Part shown: positions 1 through 64,000 of the stretch, piece after piece | Layout of the letters: every line of letters begins with the position of its first letter | Position numbering within the stretch: position 1 is the first letter of the stretch | Assembly (NCBI RefSeq): GCF_964204645.1 | Contig: NC_134035.1 | Span: 12,804,451 to 12,868,450 of the forward strand | Length of the DNA stretch: 64,000 nucleotides | Direction of reading: 5' to 3' | Origin: Tubulanus polymorphus | Lineage: Eukaryota > Animalia > Nemertea | Made by a program: the position numbers and the translations under genes | Notes under the pieces: generated by a model | The model's input: the letters and a program-made list of their open reading frames with translations, nothing else | Told to the model about the DNA's origin: nothing | The model's database searches: none

Positions 1-1109
1 CTTTCAATCTTCACGCATTGAAACCGAATTCAAAAGTATTTAAGATGATTGCGACTTTTTACGGTTTCAGTAGATCCAGGGTCAGGCTGCAAGGGAAGAC
101 AGGGACCCAGACACCCGAAACCACTCCTCAGATCGGCCTATTAATCAACAGTATTTCATGCATTAACCTATTATGTAAAATCTTCATTATTTCATTGATT
201 ACAAGCAGTTAAAATTCAAATCAATATTAAAACATTTCTATGCACAAGTTCATTTATCTTCCACTGATTTATGTTACAATTGTATTGAATATTTGTGACA
301 ATGAATTAAATTTTTCATCCGCTATCGATTCATTATTGTTTGCAAACCACCGCGGTTTGTCTTATTTTCATTAATAAAAAGTGATTGAATTTAAAGAAAG
401 TGTCGTTCTATCGGTGAAACAATCTAGAAAAAACTGTGGTTTCTGCTTACTAACACTATGAATTGCAACATTCAAACATGGAGTACTCTTATTTGGTGGA
501 CGATTGTGCATTCAAGCGGGAAATTATTCACATATCATTTAATAAATCCTCATAGCCGATATTCTCTTCTTTCGGATACTTTTTACCGTTTTCGTTTACC
601 TTAGATATCAGCTGAGATATGATCGTTTAAATAGATGGTATCGTTCGGCAATATTTGTGTTACCTTACATGTGCGGTTCGGTGCGCGTTTCCCTGTCTCC
701 CTTACCCCGAAAACATATTCTCTGATACGATTCCACTATTTCTACTCTTTTGAAACTAATCTGTCATGGAAAAATTGCCAGTCAGCGCTGTTTTTTAGAG
801 AATTTCAGAATTTTGCCCGAGTCCGGCCCGCCAATCGGTAAATAGTTTGTCCAGTACGCTGGTTAAAAGTGTCTGGCAAGCGAGTACGATGTTAGTTCGC
901 GTTTTCCCCGCTATCGTTATGCATAGGGGCAGCACTAGACGGTCGAGATCTGACACCACTGTGGCGGGCGAATTAAAGAAAAGTAGTGTTAATTGCCAAT
1001 TCCATCGACGGCAATGCTTTATTTAGTGACATTATTTGTTTAATAAGAGGCTATGGTAAATGAATTCTTATGTATTGAGTGGTGCATCTAAAAGTCTTGC
1101 AAAAAAGTG

Positions 1110-1345
1110 TCCTGTGCAGTTAGCTCAGTTATATGCTATATTAATAAGTGGATGACTTGGAACCAAGTGGTTCGAAACCACCTCTGGCGTTGGCTGTCAA
1201 GACACATATGTGGACTAAGCTCAGCTTAGTCATGTTGTGATTAATAAAAACCAAAAAAGGCCCCAGCCGTCCCTTAAGACACACAAGGGTTACAATGTTA
1301 TCTGCAGTAGGCCAGGGTCGTAAAACTATCAACCTGGAAAAAACT
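1110..1345 (+). mobile_element. tRNA-derived SINE-like element
   Basis: A-box-like TAGCTCAGTT and B-box GGTTCGAAACC followed by a body sequence and A-rich end; no intact cloverleaf. Confidence 0.5.
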
Positions 1346-1629
1346 TAACTGTTCGCATGATAACCTCACTTGTCTCAGAACAATTTAAGTTAAAAAACAA
1401 TAAAGAAATTTGTGTCAGTTTTTTCCAATCATTTTTATTCCATTGATGTATTACAATATAATTCCACCATTCATTGTGTTGTTGTTATCATTGTGATGTC
1501 ATTGTTTTTTTCTTATTACATAGTATTTATCATACATTTTTAAGTCATGGCGCGTGTAACGACGACTTGCGACTTAAAAACTGAACCTGAATATAACACA
1601 AACAAGTCTTATAAAAGTTGTTAAACATC

Positions 1630-1742
1630 AGGACCCAGTTCCACAGTTGTGCGTTAGAGTTAACTCTTGAGTTAAAGTTAGTTCATTTTCAATGTTTTAA
1701 CCCAGGGTCAAATCTTAACTCAGAACTGTGGAACTGGACCCT
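1630..1742. mobile_element. Short (~110 bp) palindromic MITE, family A (ccagttccacagtt...aactgtggaactgg)
   Basis: Terminal inverted repeats. Related copies at about 19300-19408, 35099-35184, 36701-36812, 36931-37016 and 56403-56513. Confidence 0.8.
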
Positions 1743-2755
1743 GTAGACCAGACTTAATCCGGATCAGTTTAATCAGACGTGTGATCTAATCCAGATATCA
1801 TTTACGGCACATCTATACATAAATATGTTTAATCCAGAGTTCTGATAAACCGGGCTGCTCAGTCATATCTTAGATTTAAGACCACACTAAGACCATTTTG
1901 GGTCTATAATGACCAATCCAAAAATTTTGGACTGTTTTTAAGATTTGAGACCTAAACACTTGTGGACTTGGGTCACGACTGTGTTACTGAGCCTAGGCCT
2001 ACATCAACTTCATCGGTCTCAAATGATCCGAATTAAGCAAGGTCTACTGTATATATTTGTGTCTACAGAACACTGCCCTCCACCTCAATACGGAAAGAGT
2101 CGAGAGGTATAAACTTCACTTTCTCCTCACGGATATAAATCTTCCTAAAAAGCATGAATTATTATTGAAACATAAGTTTAATACTAATAGTTTATACGTA
2201 GCCTAGAGTTATTTAGAGGCAGGTTATTTTCAACGGAATACAATTTTCGTGCGTCCACGTATATTTTTCGACCAAAACCTGCCTTGAAGAAATTAAAATA
2301 TCATCTAACAACTTATACAACCCACAATTGAAGAGAAAGTAAACTGTTTGTGTGCCTGTACGTCCCGGGTCTAAACAAGCAAAGGATTTTTTTTTAAACA
2401 CTGAATTTTTACTCGTCGACATTTAAACATAAAAATAAACTCACAACAAAAATCTAATGGATGATGTTCATCACCATCATCATCATCATGAACACACTAC
2501 TACTCCTGAAGTTCATCATCATCATCAACCACGCAATAAATATTCTAAATATTTTAACACATCTAAACACATCATCAGCAATATCATATACCGTTAACAG
2601 TCGTTAGTTATTTCAGTACATATTTCAATCATTCATCGTCAATACTGATCAGCTGCAGTCTAACACAACTGAGACAGAGGATAGCGTACTACAGATCACC
2701 GAGTTGGAGTCCCAGGTAGCCGAGTTCGAGTCTCCACAATAACCAAGTTAGAGAA

Positions 2756-2876
2756 TCTCCATCCTCCCCGGCAGGGATTCGAACCTGATGGCATCGAGAT
2801 TGCCACGGCACGTTCGTGCCGTGGCTGAGTGTAGCGATGCCATCAGGTTCGAATCCATGCCGTGGGAGGATGGAGA
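2756..2876. repeat. 121-bp hairpin formed by two inverted tRNA-like (A box/B box) units
   Basis: tctccatcctccc-cggcagggattcgaacctgatggcatcg...gccacggcacg pairs with cgtgccgtggc...cgatgccatcaggttcgaatcc-atgccg-tgggaggatggaga. Confidence 0.8.
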
Positions 2877-4383
2877 ATCTTGACGATAGACAAAGATGGA
2901 GTTCAAAGTAACCAAGTTTAGAGTCCAAGGTTGCTAAGTAGGAGTCCCTGAGTAGCTGAAATGGAGTTCTCCGACACCCAAGCTGAAGCCATAGGTTCAC
3001 CTGTAGTGAAATTTATCGTCTATCGGTAGGGATTTAGACCTGATAGCATCGAGACTGGAGAACAGTACAACATCCTACCCGAGTAGAACAATCTTTCCTC
3101 TACAGGGATTCGCACCCGATAATATCAGGACTCTTCGACCTGATAAGATTAGGACTCCACTACAGTAGCTACAGTGACAGATGATTGAAATAAGTAAAGG
3201 GTTAAACAATGACTGTGTATCGTGTTGAACCTGAGCCATATTATAGTAATTAATACCCATAGAAGCCTAAAACACAGCTATAAATAATCATACAGAAATA
3301 TGTATAGCAAAAAATATCCCGGGAATTCACAACAACCAACACATCTTTACCCAAGACTGCGAAACCAACGATGAAAAAAATGGAAAGGTTTAAAACATCG
3401 ACAAATTTACTAAAATTCGGCTTTCAACTAAAAAAACCATTTAATCAAGTATTTTAATTGAAAACCAAAGATTCAGAGTTTTTGAGAAACTTCTCGACAT
3501 TTTATCTTCTGGTAATTTTTATCATCATTGCTGGTTTAACGCTGTAGTCTTTATTTCGCGACATGTACAGCAAATTTCGACCCCTTTATAACATCTAACA
3601 GTTCGAGTTCAATGACTTCAAGTTTGAAATTTCAAACTGTAAAATTATAAGTTAGGTTTTCCGCGAGTTCGGCAATGTTTCCTGCACATAAGATTTGTCA
3701 CCATTAATGGGATTCTATAGTTATATACAGTAGACGACTCCGTTCAACTCGGAGCCGATCAATTTTCTTAAATATTTCTTGTGAAACTGTATGAAGTACA
3801 TAGCATCCAAACTCAGATGTCACTCTACTGGGACACATTTCTACGGTCCCAAAAGATCCAACTTCAGCAAAGTCTACTGTATATAAATATATATTAATTT
3901 AAAACCCATTTGCATGTTTGTTATATGCACGTTACTGTAACACACACTAGACTACTGCTAATTCACTGCGCGCTACAGTGTCACTTGGAGTATGGTTTAC
4001 ATTTCGATCGTAAAACTCTTTTTCGAGTATCGTAATATAATCCAAAATATGACTAGCAATATACCGATATCATCATTCCCGTCTAAAGCCAGTTTCACCG
4101 AATTGTTTTTCAATTGCCGGCGTAAATTAAAAATATCGACGTGTGAACTATTGAATTATCTTCTCGTAAAACTAGGCCCATTTTAAAACAGCCATATCGG
4201 TTGTTTGTTGCGTGACGATTTTTACACAAGTCGAGAAACTAGGTAACAATTTGACAAAGTCTCATTACATATTTACATAATTGCAGTCAAACTCAGTGGA
4301 GTCTTCATCAGGGATGAATCATTACGTTACTGAAGTCGACTTTATTTTTTTGAGTTCCAGTTTGTATTTCCAATTCAATAATA

Positions 4384-4772
4384 AGGCCTTTTTTAATTTT
4401 TTGGTTTACGGGGTAGACCTATTCAAATATATCATTTCGAAGGAATTAAAAATGTTTAAAAAAATTCCCTCAGTGAGATAAAATCACTTTTTGAGGGAAC
4501 TGTCAATAGGGCAATATACATATGTCCAAACAAATGATTCTTGGAAAGTTGCAATTCTGCACACTGCGACGGAAAAAGAACCTGTCATTTTCAATTCTTT
4601 CAGCATTCAAGTCAGGATTCTCATTAGGCGGAGGTGAAAAAAATTGTTTAGCTCATTTTTTCACCGAATTTATTCCCCGGACAGGAATAGAAAAAAAATT
4701 TCATTTTTATTTGACTTTTCTTCAAATTTCGGAGGCAGTTCCTGTAAACCAAACAATTAAAATAAAAGGCCT
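4384..4772. mobile_element. MITE with AGGCCTTTT termini (PIF/Harbinger-like)
   Basis: About 30-bp imperfect TIRs aggcctttttaattttttggtttac / gtaaaccaaacaattaaaataaaaggcct. Confidence 0.6.
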
Positions 4773-6248
4773 ATTGTAAGTCATCATTTGGAAAAGTCGT
4801 CCACGAAATGATAACTACGACCACGACTTAAACAATGACTTTGACTGCATTTACTAGAAGAACCCTTACACACTGCATACATTAACAATTGTGGCCAAGA
4901 TTCACCCCCTGACATACATGCGCACATACACAGCACATACACGCGCACATAATATAGAGCATAAATGCATAAAGCTCTTGAAATCTATTCTCAATACTTC
5001 AAAACATTCGGTTTAAAAATTCCCTCACATCTCACTTCATAGTTCGGTAAACTCGCGCTCGACACAGGTAAAATTCCGTACGAACAAGTGCTTTATTGAC
5101 TTCGTTTCGTACCGAGTTGAACAAGCTATCCAATGCCGTACAATACTATTAGTAATTTTCACGGAAAGCTGAAAATATCAAGAGTCCATAGACAACCGAC
5201 GACTACCTGATACTTTTTATTAACGACAGATACTCCATGAATTATACAAAGATAAAGTCATAAGCCAATTGCGTTCCGTTAAAAAACTTCTATGGTTAAC
5301 GCAGTCATTGGAATGTATGTTATAAATCAGCGCCTATTAATATTAGCACTCGGTTCGTAGGATGCGAGTCGAAATCATTTTGGAAAAAAGAAACTAAGAG
5401 TCAAATCTAACTCACGACTGTGAAACTGGGTCCTTGTCTATAAAATTGGCAAAGAGCAACTCAGCTACATTGAGGACTAAAGGTATTATCGAACCAAGAA
5501 ACGTAAGATTTACAGTGACCACTGTCTGTTAGTAATGTTTAAAGTGTCGCGTGGATTAGTATTCAATTGTTTCACTTCTGAGCGTCGATTCATTTCATGC
5601 TTTATCAAACCTTCACGCTTAATTCTAACATTTGTAAACATGCATCTAGAAAATAAATATATCTTACAGCTCGTCCCCCCTTTACTCCCTCTCCCTACCA
5701 CTCCCTCATCTCAAACTACACTCAACTATTATATGGTACAGCAGGACGATTCTGAGGTTTTTAACACATAAACATTTAAATCTTTACGATTCAGAGATTT
5801 GCAGCATTTTTTCTCTTCTAAAATATGTTTAGGCGTTTATTTATTATGAGGAGTTGAATAGAATACAAACAACATGAACTGTTTATTCAATGCCATCACG
5901 ATACCGATGTCACAGTCGATGGTCTGGTTTAAGTTAAAGCCTTTTGAAATCAAATCACTTTTTAACAAAAAAACCGACCATTTATGGTTAAGGGTTTGTG
6001 TTAAAACCGGGAATTTCAGGCAGAAAAGAGACTTCTAATAGAGAAATAATGTCAACAGTAAACAGTTAATAATTCTCAGCCCGCACAGACAGGTGAATGT
6101 CGTGCTATAGTAACGCTATATACAGCGCTACTGAAGGCTTCATTTATACTGTTAAATATCTAATTTACTCTGATTCAAGCCTGAAATAAACGATTCAGCA
6201 ATGAAATTACAGAACTTTCTCTCTCACAAGACCCTCAGGCTCCGTCTC

Positions 6249-6515
6249 TTAACACGTTCGCTGCCGGCTACAAATATACTTATAACCAGTGCCACTGATT
6301 CTTCATATTCACAGTAAGACTTGCACTCCTGCACGTGGGCATGACACGGTTCCTGATTGGCTGGCAATGTGAACCAGCTCAGCTTCATTCTCAATTCTCA
6401 TTGGTCAATTTCGAGCACAGGCTGACTATGTAACAGCTCCAGTGCCAATCTTCGAGTATATTTGTAGTGGCAATCGGGGGCAGCACCGTATTATCAAGGT
6501 AGCCGCGAACGTATT
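6249..6515. mobile_element. MITE with TTAACAC termini; same family as 48966-49517
   Basis: ttaacacgttcgctgcc ... gtagccgcgaacgtatt; shares gggggcagcac(c/t)gtattatca with the 49-kb copy. Confidence 0.6.
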
Positions 6516-7524
6516 CGTGATTCGGTCCCTTCACAAACATTCAACCCATTAGTCAACAGGGTTCAGATAATACTACACTAAACTAAACAAGACTTCGAGG
6601 TCACTGGGGAAACGTTTTCAAAAACCAGATGATGATAAATACATGAGATTCTCGGATTAATAAATCACGAACCCGCTCCAAAAGTTTTTGGTGGAAATTT
6701 GATGACCCTAGAATATTGAAAATATATTGAAACTAATCGTAGAGTCGATATTAATAGACACCGGAATCAGTGGAACTGTCACCAGTTTGAGACGTAAACA
6801 CATTAATCAAATCAACTCGTTTACTATGAAACATTTAACGCGCAATGTTTTTTCTCAGAATCATCTTTCACACAAAGTATTCATACATAATAAGCTCATC
6901 GCGTGTTTATCTAATAAAGAGCCATGACTAGTTTTCACATCAAACTGTAGAGGGCGTGCCGATACAACCTACTTCAACGACTTATATCAATTTCGGACGT
7001 ATTAAATTACTTAGCGGCGCCATCTACTGTCCAAATGAGACATTAAAATATTCCACTCGCCTGATCACGCGTTTTGAAGCTTGATCAGAACCGTGATCAA
7101 AACTCAACGCGGGCCCAGGTGATCGAATGTCGGTTAAAGTTAACCGGTGAATAACTGACACGGTGACAATTAGAATCAGTATTCGTTCTGATCAGTTAAA
7201 AATCATCGGTCCATTTCTCAGGTTTTGACTCTTTTCAAGAGTCGAATTCTAACCGGTAACCGTTGATCCAGTTCCAGCGTTCAACTGATCCCTGATGTTC
7301 GAGTTCAGGCAACGAACCCCGATGAGTCAATAGAATGAAAACACAAACTCACTCACTCACTCACTCACTCTTCACTCACTCTAATAAATATATCTACCCA
7401 AAATATTCAGGCCGTCAAAAGCAACCGAGTTAAATTAAATACTAATTTCATTATTGAATGACCATAATGACTGCGACCATCTCGTTCTCTATAATTACTA
7501 TAAGTATCCTATACGTATAAATTT

Positions 7525-10500
7525 TCACGCAGTTAACATCATGTTGTTTTTATCACTGTTGCCATCGATACCCGTCGTCGTCGTGGTTACCGATGATTGA
7601 GACGACGACGACGACGCGTGATTCGAATGATTCTCCGCCGATTTATCGTTTTCTTTATTTTCCGACGACGCGGACGTCGGCGTAACGACCGAGGCGGCGC
7701 CACCGTCCGATTCAGTTTTATCACCGGAGACCACGGGAGGCGATAGCAACGCGACCACTAGGTCGTCCATTATATCACAATCTTTGTCCAAAATGTTGAA
7801 TATTCGATTGAACAACATGAAGTGTTTCATCAGAATGTTCAGGTGTCCGTTTAACGATAATATCACAATTTCTTTGAAGTGTGCGTAGTAAATATGAGCG
7901 ATGACCTGGAACAGATATTTATGAATCTTCTTCACCACCGCTTCTAACGTACTCGGAAATTCATTACCTGCAAATAGAGAATGATTAGACTAGTACATAT
8001 AAAATGGACAGATTCACGCAGATGAGATACAAATTGTCCACTTCTTACAAACGGCTTAAAAGAAAAGACAGTTTCTACTTCCCAGCTTAGAAGGGTGGTG
8101 TCATGTTTGACTGTGGGATACCCAGCTTACTGAGGCGAGGTGTCATGCATGTCTCTGGGACGCTCAGATTGTGGGTGCAGAAAAGCTGTATCAGTTTGAG
8201 TTGAATACAACATTCCTCTATAATCAACTGTGCATCAGGGCTAAAACGTGGTAAGGTTTGTGGATTGGTTTAATCGTAGTTGATTATAGAGGAACGATGT
8301 ATTCGAACATGTCTTTTATCGATTCACTCATAACATGTTGTATAACCACTGGCCGAGTGGACTAGTTCTATCGGTCTTATGGTTACCGCGCTTGATTTCT
8401 ACATCCGAGACCCGGGTTCGATCCCAGTTGAGTACGCGTAATTTCACTGTCTCCTAATCGTTACGCGTATTCATTTTTTCAATTAATAACTCATTTGAAA
8501 TTGTTATATTAACATCGATAATAGATACTGTATATATTCTGTTACACGCGTAAAGTGTCAATGTTCTATTTTAATGTAATGTTGTCATATTTTCAAGTGC
8601 CATTAACGTTAGTTCTGTATAACGATCACATTGAGAGTATGTGACACGAGTTGCTTCTCTCTCTCATGTACTATACCGCTGTCAGCGCGTCGTATTGTCA
8701 ATAAGTCGGTTGTTGATACGAAATGAATTGGACTCTTCGAAGAACCAGTGAACACTTCACGCGATCGCTCGCTGGTAACAGTTTTTAAAAAAAATTTTAA
8801 AATCGATTGTTGAAAATATAAAGATGAAAAGGTCATATTCTAGAGAGAGGAAAGAGAGGAGAGAAAAGAGAGGAGAGAGGAGGAGAGAGGAAAGAGAGGA
8901 GAGAAAAGAGAGGAGAGAGGAGGAGAGAGGAAAGAGATGAGAGATAAGAGAATAGAGGAGAGAGAGGGGCGAGGTAGGCGGTTTAGAAATTGATCTGTTT
9001 CTACTTGGAAGAAATTGTAAGTATTCTACTGTAGCTCTGGGCGTATAGAAGACTACAGTCTATTCAAAAACCATAAGAAACGATGCATTTTACTGAACAA
9101 CAGAGGAATATTGAGCTATTTAAGATTGAGGGAATGAATTCGATATATTGACAAACACTGAGCCAATAAAACAAATCCATTCTTTAGGTGAACAGATTTT
9201 TATCAAGGTGAGGTATAGTAAGTAAGTTATACCGATACTGTTACATCTGCTGAGGTTAACATCACCTCATATATATGATGACCTTGACATAGAGAGCAGG
9301 TGGTTTTATGTACTGCTCCCCACTCCCTCCCACTCCCTCCCCCCATTCATACTATACTTCACTGACATGTATATACACGGGTATATATATCTGTGAACAA
9401 ACAAAATAGCACAACAATTCCTCAGTGAACTTGTGATGTTAAAACAACTCCGAACTAGAAACAATGTTCTTGTCTCTTTCATCTCGTGTACAAGACAAAC
9501 AACACTTACACCAGTTACAACAGTTACATCAACGTAGAGCAGAGAATAGGCAATCACCTACTCGTTCTTATCACTAGATAAAAACTCTGCTGGGGAGTTT
9601 GATTAGGTTGTTCGGTAAGGATAAGAAAATAACAAGAAATTCCTGACTTTACGTGATATAGGCCAAGGTTAGGTACAGGTAGGGTATATATACATATATA
9701 TATATATAATAAAACCCTGCACCTCGAATATTTTAACCCTAAACGCGCCAAGCGCCACATAGGACAGGGTCAGCATACCTTCCTGATTGAAGGGTGAGTC
9801 CAGAGAAGAATCATTGACCACGAAAATCTCAATAGGTTCAAAGGGACCTTTCAGTAGGTTCAGGAGAAACTAAGAGCCATGGTTTGACGAGGCAAGTAAT
9901 GGCCTTAGACCAATACCTATATTGGATATAGCAGCCATGTCAATGGTCACAAGCGGGTCCCTCCCATGGTATTAGATATTTTTGAAGAAATAAACCCTAA
10001 AAGATCTAATGAATGGATGAGCGTCAAATTAATAGTTTTTATACAATCTCTGTCTTAAAGAAATGGGCAACCTTGATGGGAAAGCAGGGTCCAGACCCCA
10101 GAGACTACCCCCCTAAATCAGCCTGTCTACCTGTTATAGAAACTGGGGTCGGAGAGGACTAGGGGCCGTAGGGGGTGGGTGTGAGTGAGGGTCTAAGGGG
10201 GCGTAAGGAAGGTGGATCGATACTTACCGAATTTGGTCGGGAAAACAGATTCATCAGCTATCAAAGTCTGTATATAAGTCATCACATAGTCTATATACTG
10301 AGGAGCTGCACAACGACATTTCTTACCCTTCTCATCTAACCACATAAATTGTCTGGAAAGAAAATCAAACAGATTATTTAACTTAATGTTTCACACAAGA
10401 ACCCTCAGATTTACCGCCAGAAACCCTGAATTCTACTAGAAGTTAACAGTAGTCTCTAGTGAAGATCCCTCAGTGAAAACTGAACGCTCTTGTCTATAAA

Positions 10501-13500
10501 ACTGACTTGTGGCATTAACTTTAACCAGGGGCCAGTTGCTCAAAAGTTGTTTAGAGTTAACCAGTTGATGGTTGACATAGTGACAATTAAAAGTTTATTG
10601 TTACTATGGTATCTATCCACTGGTTATCTTTAACCGACTTTTGAGCAACTGGCCCCAGGGGGTTAACTCAATTCATTAGTTCAGCCCTACCAGTCTATAA
10701 AACTGGTCCAAAGATGTTTGGTTTTCATCATTGGAATTCAAACCAATTCATCCCATCACCCCAACCCCCCACCATCTCCCACACTGTGCGGTTTAGGATA
10801 TTACCGATATCTCACTAATGACCACATTTCTCCCAGTTCAATTATAAACCGTTTTACCGACTGATGCTAACTTCATTACGGAGGCTGATACTATTACATA
10901 ATGTCTCTCGGTATAAACTGAAGTAAACAATGCTATTATACGATAATATAAGTTAATTGCTCTCTCTCTCTCTTTCGCTGAGAGCTCCGAGTTCAGAGAG
11001 AGGGAGAGAAGAGAGAGAGGGAGAGAAGAGAGAGAGGGAGAGAAGAGAGAGAGGAGAGAGAACGGGAGAGAGAAGGAACCTACAATTTGTGCGGTAATTG
11101 GTTTATCAATACACGGTATATATCATACATAGATCGGATATCGTACCGAGTTATGTTAAACCACTTACTACTGATAATCACAATTTCTAGTTGTTTATCA
11201 GGGTTTGAGACGGGGATTTATTAAGATAACAATCCTTGTAAAGCTCGCTCTAATGTAGTTACTTCTGTCACCGGAAATTCTCACGACCAAAATGATCAGG
11301 ACCGGATCTCAACGTTCTCAGTTGTAAATTAGTACATTTCCGACCCTGGAGTCCCCTTTCACTTTCGAACGAGAACAAAAGGAACCAAATCGTGGCTGTA
11401 AATCCACAATTCTAGGGTGAAATTTACATTTTTCAGAGTCAAAATAAGTTGACTTTCAATGTATCAACTCTGAAAGCCAAATTTTTAACACAAATCTATA
11501 TGGAACTATAGAGGTATATTAGAGAGGTATATTAGAGAGGTATATTAGAGAGGTATATTAGAGAGGTATATTTAAGGGGTAGAATTGAGGGTTATATTTG
11601 AGAGTGATATTTGAGGGGTCGATTTATGGGGTAGATTTAAGGGGTAGATTTCAGGGGTTGTACATGATTTAAGGGGTAGATTTGAATTGGTATATTTGAG
11701 GGGTAGATTTGAGGGGTTGTACATGATTTAAGGGGTATATGATTTAAGGGGTAAATTTGAGAGGTATATTTGAGGGGTAGATTTGAGGGGTTGTACATGA
11801 TTTAAGGGGTATATGATTTGAGGGTTATATTTGAGAGGTATATTTAAGGGGTAGATTTATGGAATATATGATTGGAAGGGGGTATATGATTTACCGGTAA
11901 GATGTATATTTGAGAGGTATATCTAGGGGGTATATTTAAGGGGTATATAATTTAAGGGGTAGATTTGAGGGGTATATTTGAGGGTTATATTCGAGGGGTT
12001 GTACATGATCTAAGGGGTATATGATTTGAGGGGTAGATTTGAGGGATTGTACATGATTTAAGGGGTAGATTTGAGGGGTATATTTGAGGATTAGATTTGA
12101 GGGGTAGATTTGAGGGGTAGATTTAAGGAGTATATGATTTAAAGGGTATATGATCTAGAGGTATATGATTTGAGGAGTATATGATATATAGGGATACATA
12201 CGTATTATAAGGTGCAGTCATCGCCGTGCATTCATTAGCCGTACAGAATTCCGATATTGTACCGTATAACAAGTTGATATGTTCAAAAAATGAGATCGCT
12301 GCAAAAAAATAAAAAACAGGTGATTAAAAATCGATTCGCACTTAATGTAGAAAAAGAACCCCTGTCTGACCCAGCCTGACCCAATCCGACCCGCATCCCA
12401 ACATTGATCAGGTTCAAAGCGAGCCAGTCCCCAACAACTAGAATTTTTGATGGTAGATTAGGGAATTGTGAGCAAAGCCACCACAGGGCTGCCAATCTCT
12501 TAAAAGGGCTGCCAGTAACAAATTGAATTTTTTTCAGTAATTTTATTGCAATATTAAAGAAAATGTTATAATTATCAGTAATCAACAGTAAGACCCTCAG
12601 TAACATCTTTCATATTTCTGCTCAAGTTAATCAGTAACAACAGTAAGACCCTCAGTAACATCTTTCATATTTCTGCTCAAGTTAATCAGTAATGAACAGT
12701 AAGACCCTCAGTAACATCTTTCATATTTCTGCTCAAGTTAATCAGTAACAACAGTAAGACCCTCAGTAACATCTTTCATATTTCTGCTCAAGTTAATCAG
12801 TAATGAACAGTAAGACCCTCAGTAACATCTTTCATATTTCTGTACAAATTAATCAGTAATCAACAGTAAGACCCTCAGTAACATCTTTCATATTTCTGCT
12901 CAAGTTAATCAGTAATGAACAGTAAGACCCTCAGTAACATCTTTCATATTTCTGTACAAATTAATCAGTTATCAACAGTAAGACCCTCAGTAACATCTTT
13001 CATATTTCTGTACAAATTAATCAGTTATCAACAGTAAGACCCTCAGTAACATCTTTCATATTTCTGTTCAAATTAATCAGTAATCGACAGTAAGACCCTC
13101 AGTAACATCTTTCATATTTCTGTATGCATCAAATAAATCAAATCAGTGGGACAAAGTACCGTAACAAAATACTAAAAATCACGAACAGTTCTGCAACTAT
13201 AGAATCTAACACTCCCCCGCTACTCTGCCACCGTGGTCGGGCGGTCGGGTGGTCGGTGTAGCACCCCCCCCCCCCCCACGGTGGGTGTGGTATTCACTTA
13301 CTGTGAGTGGCTAACCATTCATGATAACACAGTCCTGGAGGTAATGTTACAAGTCGTTCTAAGTGTTCAATATCACAAACGCTGCAATCTTTCACGTATT
13401 GTTCTTCCATGTATAAATGAAATTCATCCTGAGCCGGTGAAGGGGAATCTTTATCTTTCTTACGACCTTTCCTGAAAATACACAACAAATATACAAATAC

Positions 13501-16500
13501 TATTAGACAATGTAGATAGAAATAAGACAAGTCAGGGGCTGATTCCATAGTCACGGCTTAGACTCAAAGACCAGTCCAAGACCAACAACTTATAGCCAAC
13601 CTAATAACAATAACATCTAATGACTTTCGGACTTTGCTACGGACCCCAGGGACAGTATCACAATCCAAAAATAGTCTATATCTCAAGACCTTCCTAAAGT
13701 TGTTAGAGTGGTCTTATGTAGTTAAATTGGCTTTGGAACCACAAGGCCTTGGACTGGTCTTAAGTTGTTAGATTGACCTGGACTGCCGTGGCTGTTTAAA
13801 TGGTGACCTCTGGAGGTATAAGTTTGATGAGTGCGATAATAAATTCTTAAAATAATAAATCCTCAAGCGCAATATTTGGATTTCAGTTAAATCAAATATT
13901 TGAAGTGGATTTGTAGAGTTGAACTCAAACATTTAGACGCCAAAAACCAGTTGTTAGACAGATTCGACATGGTTCAAAATTATTAGTTCATTTTCAAACA
14001 TCATTTTAACTCGGCTTAAAACGGATTCTAAAATTTGATATATCGTTATTTTGCTGCTTCTCTTACCGTCTATAGAAATAATACAGCGCCAAAAATACAA
14101 ATAATCCTTTATACAAACGAAACATTATCGATAGATCCTCAACGACGACGGGAGTCCCCAGAGTTCCCCCCCGGGGTGAATAAAAACATCGACAATACGA
14201 CAAAACCATATAGAAATCATACATAGGTAAACATTACAAATATCGTCGTTGATATTTGTACAAACAAGTTCAGCGTTGGTTGGTAATATCGGGCGAGCCC
14301 GGGGTGGGTCATCCAGGGTCAGTCTTTACATATTGATATATAATGAGTCATAGCTAAAAGTGGCCCATTATCAGTCATAGATTGCACAATGTACAGCGTC
14401 GTACAGCTTAGTACAGCGAACAGCTCGGTCTCATTGAAACTTTCTATTCTTTATTGTGAACACACACAAAAATACTCAACCATCTAAACTTCAATAGCTC
14501 AAGAGGGGTGGGGCATCGGGGGTGGGGCATCAGGGGTGGGGCATCAGGGGTGGGGCATCAGGGGTGGGGCATCGGGAGCGCGAATCTACTACCCTGAATT
14601 TGTCCTCATTGATCTCTCCCAAGGTGGTAATGAAAAAAAGACATTCAAAATGTGTAGAACTTTTCATCACTGAGACTCAAAAAAATTAACTAAAAAATTG
14701 CAATAAGTTAGTTTGCAGTTGACTGCTCTATATCTGAAAATAGAGAATGGGACCCAGAAAACTGCTTCGAACAGACCAAATACACGGCTGCCAATCTCTG
14801 AAAAGTGCTATCAGTAACAAATTTTTTTAAGTAATGTCATTGAAATATGAAAAACAATGTTTAATCAGTAATCAACGGTAAGACCCTCAGTAACATCTTT
14901 CATTTTTCTGTTCAAATTAACCAGTAATCGACAGTAAGACCCTCAGCAACATCTTTCATATTTCTTTTCAAATTAATCAGTAATCGACAGTAAGACCCTC
15001 AGTAACATCTTTCATATTTCTGTTCAAATTAATCAGTAATCGACAGTAAGACCCTCAGTAACATCTTTCATATTTCTGTTCGAATTAATCAGTAATCAAC
15101 AGTAAGACCCTCAGCAACATCTTTCATATTTCTGTTCTAATTAATCAGTAATCAACAGTAAGACCCTCAGTTACACCTTTCATATTTCTGTTCAAATTAA
15201 TCAATAATCAACAGTAAGACCCTCAGTAACATCTTTCATATTTCTGTTCAAATTAATCAGTAATCAACAGTAAGACCCTCAGTGACATCTTTCATATTTC
15301 TGTTCAAATTAATCAGTAATCGACAGTAAGACCCTCAGTAACATCTTTCATATTTCTGTTCAAATTAATCAGTAATCAACAGTAATACCCTCAGTAACAT
15401 CTTTCATATTTCTGTTCAAATTAATCAGTAATCGACAGTAAGACCCTCAGTAACATCTTTCATATTTCTGTTCAAATTAATCAGTAATCAACAGTAATAC
15501 CCTCAGTAACATCTTTCATATTTCTGTTCAAATTAATCAGTAATCAACAGTAAGACCCTCAGTAACATCTTTCATATTTCTGTATGCATCAAATAAATCA
15601 AATCAGTATTTCTCATCATAAAATAGTAACAAATACTGTTAGGCAGCTCTGCATTTAAAAACTTTAAGCATTTCATTAAAAACGAGAATTTTAGACAGTT
15701 AACTGAGCTGACAGATACTGATGAGCTGTAATGAGTCTGTATACCTAAAAACTGATTCTACTTACATGAAACTATAGCAAGGCATTGCTCTGACCATGGA
15801 CATATAATCTGTCCATGCTCCGACTAAAACAAATTACTGATCAAATCCAGACAATACATTATCAATATGATATCAATCATTTACAATAACATAAAGACCA
15901 ATGACTCATTATCCCTACTGATAAGTTCCCTACGTATTTCTATTTCCGAAAATAGCTCCCAGTTAAAATATTCATAAAATTTTCCGCAAATCAATTAAAC
16001 CTGGGTTATACGCGGAATTTGAACTTATTTTTGCCTTTTCTTAAAAAAAAGTTGCATGATTCATGCAAAAAATGATTTGCCACAAGATTGGAGTTGTACT
16101 AGTCAACACAAGACGAATTCCTGACTGTCTTTAAGGATTAATCTAAAGAGCTCGCCGTGAATCAGACATTTAAAAAAAAAACCTAGCGAAATAATCGAGT
16201 TTAAGGAAGAAATATTTTCCTTCACGATAAATGTACACAAGCGCGTACCCAGAGAAATGTGAAAGGGGTATCCAGAAGATAAAGGTGCGACGGAGGGGCC
16301 CCAACAGAGTTGGAAATTAGGTTCAAGCAAAGACATTCCACTCCGGACTTCAGGGAAAAATTGCCTGTTTAGAAATTTCGAAATTTAGTTTTATTGAAAA
16401 CGGGCATTCGGGAATTTTTCAGGCTGACATTTTGAGACGCTTTAAAATTCAGGGGTGGTGGGGGAGGGGGTTATATCTGAAGCTCTTAGAATGTAGTAAA

Positions 16501-19500
16501 TCAGCTGGTTGTATATCTCGAGTCAGAAGTCAACTCTCCCCTCATTGATATTGATAAACATTACGCTCTCAGACATTTCATACGTAATGATGAAGTTATT
16601 TTCATACGGTTGAATCACTTAGATAAAAAAAACACAACGTACATTAACCGGGCAGGCGGGCGGGCGGGTAGGGGTGGTGCTGGTACCGGCGAACGCTGGT
16701 ACTGCAGTACTGAACAGGTGCACACCATAACACAGGTGCATCATCATCATCATCATACAGCGTGGAAAAAAAATATCGCTCTACTTTTTTACAATGTCAT
16801 TTATTCTGCTTTGATGCGAAGGAAAATTCTGAATCTTATTCATACAGAAACAGACTTCAAACAACGAGGAGTCGGTTTATAGTTCACCGTTTAGATTTCG
16901 AAATAAATAATTCCTACCCTCAAACTTTTATGAAACAAAGGTGCCGAATTCCCCTTTTATCAATCGCATAAATGCTCTATTTCTTTAAGCACCCCACCCC
17001 GAATCAGACCCAGGATCCGGCCCGCCAGGGGTCATTGCTCATTCTAATTTGTTTGTGCGTACTGAATAAATCGAATATATGTAAATTTAGAACCTTTTTT
17101 TCCGAAATCTCCCTGAATAATCTTATTTTTGTCAGGTATAAATGGAATCCAGTGAATCAGAGTAATTTCTAGTATCAAAATGTTACAATTCATTCATTTT
17201 CAATTGTATCACGTACTGATTAAGAAACAATAACATTATCTGAATTATCTGAGTTTTCCAAGTTTATGATAAAAACTGTAAAAGTTTTCTCTGATTCCCT
17301 GAAATACAGTTATACGCCGAATGCATCGCTACCGGAGTGACGCCAATTTTAGAAAAAAAACTCATCGAACACGCCCTTATAACTGATAACACTCGAACAT
17401 ATCAAAACTGGCGACTAAAATTCTGATTAAAGATTACGACAAAATCATCGGTGAATTCCCCTCATAAATCAAACATTATCGGCGTCAAAACCTCACGACG
17501 AGATCAACAGAATTCTGTATCACAAAAGAGTCCAAAATCCTGTGTTATCAAATACATACAAATTGACATTTCAGGCACCTGAATGGAAAAATGTAGTTGA
17601 ATGTCAACAAAGTCCAACTTATTTTTAAAAAGGCAATTCATCTCTTTATGATCTACTACTCCAGATATAGACTGAAAAATGTCGCTTTAAATGTAAAAGG
17701 TCGTCGGCGTGCTCGAGAAAAATTCCAGTCTCGAGCTTTTTTTCCTCATCCGATTTGGAAAAAAGTCCCCGAGCTAAAATTTACTAATTAACATTTTGAG
17801 TAACGTGTAAATAGACGGATTAATTAACGAATCACGGGAATTGCCCGGTGAGGTCCTGTCGTTACGGTCCTGTCGTTACAGTTCAGAGAATTTCGATGAA
17901 ATTTCCAGGAAATCAGAAAACAGAGAAATTTCCAAAATATAGAGCAACAGCGATGATGAATATTTTGATTGAAAACGTAAGAAGGATTCAGGGGCCATTT
18001 CAAAGAACGAACATTTTTCATCTAATTTCCATTAGTTTTATGTTGACCGATCTAAATGGTCCAACATATACACGGAGAGTGTAGATCCTACACTCTCCAC
18101 GTACGGCTAACCACTAGCCTGAACTTCATGAAACCTTTTGTGTCTAGTGGTCAAAGACTTCTCAGAAAAATCGAATCAGTGTTCATTATGCTACAGTGCA
18201 TAAACATTGACCATTAAGAGTGACCACGGGTCAACCTTTCCACCTGATTTTGTCCTACAGGCAGGTTGTCCTCGCTGCCGTTATCGAAGGTAGAAAAGTC
18301 TCCACATGAAAGCGAGATAAAAACCTTTTCTCCTCGCTCGACAAAGATTTGTTTTTTTTAATCTTATTTCTCTAGATTCCGATAATTGCGGCGTTGACAC
18401 CTGGCAGTCACCCGGTCAGTCGCTCGAAATATACAAAGCAAGAATTAATCGAAACTTCCGGGAATTCTGTTTTCGTAAGTTCAGTTTGAATAGCACCTTT
18501 AACGACAACGATGTCCGAACTAAATATACCATTACCAGGCACCTGAACTGAACTAGAAAATAATTCACATCCCTGCAGAATAACTGCGTATTTTCATATA
18601 AAATTCCACGCTACGAATAAAAGAAATATTTCCTCGAACTAGTAGCAGTTTATTCGACGTTTCAACTTCATCTTGATGGTCATCTTCACGAATAGTTTTG
18701 GAGATCATCGATGAAGTGCATCAAAAATACCTCTTTATATATTTTTGACAGCAGGTAACTCTACATTACAGAAAACAGTTCATTCTCAGCGTGAGATTTT
18801 ATTAGTTCATTACTACACGGACTTACAGTGTTTTATCAAGGGTTATTTTCCTATGTAAATCACTTTCTCAAAGAATGTAAAATCTCTACAGCAAATAACA
18901 ACACTTCATATTTGATCGCTACGAAAAAAAAAAAACTAAGAAATACCCCCAGTAGCGAGACGTGCGAATTACAAATTAACTCGCGCCGAAAACAGCGCAA
19001 GAATTTCTTATTAACGAATGATGATAAAATTGATACATTAATCGCGGCTCGTTTTTTTTTTTTGAGGGAAAGAATTCGATGGGTGATGGGTGGTTTTTTT
19101 TCTAAATCCAGGCATCGACGTTTCCGCAATGGTCGGCAGAACTAGTGATGATAAAATACCAGGCACTCGATCATTCTATACTCATCATATTGCACCACGA
19201 TATAGAGTATAGAATACACGTACTTGATCAGGAATATTACATTTTTGTCCGTCAGGGTGACAACTTTCCCCCTTTCCCATTTCATTAATTCACTCGATCT
19301 AGTTTCATAGTCTCTGAGTTAGAGTTGACTCTTGAGTAAAATCGGTTAATTTTCAATGTTTTAACTCAGCGATTCAAATCTGAACTCACAACTGTGGAAC
19401 ACGACCCTGTTATAATACGCTGTGAATGAATCTACTGCGGGTAAATGGAGAAGTTTCATGGTTTAGAAATTTTTGTTACAATTTATTCATTTCTCCCGAA

Positions 19501-22500
19501 TAACTTAGTTAAAAAGTAACACACAGTCCACCAATTCATCAAATTCCTAATTTTGTTTCTAGATTTCCTGAGTTCTCCGGTTTTTCCGGGACAGTGACCA
19601 CACCTGTCTGTGGTCCAATTTTCACCAACTCTTCTATCTAAAACTGATGAATTTTGATAACTACCACCCACACAAATACAAACAGCTGAGAACCGAGTCC
19701 ATTCAAATCTATTCACACCTGTCACATTCGAAATTATGTATATTGAAATCATTGGAATACATGGATTTAGGTCATTCAGAGGAAACAGCTGATTATTCTA
19801 ACAATCGTCTATATATCAGACTGAATAGATTTAGATCTTTGTGGAAATTGCATAAGTTAAAACAAATTCGCATTGACCAGTTATGTTGCATTGTCTCGAC
19901 CTGTTTTGCAATCTTCCTTCCAGGATAAGACATTGAAAATGAAATAATCTAGAGAACTGTGGAACTGATCTAGAACTCCTGACTGTCGCCCAACAAATTT
20001 CTAACCAAGAACCCGCAGAGCTAGCTTCGGAACTGTGGAACAGGGCTCAGAACTTTGGAACTGGAGCCAAAACTGTGGAACTTGATCCTGACATGTGGGA
20101 CCGGATCATGAACTATGGAGCCTTGTCCAGTACTGTGGATTTGGGTCCAGAACTGTGGAGCCGAGTACTGAAGAGTGGAGCTGGATCCTGAACTGTGGAG
20201 CCGAGTACTGAAGAGTGGAGCTGGATCCTGAACTGTGGAGCTGAGTACTGAAGAGTGGAGCTGGATCCTGAACTGTGGAGCTGAGTACTGAAGAGTGGAG
20301 CTGGATCCTGAACTGTGGAGCTGAGTACTGAAGAGTGGAGCTGGATCCTGAACCGTGGATCTGAGTCCAGATCTCTTATCGTAAATGATTGAAGTCTCAG
20401 ATCGAATGAATGAATATGTGATACATGAATATATCATGCAATAAAATTTGAACGAGTGCCAAACGGCTGTCAAATGTTTCTCCGCTTTTTAAAAACGTTT
20501 TTCCGGCGAGTAGTTCTCTCTCGTACGATGACTAAAAATACTCAGTGATCTCTCTCTCTTTCAATGGTGTGAATAAAGTGGGGTGACATCCAGGCCCCGC
20601 ACACATTATACTCATGCACAGTGGACATGAATAACCGTCTTAAACAGCAAATCACTTTACGACAACTTCATACGACAATAATTAAACGCTTTATCAATAG
20701 TTCGTGAATATACAGTGAACTGAAATTCATTTGGGGTGACAAATCCGTGTCCGCCTGGAACCACGCCTGGAACCACGCCTGGAACCACGCCTGGAACCAC
20801 CCCTGGAACCACCTGAGACCACCACTCATATTCATATTCATGCATTCATGGCTAAGAATGCAATAAATATCTTAAAAACAATGTGTCAATTAACGGCTTA
20901 ATTTCACAGCAATTTTATGCTTTATGAATAGACTATCAATACACATTTTCGGGGCCCAGAGGTCAATGTTCCACAGGCCAATGGCTCCTCTGTCGTCCCC
21001 TCCAAAGAATCTGTAAGAACTAATTTGAATAAGATTTATAAGATTTTTGTATCGTATTGAATCAAGGAGAAATAAATATATCAATCATATCCGCTGAGTA
21101 CCCCCTGAGTCCGCTGAGTACCCCCTGAGTCCGCTGAGTACCCCCTGAGTCCGCTGAGTACCCCCTGAGTCCGCTGAGTACCCCCTGAGTCCGCTGAGTA
21201 CCCCCTGAGTCCGCTGAGTACCCCCTGAGTACCCCCCTGAGTCCGCTGAGTACCCCCTGAGCCCGCTGAGTACCCCCTGAGTCCGCTGAGTACCCCCTGA
21301 GTCCGCTGCACTGAAATTTAGTTTTGATTGAAAACATGCCAACTTTTGTTGTTGTGTTTCGTTCACAAACACAGGAAACCACAAGTGAGGAAACCACAAA
21401 CCACAGATAGACAGAACCGACCGACCGACCGGAGGTGCTGGATTTATATTTCTTTCCTGCAGCTCTCTTCTCTTCTAGGAAAATACGGAGGTAGATTTTT
21501 CCAGGAAACGGCGCTATATAGGCCTAGTACATGACGGATCAATTTGAAAGCGATTAGTCGGAATAAAGCGGCAGTTTCTATGAATCGATTGCAGTTTGAG
21601 TCGTGCAGTCAGTCGTAGGGTGGGGAATGAATGACTGACTGAGTTGAGTCATGATTGTGTCACAAACTAAAGAAAACTGTTGCATCATCAGGATTATCCC
21701 GTTCCAGATCTAAAATACCATGTCTCAGCCTTAGAATACCACGTCCCAGATCTAGGTTACCCTGTCCCAACTCAAGAATACCATGTCCCAGCCCTAGAAT
21801 ACCACGTCCCAGATCTAGGTTACCCTGTCCCAACTCAAGAATACCACGTCCCAGGGCTGATTATACAGGTCAACTCTCCTAGCCCTATTAAGAATTAGCT
21901 CAAGTTCCTCAAAGTGGGCACAGGGTATATCAGGATAACACTGTATTCTGTAGCTCTGGATTACACAGGGTACTGATGTATAGTGACTAACAGCGACAGA
22001 TAATGCCTATACATAGTTTTTCCTCGTTTTTGTCAGTTCAGACACTGCTAATAGTAAACGCCTAACTGCTACACTAAACAAAAACATTAAAAATATTGGA
22101 TTCCATTGAAAAGTGAAAAGAAAAAAAAACCAGTCTAGTCTAGTCTGGTTTATAGGTAACTAGCTTTTGTCATCTGGAACGGCGGCGTTATAGGGGGTAC
22201 CCTGACAACTGTCTGGTACTACTCACTCAGAGTTTCATATATAGTAAAGAGGAAGATATTGAATGAAGACAATGTAAACAGAGGATAAAACTGATCACTC
22301 ACCATGGTAACATATTAAATATGTACTTAGCCGACGATCGGCCGTGTTTCATCCCGACATGTAATATTTCCATGACCATTTGTGAGAGAGCGAGATCGAG
22401 ATAGCGATAGGGTCCGTTAATCGAAACACCGCGATTCAGTCTAACGTTATTAACATCCGAATTAGAATCGGTACATTTCAGATTTCTCGTCGAAAATCAG

Positions 22501-23905
22501 TTTTACTGAAATAATTCTCGAAACTTAAAAGTCCGCGCAGGAACAAACGCAAAGTACTCGCTGACAAATCAACTCTCTCGTCTAAAAAGCGTAAACACAA
22601 AATGAGACTACGGGAAGCATGTGGTTGTACATGGGGTGATAGTCAGCTATGAGTAATCGACCAATAGCGAATAGGGTGTGTGTCTCGTTTCAACCAATCG
22701 TAACGCGCGATCTATAAATAAGGCAGATGTTTATACACTCAGCTGATCTCATACCCGTGGTTCTCTCTCTCCCTCTTACACACCGCCACGCATTAATCAT
22801 TTCTATATTTATATATGACCGCTTTTTTAGTAATTATCTCTAATTAACTTAATTAACCGTTGATAACGACCGTTTGATTGAATATTTGATTGTAGTTATC
22901 GTCGTAATTTTCATAATATTAAACGGCTATTATCTAATTATCTATTGTCGTAACGAGCTCTGATCAGTTAAACCCAGCCGTATCCTGAACCATCCACCTA
23001 CTATCATTCTAAACCTAAACTCTTGTGTTGACGACATCTTTCATTATCGATATTCGACGAATTCATTCCCGATTTCGTAGACGAAATGATTCTGTTTTTT
23101 TTTTTACTTTGAGGTTAGAAGGTTCTTTTCTGGCCTCTCTCCTCCATTCATACGGAAAGAAACCGATTTACTGATGTATATATAATACTTGATCAGGAAT
23201 ATTACATTTTTGTCAAATGAGTGATTTTTTTCTATAAGGCTGATCCCAGGTCCTCATCTATATAAAAAAGTATGATTTGGAAAGTAAATCTCAAAAAGTA
23301 GGAAGTATTTGACCTTTCAAAGAAACCTTACAAAATGATAATGAACGATGGTCAGTTTGAGAGTCGAGGGATGAATTCGAATTCTAATTCGAATTCTTAT
23401 GAAATTGTATAAAATCTATTTGCAAAAAGGAGATAAATAAAGAAATATCATAAATATCATGAAACTTTTCCCAGATCGAGTTGACAATGATTTTCAACTC
23501 GTCAGAACCGCGTCCAACAGCTCCCGACGCCACTGACAGAATTCAACAAATTCCTCGCAATCTTATCAATCTTACGGTCGACGCAACGACTCGAGAAATT
23601 TCAAATCGTTTAAAAATCCTTTTAGTAAAAACCCTAGATTTACGTCAATAATCGTTATCGATTTCAGAGAAATGAAGATATTTCGATCGACGGCAATTTC
23701 GTCACGAATAGAAAACTGTGTCATCAGAGTGTGAACTGATAATCACAAAACAAACATTCAAACGACGCTCGCTCGCTCGCTATTGAAAACTGATTATTGA
23801 CTCAAAAAACAACAACCAGAGAAAAATAAATAAAATCAATTGAAAAAGTGTGAAATGTATTTCGAATAAAAAAAAACGAAAATCGAATCGTTTATAGGTG
23901 GAGGT

Positions 23906-24003
<98 letters not shown>

Positions 24004-27000
24004 ATATACCGTGCGAGGGCAGGTTTGGCACTTTGCCTGGTTCTCTGTTATCGGGTGACATAGTCGAGGACCAATAAAAATAGACCGTATAAAACTGAGA
24101 ACATATGACGCCGACCCGACCGACCACCGATACATAGAGAGAATGAGACACACGTGCGCACGTGCCTCATGAGGATTAAATATATACACAACGCAATTCA
24201 TAGAATTATAATCCCTGGATTCATAATCACACACAAAACATGTCTAAATCTAGGGTGTAAATATCTATGATTTGGAAATGAAAGAGAGTGAGGGAGGGAT
24301 AGAGAGGGAGAGTGAGGGAGAAAGGGAGAGTGAGGGAGAACGAGAGGGAGAGTGAGGGAGAGAGAGTGAGGGAGGGAGAGTGAGGGAGGGAGAGTGAGGG
24401 AGAGTGAGGGAGAACGAGAGGGAGAGTGAGGGAGAACGAGAGGGAGAGTGAGGGAGAACGAGAGGGAGTGAGGGAGAACGAGAGGGAGAGTGAGGGAGAA
24501 CGAGAGGGAGAGTGAGGGAGAACGAGAGGGAGTGAGGGAGAACGAGAGGGAGAGTGAGGGAGAACGAGAGGGAGAGTGAGGGAGACAGTGATGGAGAGAG
24601 AGGGAGAGTGAGGGTGGGAGAGTGAGGGAGAACGAGAGGGAGTGAGGGAGAGTGAGGGAGAGTGAGGGAGAGGGAGGGAGAGGGAGAGGGAGGGAGAGAG
24701 AAATGGTTTATTTACTGCTCGATGACCGAATCATCTATAGCTCTAGACTCACATGTTGTGAATCTCCGAGTTCCCCGACAAACAGCTCCATCCTAATCGA
24801 GTAAATTGTGGATATTAATCTCCGTACTTCCATTCAAGGGTTAAGCTCTAATCTTAATGACCTCCGATATAGCAACCGTTTATTGGTTATTACAATAAAT
24901 CTAATAATATCACAGGATATAACCGCAACAGATTTTCTGGTGCCCCGGGGCTGGTTCCTCAAGCGAGACTAAGTCCAAAAATTGTCTAAAAAACTAAGAC
25001 TGGTGTTAAGTTGTTTGATTGGTTATAGGACTAAGATCTTAAGTCTAAGCCGTGACTACGCAACTGGGCCCTGGAGTTTGTTATAACAAAATGAGGTTCC
25101 CTTCTTAATCTCCCTATCTGTGTCTAGAACAACTCTATCCCCCAATAAACCCCTCTCCCCATAACCCCTCTCCCAATAACCCCTCTCCCCATTACTCCCT
25201 CCCCCATAACCCCTCTCCCCATAACCCCCTCTCCCGATTATTCCCTCTGATACTGTACCTGATAATGAGGAAGCCAAGGCAAGTGTCGTATATTATATCC
25301 ATACAAGTCATATGATGTTTATTCATGATAAAAAACAGCAGAGCATTGTCTCCGAAAACACAATTAAACTACGATATTAGAATCCATCGATGTGAGACAG
25401 CAATAAACAGACAATACTCCTTCTCCTCTCTCTCTCTCTCACTCTCTCTCTCCCTATATAGTGCAGTGGTTGATAGTATAGTTCTAATAATCAACAGATG
25501 TTAATCTGGTTTTGAAATTAAACCAATACGTTTGAAAGCAGGTGACGATATTCACTTAAATATCACAGAACCCGGTTACCGGTTACGACGCCCAATAGAG
25601 TATAACTTCATACGATCATCGCACGATTCAGATATTGAATTGAAGTCGGTGCGACTGCGCAAAACTGGGCCCAGCTCCGGATAAAGTTTAACCGAAATCT
25701 TCGGTGCAGTTAACCAATAGATGAAACACTATTCAGTGTTGTGACGATATAATAGAGAATGCCGCACTAATATAACGGAAGATAAAGTCCGATAAGTTTC
25801 CTTTCAGCTATAAATCTATTCATCCGATGTTACGTCTATATACTAATAGTCATCTTCAGTCGACTATATCCTAACAGTCTTTGGTGCAGTTTACTTAAAC
25901 TTATAACATCGACGAAGTTGTCCAGTTTAAGCTCTTAAACTGTATCTCGAAAATCAATCCTGATGAATGCCATTAACGAAACGCTCTGTTCATAACCGTT
26001 ATATAAAATCCCACACTATACGGATGAAAAATAGTATTAAAATATTTCCTTGTAGTTTTAACTATATCCTAATACTCATCTTGTGGAATACTGTATTCCA
26101 TGAGCTAGTGTAGTTTATTCAACGTTTCCAATATATCCTAAAATAGTCATCTTCAGGAATACTGTATTCCTTGAGCTAGTGTAGTTTATTCAACGTTTCC
26201 AATATATCCTAAAATCGTTATCTTCAGGAATACTGTATTCCTTGATCTAGTGTAGTTTATTCAGCGTTTCAACTTTATCCTAATAGTCATCTTCAGGAAT
26301 ACTGTATTCCTTGAGCTAGTGTAGTTTATTCAACGTTTCCAATATATCCTAAAATAGTCATCTTCAGGAATACTGTATTCCTTGAGCTAGTGTAGTTTAT
26401 TCAACGTTAAGACTTTATCCTAATACTCGAAATCAAACCTTTGTTCTTTTTATGAAATATTCCAAACTAAGAATCAAAATGGTGTGGAATGTTTCCTCGA
26501 GCTAGTGTAGTTTATTCAACGTTTCCAAACAGGGGACCGTATTATATCATCTTCACGGACACCGATATTGTAACAAAATTATGAGATATATATACGCAGT
26601 CCAGAACAAAGAGCTTAATTAAGCAATCCTCCTGACGACGATGAATTCGAGACAAACGTTTCTATTACGGAATCACAGAATTCACAAACAATTCTATTTG
26701 TATCCAGCTTTGTGCCTACACAGATATGGATATAGATAGATTGTTTCTGTGTAACAGATTGTCATTCTGTGTTTTTTGCATAATTTAACTACCGGGTATT
26801 TCGCATTTCGGAATAACATTCAAAACTGAAATGTTTGATTAAAAAAAGTAGTTCCTAATACATACAGGCATTATAGCCTGGCGCACCCAACACAAGTGTA
26901 TACATATGCTGCTACTGCTGTTAACAAATGATAAATTACGACAATTTTTTCAAAATGAAAATAAACGACACTCACAGTTTCTAATTTGCATATTATCGTA

Positions 27001-30000
27001 CGAACAGCTTTACATTCGAAATCTGATGAATACCGAATCCATTTGATGAAAGAACGAATCAAATTCGCCGTAAAATATCTGAAATCAACGTCGCATGGCA
27101 GCGATTCGAACCAAAACTCGGCCATGTTCCTGCCTCGGTGAGAATTCAAACCTGATGGCTTCGTGAGACTCTGCCACGTTCCTGCCTCATAGGGATTCAA
27201 ACCTGATAGCTTCGTGAGACTCTGCCACGTTCCTGCCTCATAGGGATTCAAACCTGATGGCTTCGTGAGACTCTGCCACGTTCCTGCCTCATAGGGATTC
27301 AAACCTGATGGCTTCGTGAGACTCTGCCACGTTCCTGCCTCATAGGGATTCAAACCTGATGGCTTCGTGAGACTCTGCCACGTTCCTGCCTCATAGGGAT
27401 TCAAACCTGATAGCTTCGTGAGACTCTGCCACATAACTACCTCGGTATAAGGCAGAATTGATTGAAACATTTATTGAAATTTTATTTATTGAATTTAAGA
27501 AATTAAGAAAATAAACAAAACTAGATGACATCTAAAAATAGGTTACTATTACGAGCGTACTATGAGTTCAATAAATCACATATCATCAACGATAACACCA
27601 TATACACTCGCGAGGGTGTCTCCCCCTCACGAGGGTGTGTCTCCCCCTCGCGAGGGTGTGTCTCCCCCTGCAGATCTATCATTCACTATCATCGATCACT
27701 CAACCAGAAATAAATCAAAGGTATACGTCAGAAAAAATCATTGATTCCATCGGTATAAATGCAACCATACAATAAATCGAATAGAAAAGTGTTATAAACA
27801 TAAAACTTCGGAGGCCAAAGAGAGGTAGCCAGAATAGAGAGGTAAGCGCTCAGGGAGGTTAAAACTCCAATCAAGGGATTGAGAGGAAAGCCCGTATAGA
27901 GTAAACCCTCAGGGAGGTAATGCCATAGGTAAGCCCTCATAGGTAATTAGAGGTTAGCTCACAACGGAGGTATAAAGCCCTCAGGGAGGTAAGTAAGCTC
28001 TCTCCGAGAGCAGTCGGTAAGCTGGTATTAAATTGATAGATTCAGTTGATCAGTAACAGCAGTGCAGTCAGATTGAAAAGAGATTATACCCTATAGTTTG
28101 AGTACACCGCACCAGACTGACTGTAACCATCTCGCATACCGGTGTATATACGGTATACCCTATAGTTTGAGTACACCGCACCAGACTGACTGTAACCATC
28201 TCGCATACCGGTGTATATACGGTATAACCTATAGTTTGAGTACACCGCACCAGACTGACTGTAACCATCTCGCATACCGGTGTATATACGGTATACCCTA
28301 TAGTTTTGAGTACATCGCACCAGACTGACTGTAACCATCTCGCATACCGGTGTATATGCGGTATAACCTATAGTTCGAATACACCGCACCAGACTGACTG
28401 TAACCATCTCGCATACCGGTGTATATACGGTATAACCTATAGTTTGAATACACCGCACCAGACTGACTGTAACCATCTCGCATACCGGTGTATATACGGT
28501 ATAACCTATAGTTTTGAGTACATCGCACCAGACTGACTGTAACCATCTTGCATACCGGTGTATATACGGTATACCCTATAGTTTGAGTACACCGCACCAG
28601 ACTGACTGTAACCATCTCGCATACCGGTGTATATACGGTATAACCTATAGTTCGAATACACCGCACCAGACTGACTGTAACCATCTCGCATACCGGTGTA
28701 TATACGGTATAACCTATAGTTTGAGTACACCGCACCAGACTGACTGTAACCATCTCGCATACCGGTGTATATACGGTATACCCTATAGTTTTGAGTACAT
28801 CGCACCAGACTGACTGTAACCATCTCGCATACCGGTGTATATACGGTATACCCTATAGTTTGAGTACACCGCACCAGACTGACTGTAACCATCTCGCATA
28901 CCGGTGTATATACGGTATAACCTATAGTTCGAATACACCGCACCAGACTGACTGTAACCATCTCGCATACCGGTGTATATACGGTATACCCTATAGTTTG
29001 AGTACACCGCACCAGACTGACTGTAACCATCTCACATACCGGTGTATATACGGTATACCCTATAGTTTGAGTACACCGCACCAGACTGACTGTAACCATC
29101 TCGCATACCGGTGTATATACGGTATAACCTATAGTTTGAGTACACCGCACCAGACTGACTGTAACCATCTCACATACCGGTGTATATACGGTATAACCTA
29201 TAGTTTGAGTACACCGCACCAGACTGACTGTAACCATCTCGCATACCGGTGTATATACGGTATAGCCTATAGTTCGAATACACCGCACCAGACTGACTGT
29301 AACCATCTCGCATACCGGTGTATATACGGTATAACCTATAGTTCCAGTACACCGCACCAGACTGACTGTAACCATCTCGCATACCAGTGTATATACGGTA
29401 TAACCTATAGTTTGAGTACACCGCACCAGACTGACTGTAACCATCTCGCATACCGGTGTATATACGGTATAGCCTATAGTTTGAGTACATCGCACCAGAC
29501 TAACTGATTGTATCCATCTCGCATACACAATCGGAAAATCAATCACTTATAATACATCGATACATATAGATTAATATAGACTGATCACCTGAAGGAATCA
29601 CAGCAAAAAATACCTGAAAATATCATTTTCCTCTAGAAAGCCGTCTGAATTAGATTCCATTATCAATAATATGGTTTGAGGAGTTTCTCACTGTAACTAA
29701 GAACCGGGGCCCTTCCCTCATTTATTCTGATGTACTAATGGATGATTTTTTAGCCGAGAAATTGATGCTTGTTTTGGAAAAAAGGCTCGTCTCGTCCTTC
29801 GAACAACCTCTGCAAGTTTTTATGAAAATCAGAACTATATGGACTGAAATAGCAAGAAATTTGAGACCCATCATTCGATTAGACTGTTTCCAACCGGTCC
29901 TAAGAGAATTAGGAGTGGTTCATTTCGAACCCAGTCTTCAGATTGAAAGAAAACCTTCGAATCCAACGCAACAAATCTTCAGCTCAACGATGAACAGTGA

Positions 30001-33000
30001 ATAAGAAAGCAGCTTCGATAACAATCAGTTTAATTATGATATTATCTACATCCACCTACGCGTGTAAAATATGATGTTTAATCCAGAATTCTGATCGTGG
30101 GTTAGTCATGTCTTAGATTTAAGACCAGTTCAAGACCATTTTGGTTCTATAACGACCGATCTAAAAATTTACTACCATTCTTAAGATTTGAGACCAGTTC
30201 CGGACTTACGTAGGCCTACATCATTGGTCCCAAATGATCCGAATTAAGCAGGTTTTAATGCGAAATATTTTAGACTCCGGTTTGTAAATGTGGAAAAATT
30301 GAAAGTCCTAATCAAAATCAAAAGAACTAACATAGGCCCTAAATGAGACGAAAATGAGACGAGGACTCGCGAAGCTCATGTAGGGAGATAGATAGTAAAA
30401 CAAACCTACCTCCATGGTACGGTAAACATTCCTAACAGTATATCCAACAGTATATAACACATTAAACAACAGACCACTGTTAAATATAGTTCATTAATTA
30501 ATCTATCATCATCATCGAAGATAACGCAACTCGAGACACGAGCGGAAACTTAATGAACGTTTTATCGACAGTTTCACAACGATAATTATTATCTGTTCCG
30601 CGACAATCAGACTCTGAATGGATCAATGCTCGCTCTCTCTATCATCAATTCAATTCAATATCATTTAATTCGTGACGATGCCTTCCCCGACTGTAGGTAC
30701 GGCGGAGCCTCGTTATAACCAAACTTCAGGAAACCGAAAAATCTGTTCGTTATAACCGATAGTTCTATAAACAGCGGAACCTCGTAACAACAAACTTCAG
30801 ACACCAGAAAATCTGTTTGTTATAACCAGTACAGAAGAACGACGTAACAACGAACTCCTGGAGACCAGAAAACCTGCTTGTTAGTTTTTTATATCCAGTA
30901 TAAAATCGTGAAAATTGTCGTGTTGATGATGAAACTTTGTAAAGAGAACTGATAGTAACTGATTGTATCCAGCGACAACTGATTAAAATTCTCCTCCGAT
31001 TCGGGACTAGATTCAAAGTTCTGTGCGATAAATCACGTCATATCCTGGTCAGGGTTATAGAACAATCTAAACAACTAATGCAATATCAGTTCTAAAAGAG
31101 CATCTCCTTTATCATCGGGAAAATCCTCATTGATTAATCCTGTTCGGACAGGTGTTCAATCTACGCACTTATACGCGGTACTGTGGTTTCCCGTCAATGC
31201 TAGTTTTTCCTACCCCGGTGGCCGGTGGAACTCGTATCGAGGGGTGACAGATGTTTAGCGTTTTATATATACGTACGCGACAGAGACGTAAGAGATGATT
31301 ATTATACCAACAGAAATCAATATCTGTGCATTATGATTTTTAACGCATAAATTCAATCAGAATGCGATACGAATCTGGCAACGATTCGCACAAAAATCTA
31401 CACGGTCAGTTCTCGCAGCAACCCAATGACGACCTACCAAAACCTGGAAGGTTTTACGAGATTTTCACACAAGACCCCAAAAAATTTGCGCGCCCTTTTT
31501 CAAATAAAATTCAAAGCACTGAAAAAGGGTATGACAGGTGTTTACTTATGGGTGCAGCTATCAATTTAAAGTCTTCTGGACCCAGTTACACAGTCGTGTC
31601 TTAGATTTAAGACCAGTCTTAGACCAGCTTAGTTCTAGGCCTATAGTCAATCTAACAACTAAAGACCAGTATCAAGATTTATACCACTTTTGGACTTCAG
31701 TCGCGACTGTGCAACTGGGTACCGAGTTCGGTGATGAAATGTCTTCCGTCTATATTCAATTACAAACATCTCCAGGTAAAGTTCTAGACTAGACGATTAC
31801 AAATTTTAAGATGGCAATGAAGTAGGCCGGTCAAATGTCTGAGGGGGGGCAAGGTTCAGGCATTATATCTGCGTGGTTTATATTCAGGTTGATTTTTGTG
31901 TCGAGGTATTAGATTTTAACCACATATTTTAAGCTCATTACTTTAACTCTGCATCGAGTGTCATTTACATCTGTCGATGAATTATCAGCTTTTCTCATTG
32001 TTACGTTTCTAAGAACTGCAAACCGCAGTTAATACCGAATCGACCATAATTAGTAGAGCGAATATATACTTGTACAGAATAAAACCGATAAGTTGATTTT
32101 TTCGGCTATGTATAATCTGTGTAGAACATCATTTGGGGAGGAGGCCGGGGAGCGTGGGGAGCAGAGGGGTGGAGAGGGGGTTTATTAATGAACCGTAATG
32201 ATCTGTAAGGATTTTCAAGCAAAGTCAATCTATCATTAATAATCTAGCATCAGCAGCAACAGCACCAACAGCAGCAGCAGCAACAGCACCAGCAGCAGCA
32301 GATACAGAAACATGTCTCACTCTCTCCTCAAATCTACTGGACTACAGTAAAACATGTTTGAGACTTGAATCCTTCAAAATATATCCCCCTTCATGAGATA
32401 CAACGCAAGAAGGTCACCGTATAGTCTGAAACCTTGTATCTTTTGACCGCGATAAAGAAAATCGTTAAAACTTGCATAAAATGGGATTTATGGAGTGTAT
32501 CAGTGATTCCACTAACATTACATATTAAAAGAGTTTGATAATTGAAACTCTTAAATTGGAAGCCACTTGACACGTATTCAACACAAAGTGGCAATGCTTA
32601 CAAAGTTAATTTTCATTGAAATATCGGAGTAGCTGCCACTCTATAATTCAGTACGCCAGGGATAGGGGGCTATGCGTGAATAAATGAGACAGAACTGACT
32701 TGTGATCTACCAATCATCATTGTTCTGACAAACAAACGGTTTCTACATGACTGACCACTGGTTGTCTAGGACAATGAGTGGCCGGGCAGGCAGGGCCAGC
32801 TGGCAGGCTCACTACTATCCGGTTATCTATTGGCTATCTGACTGACGAGCCTGGTGGTCGTAGCTATGGAATGGTTGAGGCGATGACTTAAACTTAACTT
32901 GTTTACTGATTAAAGATCTTCACAGGAGGGACATTTCTAATCGAGAATGAACGACAAATCGTAGATTGCACTCATATCGAATTCAGCAATAATCACCGAC

Positions 33001-34615
33001 CAGTTGCTATCGTGTTAGACATTCTATCAGCACACTTTCTAAAACTGATCAGCCAGACTTCACGTTATGGAGACGGTTCCACGCTACAGATTGTCTGAAG
33101 GGGTCGGGTTGTAAGCGGCACTAGGATTGAGAATTGGAAGAGCGATGTCTGTTGTCAGAGTATCTCTGGTAGGATGGAATGAACTGTAGACTAATTATAG
33201 GCCTGATGACACTAATCAGTAGAGATCAAGTATACACAAACAGTAATCAGCAAACTGAAGATTAAATCACGTTTCTCTGTCCATCTCTCGGCTATCACCA
33301 GCCGCAACATCGCTTACCAGGGACAGAATCAGTTAAGCCTTCTAGGTACCAGCGGATAAGAGATACGCCGGAACCTCACTTACCAGGGACGGAATCAACC
33401 AGAATCGGAGACTGTTCCTTACAAAACGTACAACCTCACTTACCAGGGACGGAATCAGAGACTGTTCCGTACAAGAGATGGAACCTCACTTCCCAGGGAC
33501 AGATTGAACTTTTATATTACTCATATATAGGCCTAAGTACATGTAGGCTGCATGACGAGACCTATTTTTATGATATTTTTTCTACTAGCAACAGAATGAC
33601 AATGATTAAAAGTGTGGGTGAAATAACCATGAATTGAAACAGCCTATATTTTGATTGGTTTTCAATTTAAAATTCAAAATGGAACCAGTGTCATTAAAGA
33701 ACAAGTTTTCTTTATCCAGTCAACCAGAAACTGCTTATTTAGGGCGGCCTCTACTATACTAATGTCTATTTATTAATTGATGAGACCTGTTTTTCTTGGA
33801 TATTTTGCTTACTTTTTGGGGTACATACCTCATTTATGTCTTAACAGAATGCCAAAAATCGCGGACAACAACTGAATATCCGATATATTTCCAGTTCTGT
33901 ACCAATTAGATGGATTGGCAAAAATACTCCTTAAGTCCAGTTGAATGAGAGAGAAAATCCTCCATTTTGTCAAATTTCTTGAATTTTTACATTGTCACCA
34001 TGCCTACGAAATGAAGTTATTTTTCTTGTGGGGTCTCAACAACTAAATCAGGGTGGCGTAGGCATGGTAACAATGTTCAAATCCAAGAAATTTCACAAAA
34101 TGGAGGATTTTCTCTCTCATTCAACTGGACTTAAGGAGTCTTTTTGCCAATCCATCTAATTGGTACAGAACTGGAAATATATCGGATATTCAGTTGTTGT
34201 CCGCGATTTTTGGCATTCTGTTAAGACATAAATGAGGTATGTACCCCAAAAAGTAAGCAAAATATCCAAGAAAAACAGGTCTCATCAATTAATAAATAGA
34301 CATTAGGACGCTGTCATTGAACAAATTGAATTGAAATGAACTGGTTAATAATAATCAAATTCCGCACATTTCTTCTTCACAGGTGTCTAAATATACATAG
34401 GCTATGTATGTATGAATTCAACAGAGATTAACATGAAACAGAATCGATAAAAACGTGATAATCAACAGGTAGAAATAATAGATGCCCGGGAACGTATCCT
34501 TTCTTCCCTCCTGGCTGGCTGCTGATGGAGAGACTGGCTGAGAGATCACAGCTTGTGAAACTAAGTTGGATTAGAATGTATTTTTATTGTCGTCTTACCC
34601 CATGAACCAGTCCAT
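7525..34615 (-). CDS. MOB2: MOB kinase activator 2 (NDR/Hippo-pathway co-activator), 5 coding exons, 283 aa
   Basis: Exons 34615-34599 (MDWFM-G), 13471-13302 (KGRKK...[14 protein letters not shown]), 12298-12202 ([20 protein letters not shown]...), 10352-10228 ([24 protein letters not shown]...DESVFPTKF), 7967-7525 (GNEFP...HIYYAHF...GHLN...IMDDL plus Ser/Thr-rich tail). All GT-AG with matching phases, 852 nt in total. Motifs match vertebrate MOB2 (MDWLMG, NEWLA, APQYVD, FPTKYG) from memory. Confidence 0.95.
8365..8436 (+). mobile_element. Degenerate tRNA-like SINE head or tRNA pseudogene
   Basis: T-arm/B-box ccgggttcgatccc and D-loop-like tatggtt; acceptor and anticodon stems do not pair well. 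Confidence 0.45.
8841..8970. repeat. GA-rich polypurine simple repeat (similar tracts at 10995-11075 and 24283-24700)
   Basis: Directly visible. Confidence 0.9.
10528..10656. mobile_element. Short palindromic MITE (ggggccagttgctcaaaag TIR); second copy at about 53614-53740
   Basis: About 20-bp near-perfect TIRs. Confidence 0.75.
11508..12190. repeat. G-rich degenerate minisatellite (~13-17 bp, tttgaggggtaga)
   Basis: Dozens of gaggggta(g/t)attt units, ending just before a MOB2 splice donor. Confidence 0.9.
12486..13198 (+). mobile_element. TIR-type element carrying an internal 56-bp tandem array (~10 units), copy 1
   Basis: Unit aatcagtaatcaacagtaagaccctcagtaacatctttcatatttctgttcaaatt. Shares the leader ggctgccaatctct and trailer tgtatgcatcaaataaatcaaatcagt with copy 2. 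Confidence 0.8.
14505..14575 (+). repeat. 14-bp G-rich tandem repeat (ggggtggggcatca) x5, G-quadruplex-prone
   Basis: Directly visible. Confidence 0.85.
14786..15648 (+). mobile_element. Same element with 56-bp tandem array (~13 units), copy 2
   Basis: ggctgccaa...ttaggcagct termini; same unit and flanks as copy 1. Confidence 0.8.
15766..15803 (-). CDS. MOB2: Weak candidate alternative first coding exon of MOB2 ([13 protein letters not shown])
   Basis: 38-nt open stretch ending AT|GTAAGT in phase 2. The ATG lies in a small palindrome (catggacatataatctgtccatg), so this may be coincidental. Confidence 0.3.
20025..20365. repeat. 20/40-bp minisatellite (gaactgtggagctgagtactgaagagtggagctggatcct)
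   Basis: About five near-perfect 40-mers preceded by degenerate 20-mers; resembles the MITE-A terminus. Confidence 0.9.
20752..20815. repeat. 12-bp tandem repeat (gcctggaaccac) x5
   Basis: Directly visible. Confidence 0.9.
21090..21308. repeat. 20-bp tandem repeat (tccgctgagtaccccctgag) x~11
   Basis: Directly visible; explains three overlapping spurious ORFs. Confidence 0.95.
21692..21853. repeat. Degenerate 21/63-bp tandem repeat (gaataccacgtcccag core)
   Basis: Repeated EYHVP peptide in the ORF track. Confidence 0.8.
22303..22379 (-). CDS. MOB2: Candidate alternative first coding exon of MOB2 ([26 protein letters not shown])
   Basis: ATG in CACAAATGG context, 77-nt open exon ending TG|GTGAGT in phase 2; CpG-richer region with two CCAAT boxes about 300 bp upstream. 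Confidence 0.65.
22655..22725. promoter_or_regulatory. Internal promoter-like cluster (two CCAAT boxes, TATAAATA) upstream of the MOB2 alternative exon at 22379
   Basis: gaccaatagc, aaccaatcgt and ctataaataagg within 70 bp. Confidence 0.4.
23909..24001. repeat. (TA)n microsatellite, about 46 units
   Basis: Directly visible. Confidence 0.98.
24947..25071. mobile_element. Short palindromic MITE, family B (ttaagacc/ggtcttaa core)
   Basis: Related copies at about 1852-1990, 13536-13795, 30098-30210, 31578-31720, 36109-36245 and 60305-60420. Confidence 0.7.
26060..26425. repeat. ~70-bp tandem repeat x5; related single copy at about 62180-62290
   Basis: Unit atatcctaaaatagtcatcttcaggaatactgtattccttgagctagtgtagtttattcaacgtttcca. 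Confidence 0.85.
27121..27431 (-). repeat. 51-bp tandem array x6 of tRNA-like A box/B box units
   Basis: Minus-strand unit aacgtggcagagtctcacgaagccatcaggtttgaatccctatgaggcagg, related to the arms of the 2756-2876 hairpin. Confidence 0.9.
28088..29525. repeat. 69-bp minisatellite, about 21 highly similar units
   Basis: Unit tatagtttgagtacaccgcaccagactgactgtaaccatctcgcataccggtgtatatacggtata(c/a)cc; source of the 346-aa and 238-aa repeat ORFs. Confidence 0.97.
30410..30462 (-). CDS. MOB2: Candidate alternative first coding exon of MOB2 ([18 protein letters not shown])
   Basis: ATG-initiated 53-nt open exon ending AG|GTAGGT in phase 2, which joins in frame to the shared exon at 13471. Confidence 0.6.
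33759..34306. repeat. Long foldback inverted repeat: 250-bp arms, 48-bp spacer
   Basis: 33759-34008 is the reverse complement of 34057-34306 with only about 6 mismatches by eye. Confidence 0.95.
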
Positions 34616-34730
34616 GGTGTCCCTCACGTAATCAGGCAGCTTCTCCAGATTGACGGTTCTTTATTTGAAGTTGAATTCGGGCGAAAAACACGAGAGATTT
34701 TCACCGTTTTCTTCCTGTTTTTTTCGCTGT

Positions 34731-34837
34731 CAGAAGATGGCGGAAGTGGCCTCGTTTCGCGCATGCGTTGTACCGTTTGTTGACAAAAATCAATCCCACA
34801 ATGCAACGGATGTAAATAAACAAAGAATTGCACGTGG
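34731..34837 (-). promoter_or_regulatory. Housekeeping-type promoter of the distal MOB2 first exon
   Basis: Overlapping YY1-like (AAGATGGCGG) and ETS-like (CGGAAGTG) motifs at 34734-34748, NRF1-like CGCGCATGCG at about 34758-34767, and E-box CACGTG at about 34831, 120-220 bp upstream of the ATG. Confidence 0.6.
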
Positions 34838-37138
34838 TTCCTGTATTTGACAGCTGTCAATAGGGCGGCTGTCAACTACTGCTTGGCTCACGCATTAAGC
34901 TTTTCTTTTATATGTGTAATTGTGCTTATTAAAAAAGAATGTGAATCTAATTTCGTTTTGTTTTATGTAGCTTACATTATGCTTCTGTGAAATAAACTGC
35001 AATTTCAAATGTTTTGTCGAATATGACATGCCATATTGTCCAAGGGTACCAGCTCTTAACCCTTTAAGGTCACTCAGTTAGTTCAGGAACAACCTCAGGA
35101 TTCAGTTCCACAGTTGTGAGTTAAGTTAAAGCATTGAAAATGAACTCATCTTAACTCTAACTTACAACTGTGGAACTGGGCCCCGTAGTCAGTGTTAGGT
35201 AAATCAGTGCCTAGTGACAAGTGGGCCCTCACATTGTGCAGGCCAAACATCAAAGTCTGTGGTCCAGTCATAAACCGTCCAGTATAGGGTTAGTCTCGGG
35301 AAACTAACATCCGAGATCCTAACGACATAAAGCAAGATAGGACTGGCTGGAAATCGGTATCCAGGACTGGCTAGACCAAATAATAGTGAACAACCAAAAT
35401 GAAATTCATTGTTTTCCGACTTCAACTTTTATTCAATCAATCGTACATTTATCACATTTGAGAAAGAAATTATAAAGTATAAGTAAACCACATGTATATA
35501 ACAGTTTACATAAATAATTCACAGTCTGAGGCCCTGATGTTGCTCGAAAATAACAGGTGATTAAATCATCAACCTCAGGCCAAGTTTAAAAAAATTATTC
35601 TTAGATAAAGCGCTTAACCAGCAGTTGACTGCAAAACCAATTTCTGAGCAACACTGGGGCCTTTTTAAATAATAGATAGAGTATACATTATAGGGAGCTT
35701 GTAGAATACATAAGTAAAATTATTTAGAAGCAAAATATATTTGATTTTTAAGCAAAGAATTAAAAGAAATGAAATACTTATTGCCTTTTATGAAATGTAT
35801 ACAGCACATGTGAGTAGTTTTTGATCGATTTTCTTAAAAGATCTTAAAAATCTTAAAACAAATGAACAACATCAAAATGAAAGAATGATACATTATCATT
35901 AACACACATATCTAGTGTTTGATCACTGGTACCCGGCTCCAAAATGGAAAATAAACTCTTTTCATTCAAATGAATGTGGATCCAGGATTTCACCAGTAGC
36001 TAAATAGTTGGTTAAAGCTAACATAACTGAAATAGTGACTATTGTAACTCACTGTATAGTTTTTATGTTATCTGATGGTTAGTAACTGATAAGACCAGAA
36101 ACGTCATTGGGGTGCAGTTGTGACTTGGTTCAAAATTGGTCTTGAATCTTGAAGACTAATCCGAAGTTGTTTGATTGGTTATGGAACCGAAATGATCTAG
36201 GACTGGTCTTACTTTACAAGCCATGTAACTATGCAACTGGCCCCTGAACTTTTTTTTCTACTGTTACACTAAAAACAGAAATATCTGAGATCATGAAATT
36301 AATACAATTATTATTGTTATTATTATGTATATCATCGAACAATGCCCTGTGACTAAAATATAACGTTATCACTTTCAAAAACACACTGACCAAAACCTGA
36401 CAGGAATGTTTCCGAGATACGACAATAATACTGTTGTATTTTAGACTTTATTGATACTAAAACTAATTGTGAAATGACAGTCGATTGATTGACTATTTTT
36501 TTTTTTATAAAACATTTTCCTGTTTTTCGTCTTACTATAAATCTACTTAATGTTTATAAGAACATGTAAACATGTTAATGTAAACATAAGAACATGAATT
36601 CATTAAAACCAGTCACATTGAACATCACTTCAACCAAACACCATATTTTGTTCCTTGCTTTATGATTTTTACAATGCCCTGAGTTGATAACGAACCCTCG
36701 ACCCGGTTCCCCAGTCCTAAGAGTTAAATTTGACTCTTTGAGTTAAAACTATGAAAATTAACATGTTTAAACTCAAAAGTTAACGTTAACTCACAACTGT
36801 GGAACCAGGTCCAGTTACAAAAAAAGTTGTAAACTCTGCCTTACTTGTCAACAGTCAACTGAGTAAAAACCGCTCTCAAGTCAGAGAATTTTACTGAAAG
36901 ATTGTTTTTGAAGAGGCTATTTTTACCCCAGTGGATCCAGTTCCGCAGTTCTAAGTTGATTGAGAGGAAACTGATCGAGAATGAGTTAACTCACGACTGT
37001 GGACAGAACTGGTTCCTGATTCTCTGATTCCGTGAAATAGTCCAACGTTACTGAATAAGACAAGAGTCCACCGTATTTGATAAATAAATATACAGAGGTA
37101 AAATGAATTCATGTTCTTACATACACATCTCATATACA

Positions 37139-37171
37139 CTAAAGATGACTAGTTTTACATTTAGAGTGAAG
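37139..37171 (-). other. IDH1: Putative stop-codon readthrough extension of IDH1 encoding LHSKCKTSHL* (cryptic PTS1)
   Basis: After TGA (37174-37172) the frame reads CTT CAC TCT AAA TGT AAA ACT AGT CAT CTT TAG. SHL fits the PTS1 consensus [SAC][KRH][LM]. Confidence 0.65.
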
Positions 37172-40100
37172 TCAACTCGATTGAACTTTCTTCTTCAAAT
37201 TCTCAGCGAGTTTATCCATAAATTCATTCGTCAATAGATAATCACTTCTTTGGACCCTGAAATTGATCATGAATAGAAGATGAGATTACAGTGAGATAGA
37301 TTGGTTATCATTGCGGTGCTTACAGATCAGGGAATCCATAATTCCTGATACTTCCCCGACCCTTGAACAAAAATTCCCTGATTAAATTGTAAGATATTCT
37401 CAGTGAGGGCTGTTTGTTATCAAGAGGTTCCTTGTGCCACTCATCACCAGCAAGAACAAGACACCTAAAGTTCAAATTCCCTGATTGAATTATAAGATAT
37501 CCTAAATGAGGCTGTTTCTTATCAAGAGGTTCCTTGTGTCACTCGTCACCAGCAAGAACAACAACACAACAAAAATTCAAATTCACTGATTTTTCCCTGA
37601 TTTACATTAATAAGAATCAGAATTCCCTAATAATTCCAGCAGAGAAAAATAAATCCGGAATTCGGTGATCTGTAAAAACCGTGTATCATGTTTTTCATTG
37701 TAGAACTTACTTCGCCATTCCTTTGATGCAAATAGCTAAATCTTTCGTCATGAAACCGGCTTCGATTGTTTCCACGCAAACCTTTTCTAGATTTCGAGCG
37801 AATTCAGCGAGTTTTTCGTTTGCGTCGAGTTTCGCTCGGTGTTCGAGACCTCGAGTCCACGCGAATATAGACGCTATTAAATAAATACAAAAAAATACAG
37901 ATGAGGATGGGCGAGGACAGGGTGGCGCCACTTTAATGTGACAAGCTTTTTTCCCTAACTATTCCCTGACATGCACATAGTTTTCCCTGACTTGATCTGC
38001 TAAGAATCCAATCAATTAACGCAGTAAAATATGTCAGAAACTGTCTAGCAATCTCAACATCAATTTCCCTGACTTTTAGCATTTTTTTTACAAAATTCCC
38101 TGAGTATTTCCCGACTTCTTACAGAAAAGTAAATAATCGCCCAACTTTTCCCTGATTTTCAGGTAAGTGGCCACCTTGTCTAATCAAAGAAATAACCCAC
38201 AGTTAGAAAGTGTTAAGTTTTGACTTATTTCCATGAACCATTTCAAAAACTGTTTATTATCAAATATACGCTTTGATATTGTGGGTTTTTCTAAAATTGA
38301 ATTAGACTTGTCTATAGAAACCAAGATCTAAATCGAGCACACATGTTCACAGAAGACTACGTACCTATAGGATTAGTAGATGTATCTCCACCTTTCTGAT
38401 GAACTCTATAATGACGCGTGACAGTACCGTGAGCTGCCTCCGCTTCTACTGTCTTACCATCGGGACAAATCAGTACGCTGGTCATCATTCCTAGAGATCC
38501 ATAACCTATCAAATACAACCAAATTCTATCATTCGTCAGACTGACAACGTATTAACCCTTTCAGTGCCGACTTATTAATACCCTATAGTGCTGGAGAAAA
38601 TTTGAAAATTAAAAAAAATTCCACCCTAGTGTGTTGAACAATGGAAATACCACTATAGTGCGTCTACACCGTGGTGCGGTGTATCGTTAGTTACTAGTAT
38701 TTCACTATGTGTGACACTTGCTGCCATTTTTCAATAGAGATAATTACAAATTAGTAATTACATCAATACACCGCAGTGCGGTGTACTAGCAAAATCCATT
38801 ACCGATTTATACACCGCATTGCGATGTAGATGCACTGAAAGGGTTAATGTACCGGTTCTGGTATCCCCTTTCTCTCAGATCTACAGTGGCAGTATCCTTG
38901 TTTCCAGATCTACAGTTTAGAGTCTCTTAGAATTATCAGCAGTTCTTCTACCAATTTCAAAATACTCGTATTGTTTTATCGTACTAGAAACCAAGAATTA
39001 GCAAGGGTTTCAATTGGTCTCTATCAATATCGGAATTCTTTTCTGGTGCGTTTGTTTTCAGCCAGAATACGCTCTTCTACCTATTGCGGAATACTTAAAA
39101 AGCGGCCGGTTGAGAATTTCGGAATTCTCTTCTGGCGCTTTTCGGAATACTTGAGAAGCAGCCGAGTTAGTAATCGAGAATTGCCATTCCTAAACCGGAA
39201 TAAGTTCAATCAAAAGCTGTTTTCCCAAAAATCGTCAGCACCATTATGCCACAAATAGACTGTATTTTCATGACTGCATTGACATTGATCTCGTGATAAT
39301 TAATTATTACCTTGAGCGATACAATCGGATTGTACGTCTCCGTCGTAATTCTTACACGCCCAAACGAATCCACCCTCGGCTTTCATCGCGTACGCCACCA
39401 TATCGTCGATCAATCGGTGCTCGTACCAGATATTCTTAGCTTCGAACTTCGATTTATATTCCCTGAAAAAGTATCAGAATTGAAGAGGAACCTGTTCATA
39501 CAGAGGGCGCTGCCACTTCCGTCTATTTACAAATCTTTTGGGCAGGGTTTCATAGAGGTGGAAGAAAGATAGTCCCTGGGAACATTTTGAAATTTGTCAG
39601 TTATAAACATGGTTTCTCATCATTACTATGGTGGTTGTCACCCAGATTGAGGATTTACCCCCAGGGATAACTTTGATACTCAGTCTATCAAACCGGGCCC
39701 TGAAGTTTTGCACGTGATTACACATAATTCCCTGTGAATGAGTAATTTCTAGGTTTACAATTCATTCATTTTTCGTTGAATCACGTATTAATAAAGAAAC
39801 ACACGGTCAATAAATAGCATCATCCGAATTGAGTTTTCCAAGTTTTTGGTCAATGGCCATATTTTGCTCGATAAATCGACTTCTAGACAATGGAATTCAA
39901 TTCACATTCCATCGCAATCTTTCTTAGATTTGTGTTCAAAACAGGGCCGAGTATCGATTTAAGATAAACTGAATTAATGAAGACATTAAATCGATTTAGG
40001 AGTTAAACCTTTTTGCGAAACTGGGCCCCAGCCCTAAGTGATGTTTAGATTTGAGAGCATCTAAATTTAGAGAACTCTTCTGGGTCATTTTTTCTAATAT

Positions 40101-42993
40101 ACGACACTAAATGATATTTACTTCTCGTAAATTTCCTGGAAAATGTCCTTGAATCGGCCGTCGTATTTTTTCAGGATTGTATTCTTCGTGCTCAGATAAA
40201 GCGGCCATTGTTTATCCAACGCGTACGTGAACGAACTGTGAGCGAAATCGGTGATCGACTGAAATAGAACAAGCAGGAATTATCGGACAGTTTACGGTAG
40301 CGGTCAACGATGATCTATTTTTCAGAGTAGTTACCTTATCGGTGTTGTACATCGCCATGGCGATACCGGCGCCGTCGAAATCGAATACCGTATGATGAAT
40401 CTGTTCCCCTCCGTCTTTCGGGGTCCATTTTATTTCTAATTTTCCAGCTCCGGGCACCAGAAAATCAGTGGCTCGATACTGAAACCAGCAAGACAAATGA
40501 ATTAATATTACAACGGCTTACAGATCCATGACTGGTAGACTGATGGTCATCTCAATATTCAGAGTTAGATAAGTAAAACCCAAAGTTGATGATTCAACAA
40601 TTTATTTTCGAAGTTTTGACTGAAAACTTTAAAGAAATGAAACTTGGTTTTTGTCTCTCTGAAGATGAAGTGCAGTCCAAACTTCACGTAGAGAACCTGA
40701 TAAGAGTTAAAATCAGTTCATTTTCAATGTTTCAAACATTAAGAAGTGAAACTTTAGCCAAGAATAATAGAACTAGTTTGATCTTTCTATATCTTATTCC
40801 TAAAAAGGAAACCGATAGTTAAAATCAGTTCATTTTCAATGTTTCAATAAAGAGTCAAACTTCAGCCGAGAACTAAATAACTAGTTTGATCAATCTGTTT
40901 CGATACGAACCTGATCTCCGAATGCGTGTCTGCCGATGACGATACTCTTCTTCCAGCCGGGGACGAGACGTGGAATGTTCTCGCAGATGATCGCTTCGCG
41001 GAACACGGTTCCACCGAGGATGTTACGGATTGTTCCATTCGGCGATTTCCACATCTTTTTCAAACCGAATTCTGAATAAAACGAATCCGCAAATGGAAAT
41101 GAAATTTTGTTCTCGGTTTCTCTATACAAATATCCTTTGATTATAAAATGGAGTGGTTTTTATCGAGAAAGACAGGTTTCTCTATTGATGATGATGTGTT
41201 TGTACTGGTTCTCATAGACAAGAGACTGTCTCACTGAATTGAGGAACAACCCTCGAGTTAAAACTAAGTGAAACTTTACGAGGACTTTGACATTTCAACT
41301 TAAATACTATGAGCCATTTCCAAAATGAATTCATTATCTTATTGTGGATTTCTAAGTATATTCATCTTTTGTGATCCGTACACAGTATAATAAATCGCGT
41401 TAGAACAATTTCATATTCAAGATATGCATTGTTTCAAGGGAAGGGAAAGGCACAATTACAATGATCATGGAAACCATAATAAGCACAGAAATAACTGTCA
41501 AATACTTGAAATTGTCCGAGACAGACTATCACATGACCTAAGAGCCGTCCTCGTTCAATGTATCGGTACTTATCAAAACTGTGAAATGTTAATAAAATCA
41601 AGGACGCAATTTAGTGATACAAGGTCAATTAAGAGTATGAATCAATAATCAGTTCATATCGTAGCCTAGTTCCACAGTTCAAAGCAAAGTCCAAAATATG
41701 AACCGGTTAAATTCTCCTCAAAATAGGTGAGAATTGGAGAGAATTGGAGAACAACCCCTGAAGAATTTATATTCCAATCATATTGCTGAACATTGAACAA
41801 ACCACTGAGAGTAATACTGTTTAAACTCAATTCTATGAGCTATTTTGAAAACAGTCTTGAAAATGGCTCATAAAATTAAATTGAAGCATCGGTACTCTCA
41901 TTGTTTTTTTTTTGACATGGTTTATGCCTTTCAAACTTATTCTCTGAGATATTGTGGATGACTGAAATCAGGGAATGAATGAATTTACCTTCAACTCTTT
42001 TCTCGTCGGGTGTTATTGTAGCACATTTGATACCGACATTGTATTTCTTGATAGCATTAGCGCAATCAATTGTAACTGAAAACCAGAATAGAATTGAATA
42101 GAAATCATTAAAACATCGTTTGGTGTGCAGGGTTCGAACCAGTTTTAATAAAGAATTCAAGCTTAGCATTTCAAAGGGTTAAATTCAAATTATCATTGAT
42201 TTTAAAACTGAAGGAAAAACTTTAGGTTTAAACGATTTTAAGTTAAACCGTGGTTTCAGTTTTATAGAAACGTTGAACTCCTGAATGGATTAAAGATAAA
42301 CTGAACTGAATTAATGAAGAAATTGAATTGATTTTAAAGAGTTCAAGTAAAACATTACCCACGGCTAATACAAATATGAATTCTGTTAACAGAATTATTG
42401 CAATTTGTGATTAATTCAATGAAGATTTTTCTGCAATCCTTCAATAGTGTAAAATGGATTTAAGCCAACCTTTTGAGACCTCTGAGGAATTTACAACTAA
42501 AACTGACTGAGCTAGGCCAGGCCCGACGTCCCGTCAAGCAAAGTTTAAATAGACAATACAGGTACTTAAAGCAAGTAGGATTACGACATAATATTGAATA
42601 AGTCATTAACAGAGAAAGTGGAGCAGGCCCGAACAGGCCAGTATTGCAGTTAGTACATACTCTGATCATCTGTAGCATCACGGCTTTGAATACTGAGATC
42701 AAATTCATGAATATTCAAATCTACGAATGGAAAAATCAACTTCTCTTTGATCTCTTCCCAAATCACTCTGAAAACATGAAAACATTTGAGAATAATATAT
42801 TTAATTGAATTTGACATGAACCAGGAAGTATTTTGACAGTAGCTCTTACCGGGTCATTTCATCTCCCTTTATCTCGACAACATCTCCTCCTGAAATTATC
42901 AAACACTTTTATTCCTCTTCTAAATATATATGTGAACATGTTGTGAAAGAATCCTCACTTTAAAACCCATTATTTACCTGAGATTTTAGACAT
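37172..42993 (-). CDS. IDH1: Isocitrate dehydrogenase [NADP], cytosolic type, 11 coding exons, 410 aa
   Basis: Exons 42993-42978, 42889-42850, 42767-42661, 42075-41989, 41071-40911, 40478-40335, 40258-40122, 39462-39311, 38505-38365, 37873-37711, 37256-37172 (1233 nt, all GT-AG, phases consistent). Motifs: [76 protein letters not shown]. Confidence 0.97.
37918..38178. mobile_element. MITE with CAGGGTGGC termini and internal ttccctga sub-repeats
   Basis: cagggtggcgccactt ... aagtggccaccttg; related ttccctga-rich remnants at about 37328-37680. Confidence 0.6.
38552..38847 (+). mobile_element. piggyBac-like non-autonomous element (TTAA target duplication, CCCTTTCAGTG TIR)
   Basis: ttaaccctttcagtgc ... 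gcactgaaagggttaa; a second copy lies in opposite orientation at 58730-59000. Confidence 0.85.
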
Positions 42994-43147
42994 TTTGACA
43001 GCACGAATTATGACGGACGCCTGACAACTTCACCGGACCGGATTTTAGTGGGCAGAAACAACGGGGAACATTCGCGTGCCAGAGCAGGTTACAATACGGA
43101 ACACTCGCATACCGCAGCAGGAATATTGATCTGTAAGAAATATCAAC

Positions 43148-43254
43148 CGTCAAGTGCTGCCCCTATATATAACGTAAACGGTAAATATGAGAACTAACTT
43201 ATTACCCGCGTGCCAGTTGCAAACATTTAGCCTATCGCCAAGCAGCACTTGACG
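43148..43254 (-). promoter_or_regulatory. IDH1 proximal promoter region
   Basis: TTATATATAGGGG on the minus strand at about 43161-43172, about 170 bp upstream of the ATG; inverted pair of CGTCAAGTGCTGC motifs at about 43148-43160 and 43242-43254. Confidence 0.45.
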
Positions 43255-44562
43255 CCGGATTCAAGAATAGTTGATGAAAGCTTGGAAAAATGATAACTCC
43301 AAGATGAAGGAATGTACCAAATGTAATCTGCAAGATATTGGCGACGATGCTAGTTGAGTGTAGCGCCTGATCAGACATGATCGCATTGAGTGAAATTCGA
43401 TCTCTCTCCAAAACTTTTATCTGAACAATGTGGGAATAAATGCAGTGATTAGCGGCAGCAGGTATTATGTAAACATTTAACTTGTTTTGACCGATTTCTC
43501 GTGATATTCGTCTAATAATAATAATTATAATAATAATGCTTATCTTTATTTTTCAAAGAATGGCAGTTTCAAAGATTCGAATCCCTGTAGCGACAACCGA
43601 TGATCAGTCTACCCCCGGCGGCCCCCCCCCCCCCTTCCCCGAATTCAATCGGAAAACCACCACTTCGTTTTTGAAAGCATGCGCCAGATGCCATAATTTT
43701 TTTCTCGTAATTTAGAAAAAAATTAAATACTTTGATTTTTGAATGGCACTTTGACTGCCTTCCAGAAGGCATGGAAGGCAACCTGGATCGGCACCTGACT
43801 GCGTACTGTCATTGAACGCGGAGCTTTGCGGACGAATGATAGATTTGAACAAAGAAGTTTCCACAGTTTCTAGGCGCCATTTTGTGGCGGTCCCTCGAGG
43901 TCCCCATTGTTGCGATAATTTGCGCTCATTTTTAAAACATAAGTTTAGATTGAATATCAAATAGCTCTGCAGTCCCTTGCTTGATTAACTTAATCAATAC
44001 ACTATTTTAAAGGAAATGAAATGCAGATATTTGCTGGCGATTCTTGGAATTTTTGAACGCAACAATTGAGAACAGTGACGATGTGAAACCAAGGACCGCA
44101 TAACCGCGCGTAAAAGAAATCGCAATATTTATTAATTTTAAAACATCTAAGTATCTCTTAAAGCTATATTTCCTATTTTCACAGAGGTTAAAGAGGGTTA
44201 TTTGCAGTTATCAGAATACTGTCTGGTTTTGTGAACATAATTATTTGTTTCTATACGGTCGACTACATTAGAGCTGTAATGTAATAGGAGAAATGATTCA
44301 ACCATATATCAAACATCTATTCAATAATCTATGCGTACATTATACAATTTAATCAAGATTTAATTAGCACAGATTCTGGTTTTATCCACGAAGCTTCTGG
44401 CGCATAAAATGATTATACAAGGCCAGGCCATAGACGTAAAATATATGTTCATCTCGAGCGCAAACAGGACATCGAGCAGTACTAGGAATTGGATGGACTC
44501 TAAATCGTCCAAACAGACATAAAAGGAAATCCGACAAAGGGGGAAAAGAATAGACGCCGGTG

Positions 44563-46020
44563 ATGATGATGAAAGCACTTCCGGAATGGTTACGCGAGGA
44601 ATTACGTTTCTTTTTCGTGACGTCATGGCCGATTGTAGTTGTTCCCGTAATAACCGAATTGCCTTTTTTAACGTGTACTATAATGGTTGCTCAAACCAAT
44701 ATGATTTCGCAAGCCAGCTTTTCATTGATAATCACGTTTCTAAAACTCATCTACTCGTTTGGTATGGGTATGGCGATGGGTATAGAAGGATTATTCTCGC
44801 AAGCTTTCGGCGCCAAAAACTATCGTTATTTGCGCTTGTTGCTACAGAGAGGGTTGTTGATACTGATTTGTAGCGGTTTATTGTTGATGCCACTAAATTT
44901 CACTGCCGACAAAATATTTATACTTTTCGGACAAAACGCATTGGTTGCCGAAGAGGCTGAAATGATGCTGATGATGTTGTCACCCGATAACATTTTTGTG
45001 CTCGCGAATGATATTTTCACGCGTTTTCTAATGTCCCAGCATATAGTTATACCGGTGGTTATTTCAACAATCCTCAACAACGTTGTCACCGCAGTAATCT
45101 GTTACATCACAGTTATCGTACTACGTTTGGCCAATCTAGGGGTGGCCATCTCTTTCCTTGTATTTTTTGGCCTCAATGCAGTTTGCGTGGGTGTTGGATC
45201 TTCTCTGGTTAATAAAGATATTATGGCTATATACAGAACTAATACGGACATATTTAAGAATTTATGGGAGGTCGCTAGTATGGTTCTCGGGTCAACAGCA
45301 TCAACAGTGTGTTTCACCATAGCAATAACAATCGGTACATTTTTGACCGGTACTTTTGGAGTGGTTGAACTTGTAACATTGAGCGTCTCGTTGCAAGTAA
45401 TATATTTTAACCTCAATATATTTTGGGGAATATCGGAAGCGTGTAGTATAAGAGTCGGTTTCCTGTTATCATCCAGGGACGGTCACGCGGCCAAAAGAGC
45501 TTTGTTCTTTTATCAAGGTGTTTCGATGATGGTCGCTGTAGTTCTCGGTGTATTAATTTGTTCGCTTCACGTTGTTTTAGCTCGGGGATTTGCTAGCGAT
45601 AGTTTGGTCGAAGCCAAACTGAAATTTATGTTTCTGTACATAGGAGCAACTTTGCCCTTATTGGCTGTGGATGTGATATTTAATGCTGCAATTCGGGGAT
45701 GTGCTAAAATTGCTATTTTTACAATAACCACTTTCGTCACTTTAACAATAGGAACATCTTTAGGTTTGATTCTATTATATTTTGCTCGGTTAGGTGCTAT
45801 GAGTGTGATAATAGGATTCCAGAGTTCATGTGTTTTAAAATCTTTGATATCAGTTCCATACGCCATATTTGTTTTAGATTGGGATGAACAATCTAAACTA
45901 GCGCGTCAAAGAACTACAGACGATCTGAAGTTAATCCAAAACGGAACCGGAAATAGCGAATTGGATTACAATACGTTTGATTTAATAACAAGCCCCACCC
46001 TGAGGCGAGCTTCATCATAG
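44563..46020 (+). CDS. Intronless multidrug and toxin extrusion (MATE/SLC47-like) transporter, about 485 aa, divergent
   Basis: Long hydrophobic ORF with MATE motifs (G.EGLFSQAFGAKNY, LLLQRG, SIRVGFLL, AAIRGC, DWDEQSKLARQR). First ATG at 44563 follows an in-frame TAG at 44551. Confidence 0.9.
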   Translation: MMMKALPEWLREELRFFFVTSWPIVVVPVITELPFLTCTIMVAQTNMISQASFSLIITFLKLIYSFGMGMAMGIEGLFSQAFGAKNYRYLRLLLQRGLLILICSGLLLMPLNFTADKIFILFGQNALVAEEAEMMLMMLSPDNIFVLANDIFTRFLMSQHIVIPVVISTILNNVVTAVICYITVIVLRLANLGVAISFLVFFGLNAVCVGVGSSLVNKDIMAIYRTNTDIFKNLWEVASMVLGSTASTVCFTIAITIGTFLTGTFGVVELVTLSVSLQVIYFNLNIFWGISEACSIRVGFLLSSRDGHAAKRALFFYQGVSMMVAVVLGVLICSLHVVLARGFASDSLVEAKLKFMFLYIGATLPLLAVDVIFNAAIRGCAKIAIFTITTFVTLTIGTSLGLILLYFARLGAMSVIIGFQSSCVLKSLISVPYAIFVLDWDEQSKLARQRTTDDLKLIQNGTGNSELDYNTFDLITSPTLRRASS

Positions 46021-46556
46021 AAAATAGTTCAGAAACAAAAAAATAGAAAATGATTTCAACTAAAAATATATAAGTATAATAGGTTTATTCATTTTCTCTC
46101 TCTTCAGAGTCATTCACGTCGTATGTCGTTGTGACACGATATATAACTAGTTCACCTGGGAATGAGTTTCTATAATCATAAATAACTATAATTATTATCT
46201 CGCAAATTGAATTATGAAAACCTATCATAATAATAAGATTATTAGCACCCGGTATCTGTGTTAAATCCACGTAAAATTAATTCACGAGGTGACAGTCAGC
46301 TCAAACTAAAACTGTATGACACGATTTGTCAATTCTATATTGCGAATAGCTTTACATAATCTCTAACGAAGGATACATGAATGACTATCATAGATTTAAT
46401 GCGGCTTAATGAATAACGGTGTGGATTTCTATCACGTAAAATTGATTCTTCAGAAAGAAGACGGTCACGATCATTGGCGAATTTAAAATAAAAATCTGAG
46501 CACCGTGTTAGATATTAGATTTAGATTCAATTTGCGAATATTTGAAAACAAAATCT

Positions 46557-47573
46557 ATGTTTGCATTTAGCAAATTGAATACTTCAAATTTTCTTACTGC
46601 TGTAACTCCTAACGCGCTTGAGTGGAATATGAATTCTACTAAGATAATGCTTGTCGGTGGTCGACCTTTCAGCTACATCGTTCTTATGTCCGTGGAGAAC
46701 AAGTCTGGAATCTACCGTACCATATCACTGGTCATTCTGCCTATCTTATTCCTGTTAGGAGCCTTCGGAAATTCGGCTACTTTCCTGATAATGATAAGTC
46801 GCAGATTCCGCGGTTTATCTTACGCTAACTATCTAATCGTTTTGTCTATCAGTGATTTTATATTCTGTATCGGTTTTGCGCTGATGCCTATTTTACAGTT
46901 TGTCTTACTGTACGTAGAAACTCGTCCAATATTCTTGCTGAATTCACTGATCAGTTGTCAAATCTACGAATTTTTGATAGATTCTATCGGTGCCAATAGT
47001 GCGTGGTTAATAGTAGCGATATCTCTAGAACGTGCGGCAGTTGTTCTCTTCCCGTTCACATCTCGTTTGATATGTACACCGAGATTCGCTCGATGCGCCA
47101 TTCTATTTATTTTCGTGATGAACGCACTGGTAATTGGTATTAACCCATCAATAGTAGGCCTAATGAATTTTTTGGATAATTTTAGGTGTTACTACAAATT
47201 TTCTGATCAATTCCTACTTTTTATGCAACATGTAATATACGTTTTTCTTCTGCCTTTAACTTTCATTGTAACGTCAAATTGTGTAATAATAATTCAGTTA
47301 TTCAGAGGTTCAAAAATGGTTTCCTCCGATCAGAAAACTACAAAATCAAAACGTACAACAATAATGCTTGTAACAGTTTCACTCGCATTTGCAATATTTA
47401 CACTTCCAACCACTATTGTTGTATTTTTACCAATCTCAAATTTTCTTTTAGATATTTCCGCTCAGTTCCAATTGTGTAATTATGTTGTTAATTTTTACAT
47501 ATATCTTTTATTGGGACGAGAAATTCGTGAATATTTCTGTATGAAAATCCGCTGTAGAATTTCAGTCAAATAA
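46557..47573 (+). CDS. Intronless class A (rhodopsin-like) orphan GPCR of the invertebrate FMRFamide-receptor-like/chemoreceptor-like type
   Basis: Seven hydrophobic segments; GN in TM1, YLIVLSISD in TM2, Cys at the start of TM3, SLERA in place of DRY, FPF...CT in ICL2, FAIFTLP in TM6, NFYIY in TM7. Start may be ATG 46557 or 46629. Confidence 0.88.
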   Translation: MFAFSKLNTSNFLTAVTPNALEWNMNSTKIMLVGGRPFSYIVLMSVENKSGIYRTISLVILPILFLLGAFGNSATFLIMISRRFRGLSYANYLIVLSISDFIFCIGFALMPILQFVLLYVETRPIFLLNSLISCQIYEFLIDSIGANSAWLIVAISLERAAVVLFPFTSRLICTPRFARCAILFIFVMNALVIGINPSIVGLMNFLDNFRCYYKFSDQFLLFMQHVIYVFLLPLTFIVTSNCVIIIQLFRGSKMVSSDQKTTKSKRTTIMLVTVSLAFAIFTLPTTIVVFLPISNFLLDISAQFQLCNYVVNFYIYLLLGREIREYFCMKIRCRISVK

Positions 47574-47977
47574 CCCAAATAACTCCTGTGAGGATTCCCT
47601 TTGCGTGAAATCAATTCACCAATTTTTATTCGAGTAGATTGTTAGTTCAGATGATTCTCCCAAGGTCAGCGCAAACGTCACTGATTTGATGAACACTTTC
47701 ATGAAAATCTGAAAATTGTGTTGGATTTGGTGCAAACAAGAACACTTTAAACTAAATGCATTTGTTGCATCTATACAACAGAAATTGTTTACAAATCAAT
47801 GAAATAATCTGAACTTCATTGTCATTGATTCATCGCCCAATATGTCAGTCAGTACAAAACGAGACATTGAATCATTAGTCTAACCGAGATGACGCGAGAC
47901 CGGCGACCAGTCTTAAATACGGGAACTAACTTCAACTCGCATGCCAGAGTAAAAGAATTGGGCCGCAAAGTTAGTTC

Positions 47978-48079
47978 ACGAATGAAATATAAGTCCCACA
48001 TCACAGGATCGAACAAAACTAATAAAATTTATCAAAACCTTTTTCGATCCTGTGATTGTGGGACTTATATTTCATTCGT
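47978..48079. repeat. ~100-bp near-perfect hairpin downstream of the GPCR
   Basis: acgaatgaaatataagtcccacatcacaggatcgaa / ttcgatcctgtgattgtgggacttatatttcattcgt, with one bulge. Confidence 0.85.
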
Positions 48080-48965
48080 CGCTCGCGATTCATTGCGTAT
48101 TTTTATCACGTTAGTTCAAATATTTACGGCTAAAATGACATCAGGACACAGGACTTGGCCAAGATATGACAACACTGGCTACGAACCGGATCTTTTTGTC
48201 AATAGGAAAGACGACTCGATGAACTCCAGAACAAAGTTCCAAAACAATTCTTCTAAAGTCAAACACAATCAAAGTGAAAAGAGAATTAATTGCGTTTGAA
48301 TAATGAATAATGCATCATTTTTATTTTTCGACACTCGGCCATATATTGTACTAGTATTTATTTGTTTGTGTGATACACAAACACAGTACACATCTCATAT
48401 AAACACAATCAGCTTTTTTTATATTCAAATAATGGAACAGTTCTGAAAACCACAGATAACAAGGCTAACGTTTTTTTTTTTTAGTTTGTTAATGATTGAA
48501 TAATGTAGTAACACTCCCAATCCTTACTTCCGTTCAAATATCCATTGATTACAGTCGATAATAATAAACCAAATAATCATCATTATTCCAATTACTTTCA
48601 GTCCGACTTCCGAGACTTATTTTTCTTCTTTTTTTGTACATAAATTAATTTTCAAATTTTCGCGTAAATAAACCCAATTTTCTTCGCACAGGATTATAAT
48701 TTTCTTTATCTAAATACTAGCATCTTAGCATCATCATCGTCAAAATCTATCGTCGAATCAATAAATCCAAGAAAAATACATTTCTAACATTACCACACCT
48801 CGAGGCGTGCAACACGCACAGATGTTTGTATGAAATACTTTTTCTATCATTATACTCTGACCAAATAATTCTGTACATTTTTAATCTACCTGTAGACTCT
48901 GGCAAATTTTGTAGTTGCATTTCGAAGGTTTCAAAAAGTTCAGGGGAGAGAGAAAACCGGTTTTC

Positions 48966-49517
48966 TAACACATTTGCTGCCGACTACAAGATATATTAAT
49001 AGTTCTAGTTCTGCCATCATTACCACAACTGATCAATCTTAAGGCCTTTTTATGAACACTCGATTAGTATACTCGAGTATGCAAAACGTTTTTATGAGCA
49101 TGGATTATGTCATAATCCGTCATTTTTATGAACATTGGTTATCATAATCGATTAGCATACTCAGCATACTCGCTCGGCGAGCAAGTATGCCGATTATCTA
49201 ATCCAACCGATATGGTGTTCTCGGTAGAAGTCGCTGCTGAGTAGGCCATAATTGAATAATTCCTACCTGGCGTTTTTATCAACCAACATACCCGGTTATG
49301 TTAATTGACACTAATCGGCTATATTATCTAAATAGCTAATCTATTTCGATTTTGCTGCTTCAGAAAAAGGCCTTTATTCACTGTTTGAGAATAAACTTTC
49401 GTTTAATTCTCAATCGGTCATTTTTTAACAGTGGCCGACTTTTTATAGCTCTATTGTCAACTTCGATGTACAACAGGGGGCAGCACTGTATTATCAGGGC
49501 AGCAGCAAATGTGTTAA
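48966..49517. mobile_element. TAACAC-terminus MITE containing a nested Harbinger-like MITE (49042-49373, TTA target duplication)
   Basis: Outer taacacatttgctgc ... gcagcaaatgtgtta; inner tta-aggcctttttatgaa ... ttcagaaaaaggcct-tta. Confidence 0.75.
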
Positions 49518-50596
49518 GACCGGTCTAAGCACATTTTGGTTTTTCGCACTCAGGTCAAGCCTTATCTAAAATATTGTTATTCAGAAGTATTCCACAGCAT
49601 TGCACCGATGACGAACACTTTTAGCATGCGCAAGAATTTTTACAGCATTTTCCTAAACATTATTTTCGAATTCGCAGTCGACGTTCCTAATAACATTCCT
49701 TCCTGTCGATGATTTCAATAGGACAAATCGAAGTTACAAAACACCGTAATCACACTATTATTATCATTATTATTATGTGAAGTTGTTTTTGACGTTGTTT
49801 TTTGAAAAGAGTGAAAAGCAGCAGAGAGTGATTGACGAGGGGCCGATCCAGGGTCCGATTTCGTCTAACCCATCATCGACTGAAGAAAATAGGGCTCTTT
49901 TTCGAAAGAAGGCACGTTTTAAGAATCGGCCCGAATTAACAGCGAGCCTTTTCAACCCCCCACCCATAATCTCATCGGAGTTAGCACACACTTTGCTTAC
50001 GAAATTTTCACTCGTAAACATTTCGTAAGTTCCCAAAATCGCCTTGAATTTTTTTCCGCCCTTCTTCAAAAAGAACCCTGGATCGGCTCCCGGTTGATGA
50101 CGATTGATAAATGACTCCATTCAAACATTGAATACAAGAAAGAGAATGAAAAACCCTTTGCTTTGATTTGTAATTAATCGTTGATATTTTATAGTAGTAG
50201 TTATTAGTAACAGAGCACATTTTCTTAAGTTTTACTTTTAAAGCCGAATCTAAGAATAAAATTCAACAACCCAAACCGCCGACTATCTGAAACTCTGAGG
50301 TGTCGCAGGGGGATGTCGACCAGAATACCTACTGTTATATCTATTTAGGAGTAGTCGAACTAGTGACTCAATGGGGCACACCAGCCATACCGTTAGAAGG
50401 GGCCACTAACATATCAGACAAACTCGATTAAAATGGTTCATTTTCAATAACTTTTATTTCAATTTTCGGTCTTCCAGTCCAAATATTAGGCAAATCACAC
50501 ATCTAAATAAACTCTTAGTCGTTTCATATTTGGCGCGATTTTTTCACATGCATAGAATTTGAGAAATTATCGTTAGTCGAGTTTGAAAGGAAATAT

Positions 50597-50920
50597 TTAC
50601 AGTAGTAACTACTCTCAGAGTAGTAACTACTCTCAAATAGTTACAGTAGTAACTACTCTCAAAGTAGTAACTACTCTCAAAGTAGTAACTACTCTCAAAT
50701 AGTTACAGTAGTAACTACTCTCAAATAGTTACAGTAGTAACTACTCTCAAATAGTTACAGTAGTAACTACTCTCAAATAGTTACAGTAGTAACTACTCTC
50801 AAATAGTTACAGCAGTAACTACTCTCAAATAGTTACAGCAGTAACTACTCTCAAATAGTTACAGCAGTAACTACTCTCAAATAGTTACAGTAGTAACTAC
50901 TCTCAAATAGTTACAGTAGT
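50597..50920. repeat. 18/26-bp tandem repeat (agttacagtagtaactactctcaaat)
   Basis: About 13 units, each with the near-palindrome agtagtaactact. Confidence 0.92.
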
Positions 50921-51567
50921 CAGGTCGGTAACCGTTTTTAAACTATAACCCAGCACCCATGTAACATTGATGACCATATTGATAATTTTTTGACTCGTTT
51001 AGAATTTCAGATAGTCGAAGCCGTGTTAGTTCTTTAAATAAAGAGATCACTACAAAGAATAGTTTTAAATATTGCGATCGTGTTTTCCTTGTTTTCCTCA
51101 TTTACTCGCGAAATATTTGGCACAAAAAGCAATATTTCCTGAATTATTACCATCGTAACGAAACAAAAACAAAAAATAATAATAATCATAATTATAATTA
51201 TTATGTTACTTATTAATTATCATTAATACGTCCATTGAGAGAGAATTGTAATCAAACAAGCCACACCTATTTTTATGCCGATTTTTTGGCGATTTTGATT
51301 GACAGATCGAGTATTAACCCTTGCACCGCCGGCGCGACAGACGCTCGTACCGCTTGTTACTATCCGGGGCTCGACGATTCGAAAAAACAACAAAAACAAT
51401 TTTATAATACGATATAATTCCACCACTAAATCTAACATTTTTAGCCCCGGATATTCGATGAAAATCTAATCGCTGAACTCCTTTTCTCTTTCAAATCTCT
51501 GCTCGGTCGTCTGCTTGCTGAACACGTCCGATCTGACCAATCAATACCGGCGCCACCTAGTGGCGAA

Positions 51568-54500
51568 TTACTGTAAACCTAGAAAACATTCAATTAATGA
51601 CGTTTAGAAAATAGAATTTTGAACAATAAAACATGGTTTCCACAGTTACGCAAGTTCAAAATTCCCGAAGTTATCCTGTAGTATTTTGCAGGTGATTTCT
51701 CAATTTTGCCATATTAAATATGAAAAGATACCAGGTACATTATACTACAGCAGAAGGTCAGAATTTCCCTGCTCGGGATAAAGGTCGTTTTCAAGGAAGT
51801 ATACTTCTGAAGGTTGCCTTCGGTAAATGCTACTTGAAGTTTAAAATGAATTTCCAATATTTCTCGGTTTAGATGAAAAATTTATCAAAATCCGAAATAT
51901 TTCCAAAACCGGAAAACTTAATTAGAAAAGTCTCGAATATTGCCTGATTTCCCAGTAATATGAAAACCACGGTCACGTGGAAACCGAGCAATGGGAACCA
52001 GAATAAGAATGAAATCCGCGCAGTCCAAGAATTTGGTGATTTTTTTTACCTTCAGCAATCGTGTGAGGTTCAGTCAGCTGTGTGGGTGGTCTCATTTGAG
52101 TTTGAAAGCCTGGAGGCGGATTCTGTGTCCATCCACCTCGTCCTGCGAAAACAATCAATTCATTGAGCATTAATTCATTTGTTCTCTATTTCAAAATACA
52201 CTCGGAATAATATCATTTGAATATCTGATTATCTGTCATTCTATCAATAGGGTTTCACTAGGTTTTCAATAAGTTTCAATAGGTTTTTCAATCATATTTC
52301 ACACCATTTCTAATATGCTATCTATTAATACGCAAACTTATGGTATTTCAATGGTAGCCGATCAGAAAATTGTAATATTTAAGTGCTTTTAAAATTCTAT
52401 GCACTCGAATTGAAAGGCTAAGTATTCACCCGTGGTGACCAGTCAACCAGTGAAAACCACAGCTTAGAGGTCACATGTGTGAGTACATGTGACATGTTAC
52501 ACAAGCAGCCAATCAAAAACCCTAACCCTAGGTCAGCTGACCAGCTGTGACATCATAACCCTAGCCAGCCAATCAAAAACCCTAACCCTAGGTCAGCTGA
52601 CCAGCTGTGACATCATAACCCTAGCCAGCCAATCAACAACCCCTAACCTAGGAAAGCTGACCACCTGTGATCAAGCTGCCTCAATTGACCAGTGGACAAT
52701 GACTGACAGTGACAGGCATTCAATGTTTACTTTGCCCTGCTCTATACCTATGTACAGGAACTATCATGGCCAAGTTGCTCAAATTTCATCAGATAGCAAT
52801 GAAGTTTTGATTATGAGAGAGTGTTACAGTACAGAGGGCTATGAACACTAACATCAGAGGCTTCCTCGGAAGGATTCAATTGTCTGTCTAGATTGTTTCA
52901 TTCAACCAAAGTTTTTATCAATAAAGAACGAGTTCTCGTAAGAAGTGGCCCACTTCATCAAATCATATATCATATGAAAGCCTACTTACTACAAAATAAA
53001 ACTAACTTGTAATGCATGGAAATAAACAGCGAATGAGCTATTTGGTATCGTGATGAACTTGGATTTCACCCCAAATTTTCTGAGGAGTTATTGACACTAC
53101 ATATTGCAATTCCTGAGTGCTAATGGGTTAATAAAGAACAAGTTCTCGTAAGAAGCCATAGACTATAACTGTGTGGAGACTGTGACGTACCTCTGAAAGG
53201 GAAGCTCTGTACGAACGGTAGTCTGTGATTAGGATTGGTATCGATCTCTGTGAGTTGTTGTAAAGATTTCATCCAATGCGGCGGCTGTTCGTCTGTCGTT
53301 GTCGTCAGATTCTGAGCTGTAAACGTAGAAAATACAGAAAAACGCGATACAAGAATGTGTTAGATAAATACAACACAAGTTACATAAACTACATCAGTAC
53401 AAACTGAGTATTTTATCAGTAGTACCGCCGGCGAAAATAGAAGGTAGAAACTACTTTCTGCTTAAACTCTTCAAGGTCCCGATGAATGGTTTCATTCAAA
53501 TGGCAATTAAACCAAAACTTTTTCATAAAACTGGATTGATCAGTTTTTTCAATAAACAGCGATAATACTATTACTGTTTTTTAGTACCCGGTAAGAAGCT
53601 ACTGCTGATCTCGAGGGGTCAGTTGCTCAAAAGTCGGTTGCAGTCGACAGCCAGATAAATCTATGTGGTGACAATGGAATCTCAATTGTCACTATTTCCA
53701 CTATCGACTGGTTAACTGTAAACTAACTATTGAACAACTGAAGTAGTTTGCAGCTGCAGTTCTTTGAGATAAAACCTGAAATATCACGAATGATGATTAT
53801 GTAAAATAGAACTGATTACATACAGTGACGATTCCTCTATGATACGATGTTATCAAATAAATTACGTAAAAAGTCGGTAGTTTCATAAACGTGGGACGAA
53901 ATATTATGAGGGAGGGGGGTCTTGAGACATCGCGGATTAGACAGTATCGCAATACCCCCCCCCCCATCAATGAACCCTCCCATTCCACTCCTCGTTTATG
54001 AAACTACTCAACAAGTCACCTCTTCCAAGACTAGAAAATAATAACGACGTTATAGTAAAGAGGGCATGAGAGGGTTAACGGAAGGGGAGGGTGTTTGGGG
54101 TAAATTAAAATACACGCATGCAAAGTACCACTAAAAACCTCGAAGTCCGCTGCCCTACTCTCTTCACAATCACTGAAACAACTTTTAAAACTCAGGATCG
54201 ATGATTCCTCTTGGTTAAAAAACAAATAAGTGAATGTTAATATATTCGATATCTAATTATTCGATAATGATTTAAACAAGGATAAGCAACGGATTAATGG
54301 ATTAAAATGATGGATTAATGGATGAGATTATGAATAATATATGAGGATATATTTTGTTTTTGTAGGGGAATATTTTATTTTTGTAGGTACTCCTGACTGA
54401 TTTACTGTGTGATATAGAAGATTCTTAGAAGTACAGCCGCCCAAACTCAAGCTGCAATTCCTCATCTAACTGTATTTGACCCTAGTTCTACAGATGTGGG

Positions 54501-57500
54501 TTAGGTCTAACTCTCTCTTTGGGAGCCATTTCCGGAGATTGGATCAAACTCAGGTCTAGGGAGCATTCGACGTTTTATTGTTAGATCATTGAGTCAGGAA
54601 ACACAGATAATCAGCGTTAAAGCGGGATTTGAACCCACCACTCTTCGGTCGGCAGTCATGGAAACTGTACTGGATTCAATGCGTGATGAATGTATATGTC
54701 GGATGATTAATAGTGTTATGATTAGTGAACGTACTAAAGAGAGAGAGTGAGAGAGAGTGAGAGAGCGATGAGGTATTTTAGTTCGACGGTACTCACCGTG
54801 TTCGGTAATACCGCCGGATGTAACTATGGCAGGATCCTGTGACATCCAATCAACTGCTGAAGAGGAGCGACATTGAGACGGCCAGGCTACAAACAAAACA
54901 CAATCCACAATTCAACTCGTCCGTGGAGTTTACTAGCTTCATAAGAGTGGTGTCTTTCAACCCATTTACTAATCCCCTCGGTAATCCACACAATACACAA
55001 AATTCCCCGAGTGAATCGGCCAAATTTCTAGGTTTCGAATGTTACAATTCATAAATTACATGTTTTATAAACTATCATCTGTGTTTTCTTCGATATCGTT
55101 TTTCCTTTTGCAACTCTTAAAACAGTAAACAGTAGCGTGAAGCCTTCGTTTGAATTCTAGTCGTGGGAACCCCGTAGCGTACACACAAACGTGTACGTTA
55201 TACCGGTAATAATAATAATAATGATAATAATAATAATAATTTAAAAAATAATTCTGCTCATTGCGCAGTTTGTAAAACTAAAACAACACTTAGAATATAT
55301 GAACCGCAAGACGTAATATAAGAAAATGTACAAAATGAAAACAGGGAAATAAGAAACTGTTTTGAATGGACACAGATCTATAGTGGAACCTCGTTACAGC
55401 GAACTTCACGCGACTAGAAAATAGGTTCGTTATAACCGATAGTTCATTATGTTCACTATGAAATTAATCAAATTGTCTTATATGGGACAAAATTCTATAT
55501 TTGTTATATGCGATGAATTGTTGGTATCTGAGTTCGTTATAACGAGGTTCCGCTGTAGTGTTTGGTTCTGCGGTAAATTTGTAATGCCAGTCTATGAAAC
55601 CAGTTTGAGGGAATGTTCATAAAATGAAGAGGTGACAACAGAGGAGGGAGAGACAGATATAAAGAGGTACAAGGTTCCTACAATTCCTGGTATCCAGAAT
55701 TCAAGGACTTTTCAAGGAATTCTCAAGGAGTAATTTTCAATATTCAAGGAGGTTTTCGCGGTTATATATAAGGAAAAAAAGTCGAAAATTCAAAAACAAA
55801 ATCCATGTTTTTCTCAAATTTTGATCAGTTGTTGTGTGTGCCGTTTTGGTTTTACATGTTTAAATGTTTTAAATCTCAAAGTGAAACAACTTTCACAAGT
55901 CACACAATGAATATTAATAGAACACACTGTCTTCTGAAAAGGACCTTTTGAAAATTTTTAATAGGACATTCCCAGAATTTAAGGAGTTTCAAGGAGTTTA
56001 TGGATATTTCTCAAAATTAAAGGATTTTCAAGGACCTTGAAAAATATATTCAAAAATCAAGGAGTTTTCAAGGATTCAAAGAGTTGTAGGGACCCTGAGG
56101 TAAGATAGAGAGATAGACAGGCTATAATTCAGATACTCACATTTATTTTGTATATTGTGATGCTGTAAGTGATGACGTGGAGGGGGCAACTGCTGCTGCT
56201 GCTGTTGACGATGGTTACCGGGTGTCGGTCTGTTTACCCCTGCTGACCCCTGGTGGTAATTCGGTGTACCGAAACTGATGTTCACGTTCGGGAACAACGC
56301 CTTCAAACCTTCCTGCCAGTTTTTCGTAAATATGTCCTTTTCGCGAAGAAAATAACAGATATCATAATTTCTTATTTTCAAGTACTCACACGCGCTACAC
56401 TTCAGGACAGTTCCACAGTTTTGAGTTAGAGATAACTCTTGAGTTAAAGTTAGTTCATTTTCAATGAGTTAACTCGGAGTCAAATTTTAACTCGCAACTG
56501 TGAAACTGGATCCGGTGAGTTAAAACTAACGAAAAAACAACTATTTGAAAATAAATTGTTCCGAGAATAAAAACTACACAATATTTAGAAATAAGCAAAA
56601 ATACAATAATACTGAGCTAACTATAAATGCATGTGTACTACATCAGCTGTACAATATAATTCTAATTTAAACTTTCAGTATTTCTCAATATTTCTCTAAA
56701 CTTTCAATATTTCCCTAAAATTTCAACATTTCTCTAAACCTTCAACATTTCTCTAAACTTTCAATATTTCTCTAAACTTTCAATATTTCTCAGTGGTTTC
56801 TATGAAGTTTTCATTAAATTTGCGCTTCATTTCATGTTTCAAAAATAATCCTTTTCACGATATCAATATAATATATTCTTAGATATTACTACAACTCTAC
56901 AGCGACTATTCAGGGCTGCAAACTTTTACTACTTTAAGTGCTTACAACATGAAGTGTTTTCAAGAAGCCAGTGCCAAGTTACAAACATCAGTCATGCGTG
57001 ACTCAAATTCTTACGAATTGACTATAGAACTGAGATGATCAAATTCAAGCCCTGACTTTGAGCAACTAATCACAGGACCCCGAATTCCAAATTTGGGAGA
57101 ATGAAAATTTGTTTGAGTTCGACTCCAAGGAATTCTGATTTCCATTAGAGTCACAACTCAGAACTGTATACGGGTAAACAAACTGACGTAACTCGAACTG
57201 AAAGCTGATGAAACTGGGTCCCGTTATTCTCAGGCCAAATTAGATATAAACAGTTTATGCAGCTCTGAAAGTCTATAGATACAAAAAGCAGCTTGTGTAA
57301 GAAGCTCACACGGACACGTGCGCTCGCGCCGGGCCGCGGTTCTGAAGTTCTGATTTAGAGTTAAACTAATCGAGTTTCAGTTCATTTTCAACGAGTCAAA
57401 TCTAAAACAGAACCGTGGAACCGGATCGCGGCATTTTTTTCTCGGTTTTACCTCGTTTTGCTGCGGCGCGTTTCCTGAGCAATCTGAAATCATATTTGTG

Positions 57501-60500
57501 TACGATGATGATGATGATGATGTACAGTTACTACTATTAATAAAACTAGCGTTGTTGACGGAGTTGAAGCCCGGCGGATGTGACGACGTCGACGACATTA
57601 AACCCAATATTTTACTACGAGTCGGTAACTGATAACCACCTGTAAACATAAACCATTTTAGAGAAATACGCGAAGGTTAAACGGAAAGGAGAAAACTCCG
57701 CAGAAAAAGAAACCGAAATTTTCACACATGTTTTGCAAATTCAAACGTTCTTTCACCACATTCAGATACAGAATAATACAACATAAAGCATTATGTCGCT
57801 ATCCTGAAATCATTACTACAGTAGAACCTCGTTATAACGAACTCAGATACAATGATTCATCGGATATATCTAAACAAATTACACCCAAAACACCAATACC
57901 TATCATTCTAAAAATTCAGGTTACAGCGTTTAGTGGTGGGAGGAATATTCCTCTTGAAATCAATATACTTAGAATCTAAGACTAGAATTTTGTCCCAAGT
58001 AAGAAAATTTAATCAATTTCATACTGAATATAACAAACTGTTATAACGAACATATTTTCTGGGCCAGTGAAGTTCGTTGGAACGAGGTTCCACTGTAACG
58101 ATAAGACTCTGCTGCGCTTGAGTTGATAATCTTGAATTATCTCGTGATATTTACCAGACTCTGATTCATGTAACTGTGAGACGTACCTGATTTTGAATTG
58201 GGCAGGTAAGGGTTAATATGACTGGGAGCAAAGCCGGGAGGCACAGACTGCTGCTGCTGCTGTTGTAAGATCTGTTGTTGAGAAGACTGTTGTTGCTGAT
58301 GATGCAAAGAATGAGGAGATAAATGATGATGTTGTTGTTGATGATGATGATTGATAGAACGAAGATTTTGCTGCTGGCCTTGTTCGCGTTCGATGAGATC
58401 TGCTAGACCTTTAGCCGACTCATCCCACGGGTCAAAACCTGAAATTCATAAATATAACACAGATGATTTACAACATCGCTTAGATTTTTTATGAGCAAAA
58501 CCAACGATAGACGATTAAACAGTTTATTCTGTTTCGAAGTTTGACTAAACTCTTTCACGTCTCTAATGATTAAGGTTAGTCATCAATTCGAAAATGTCAG
58601 AATAAACTGTTTTATCAACTGCGGCCTTGTTCATTAACGCACTGAGTTAAATATCAGTCTACCAGCGATTATCTGATTTTTGTTGCCTACAAATTGATTG
58701 CTATCACTGAATCCACGGAGACAACTCGGTTAACCCTTTCAGTGTGGTGTATAAATCAGTTAGATTTTGCTAGTACACCGCACTGCAGTGTATTGCTGTA
58801 ATTAGTAATTATCTCTCTTGATAGATGGCAGCACCTGTCAAACATAGTGAAATACTAGTAACTAACGATACACCGCGCCGCGGTGTAGACGCACTATAGT
58901 GGTATTCCCGTTATTCAACACACTAGGGTGGAATTTTTCAAAATCTTCAAATTACCTTCAGCACTTTAGGGTATTAATTAGCCCGCACTGAAAGGGTTAA
59001 TTCTAACTGTAGACCTTATCGATCTAGAGCATAGTCATTTCAAATAACTCTTTCACCGTGATAGTTATAAAGTCTATTTGTGTCCGGCATCGATTCTTCA
59101 TACATACACACATACCTAGATCATCGTCGTGGTGTTCAACCGCAGCACTTTTAAACCCAAACGCAGCTTGCCAATCGGTCGAACTTGATACCGGTATCGT
59201 ATCCGCTATTTCTGTCGTAGGTATAGATTCTAGAAACATTTTAAAACATCGCAGCGAGATTAGCGAGTGTTCGTATGAAAGTCATTACGTATATTATTTC
59301 AGAAACTGGTGAAACATGTTACTCAATAAAAGTGGAACTATTTTTCAAACGATCAGAGTTGAACTATGCGTAAACTACAAAAACAGTTAAGTTGTTGTAG
59401 TAAGGACAATCATTACGCTGAGGACTTATACAAATAATGACTTGAACTTTATAGAGTATTTTGAATTGGAAATACAAATTGAGACTCAAAAATAGAGATG
59501 ACATCAATGTGACTATTTATCAAAATTACGACTTTCAATTACAAATTGAGACTCAATAATTGTGACAAATTCAGTAATACAACAACTTATAATCAGAAAA
59601 TTGAAACGGAATTTAGAAATACTGGTAAAAATTTGCGAAAACTTCAGTAAACGCGATGACTCGTTATTCTACGCACCTGTAGGAGGATTGTGCGCAGGTT
59701 GTACAGGGGGCGCCACCGGTTTCATAACTCTCATCGACGGAAATCCGGAACCGCTGAATAGTGATAGACTATTCTCGGGATTAGAGTCGATTAAGACGTT
59801 CTTCGTGTTAGCACCGATATTAGTGGGTAGAGGATTGTGGGTAACGACGTTATTACTACTGTCTGAATTATTCATATGCGATCGATCTGAACTTCGATTA
59901 CTGAAACAAAAACTCAAATTTATATCGAACGTGGATGAAAGTTTCCCCGAACTCTTAAACTCATCAGAGGTTAGAATGAGTTCACTTTCATCCTGGTCTG
60001 CTTAGCACCACTCAGAGCATTATCTATGGCTGGCTGGCTGACTGACTGACTGACTGACTGACTGACTGGGCCAACTTTGGTTATCTGAGTTAGCCGACTA
60101 TAGTCAAACTAAGCGAAATCGAATTTCAGTTAGTCGGAACTATGGTCCGGAAATAGTTCGGAAATTAAGCACATTCGGTTATTAGTTCCGACCACTAGTC
60201 GACTAGATACGAAAACCGAATTTGGCCCTGACTGACTGAGACTGACTGCTAGCATGTACAGGATTCAAACACATTAACTCTAGATTGATAAACTGACTGC
60301 TAGCACCAGTCGCGACTTAAGTCCAAAAGTGGTCTTAAATCTTTAGACCGATCTTCAGTTGTTAGATTGGCTATAGAACTAAGTTGGTCTTAGTCTGGTC
60401 TTAAGACAATGCAACCGATTCAAACACAAGATCCCTGGATTGATGAATAGACAAGTGAAAGGCCGACTGACGGTCAGCGCCAGGAATTAAACAAATGAAC

Positions 60501-63500
60501 CCGAAACCAGTGAAATACAGATGGTTTAAATGACAGCGTGTATAGCTAGTTAGGTGTTTACCTGTTGGCATTATTGTCAGGTTGTATCACAAGTTGTTGT
60601 TGTTGTTGTTGATGTTGTGTTCTATGTTTGTTTATATTTGCACCCGGAGCTTTCTGTTGATTATTTTCTGTATCTAGTAGTAATTTCTGCGGCGGTGAAG
60701 GAGGTTTATTACCATTCGTTAACCTAAAAATCAATAAAACATTTCACTCAGTAAATACCGAGACACCACACGCATGCAGCTCCACATTTATGAGTTAAGG
60801 TTTCGACCCTTATTGAGTTTAAATATTGAAGACAACCCAACTTAAGGATCATTCATTTATTACGTACGCATAAAATTCGACTTTTTCATATACATAAAGC
60901 ATTACAGCTGCACTTACCCCTCCCCCTCCCATAATGCGTATGTAATACATGAATGATCCCTTAACTCAATGGTCGAATTCATCAACCGTGACCGGAGGAG
61001 TAGGGTCCGTATTTCACTAAGAACTCTAAGGACAACACTTTCATTTTAACTCGCTAATTGAAATCTGCTAGAACCTGACATGAAGGAAATTCAGAACAGA
61101 CAGGTTTGATTAAAATAGAATTGTCGTACCTCCAGGCAGCTGAGTAATTTAAACTAAGTATATTTCAGACTATAAAGTTCAACGTTTGATTTGACATCAA
61201 ACATCAACATGTTTCGACATTTAAGCATTTTTAACCAATAAATAGTTGATTTTAGATGACATATAGACAATGATGATTCAGCGTTCTCCAGAATTTTAAA
61301 GGTGCTGCATTCATTGTTAACTCGACGTGGCTGCTGAAATAGTGCGGCTTCAGATCCCCCATAAGATACAGAAAAATTGAGCTTAATTTTGATTTAATCT
61401 TCTATTACTGGCTGGGGCAACAGATATTTGATAAGTAGTGGCTGATTTTCGCAGGGGTGGATGTAAAAATGAAAGGGGTTGACCGCACTTATAAAACCTG
61501 TTTCGGAGAACACTGAATTGACTGACTGCTGCGAGGTACGTATAAACACATTGAGGGAGAGATATAATGAATACCTTTCAGATTTATTTGCAGTAGTGTT
61601 TTGTTGTGGTGCTAATGAAGAAGTGCCCGGAGCAGACAGCGGGTGTGGTGACAATGCCGTAGTCGGTGAAATTGTCTTTTTCCTACAAAGGATGCTGAAT
61701 ATATAACATCACACACTCTAACTCTAACACCTGCTAGTTTATAGAGATCCAGTTCATCAGTTCTCAGTCACAATCCCTCTAACTTATTCTATTGATTTCA
61801 TTTCAAATACTATGGAACCTTCAGTTATAACGATCTCAGATTCAGTGATTCATCAGTACATGTACATGAAACAGATACATAGATCAAGCAGGCTCAGACC
61901 TGTACCCATTTCATAATTTTTCACGACCTTCAAGGACCGCTACGAACCCTACAGGGGTTTGATTACTCAATAGGGTTTTTCAACACTCGAGTGAATGAAA
62001 CTATGAAACCGATGAGAACCGTGGAACTGAATCTCTGTTCATAAGAGCTTGACCCGATAAAACTAGCCACAGACAGATTTCATAGCTTTAAATAAATGTT
62101 CTACATGATATCGTATGAAAATATAATATTGAGTATATAATCATTGAAGAAACACTTTGAGTCAGTGTCGTAAAGATAATATAAAATCCCACACATTTAG
62201 AATAACGCGAGTCCGAAATGTTTCCTTGAGCTAGTATAGTTTATTTGACGTTTTGATTATATCCTCAATAGTCATCTTCAGAATATTGATGTTGTCCTCA
62301 TTATAACCATTGAGGAAACTCTATGAGTCTGTGTAGTGAAGATAATATAAAATCCCTGCACAGTAAGAATAACAAGAGTCTGGACTGTAGATGGCTATAA
62401 GGATATTGCCAAAACGTCTAAAAACCTTTCGGATTCGTTCTCGTTTTGCGCGTGTGACATTTTCTCTTAATGATAAAGTATATAATTTATAATAGTGCAA
62501 GATGTAAATAGATATTAAACGCGCGCACACTTACCTAGTTGTATTTAGTTGTTGATTAGTACTATTACTAGAAGTAGTTGTAACAGCACTAGAAGAGGAG
62601 GATGGGGGAGATGAACTGGAAGTAGACACGGGCGCCGCTGCCGCTGCTGTAACCGATGATGACGATGATGTCGAAACCGTGGTTGCAGGATGCGTAGCCG
62701 TTTTAGATGTAGTTGTCGTGCCGTGGTGCGCCGTATTTTGACTGTTCATATACTGCTCGTAAAGTCTTTGTTCATAATCCTGATGTTTCCTAAAAACCAG
62801 AAAAACAACACGTATTATTGATTACCTGTAAATAACCTGTTAGACTCATACGGGCAACAAGCAGCAGCCCTGAACCATCTCCCGTCAGAACCAACCCTCT
62901 TCAGTTCGATACCACCGCGCTTCTGACATTGCGAGTTCATTTGTAACGAATGCTTGTGAAGTGTGGACGATCAGTTTCTGAAAGTGTGCTGACAAATGTC
63001 TTATATCTGGTGTTGGTAATTCATTTTCATTCAAAAACATGAAGTTCTGAACACATGTGAAGTGTTGACGATCAGTTTTTGAAAGTGTGCTGACAAATGT
63101 CTTATATCTGGTGTTTATAGTTCATTTTCATTCAAAAACATGAAGTTCTGAACACATGTGAAGTGTAGACGATCAGTTTTTGAAAGTGTGCTGATAAAAT
63201 ATCTAATTGCTATAGGGTTCAAGCTGCAGATCGACGATGCCAGCATTAATTATCTATTTTCTTCTATAATTATTAATTACCCTTGCTGCATTTCCTCTTT
63301 AGTAAAACTAGCAGCCTCTTCACCTAATTCATGCAGATACATACAATCCTAGAAAATAAAACAACAAAATAAAATGCCGAACGTATCAAAACATATAAAT
63401 CGGAATAACTGGTGTTGATTTTCCTTTTCTTACCAGCTTCGGACATTGGGTTCCCTTTAAAAAGTGGCTACAATATTTCGTAGTTCCGAGAGACGCTTTT

Positions 63501-63598
63501 AAAGTGCGACTATCGACGTAGACGTTGTTGACGTTTTGAATCGCTTTTAACGCGTCTTCAGCTTTTAAATACGTAACATACGCACCGGCGCTAGGACC
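51568..63598 (-). CDS. CNOT4: CCR4-NOT subunit 4 (E3 ligase), partial: RING and start of RRM lie beyond the window end
   Basis: Exons 63598-63434 (RRM end, LKASLGTTKYCSHFLK), 63348-63281 (DCMYLHELGEEAASFTKEEMQ), 62789-62535, 61682-61575, 60723-60562, 59900-59677, 59229-59116 (DWQAAFGF...DDDL), 58438-58187 (GFDPW), 57639-57452, 56336-56141 (WQEGLKALFPNVNISFG, CAF40-binding motif), 54886-54797 (DPAIV), 53316-53191 (PPHWMKSLQQLTE), 52142-52050 (PPPGFQ), 51578-51568 (GLQ*). Phases consistent throughout; last exon less certain. Confidence 0.92.
52488..52672. repeat. 59-bp tandem repeat x3 containing CCAAT, CAGCTG and aaccctaaccct motifs
   Basis: Directly visible in a CNOT4 intron. Confidence 0.85.
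55379..55557. mobile_element. Tc1/mariner-type MITE (TA-flanked, agtggaacctcgtta TIR)
   Basis: tagtggaacctcgttacagcgaact ... agttcgttataacgaggttccgctgta. Confidence 0.75.
55670..56097. mobile_element. MITE with ca(a/g)ggt(t/c)cctacaa TIRs and ttcaagga sub-terminal repeats
   Basis: caaggttcctacaa ... ttgtagggaccctg. Confidence 0.7.
57817..58097. mobile_element. Tc1/mariner-type MITE (same family as 55379-55557)
   Basis: tacagtagaacctcgttataacgaact ... agttcgttggaacgaggttccactgta with TA ends. Confidence 0.8.
58730..59000 (-). mobile_element. piggyBac-like non-autonomous element, copy 2
   Basis: TTAA-CCCTTTCAGTG termini; interior is reverse-complement homologous to 38552-38847. Confidence 0.85.
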
Positions 63599-64000
63599 CT
63601 GAGATAGAGACACAGTCATTATATACATCATCCGCTGTATGAGCATTCAGATTAACTTCAGATATCATCACAGTTCCCACAGTTATATGAATTAAAAATT
63701 CCCAAGTTTTTCTCAAAGAGATTATTCAATTTTCCCAAATGGCAATGAACAGATACCATTGTACTACAGTCAGCATTTAAGCCGAGATTGGTTGATAAAG
63801 GTGATTTTCAAGGGAAATCACTGAAGAAAGATTCTCTTGGCAAATGCAATACATGAAACAAACATGAATCCCAAATATTTCCCTGATTTGAGGAACATTT
63901 TTCAAATTCCCAAATATTTCCAAACCGGGAATTATTATTTAAAAATTCTCGAAGTTTATTCCAATTTCTCCATTCTGTGGGAACCATAATTATAGCGATT

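Follow-up and report, generated by a model that had tools for sequence, protein, structure and literature searches.

The NADP-dependent isocitrate dehydrogenases of vertebrates and fungi enter the peroxisome by means of a constitutive C-terminal type-1 targeting signal, PTS1 (-AKL in human IDH1 and -GKL in U. maydis Idp1; likewise yeast Idp3). Peroxisomes need their own NADPH, e.g. for the breakdown of unsaturated fatty acids, and their membrane is not freely permeable to NADPH. Enzyme, organelle and the role in NADPH supply would be the same at the locus described here; however, the vertebrate and fungal signal stands ahead of the stop codon and is thus present on every molecule, whereas here it stands behind the stop. 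A hidden signal has been described for the cytosolic NADP-dependent enzyme IDP2 of pre-duplication yeast, where a translational 'error' uncovers a cryptic PTS1 in the 3'UTR (Yanagida et al. 2015, PMC4526572): this error is a +1 frameshift, whereas we propose in-frame suppression of the stop codon. The gene also resembles human LDHB and MDH1 in encoding a central redox dehydrogenase of the cytosol with a leaky UGA-CU stop and a hidden PTS1, and the dual location from one mRNA would be a further likeness. The two human cases differ in that they concern other enzymes, have the A and G of the longer consensus, and are backed by experimental proof including GFP localisation. Readthrough is quoted as 1.6% for LDHB and 3-4% for MDH1 (Stiebler 2014, PMC4207609; Schueren et al. 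2014 as reviewed in PMC4973966).

Work in Ustilago and HeLa cells has demonstrated that UGA CU suffices for readthrough, the first two bases after UGA being the main determinant in the two systems, and that readthrough in HeLa cells rises further when the third base past the stop is A (Stiebler et al. 2014, PMC4207609). The extended consensus UGA CUA G enhances readthrough and lies outside the core requirement (PMC4207609; Schueren & Thoms 2016, PMC4973966). As a filter against chance matches, Stiebler et al. asked whether stop context and extension PTS1 are both conserved in orthologues (PMC4207609). The same study predicted, without experimental proof, a readthrough PTS1 for the Idh of Drosophila melanogaster, Apis mellifera, Tribolium castaneum and Aplysia californica (PMC4207609, Fig. 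S3, Table S2); this is the similar report on Drosophila Idh to which the original prediction referred. A ribosome-profiling paper on Drosophila names a single extension with a PTS1, that of CG1969, and leaves Idh unmentioned. Our gene belongs to the same family as these predicted insect and Aplysia cases and shares with them the UGA followed by CU, the short in-frame extension and the terminal PTS1. The tripeptide of the Drosophila protein is SHL as well, in the form N10-SHL as compared to N7-SHL here. The Drosophila tail, which is more acidic than ours, has a PTS1 Predictor score of +2.0, and the predictor would thus be expected to class our tail as targeted too. In contrast, all four published predictions have TGA CTA where we find TGA CTT, and the linker sequences are unrelated.

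The gene lies on the minus strand of the window, i.e. the whole stretch of 64,000 nucleotides of Tubulanus polymorphus DNA that was analysed. Exon-by-exon reading gave an IDH1-type cytosolic NADP-dependent isocitrate dehydrogenase gene of 11 exons, which is listed here in the order of translation:

42978-42993, minus strand: exon 1, coding part; ATG at 42993-42991, encoding MSKIS, plus base 1 of the codon that follows; GT donor after 42978
42850-42889, minus strand: exon 2; AG acceptor and GT donor by direct reading, outside the coverage of the RNA contigs
42661-42767, minus strand: exon 3; splice sites by direct reading, without RNA confirmation
41989-42075, minus strand: exon 4; splice sites by direct reading, without RNA confirmation
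40911-41071, minus strand: exon 5; RNA contig pieces with the joint 40478/40911; acceptor read; Pfam Iso_dh profile positions 86-135
40335-40478, minus strand: exon 6; RNA joints 40478/40911 and 40258/40335 in X1 and X2
40121-40258, minus strand: exon 7; RNA joints 40258/40335 and 39461/40121
39309-39461, minus strand: exon 8; RNA joints; Pfam Iso_dh at 4.6e-10
38365-38503, minus strand: exon 9; RNA joints 38503/39309 and 37873/38365; Pfam Iso_dh
37711-37873, minus strand: exon 10, the penultimate exon; RNA joints; aligned to human IDH1 structures, residues 332-383
37175-37256, minus strand: exon 11, the last exon, coding part; tcag acceptor before 37256; product end ...KKKVQSS
37169-37174, minus strand: stop and context TGA CTT, with TGA at 37174-37172; UGA CU core readthrough motif
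37142-37171, minus strand: putative readthrough extension LHSKCKTSHL, 10 codons, by in-frame translation
37139-37141, minus strand: second stop, TAG; end of the putative readthrough product
36430-37138, minus strand: remaining 3'UTR of about 700 nt; AATAAA at 36452-36447; far end approximate

The lengths of the normal product (410 amino acids; exon lengths total 1,230 nt) and of the putative readthrough product (421 amino acids) were obtained by coordinate arithmetic and not from a spliced protein model. All searches with IDH1 were run exon by exon. Four exons match the Pfam family PF00180 (Iso_dh) in a colinear manner; two of them exceed the cut-off and two fall short of it, as is to be expected of single exons. 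In a search of PDB sequences, the penultimate exon matched residues 332-383 of human IDH1 at 1e-20. The N-terminus is short, begins five residues ahead of the conserved core without a mitochondrial presequence, and in this resembles cytosolic IDH1. A search of the nemertean's own genome with exon 8 led to just two loci, the IDH1 locus itself and, on contig C8, a 73% identical copy with an IDH2-like C-terminal region, the candidate paralogue of mitochondrial type. By its sequence, the gene is the cytosolic NADP-dependent isocitrate dehydrogenase, the orthologue of IDH1.

Translation of 37136-37270 on the minus strand yields ...KKKVQSS, TGA CTT, the ten sense codons LHSKCKTSHL and TAG, exactly as the original prediction has it, and the same end is found in the contigs X1 and X3. 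The last three residues, SHL, agree with the PTS1 tripeptide [SAC][KRH][LM]; lysines are present at positions -5 and -7, and acidic residues are absent from the extension. Direct reading of the +1 and +2 frames past the stop gave no canonical PTS1. The context reads UGA CUU C, so that the earlier reading as UGA-CUU rather than the classical UGA-CUA(G) holds: the core CU is present, and the A at +6 and the G at +7 of UGA CUA G are absent. In the spliced RNA contigs of the runs X1 and X2, position 37711 is joined to 37256, and the sequence then runs on without further splicing to 37032 and 37021 or beyond; the mature mRNA thus contains the extension in one piece with the coding sequence. Over 37032-37255, the X1 contig is identical to the window, and RNA contigs over 37032-37255 and 36496-36972 have a similar depth. 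The genomic-type contig X3, which represents a different haplotype, has five differences, none of them within 37139-37256. Since X1 matches and X3 differs only outside this interval, at least two additional data sets confirm TGA and extension as real sequence. The polymorphism in X3 (four SNPs and one indel in the 107 nt past TAG, none in the 36-nt extension) is not a significant sign of constraint, as about 1.7 changes would be expected in the extension at the rate of the flanking UTR.

How often such an arrangement arises by accident was estimated from all 7,908 stop codons of the window, counted in all frames and on both strands. In 15 of them (0.19%), the frame past the stop runs on to a terminal [SAC][KRH][LM], and 125 (1.6%) have the context TGA-CT. 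The two properties coincide at a single site of the window, the stop of IDH1, and their joint chance is about 3e-5 per stop. Judged by these frequencies, the arrangement of stop codon and PTS1 in IDH1 is not due to chance.

The same arrangement was sought in orthologues, with the penultimate exon 10 of IDH1 as the query. The 50%-representative search returned mostly exon-sized fragments and was used as a source of loci only; contig L007 ends ahead of its last exon and was left out of the comparison. In 10 of the 14 other animal-type IDH1 3' ends that were fetched, a UGA-C stop is followed by an extension with a terminal PTS1, as the original prediction would have it. At the window rate of 0.0019, the binomial probability of 10 positive lineages in 14 is about 6e-25. 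The positive extensions end in AKL, SKL, ARL or CRL, and the codon after TGA is CTA in seven to eight of them, CTG in one and CGG in one:

L005: TGA CTA, LGHMAKL
L091: TGA CTA, LGHTAKL
L093: TGA CTA, LGQRAKL
L087: TGA CTA, LENNARL
L101: TGA CTA, LLNTSIAKL
L094 (the bryozoan Bugula neritina): TGA CTA, LNVAISSKL
L010: TGA CTA, extension ending ...IIPSKL; also -AKL ahead of TGA
L011: TGA CTA, LARL
L006: TGA CTG, extension ending ...ATNSKL
L090: TGA CGG, RCRL
Lamellibrachia: TAA, then LQP and a stop; feature absent
L103: TAA GGA, GPFN; feature absent

The extensions of the three related species L005, L091 and L093 can be aligned free of indels, as had been anticipated, and the terminal GCA AAA CTN is kept via synonymous change, whereas the residues preceding TGA and the UTR past the second stop vary and contain indels. 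The ten-residue linker of our gene could be aligned with that of no other lineage. The matches of a metagenome scan were mostly bacterial isocitrate dehydrogenases and were taken as a negative control: among 66 bacterial-type intronless ORFs, none had TGA-CT or a PTS1 past the stop. The IDH2-like paralogue from the same genome, which served as a second control, has the stop TAA TTC, and its next frame ends in ...PSI.

At both acyl-CoA oxidase loci of this genome, candidate last exons end in -SKL, and the N-domain of PEX14 was found above the Pfam cut-off. The search for PEX3 gave no Pfam match in this genome, which is uninformative for a long profile that is split over exons. Taken together, the candidate -SKL ends and PEX14 indicate that this animal makes use of the PTS1 system.

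The best explanation for these observations is that readthrough of UGA gives an SHL-tagged, peroxisomal IDH1 alongside the cytosolic form, and we put the probability of this reading at roughly 0.78. Most ribosomes would halt at UGA and release the 410-residue cytosolic enzyme ending in ...KKKVQSS. As the stop has the leaky UGA-CU context, we infer partial readthrough: a small fraction of the ribosomes would insert an amino acid at UGA, presumably Trp, Arg or Cys as in other systems, and would then translate the ten codons for LHSKCKTSHL. The new C-terminus -SHL would act as a PTS1, and PEX5 would import the longer form into peroxisomes, within which it could make NADPH. One mRNA would thus serve both compartments, with the ratio set by the leak rate. 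Since readthrough in HeLa cells is raised by A as the third base past the stop and CUU is found here, the leak may be lower than in the orthologues that have CTA.

The low leak that may follow from CUU can be taken further. It is conceivable, if improbable, that the locus is a relic: readthrough targeting would be ancestral, the context would have weakened to UGA CUU until the leak became negligible, and frame and SHL would survive only for want of time to decay. The missing stimulatory A and G fit this idea, as does the RNA downstream of the stop, in which no stabilising fold beyond that of shuffled sequences was detected (z = 0.06). Moreover, four of the 14 lineages have lost the arrangement, and a search of proteins clustered at 90%, with the penultimate exon as the query, returned no relative above 87% identity by which constraint within the lineage could be gauged. 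However, where the feature is lost it has decayed in several respects together, as in Lamellibrachia (TAA, LQP, stop) and L103 (TAA GGA, GPFN), whereas here the UGA, the C and U that follow it, a ten-codon open frame in an AT-rich UTR, a canonical tripeptide and the basic residues upstream of it are all intact, a combination of the order of 3e-5 per stop by chance. In addition, it is the retained first two bases after UGA that mainly set readthrough in the two systems studied (PMC4207609).

Much less probable is that alternative splicing or an alternative last exon joins the enzyme to the SHL frame. Some fungal glycolytic enzymes reach a cryptic PTS1 by alternative splicing (Freitag 2012, as related by a citing paper), and rare isoforms are dropped by assembled contigs. 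Yet among the joints listed, the RNA contigs of two studies have a single last exon that is continuous across both stops, and the 36 nt between the stops are too short for an intron. The sole AG in the extension (in ACT AGT) lacks a pyrimidine tract, and its use would result in ...GMA-N-HL with the loss of the last 27 residues of the enzyme. The original prediction had likewise seen no alternative acceptor reaching SHL, and neither the sequence nor these joints offer a plausible splice route. Finally, splicing would leave the conservation of TGA followed by C in ten orthologues unexpected. The idea that UGA is a selenocysteine codon, with which an open frame past UGA would also agree, or that TGA is a sequencing or assembly error in front of a constitutive PTS1, is scarcely credible, given that 35800-37400 contains no SECIS element or other near-threshold Rfam match even at E up to 10, that TGA is identical in the X1 RNA contig and in the X3 genomic contig of a different haplotype, that the stop is also TGA in the ten orthologues, and that, to our knowledge, IDH is not among the known selenoprotein families.

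Readthrough of IDH1 as proposed here would be a well-supported new example of the UGA-CU readthrough-PTS1 genes and not a new mechanism, the idea having been published in 2014. The window adds an example with the non-consensus context UGA CUU. The original prediction erred in scope in stating that this lineage had moved the PTS1 behind the stop: the arrangement is widespread in invertebrate animals and had already been predicted for insects and a mollusc, and for this reason we regard it as inherited rather than as a local invention. The published prediction for four species is extended by our panel of orthologues to a bryozoan and nine further lineages, and losses and constitutive variants are present as well. 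We know of no animal IDH for which readthrough has been demonstrated experimentally.

It is tempting to go one step further, to a reading that we consider possible, if somewhat short of probable from the comparison of gene ends: the layout of a stop followed by a PTS1 may be a recoding site of great age that has been kept widely among animals. Conservation would be limited to UGA, C(U) and the terminal tripeptide, the linker of 1 to 13 residues would drift freely, and lineages would switch among a hidden PTS1, a constitutive tail and no signal; CUU would then be a leak turned down but not off. With the window included, 11 of the 15 lineages counted have the hidden PTS1. The absence of the feature in four of the 14 other lineages implies that it can be lost. 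If this reading is true, IDH would have one of the most ancient functional readthrough sites conserved in animals and would provide a natural series of 'leak settings'. An address tag behind a leaky stop would allow a single gene to feed two compartments at a fixed ratio, and IDH1 is a good natural series for asking how the stop context sets the split between cytosol and peroxisome. As for the other two states, some lineages have no signal, and others have a conserved constitutive tail, either -QAQL or -AKL.

The IDH1-type gene for cytosolic NADP-isocitrate dehydrogenase can be read on the minus strand as a complete enzyme sequence in 11 coding exons, with open frames between 37.1 and 43.0 kb. 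The exons were searched one at a time. Four of them matched Pfam Iso_dh in colinear order, the penultimate exon aligned with residues 332-383 of human IDH1 structures, and the first coding exon (MSKIS, followed by 14 further residues) gives the short N-terminus of the cytosolic type, without a presequence. Reading the reverse complement of 37136-37270 confirmed to the base the 3' end given in the original prediction:

37174-37172, minus strand: first stop codon, TGA
between both stops, minus strand: ten-codon extension, CTT CAC TCT AAA TGT AAA ACT AGT CAT CTT
37141-37139, minus strand: second stop codon, TAG

Translation past the first stop would yield X-LHSKCKTSHL, whose last three residues fit the C-terminal peroxisomal targeting signal (PTS1, consensus [SAC][KRH][LM]); by coordinate arithmetic, the normal and readthrough products have 410 and 421 amino acids, respectively. 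Contigs of X1 and X2, two small public runs of the same organism from different studies that were both found to be RNA, skip the introns 37257-37710, 37874-38364, 38504-39308, 39462-40120, 40259-40334 and 40479-40910, all with GT..AG ends on the strand of the gene. From 37256 onward these contigs have no further joint and reach at least 37032 and 37021; therefore, the mature mRNA includes the two stop codons together with the ten-codon extension that separates them. Downstream of the stops, another RNA contig covers 36496-36972 and an AATAAA lies at 36452-36447, which points to a 3'UTR some 700 nt long.

A readthrough-dependent hidden PTS1 is predicted for this IDH1, and the prediction is supported by comparison with other lineages. 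Since a protein search found no relative above 87% identity in the penultimate exon on record, the last exons of other lineages were read from DNA fetched around exon-sized fragments and metagenome matches. A TGA-C stop followed by an extension with a terminal PTS1 was present in 10 of 14 other animal-type IDH1 lineages and absent in L095, L103, L008 and L102.

IDH1 ends of other lineages (locus; residues before the stop; stop context; extension)
L005; ...QSAK; TGA CTA; LGHMAKL
L091/L092; ...QKAD; TGA CTA; LGHTAKL
L093; ...KQEE; TGA CTA; LGQRAKL
L087-L089; ...MGSS; TGA CTA; LENNARL
L101; ...MGSS; TGA CTA; LLNTSIAKL
L094 (Bugula neritina); ...KMAN; TGA CTA; LNVAISSKL
L010; ...LAKL; TGA CTA; LPRGDGSNSDIIPSKL
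L011; ...KLNQ; TGA CTA; LARL
L006; ...KLAA; TGA CTG; LTGNQATNSKL
L090; ...KLAK; TGA CGG; RCRL
L095:7105 (annelid Lamellibrachia satsuma, GCA_022478865.1); TAA CTG CAA CCA TAG; LQP, no hidden PTS1
L103; TAA GGA; no hidden-PTS1 layout
L008 (4823) and L102 (~7225-7350); constitutive ...QAQL in both; TAA or TAG; no readthrough layout

The layout is widespread and has evidently been inherited; the idea that the nemertean lineage itself had moved the PTS1 behind the stop fails. Among the 7,908 stop codons of the window (all frames, both strands), 0.19% precede an in-frame stretch that terminates with [SAC][KRH][LM] and 1.6% read TGA-CT; only the stop at 37174 combines the two. At the post-stop PTS1 rate measured in the window, the binomial probability of 10 in 14 is about 6e-25. 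A control set taken from a metagenome scan comprised 67 full-length IDH ORFs without introns; 26 end with TGA, and the single one with both TGA-CT and a post-stop PTS1 is the animal-type L011, leaving 0 of 66 bacterial-type genes. The only other NADP-IDH locus in the 268-Mb genome (contig C8, 73% identity in one exon) has an IDH2-like C-terminal region ending ...SLHK TAA TTC; the following frame ends ...PSI, and there is no hidden PTS1 layout. The related sequences L005, L091 and L093 give a gap-free alignment over the extension, with a synonymous difference in the last Leu codon; a 3-nt indel lies in the residues just ahead of TGA, and indels fragment the UTR past the second stop. This pattern is the signature of a putatively translated, constrained tail. 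The Lamellibrachia gene shows what loss of the predicted signal looks like. The conserved -QAQL end that the unrelated contigs L008 and L102 have in common may act as a weak, non-canonical PTS1, which would make it a third solution reached in evolution.

Two loci deserve separate mention. The animal-type IDH1 at L010:845 (metagenome contig Ga0247645_1011362) has a double signal, with constitutive -AKL immediately ahead of TGA CTA and -SKL as another PTS1 closing the 16-residue predicted readthrough extension. L090 lies on an 82-kb ERZ25068762 contig, where an intron-containing IDH1 with a GC-rich extension (TGA CGG TGT CGG CTC TAG) accompanies intronless genes of bacterial appearance (5'-3' exonuclease, ribose-5-P isomerase, GH20); the contig may be chimeric or may come from an unusual eukaryote.

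The gene falls in a class already described for the same family. NADP-IDH with TGACTA and a PTS1 extension was reported in four species (Stiebler et al. 2014, PMC4207609, Fig. S3, Table S2), which is the Drosophila report to which the original prediction refers: The extensions end N10-SHL in Drosophila melanogaster (PTS1 score +2.0), SKY in Apis mellifera, ARL in Tribolium castaneum and SKL in Aplysia californica. Whereas those genes read TGACTA, the present gene has TGA CTT, with a PTS1 extension in both cases. UGA followed by CU suffices for readthrough in Ustilago and HeLa cells; the first two bases weigh most, and A as the third stimulates further (Stiebler et al. 2014). A 2016 review restates NADP-IDH readthrough as a prediction, and we found no experimental follow-up for animal IDH in the literature; a Drosophila ribosome-profiling paper lists one PTS1-bearing extension, CG1969, and leaves Idh unmentioned. 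In yeast, the hidden PTS1 of pre-duplication IDP2 is reached via a +1 frameshift.

The context UGA CUU C retains the CU core without the A and G that follow it in the extended consensus; 7 of the 10 positive orthologues have these two bases at least in part. The linker LHSKCKT has no kinship to that of any other lineage; it is basic, which should favour PEX5 binding. As to the import pathway, the genome encodes a PEX14 N-domain above the Pfam cut-off, and candidate terminal exons at both acyl-CoA oxidase loci end in -SKL.

Other explanations of the arrangement fare poorly. Splicing to SHL would need an intron within 36 nt, which is too short, and use of the sole internal AG would remove the last 27 enzyme residues and yield -NHL. 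A sequence error at TGA is unlikely, as TGA and extension are the same in an RNA contig of run X1 and a genomic-type contig of run X3, which represents another haplotype and shows five differences, all within the intron or past TAG. Selenocysteine recoding is made unlikely by the absence of SECIS in 35800-37400, where no other near-threshold Rfam family was found either (E up to 10). Folding of the 121-nt stretch that begins at the stop is no more stable than that of shuffled sequences (z = 0.06); any leak would depend on the short stop context alone.

Several repeats lie in and around the gene. The intron between exons 8 and 9 holds a very high-copy repeat (38552-38847), where summed contig depth reaches 40,000-200,000 in each of the four runs, compared with about 30-190 in adjacent unique sequence; many contigs over it extend into unrelated flanks. 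In the last intron, a short element in two tandem copies (37323-37538; frame ...(N/K)KQP...) recurs on other contigs (L004, L096), where it lies within introns of an ACOX gene and the IDH2-like gene; it probably belongs to a family of SINE or MITE type. Another repeat has copies at 36786-36990 (3'UTR) and 40704-40845 (intron after exon 5), and both RNA and DNA contigs switch from one copy to the other, which probably accounts for the 3'UTR contig breaks at ~36972-37032. Finally, an inverted repeat whose arms match perfectly over at least 133 bp (33777-33909, plus; 34156-34288, minus; arms about 250 bp apart) sits between IDH1 and the neighbouring gene. The two strands give identical ORF translations of 37 and 32 amino acids, and the structure resembles transposon ends.
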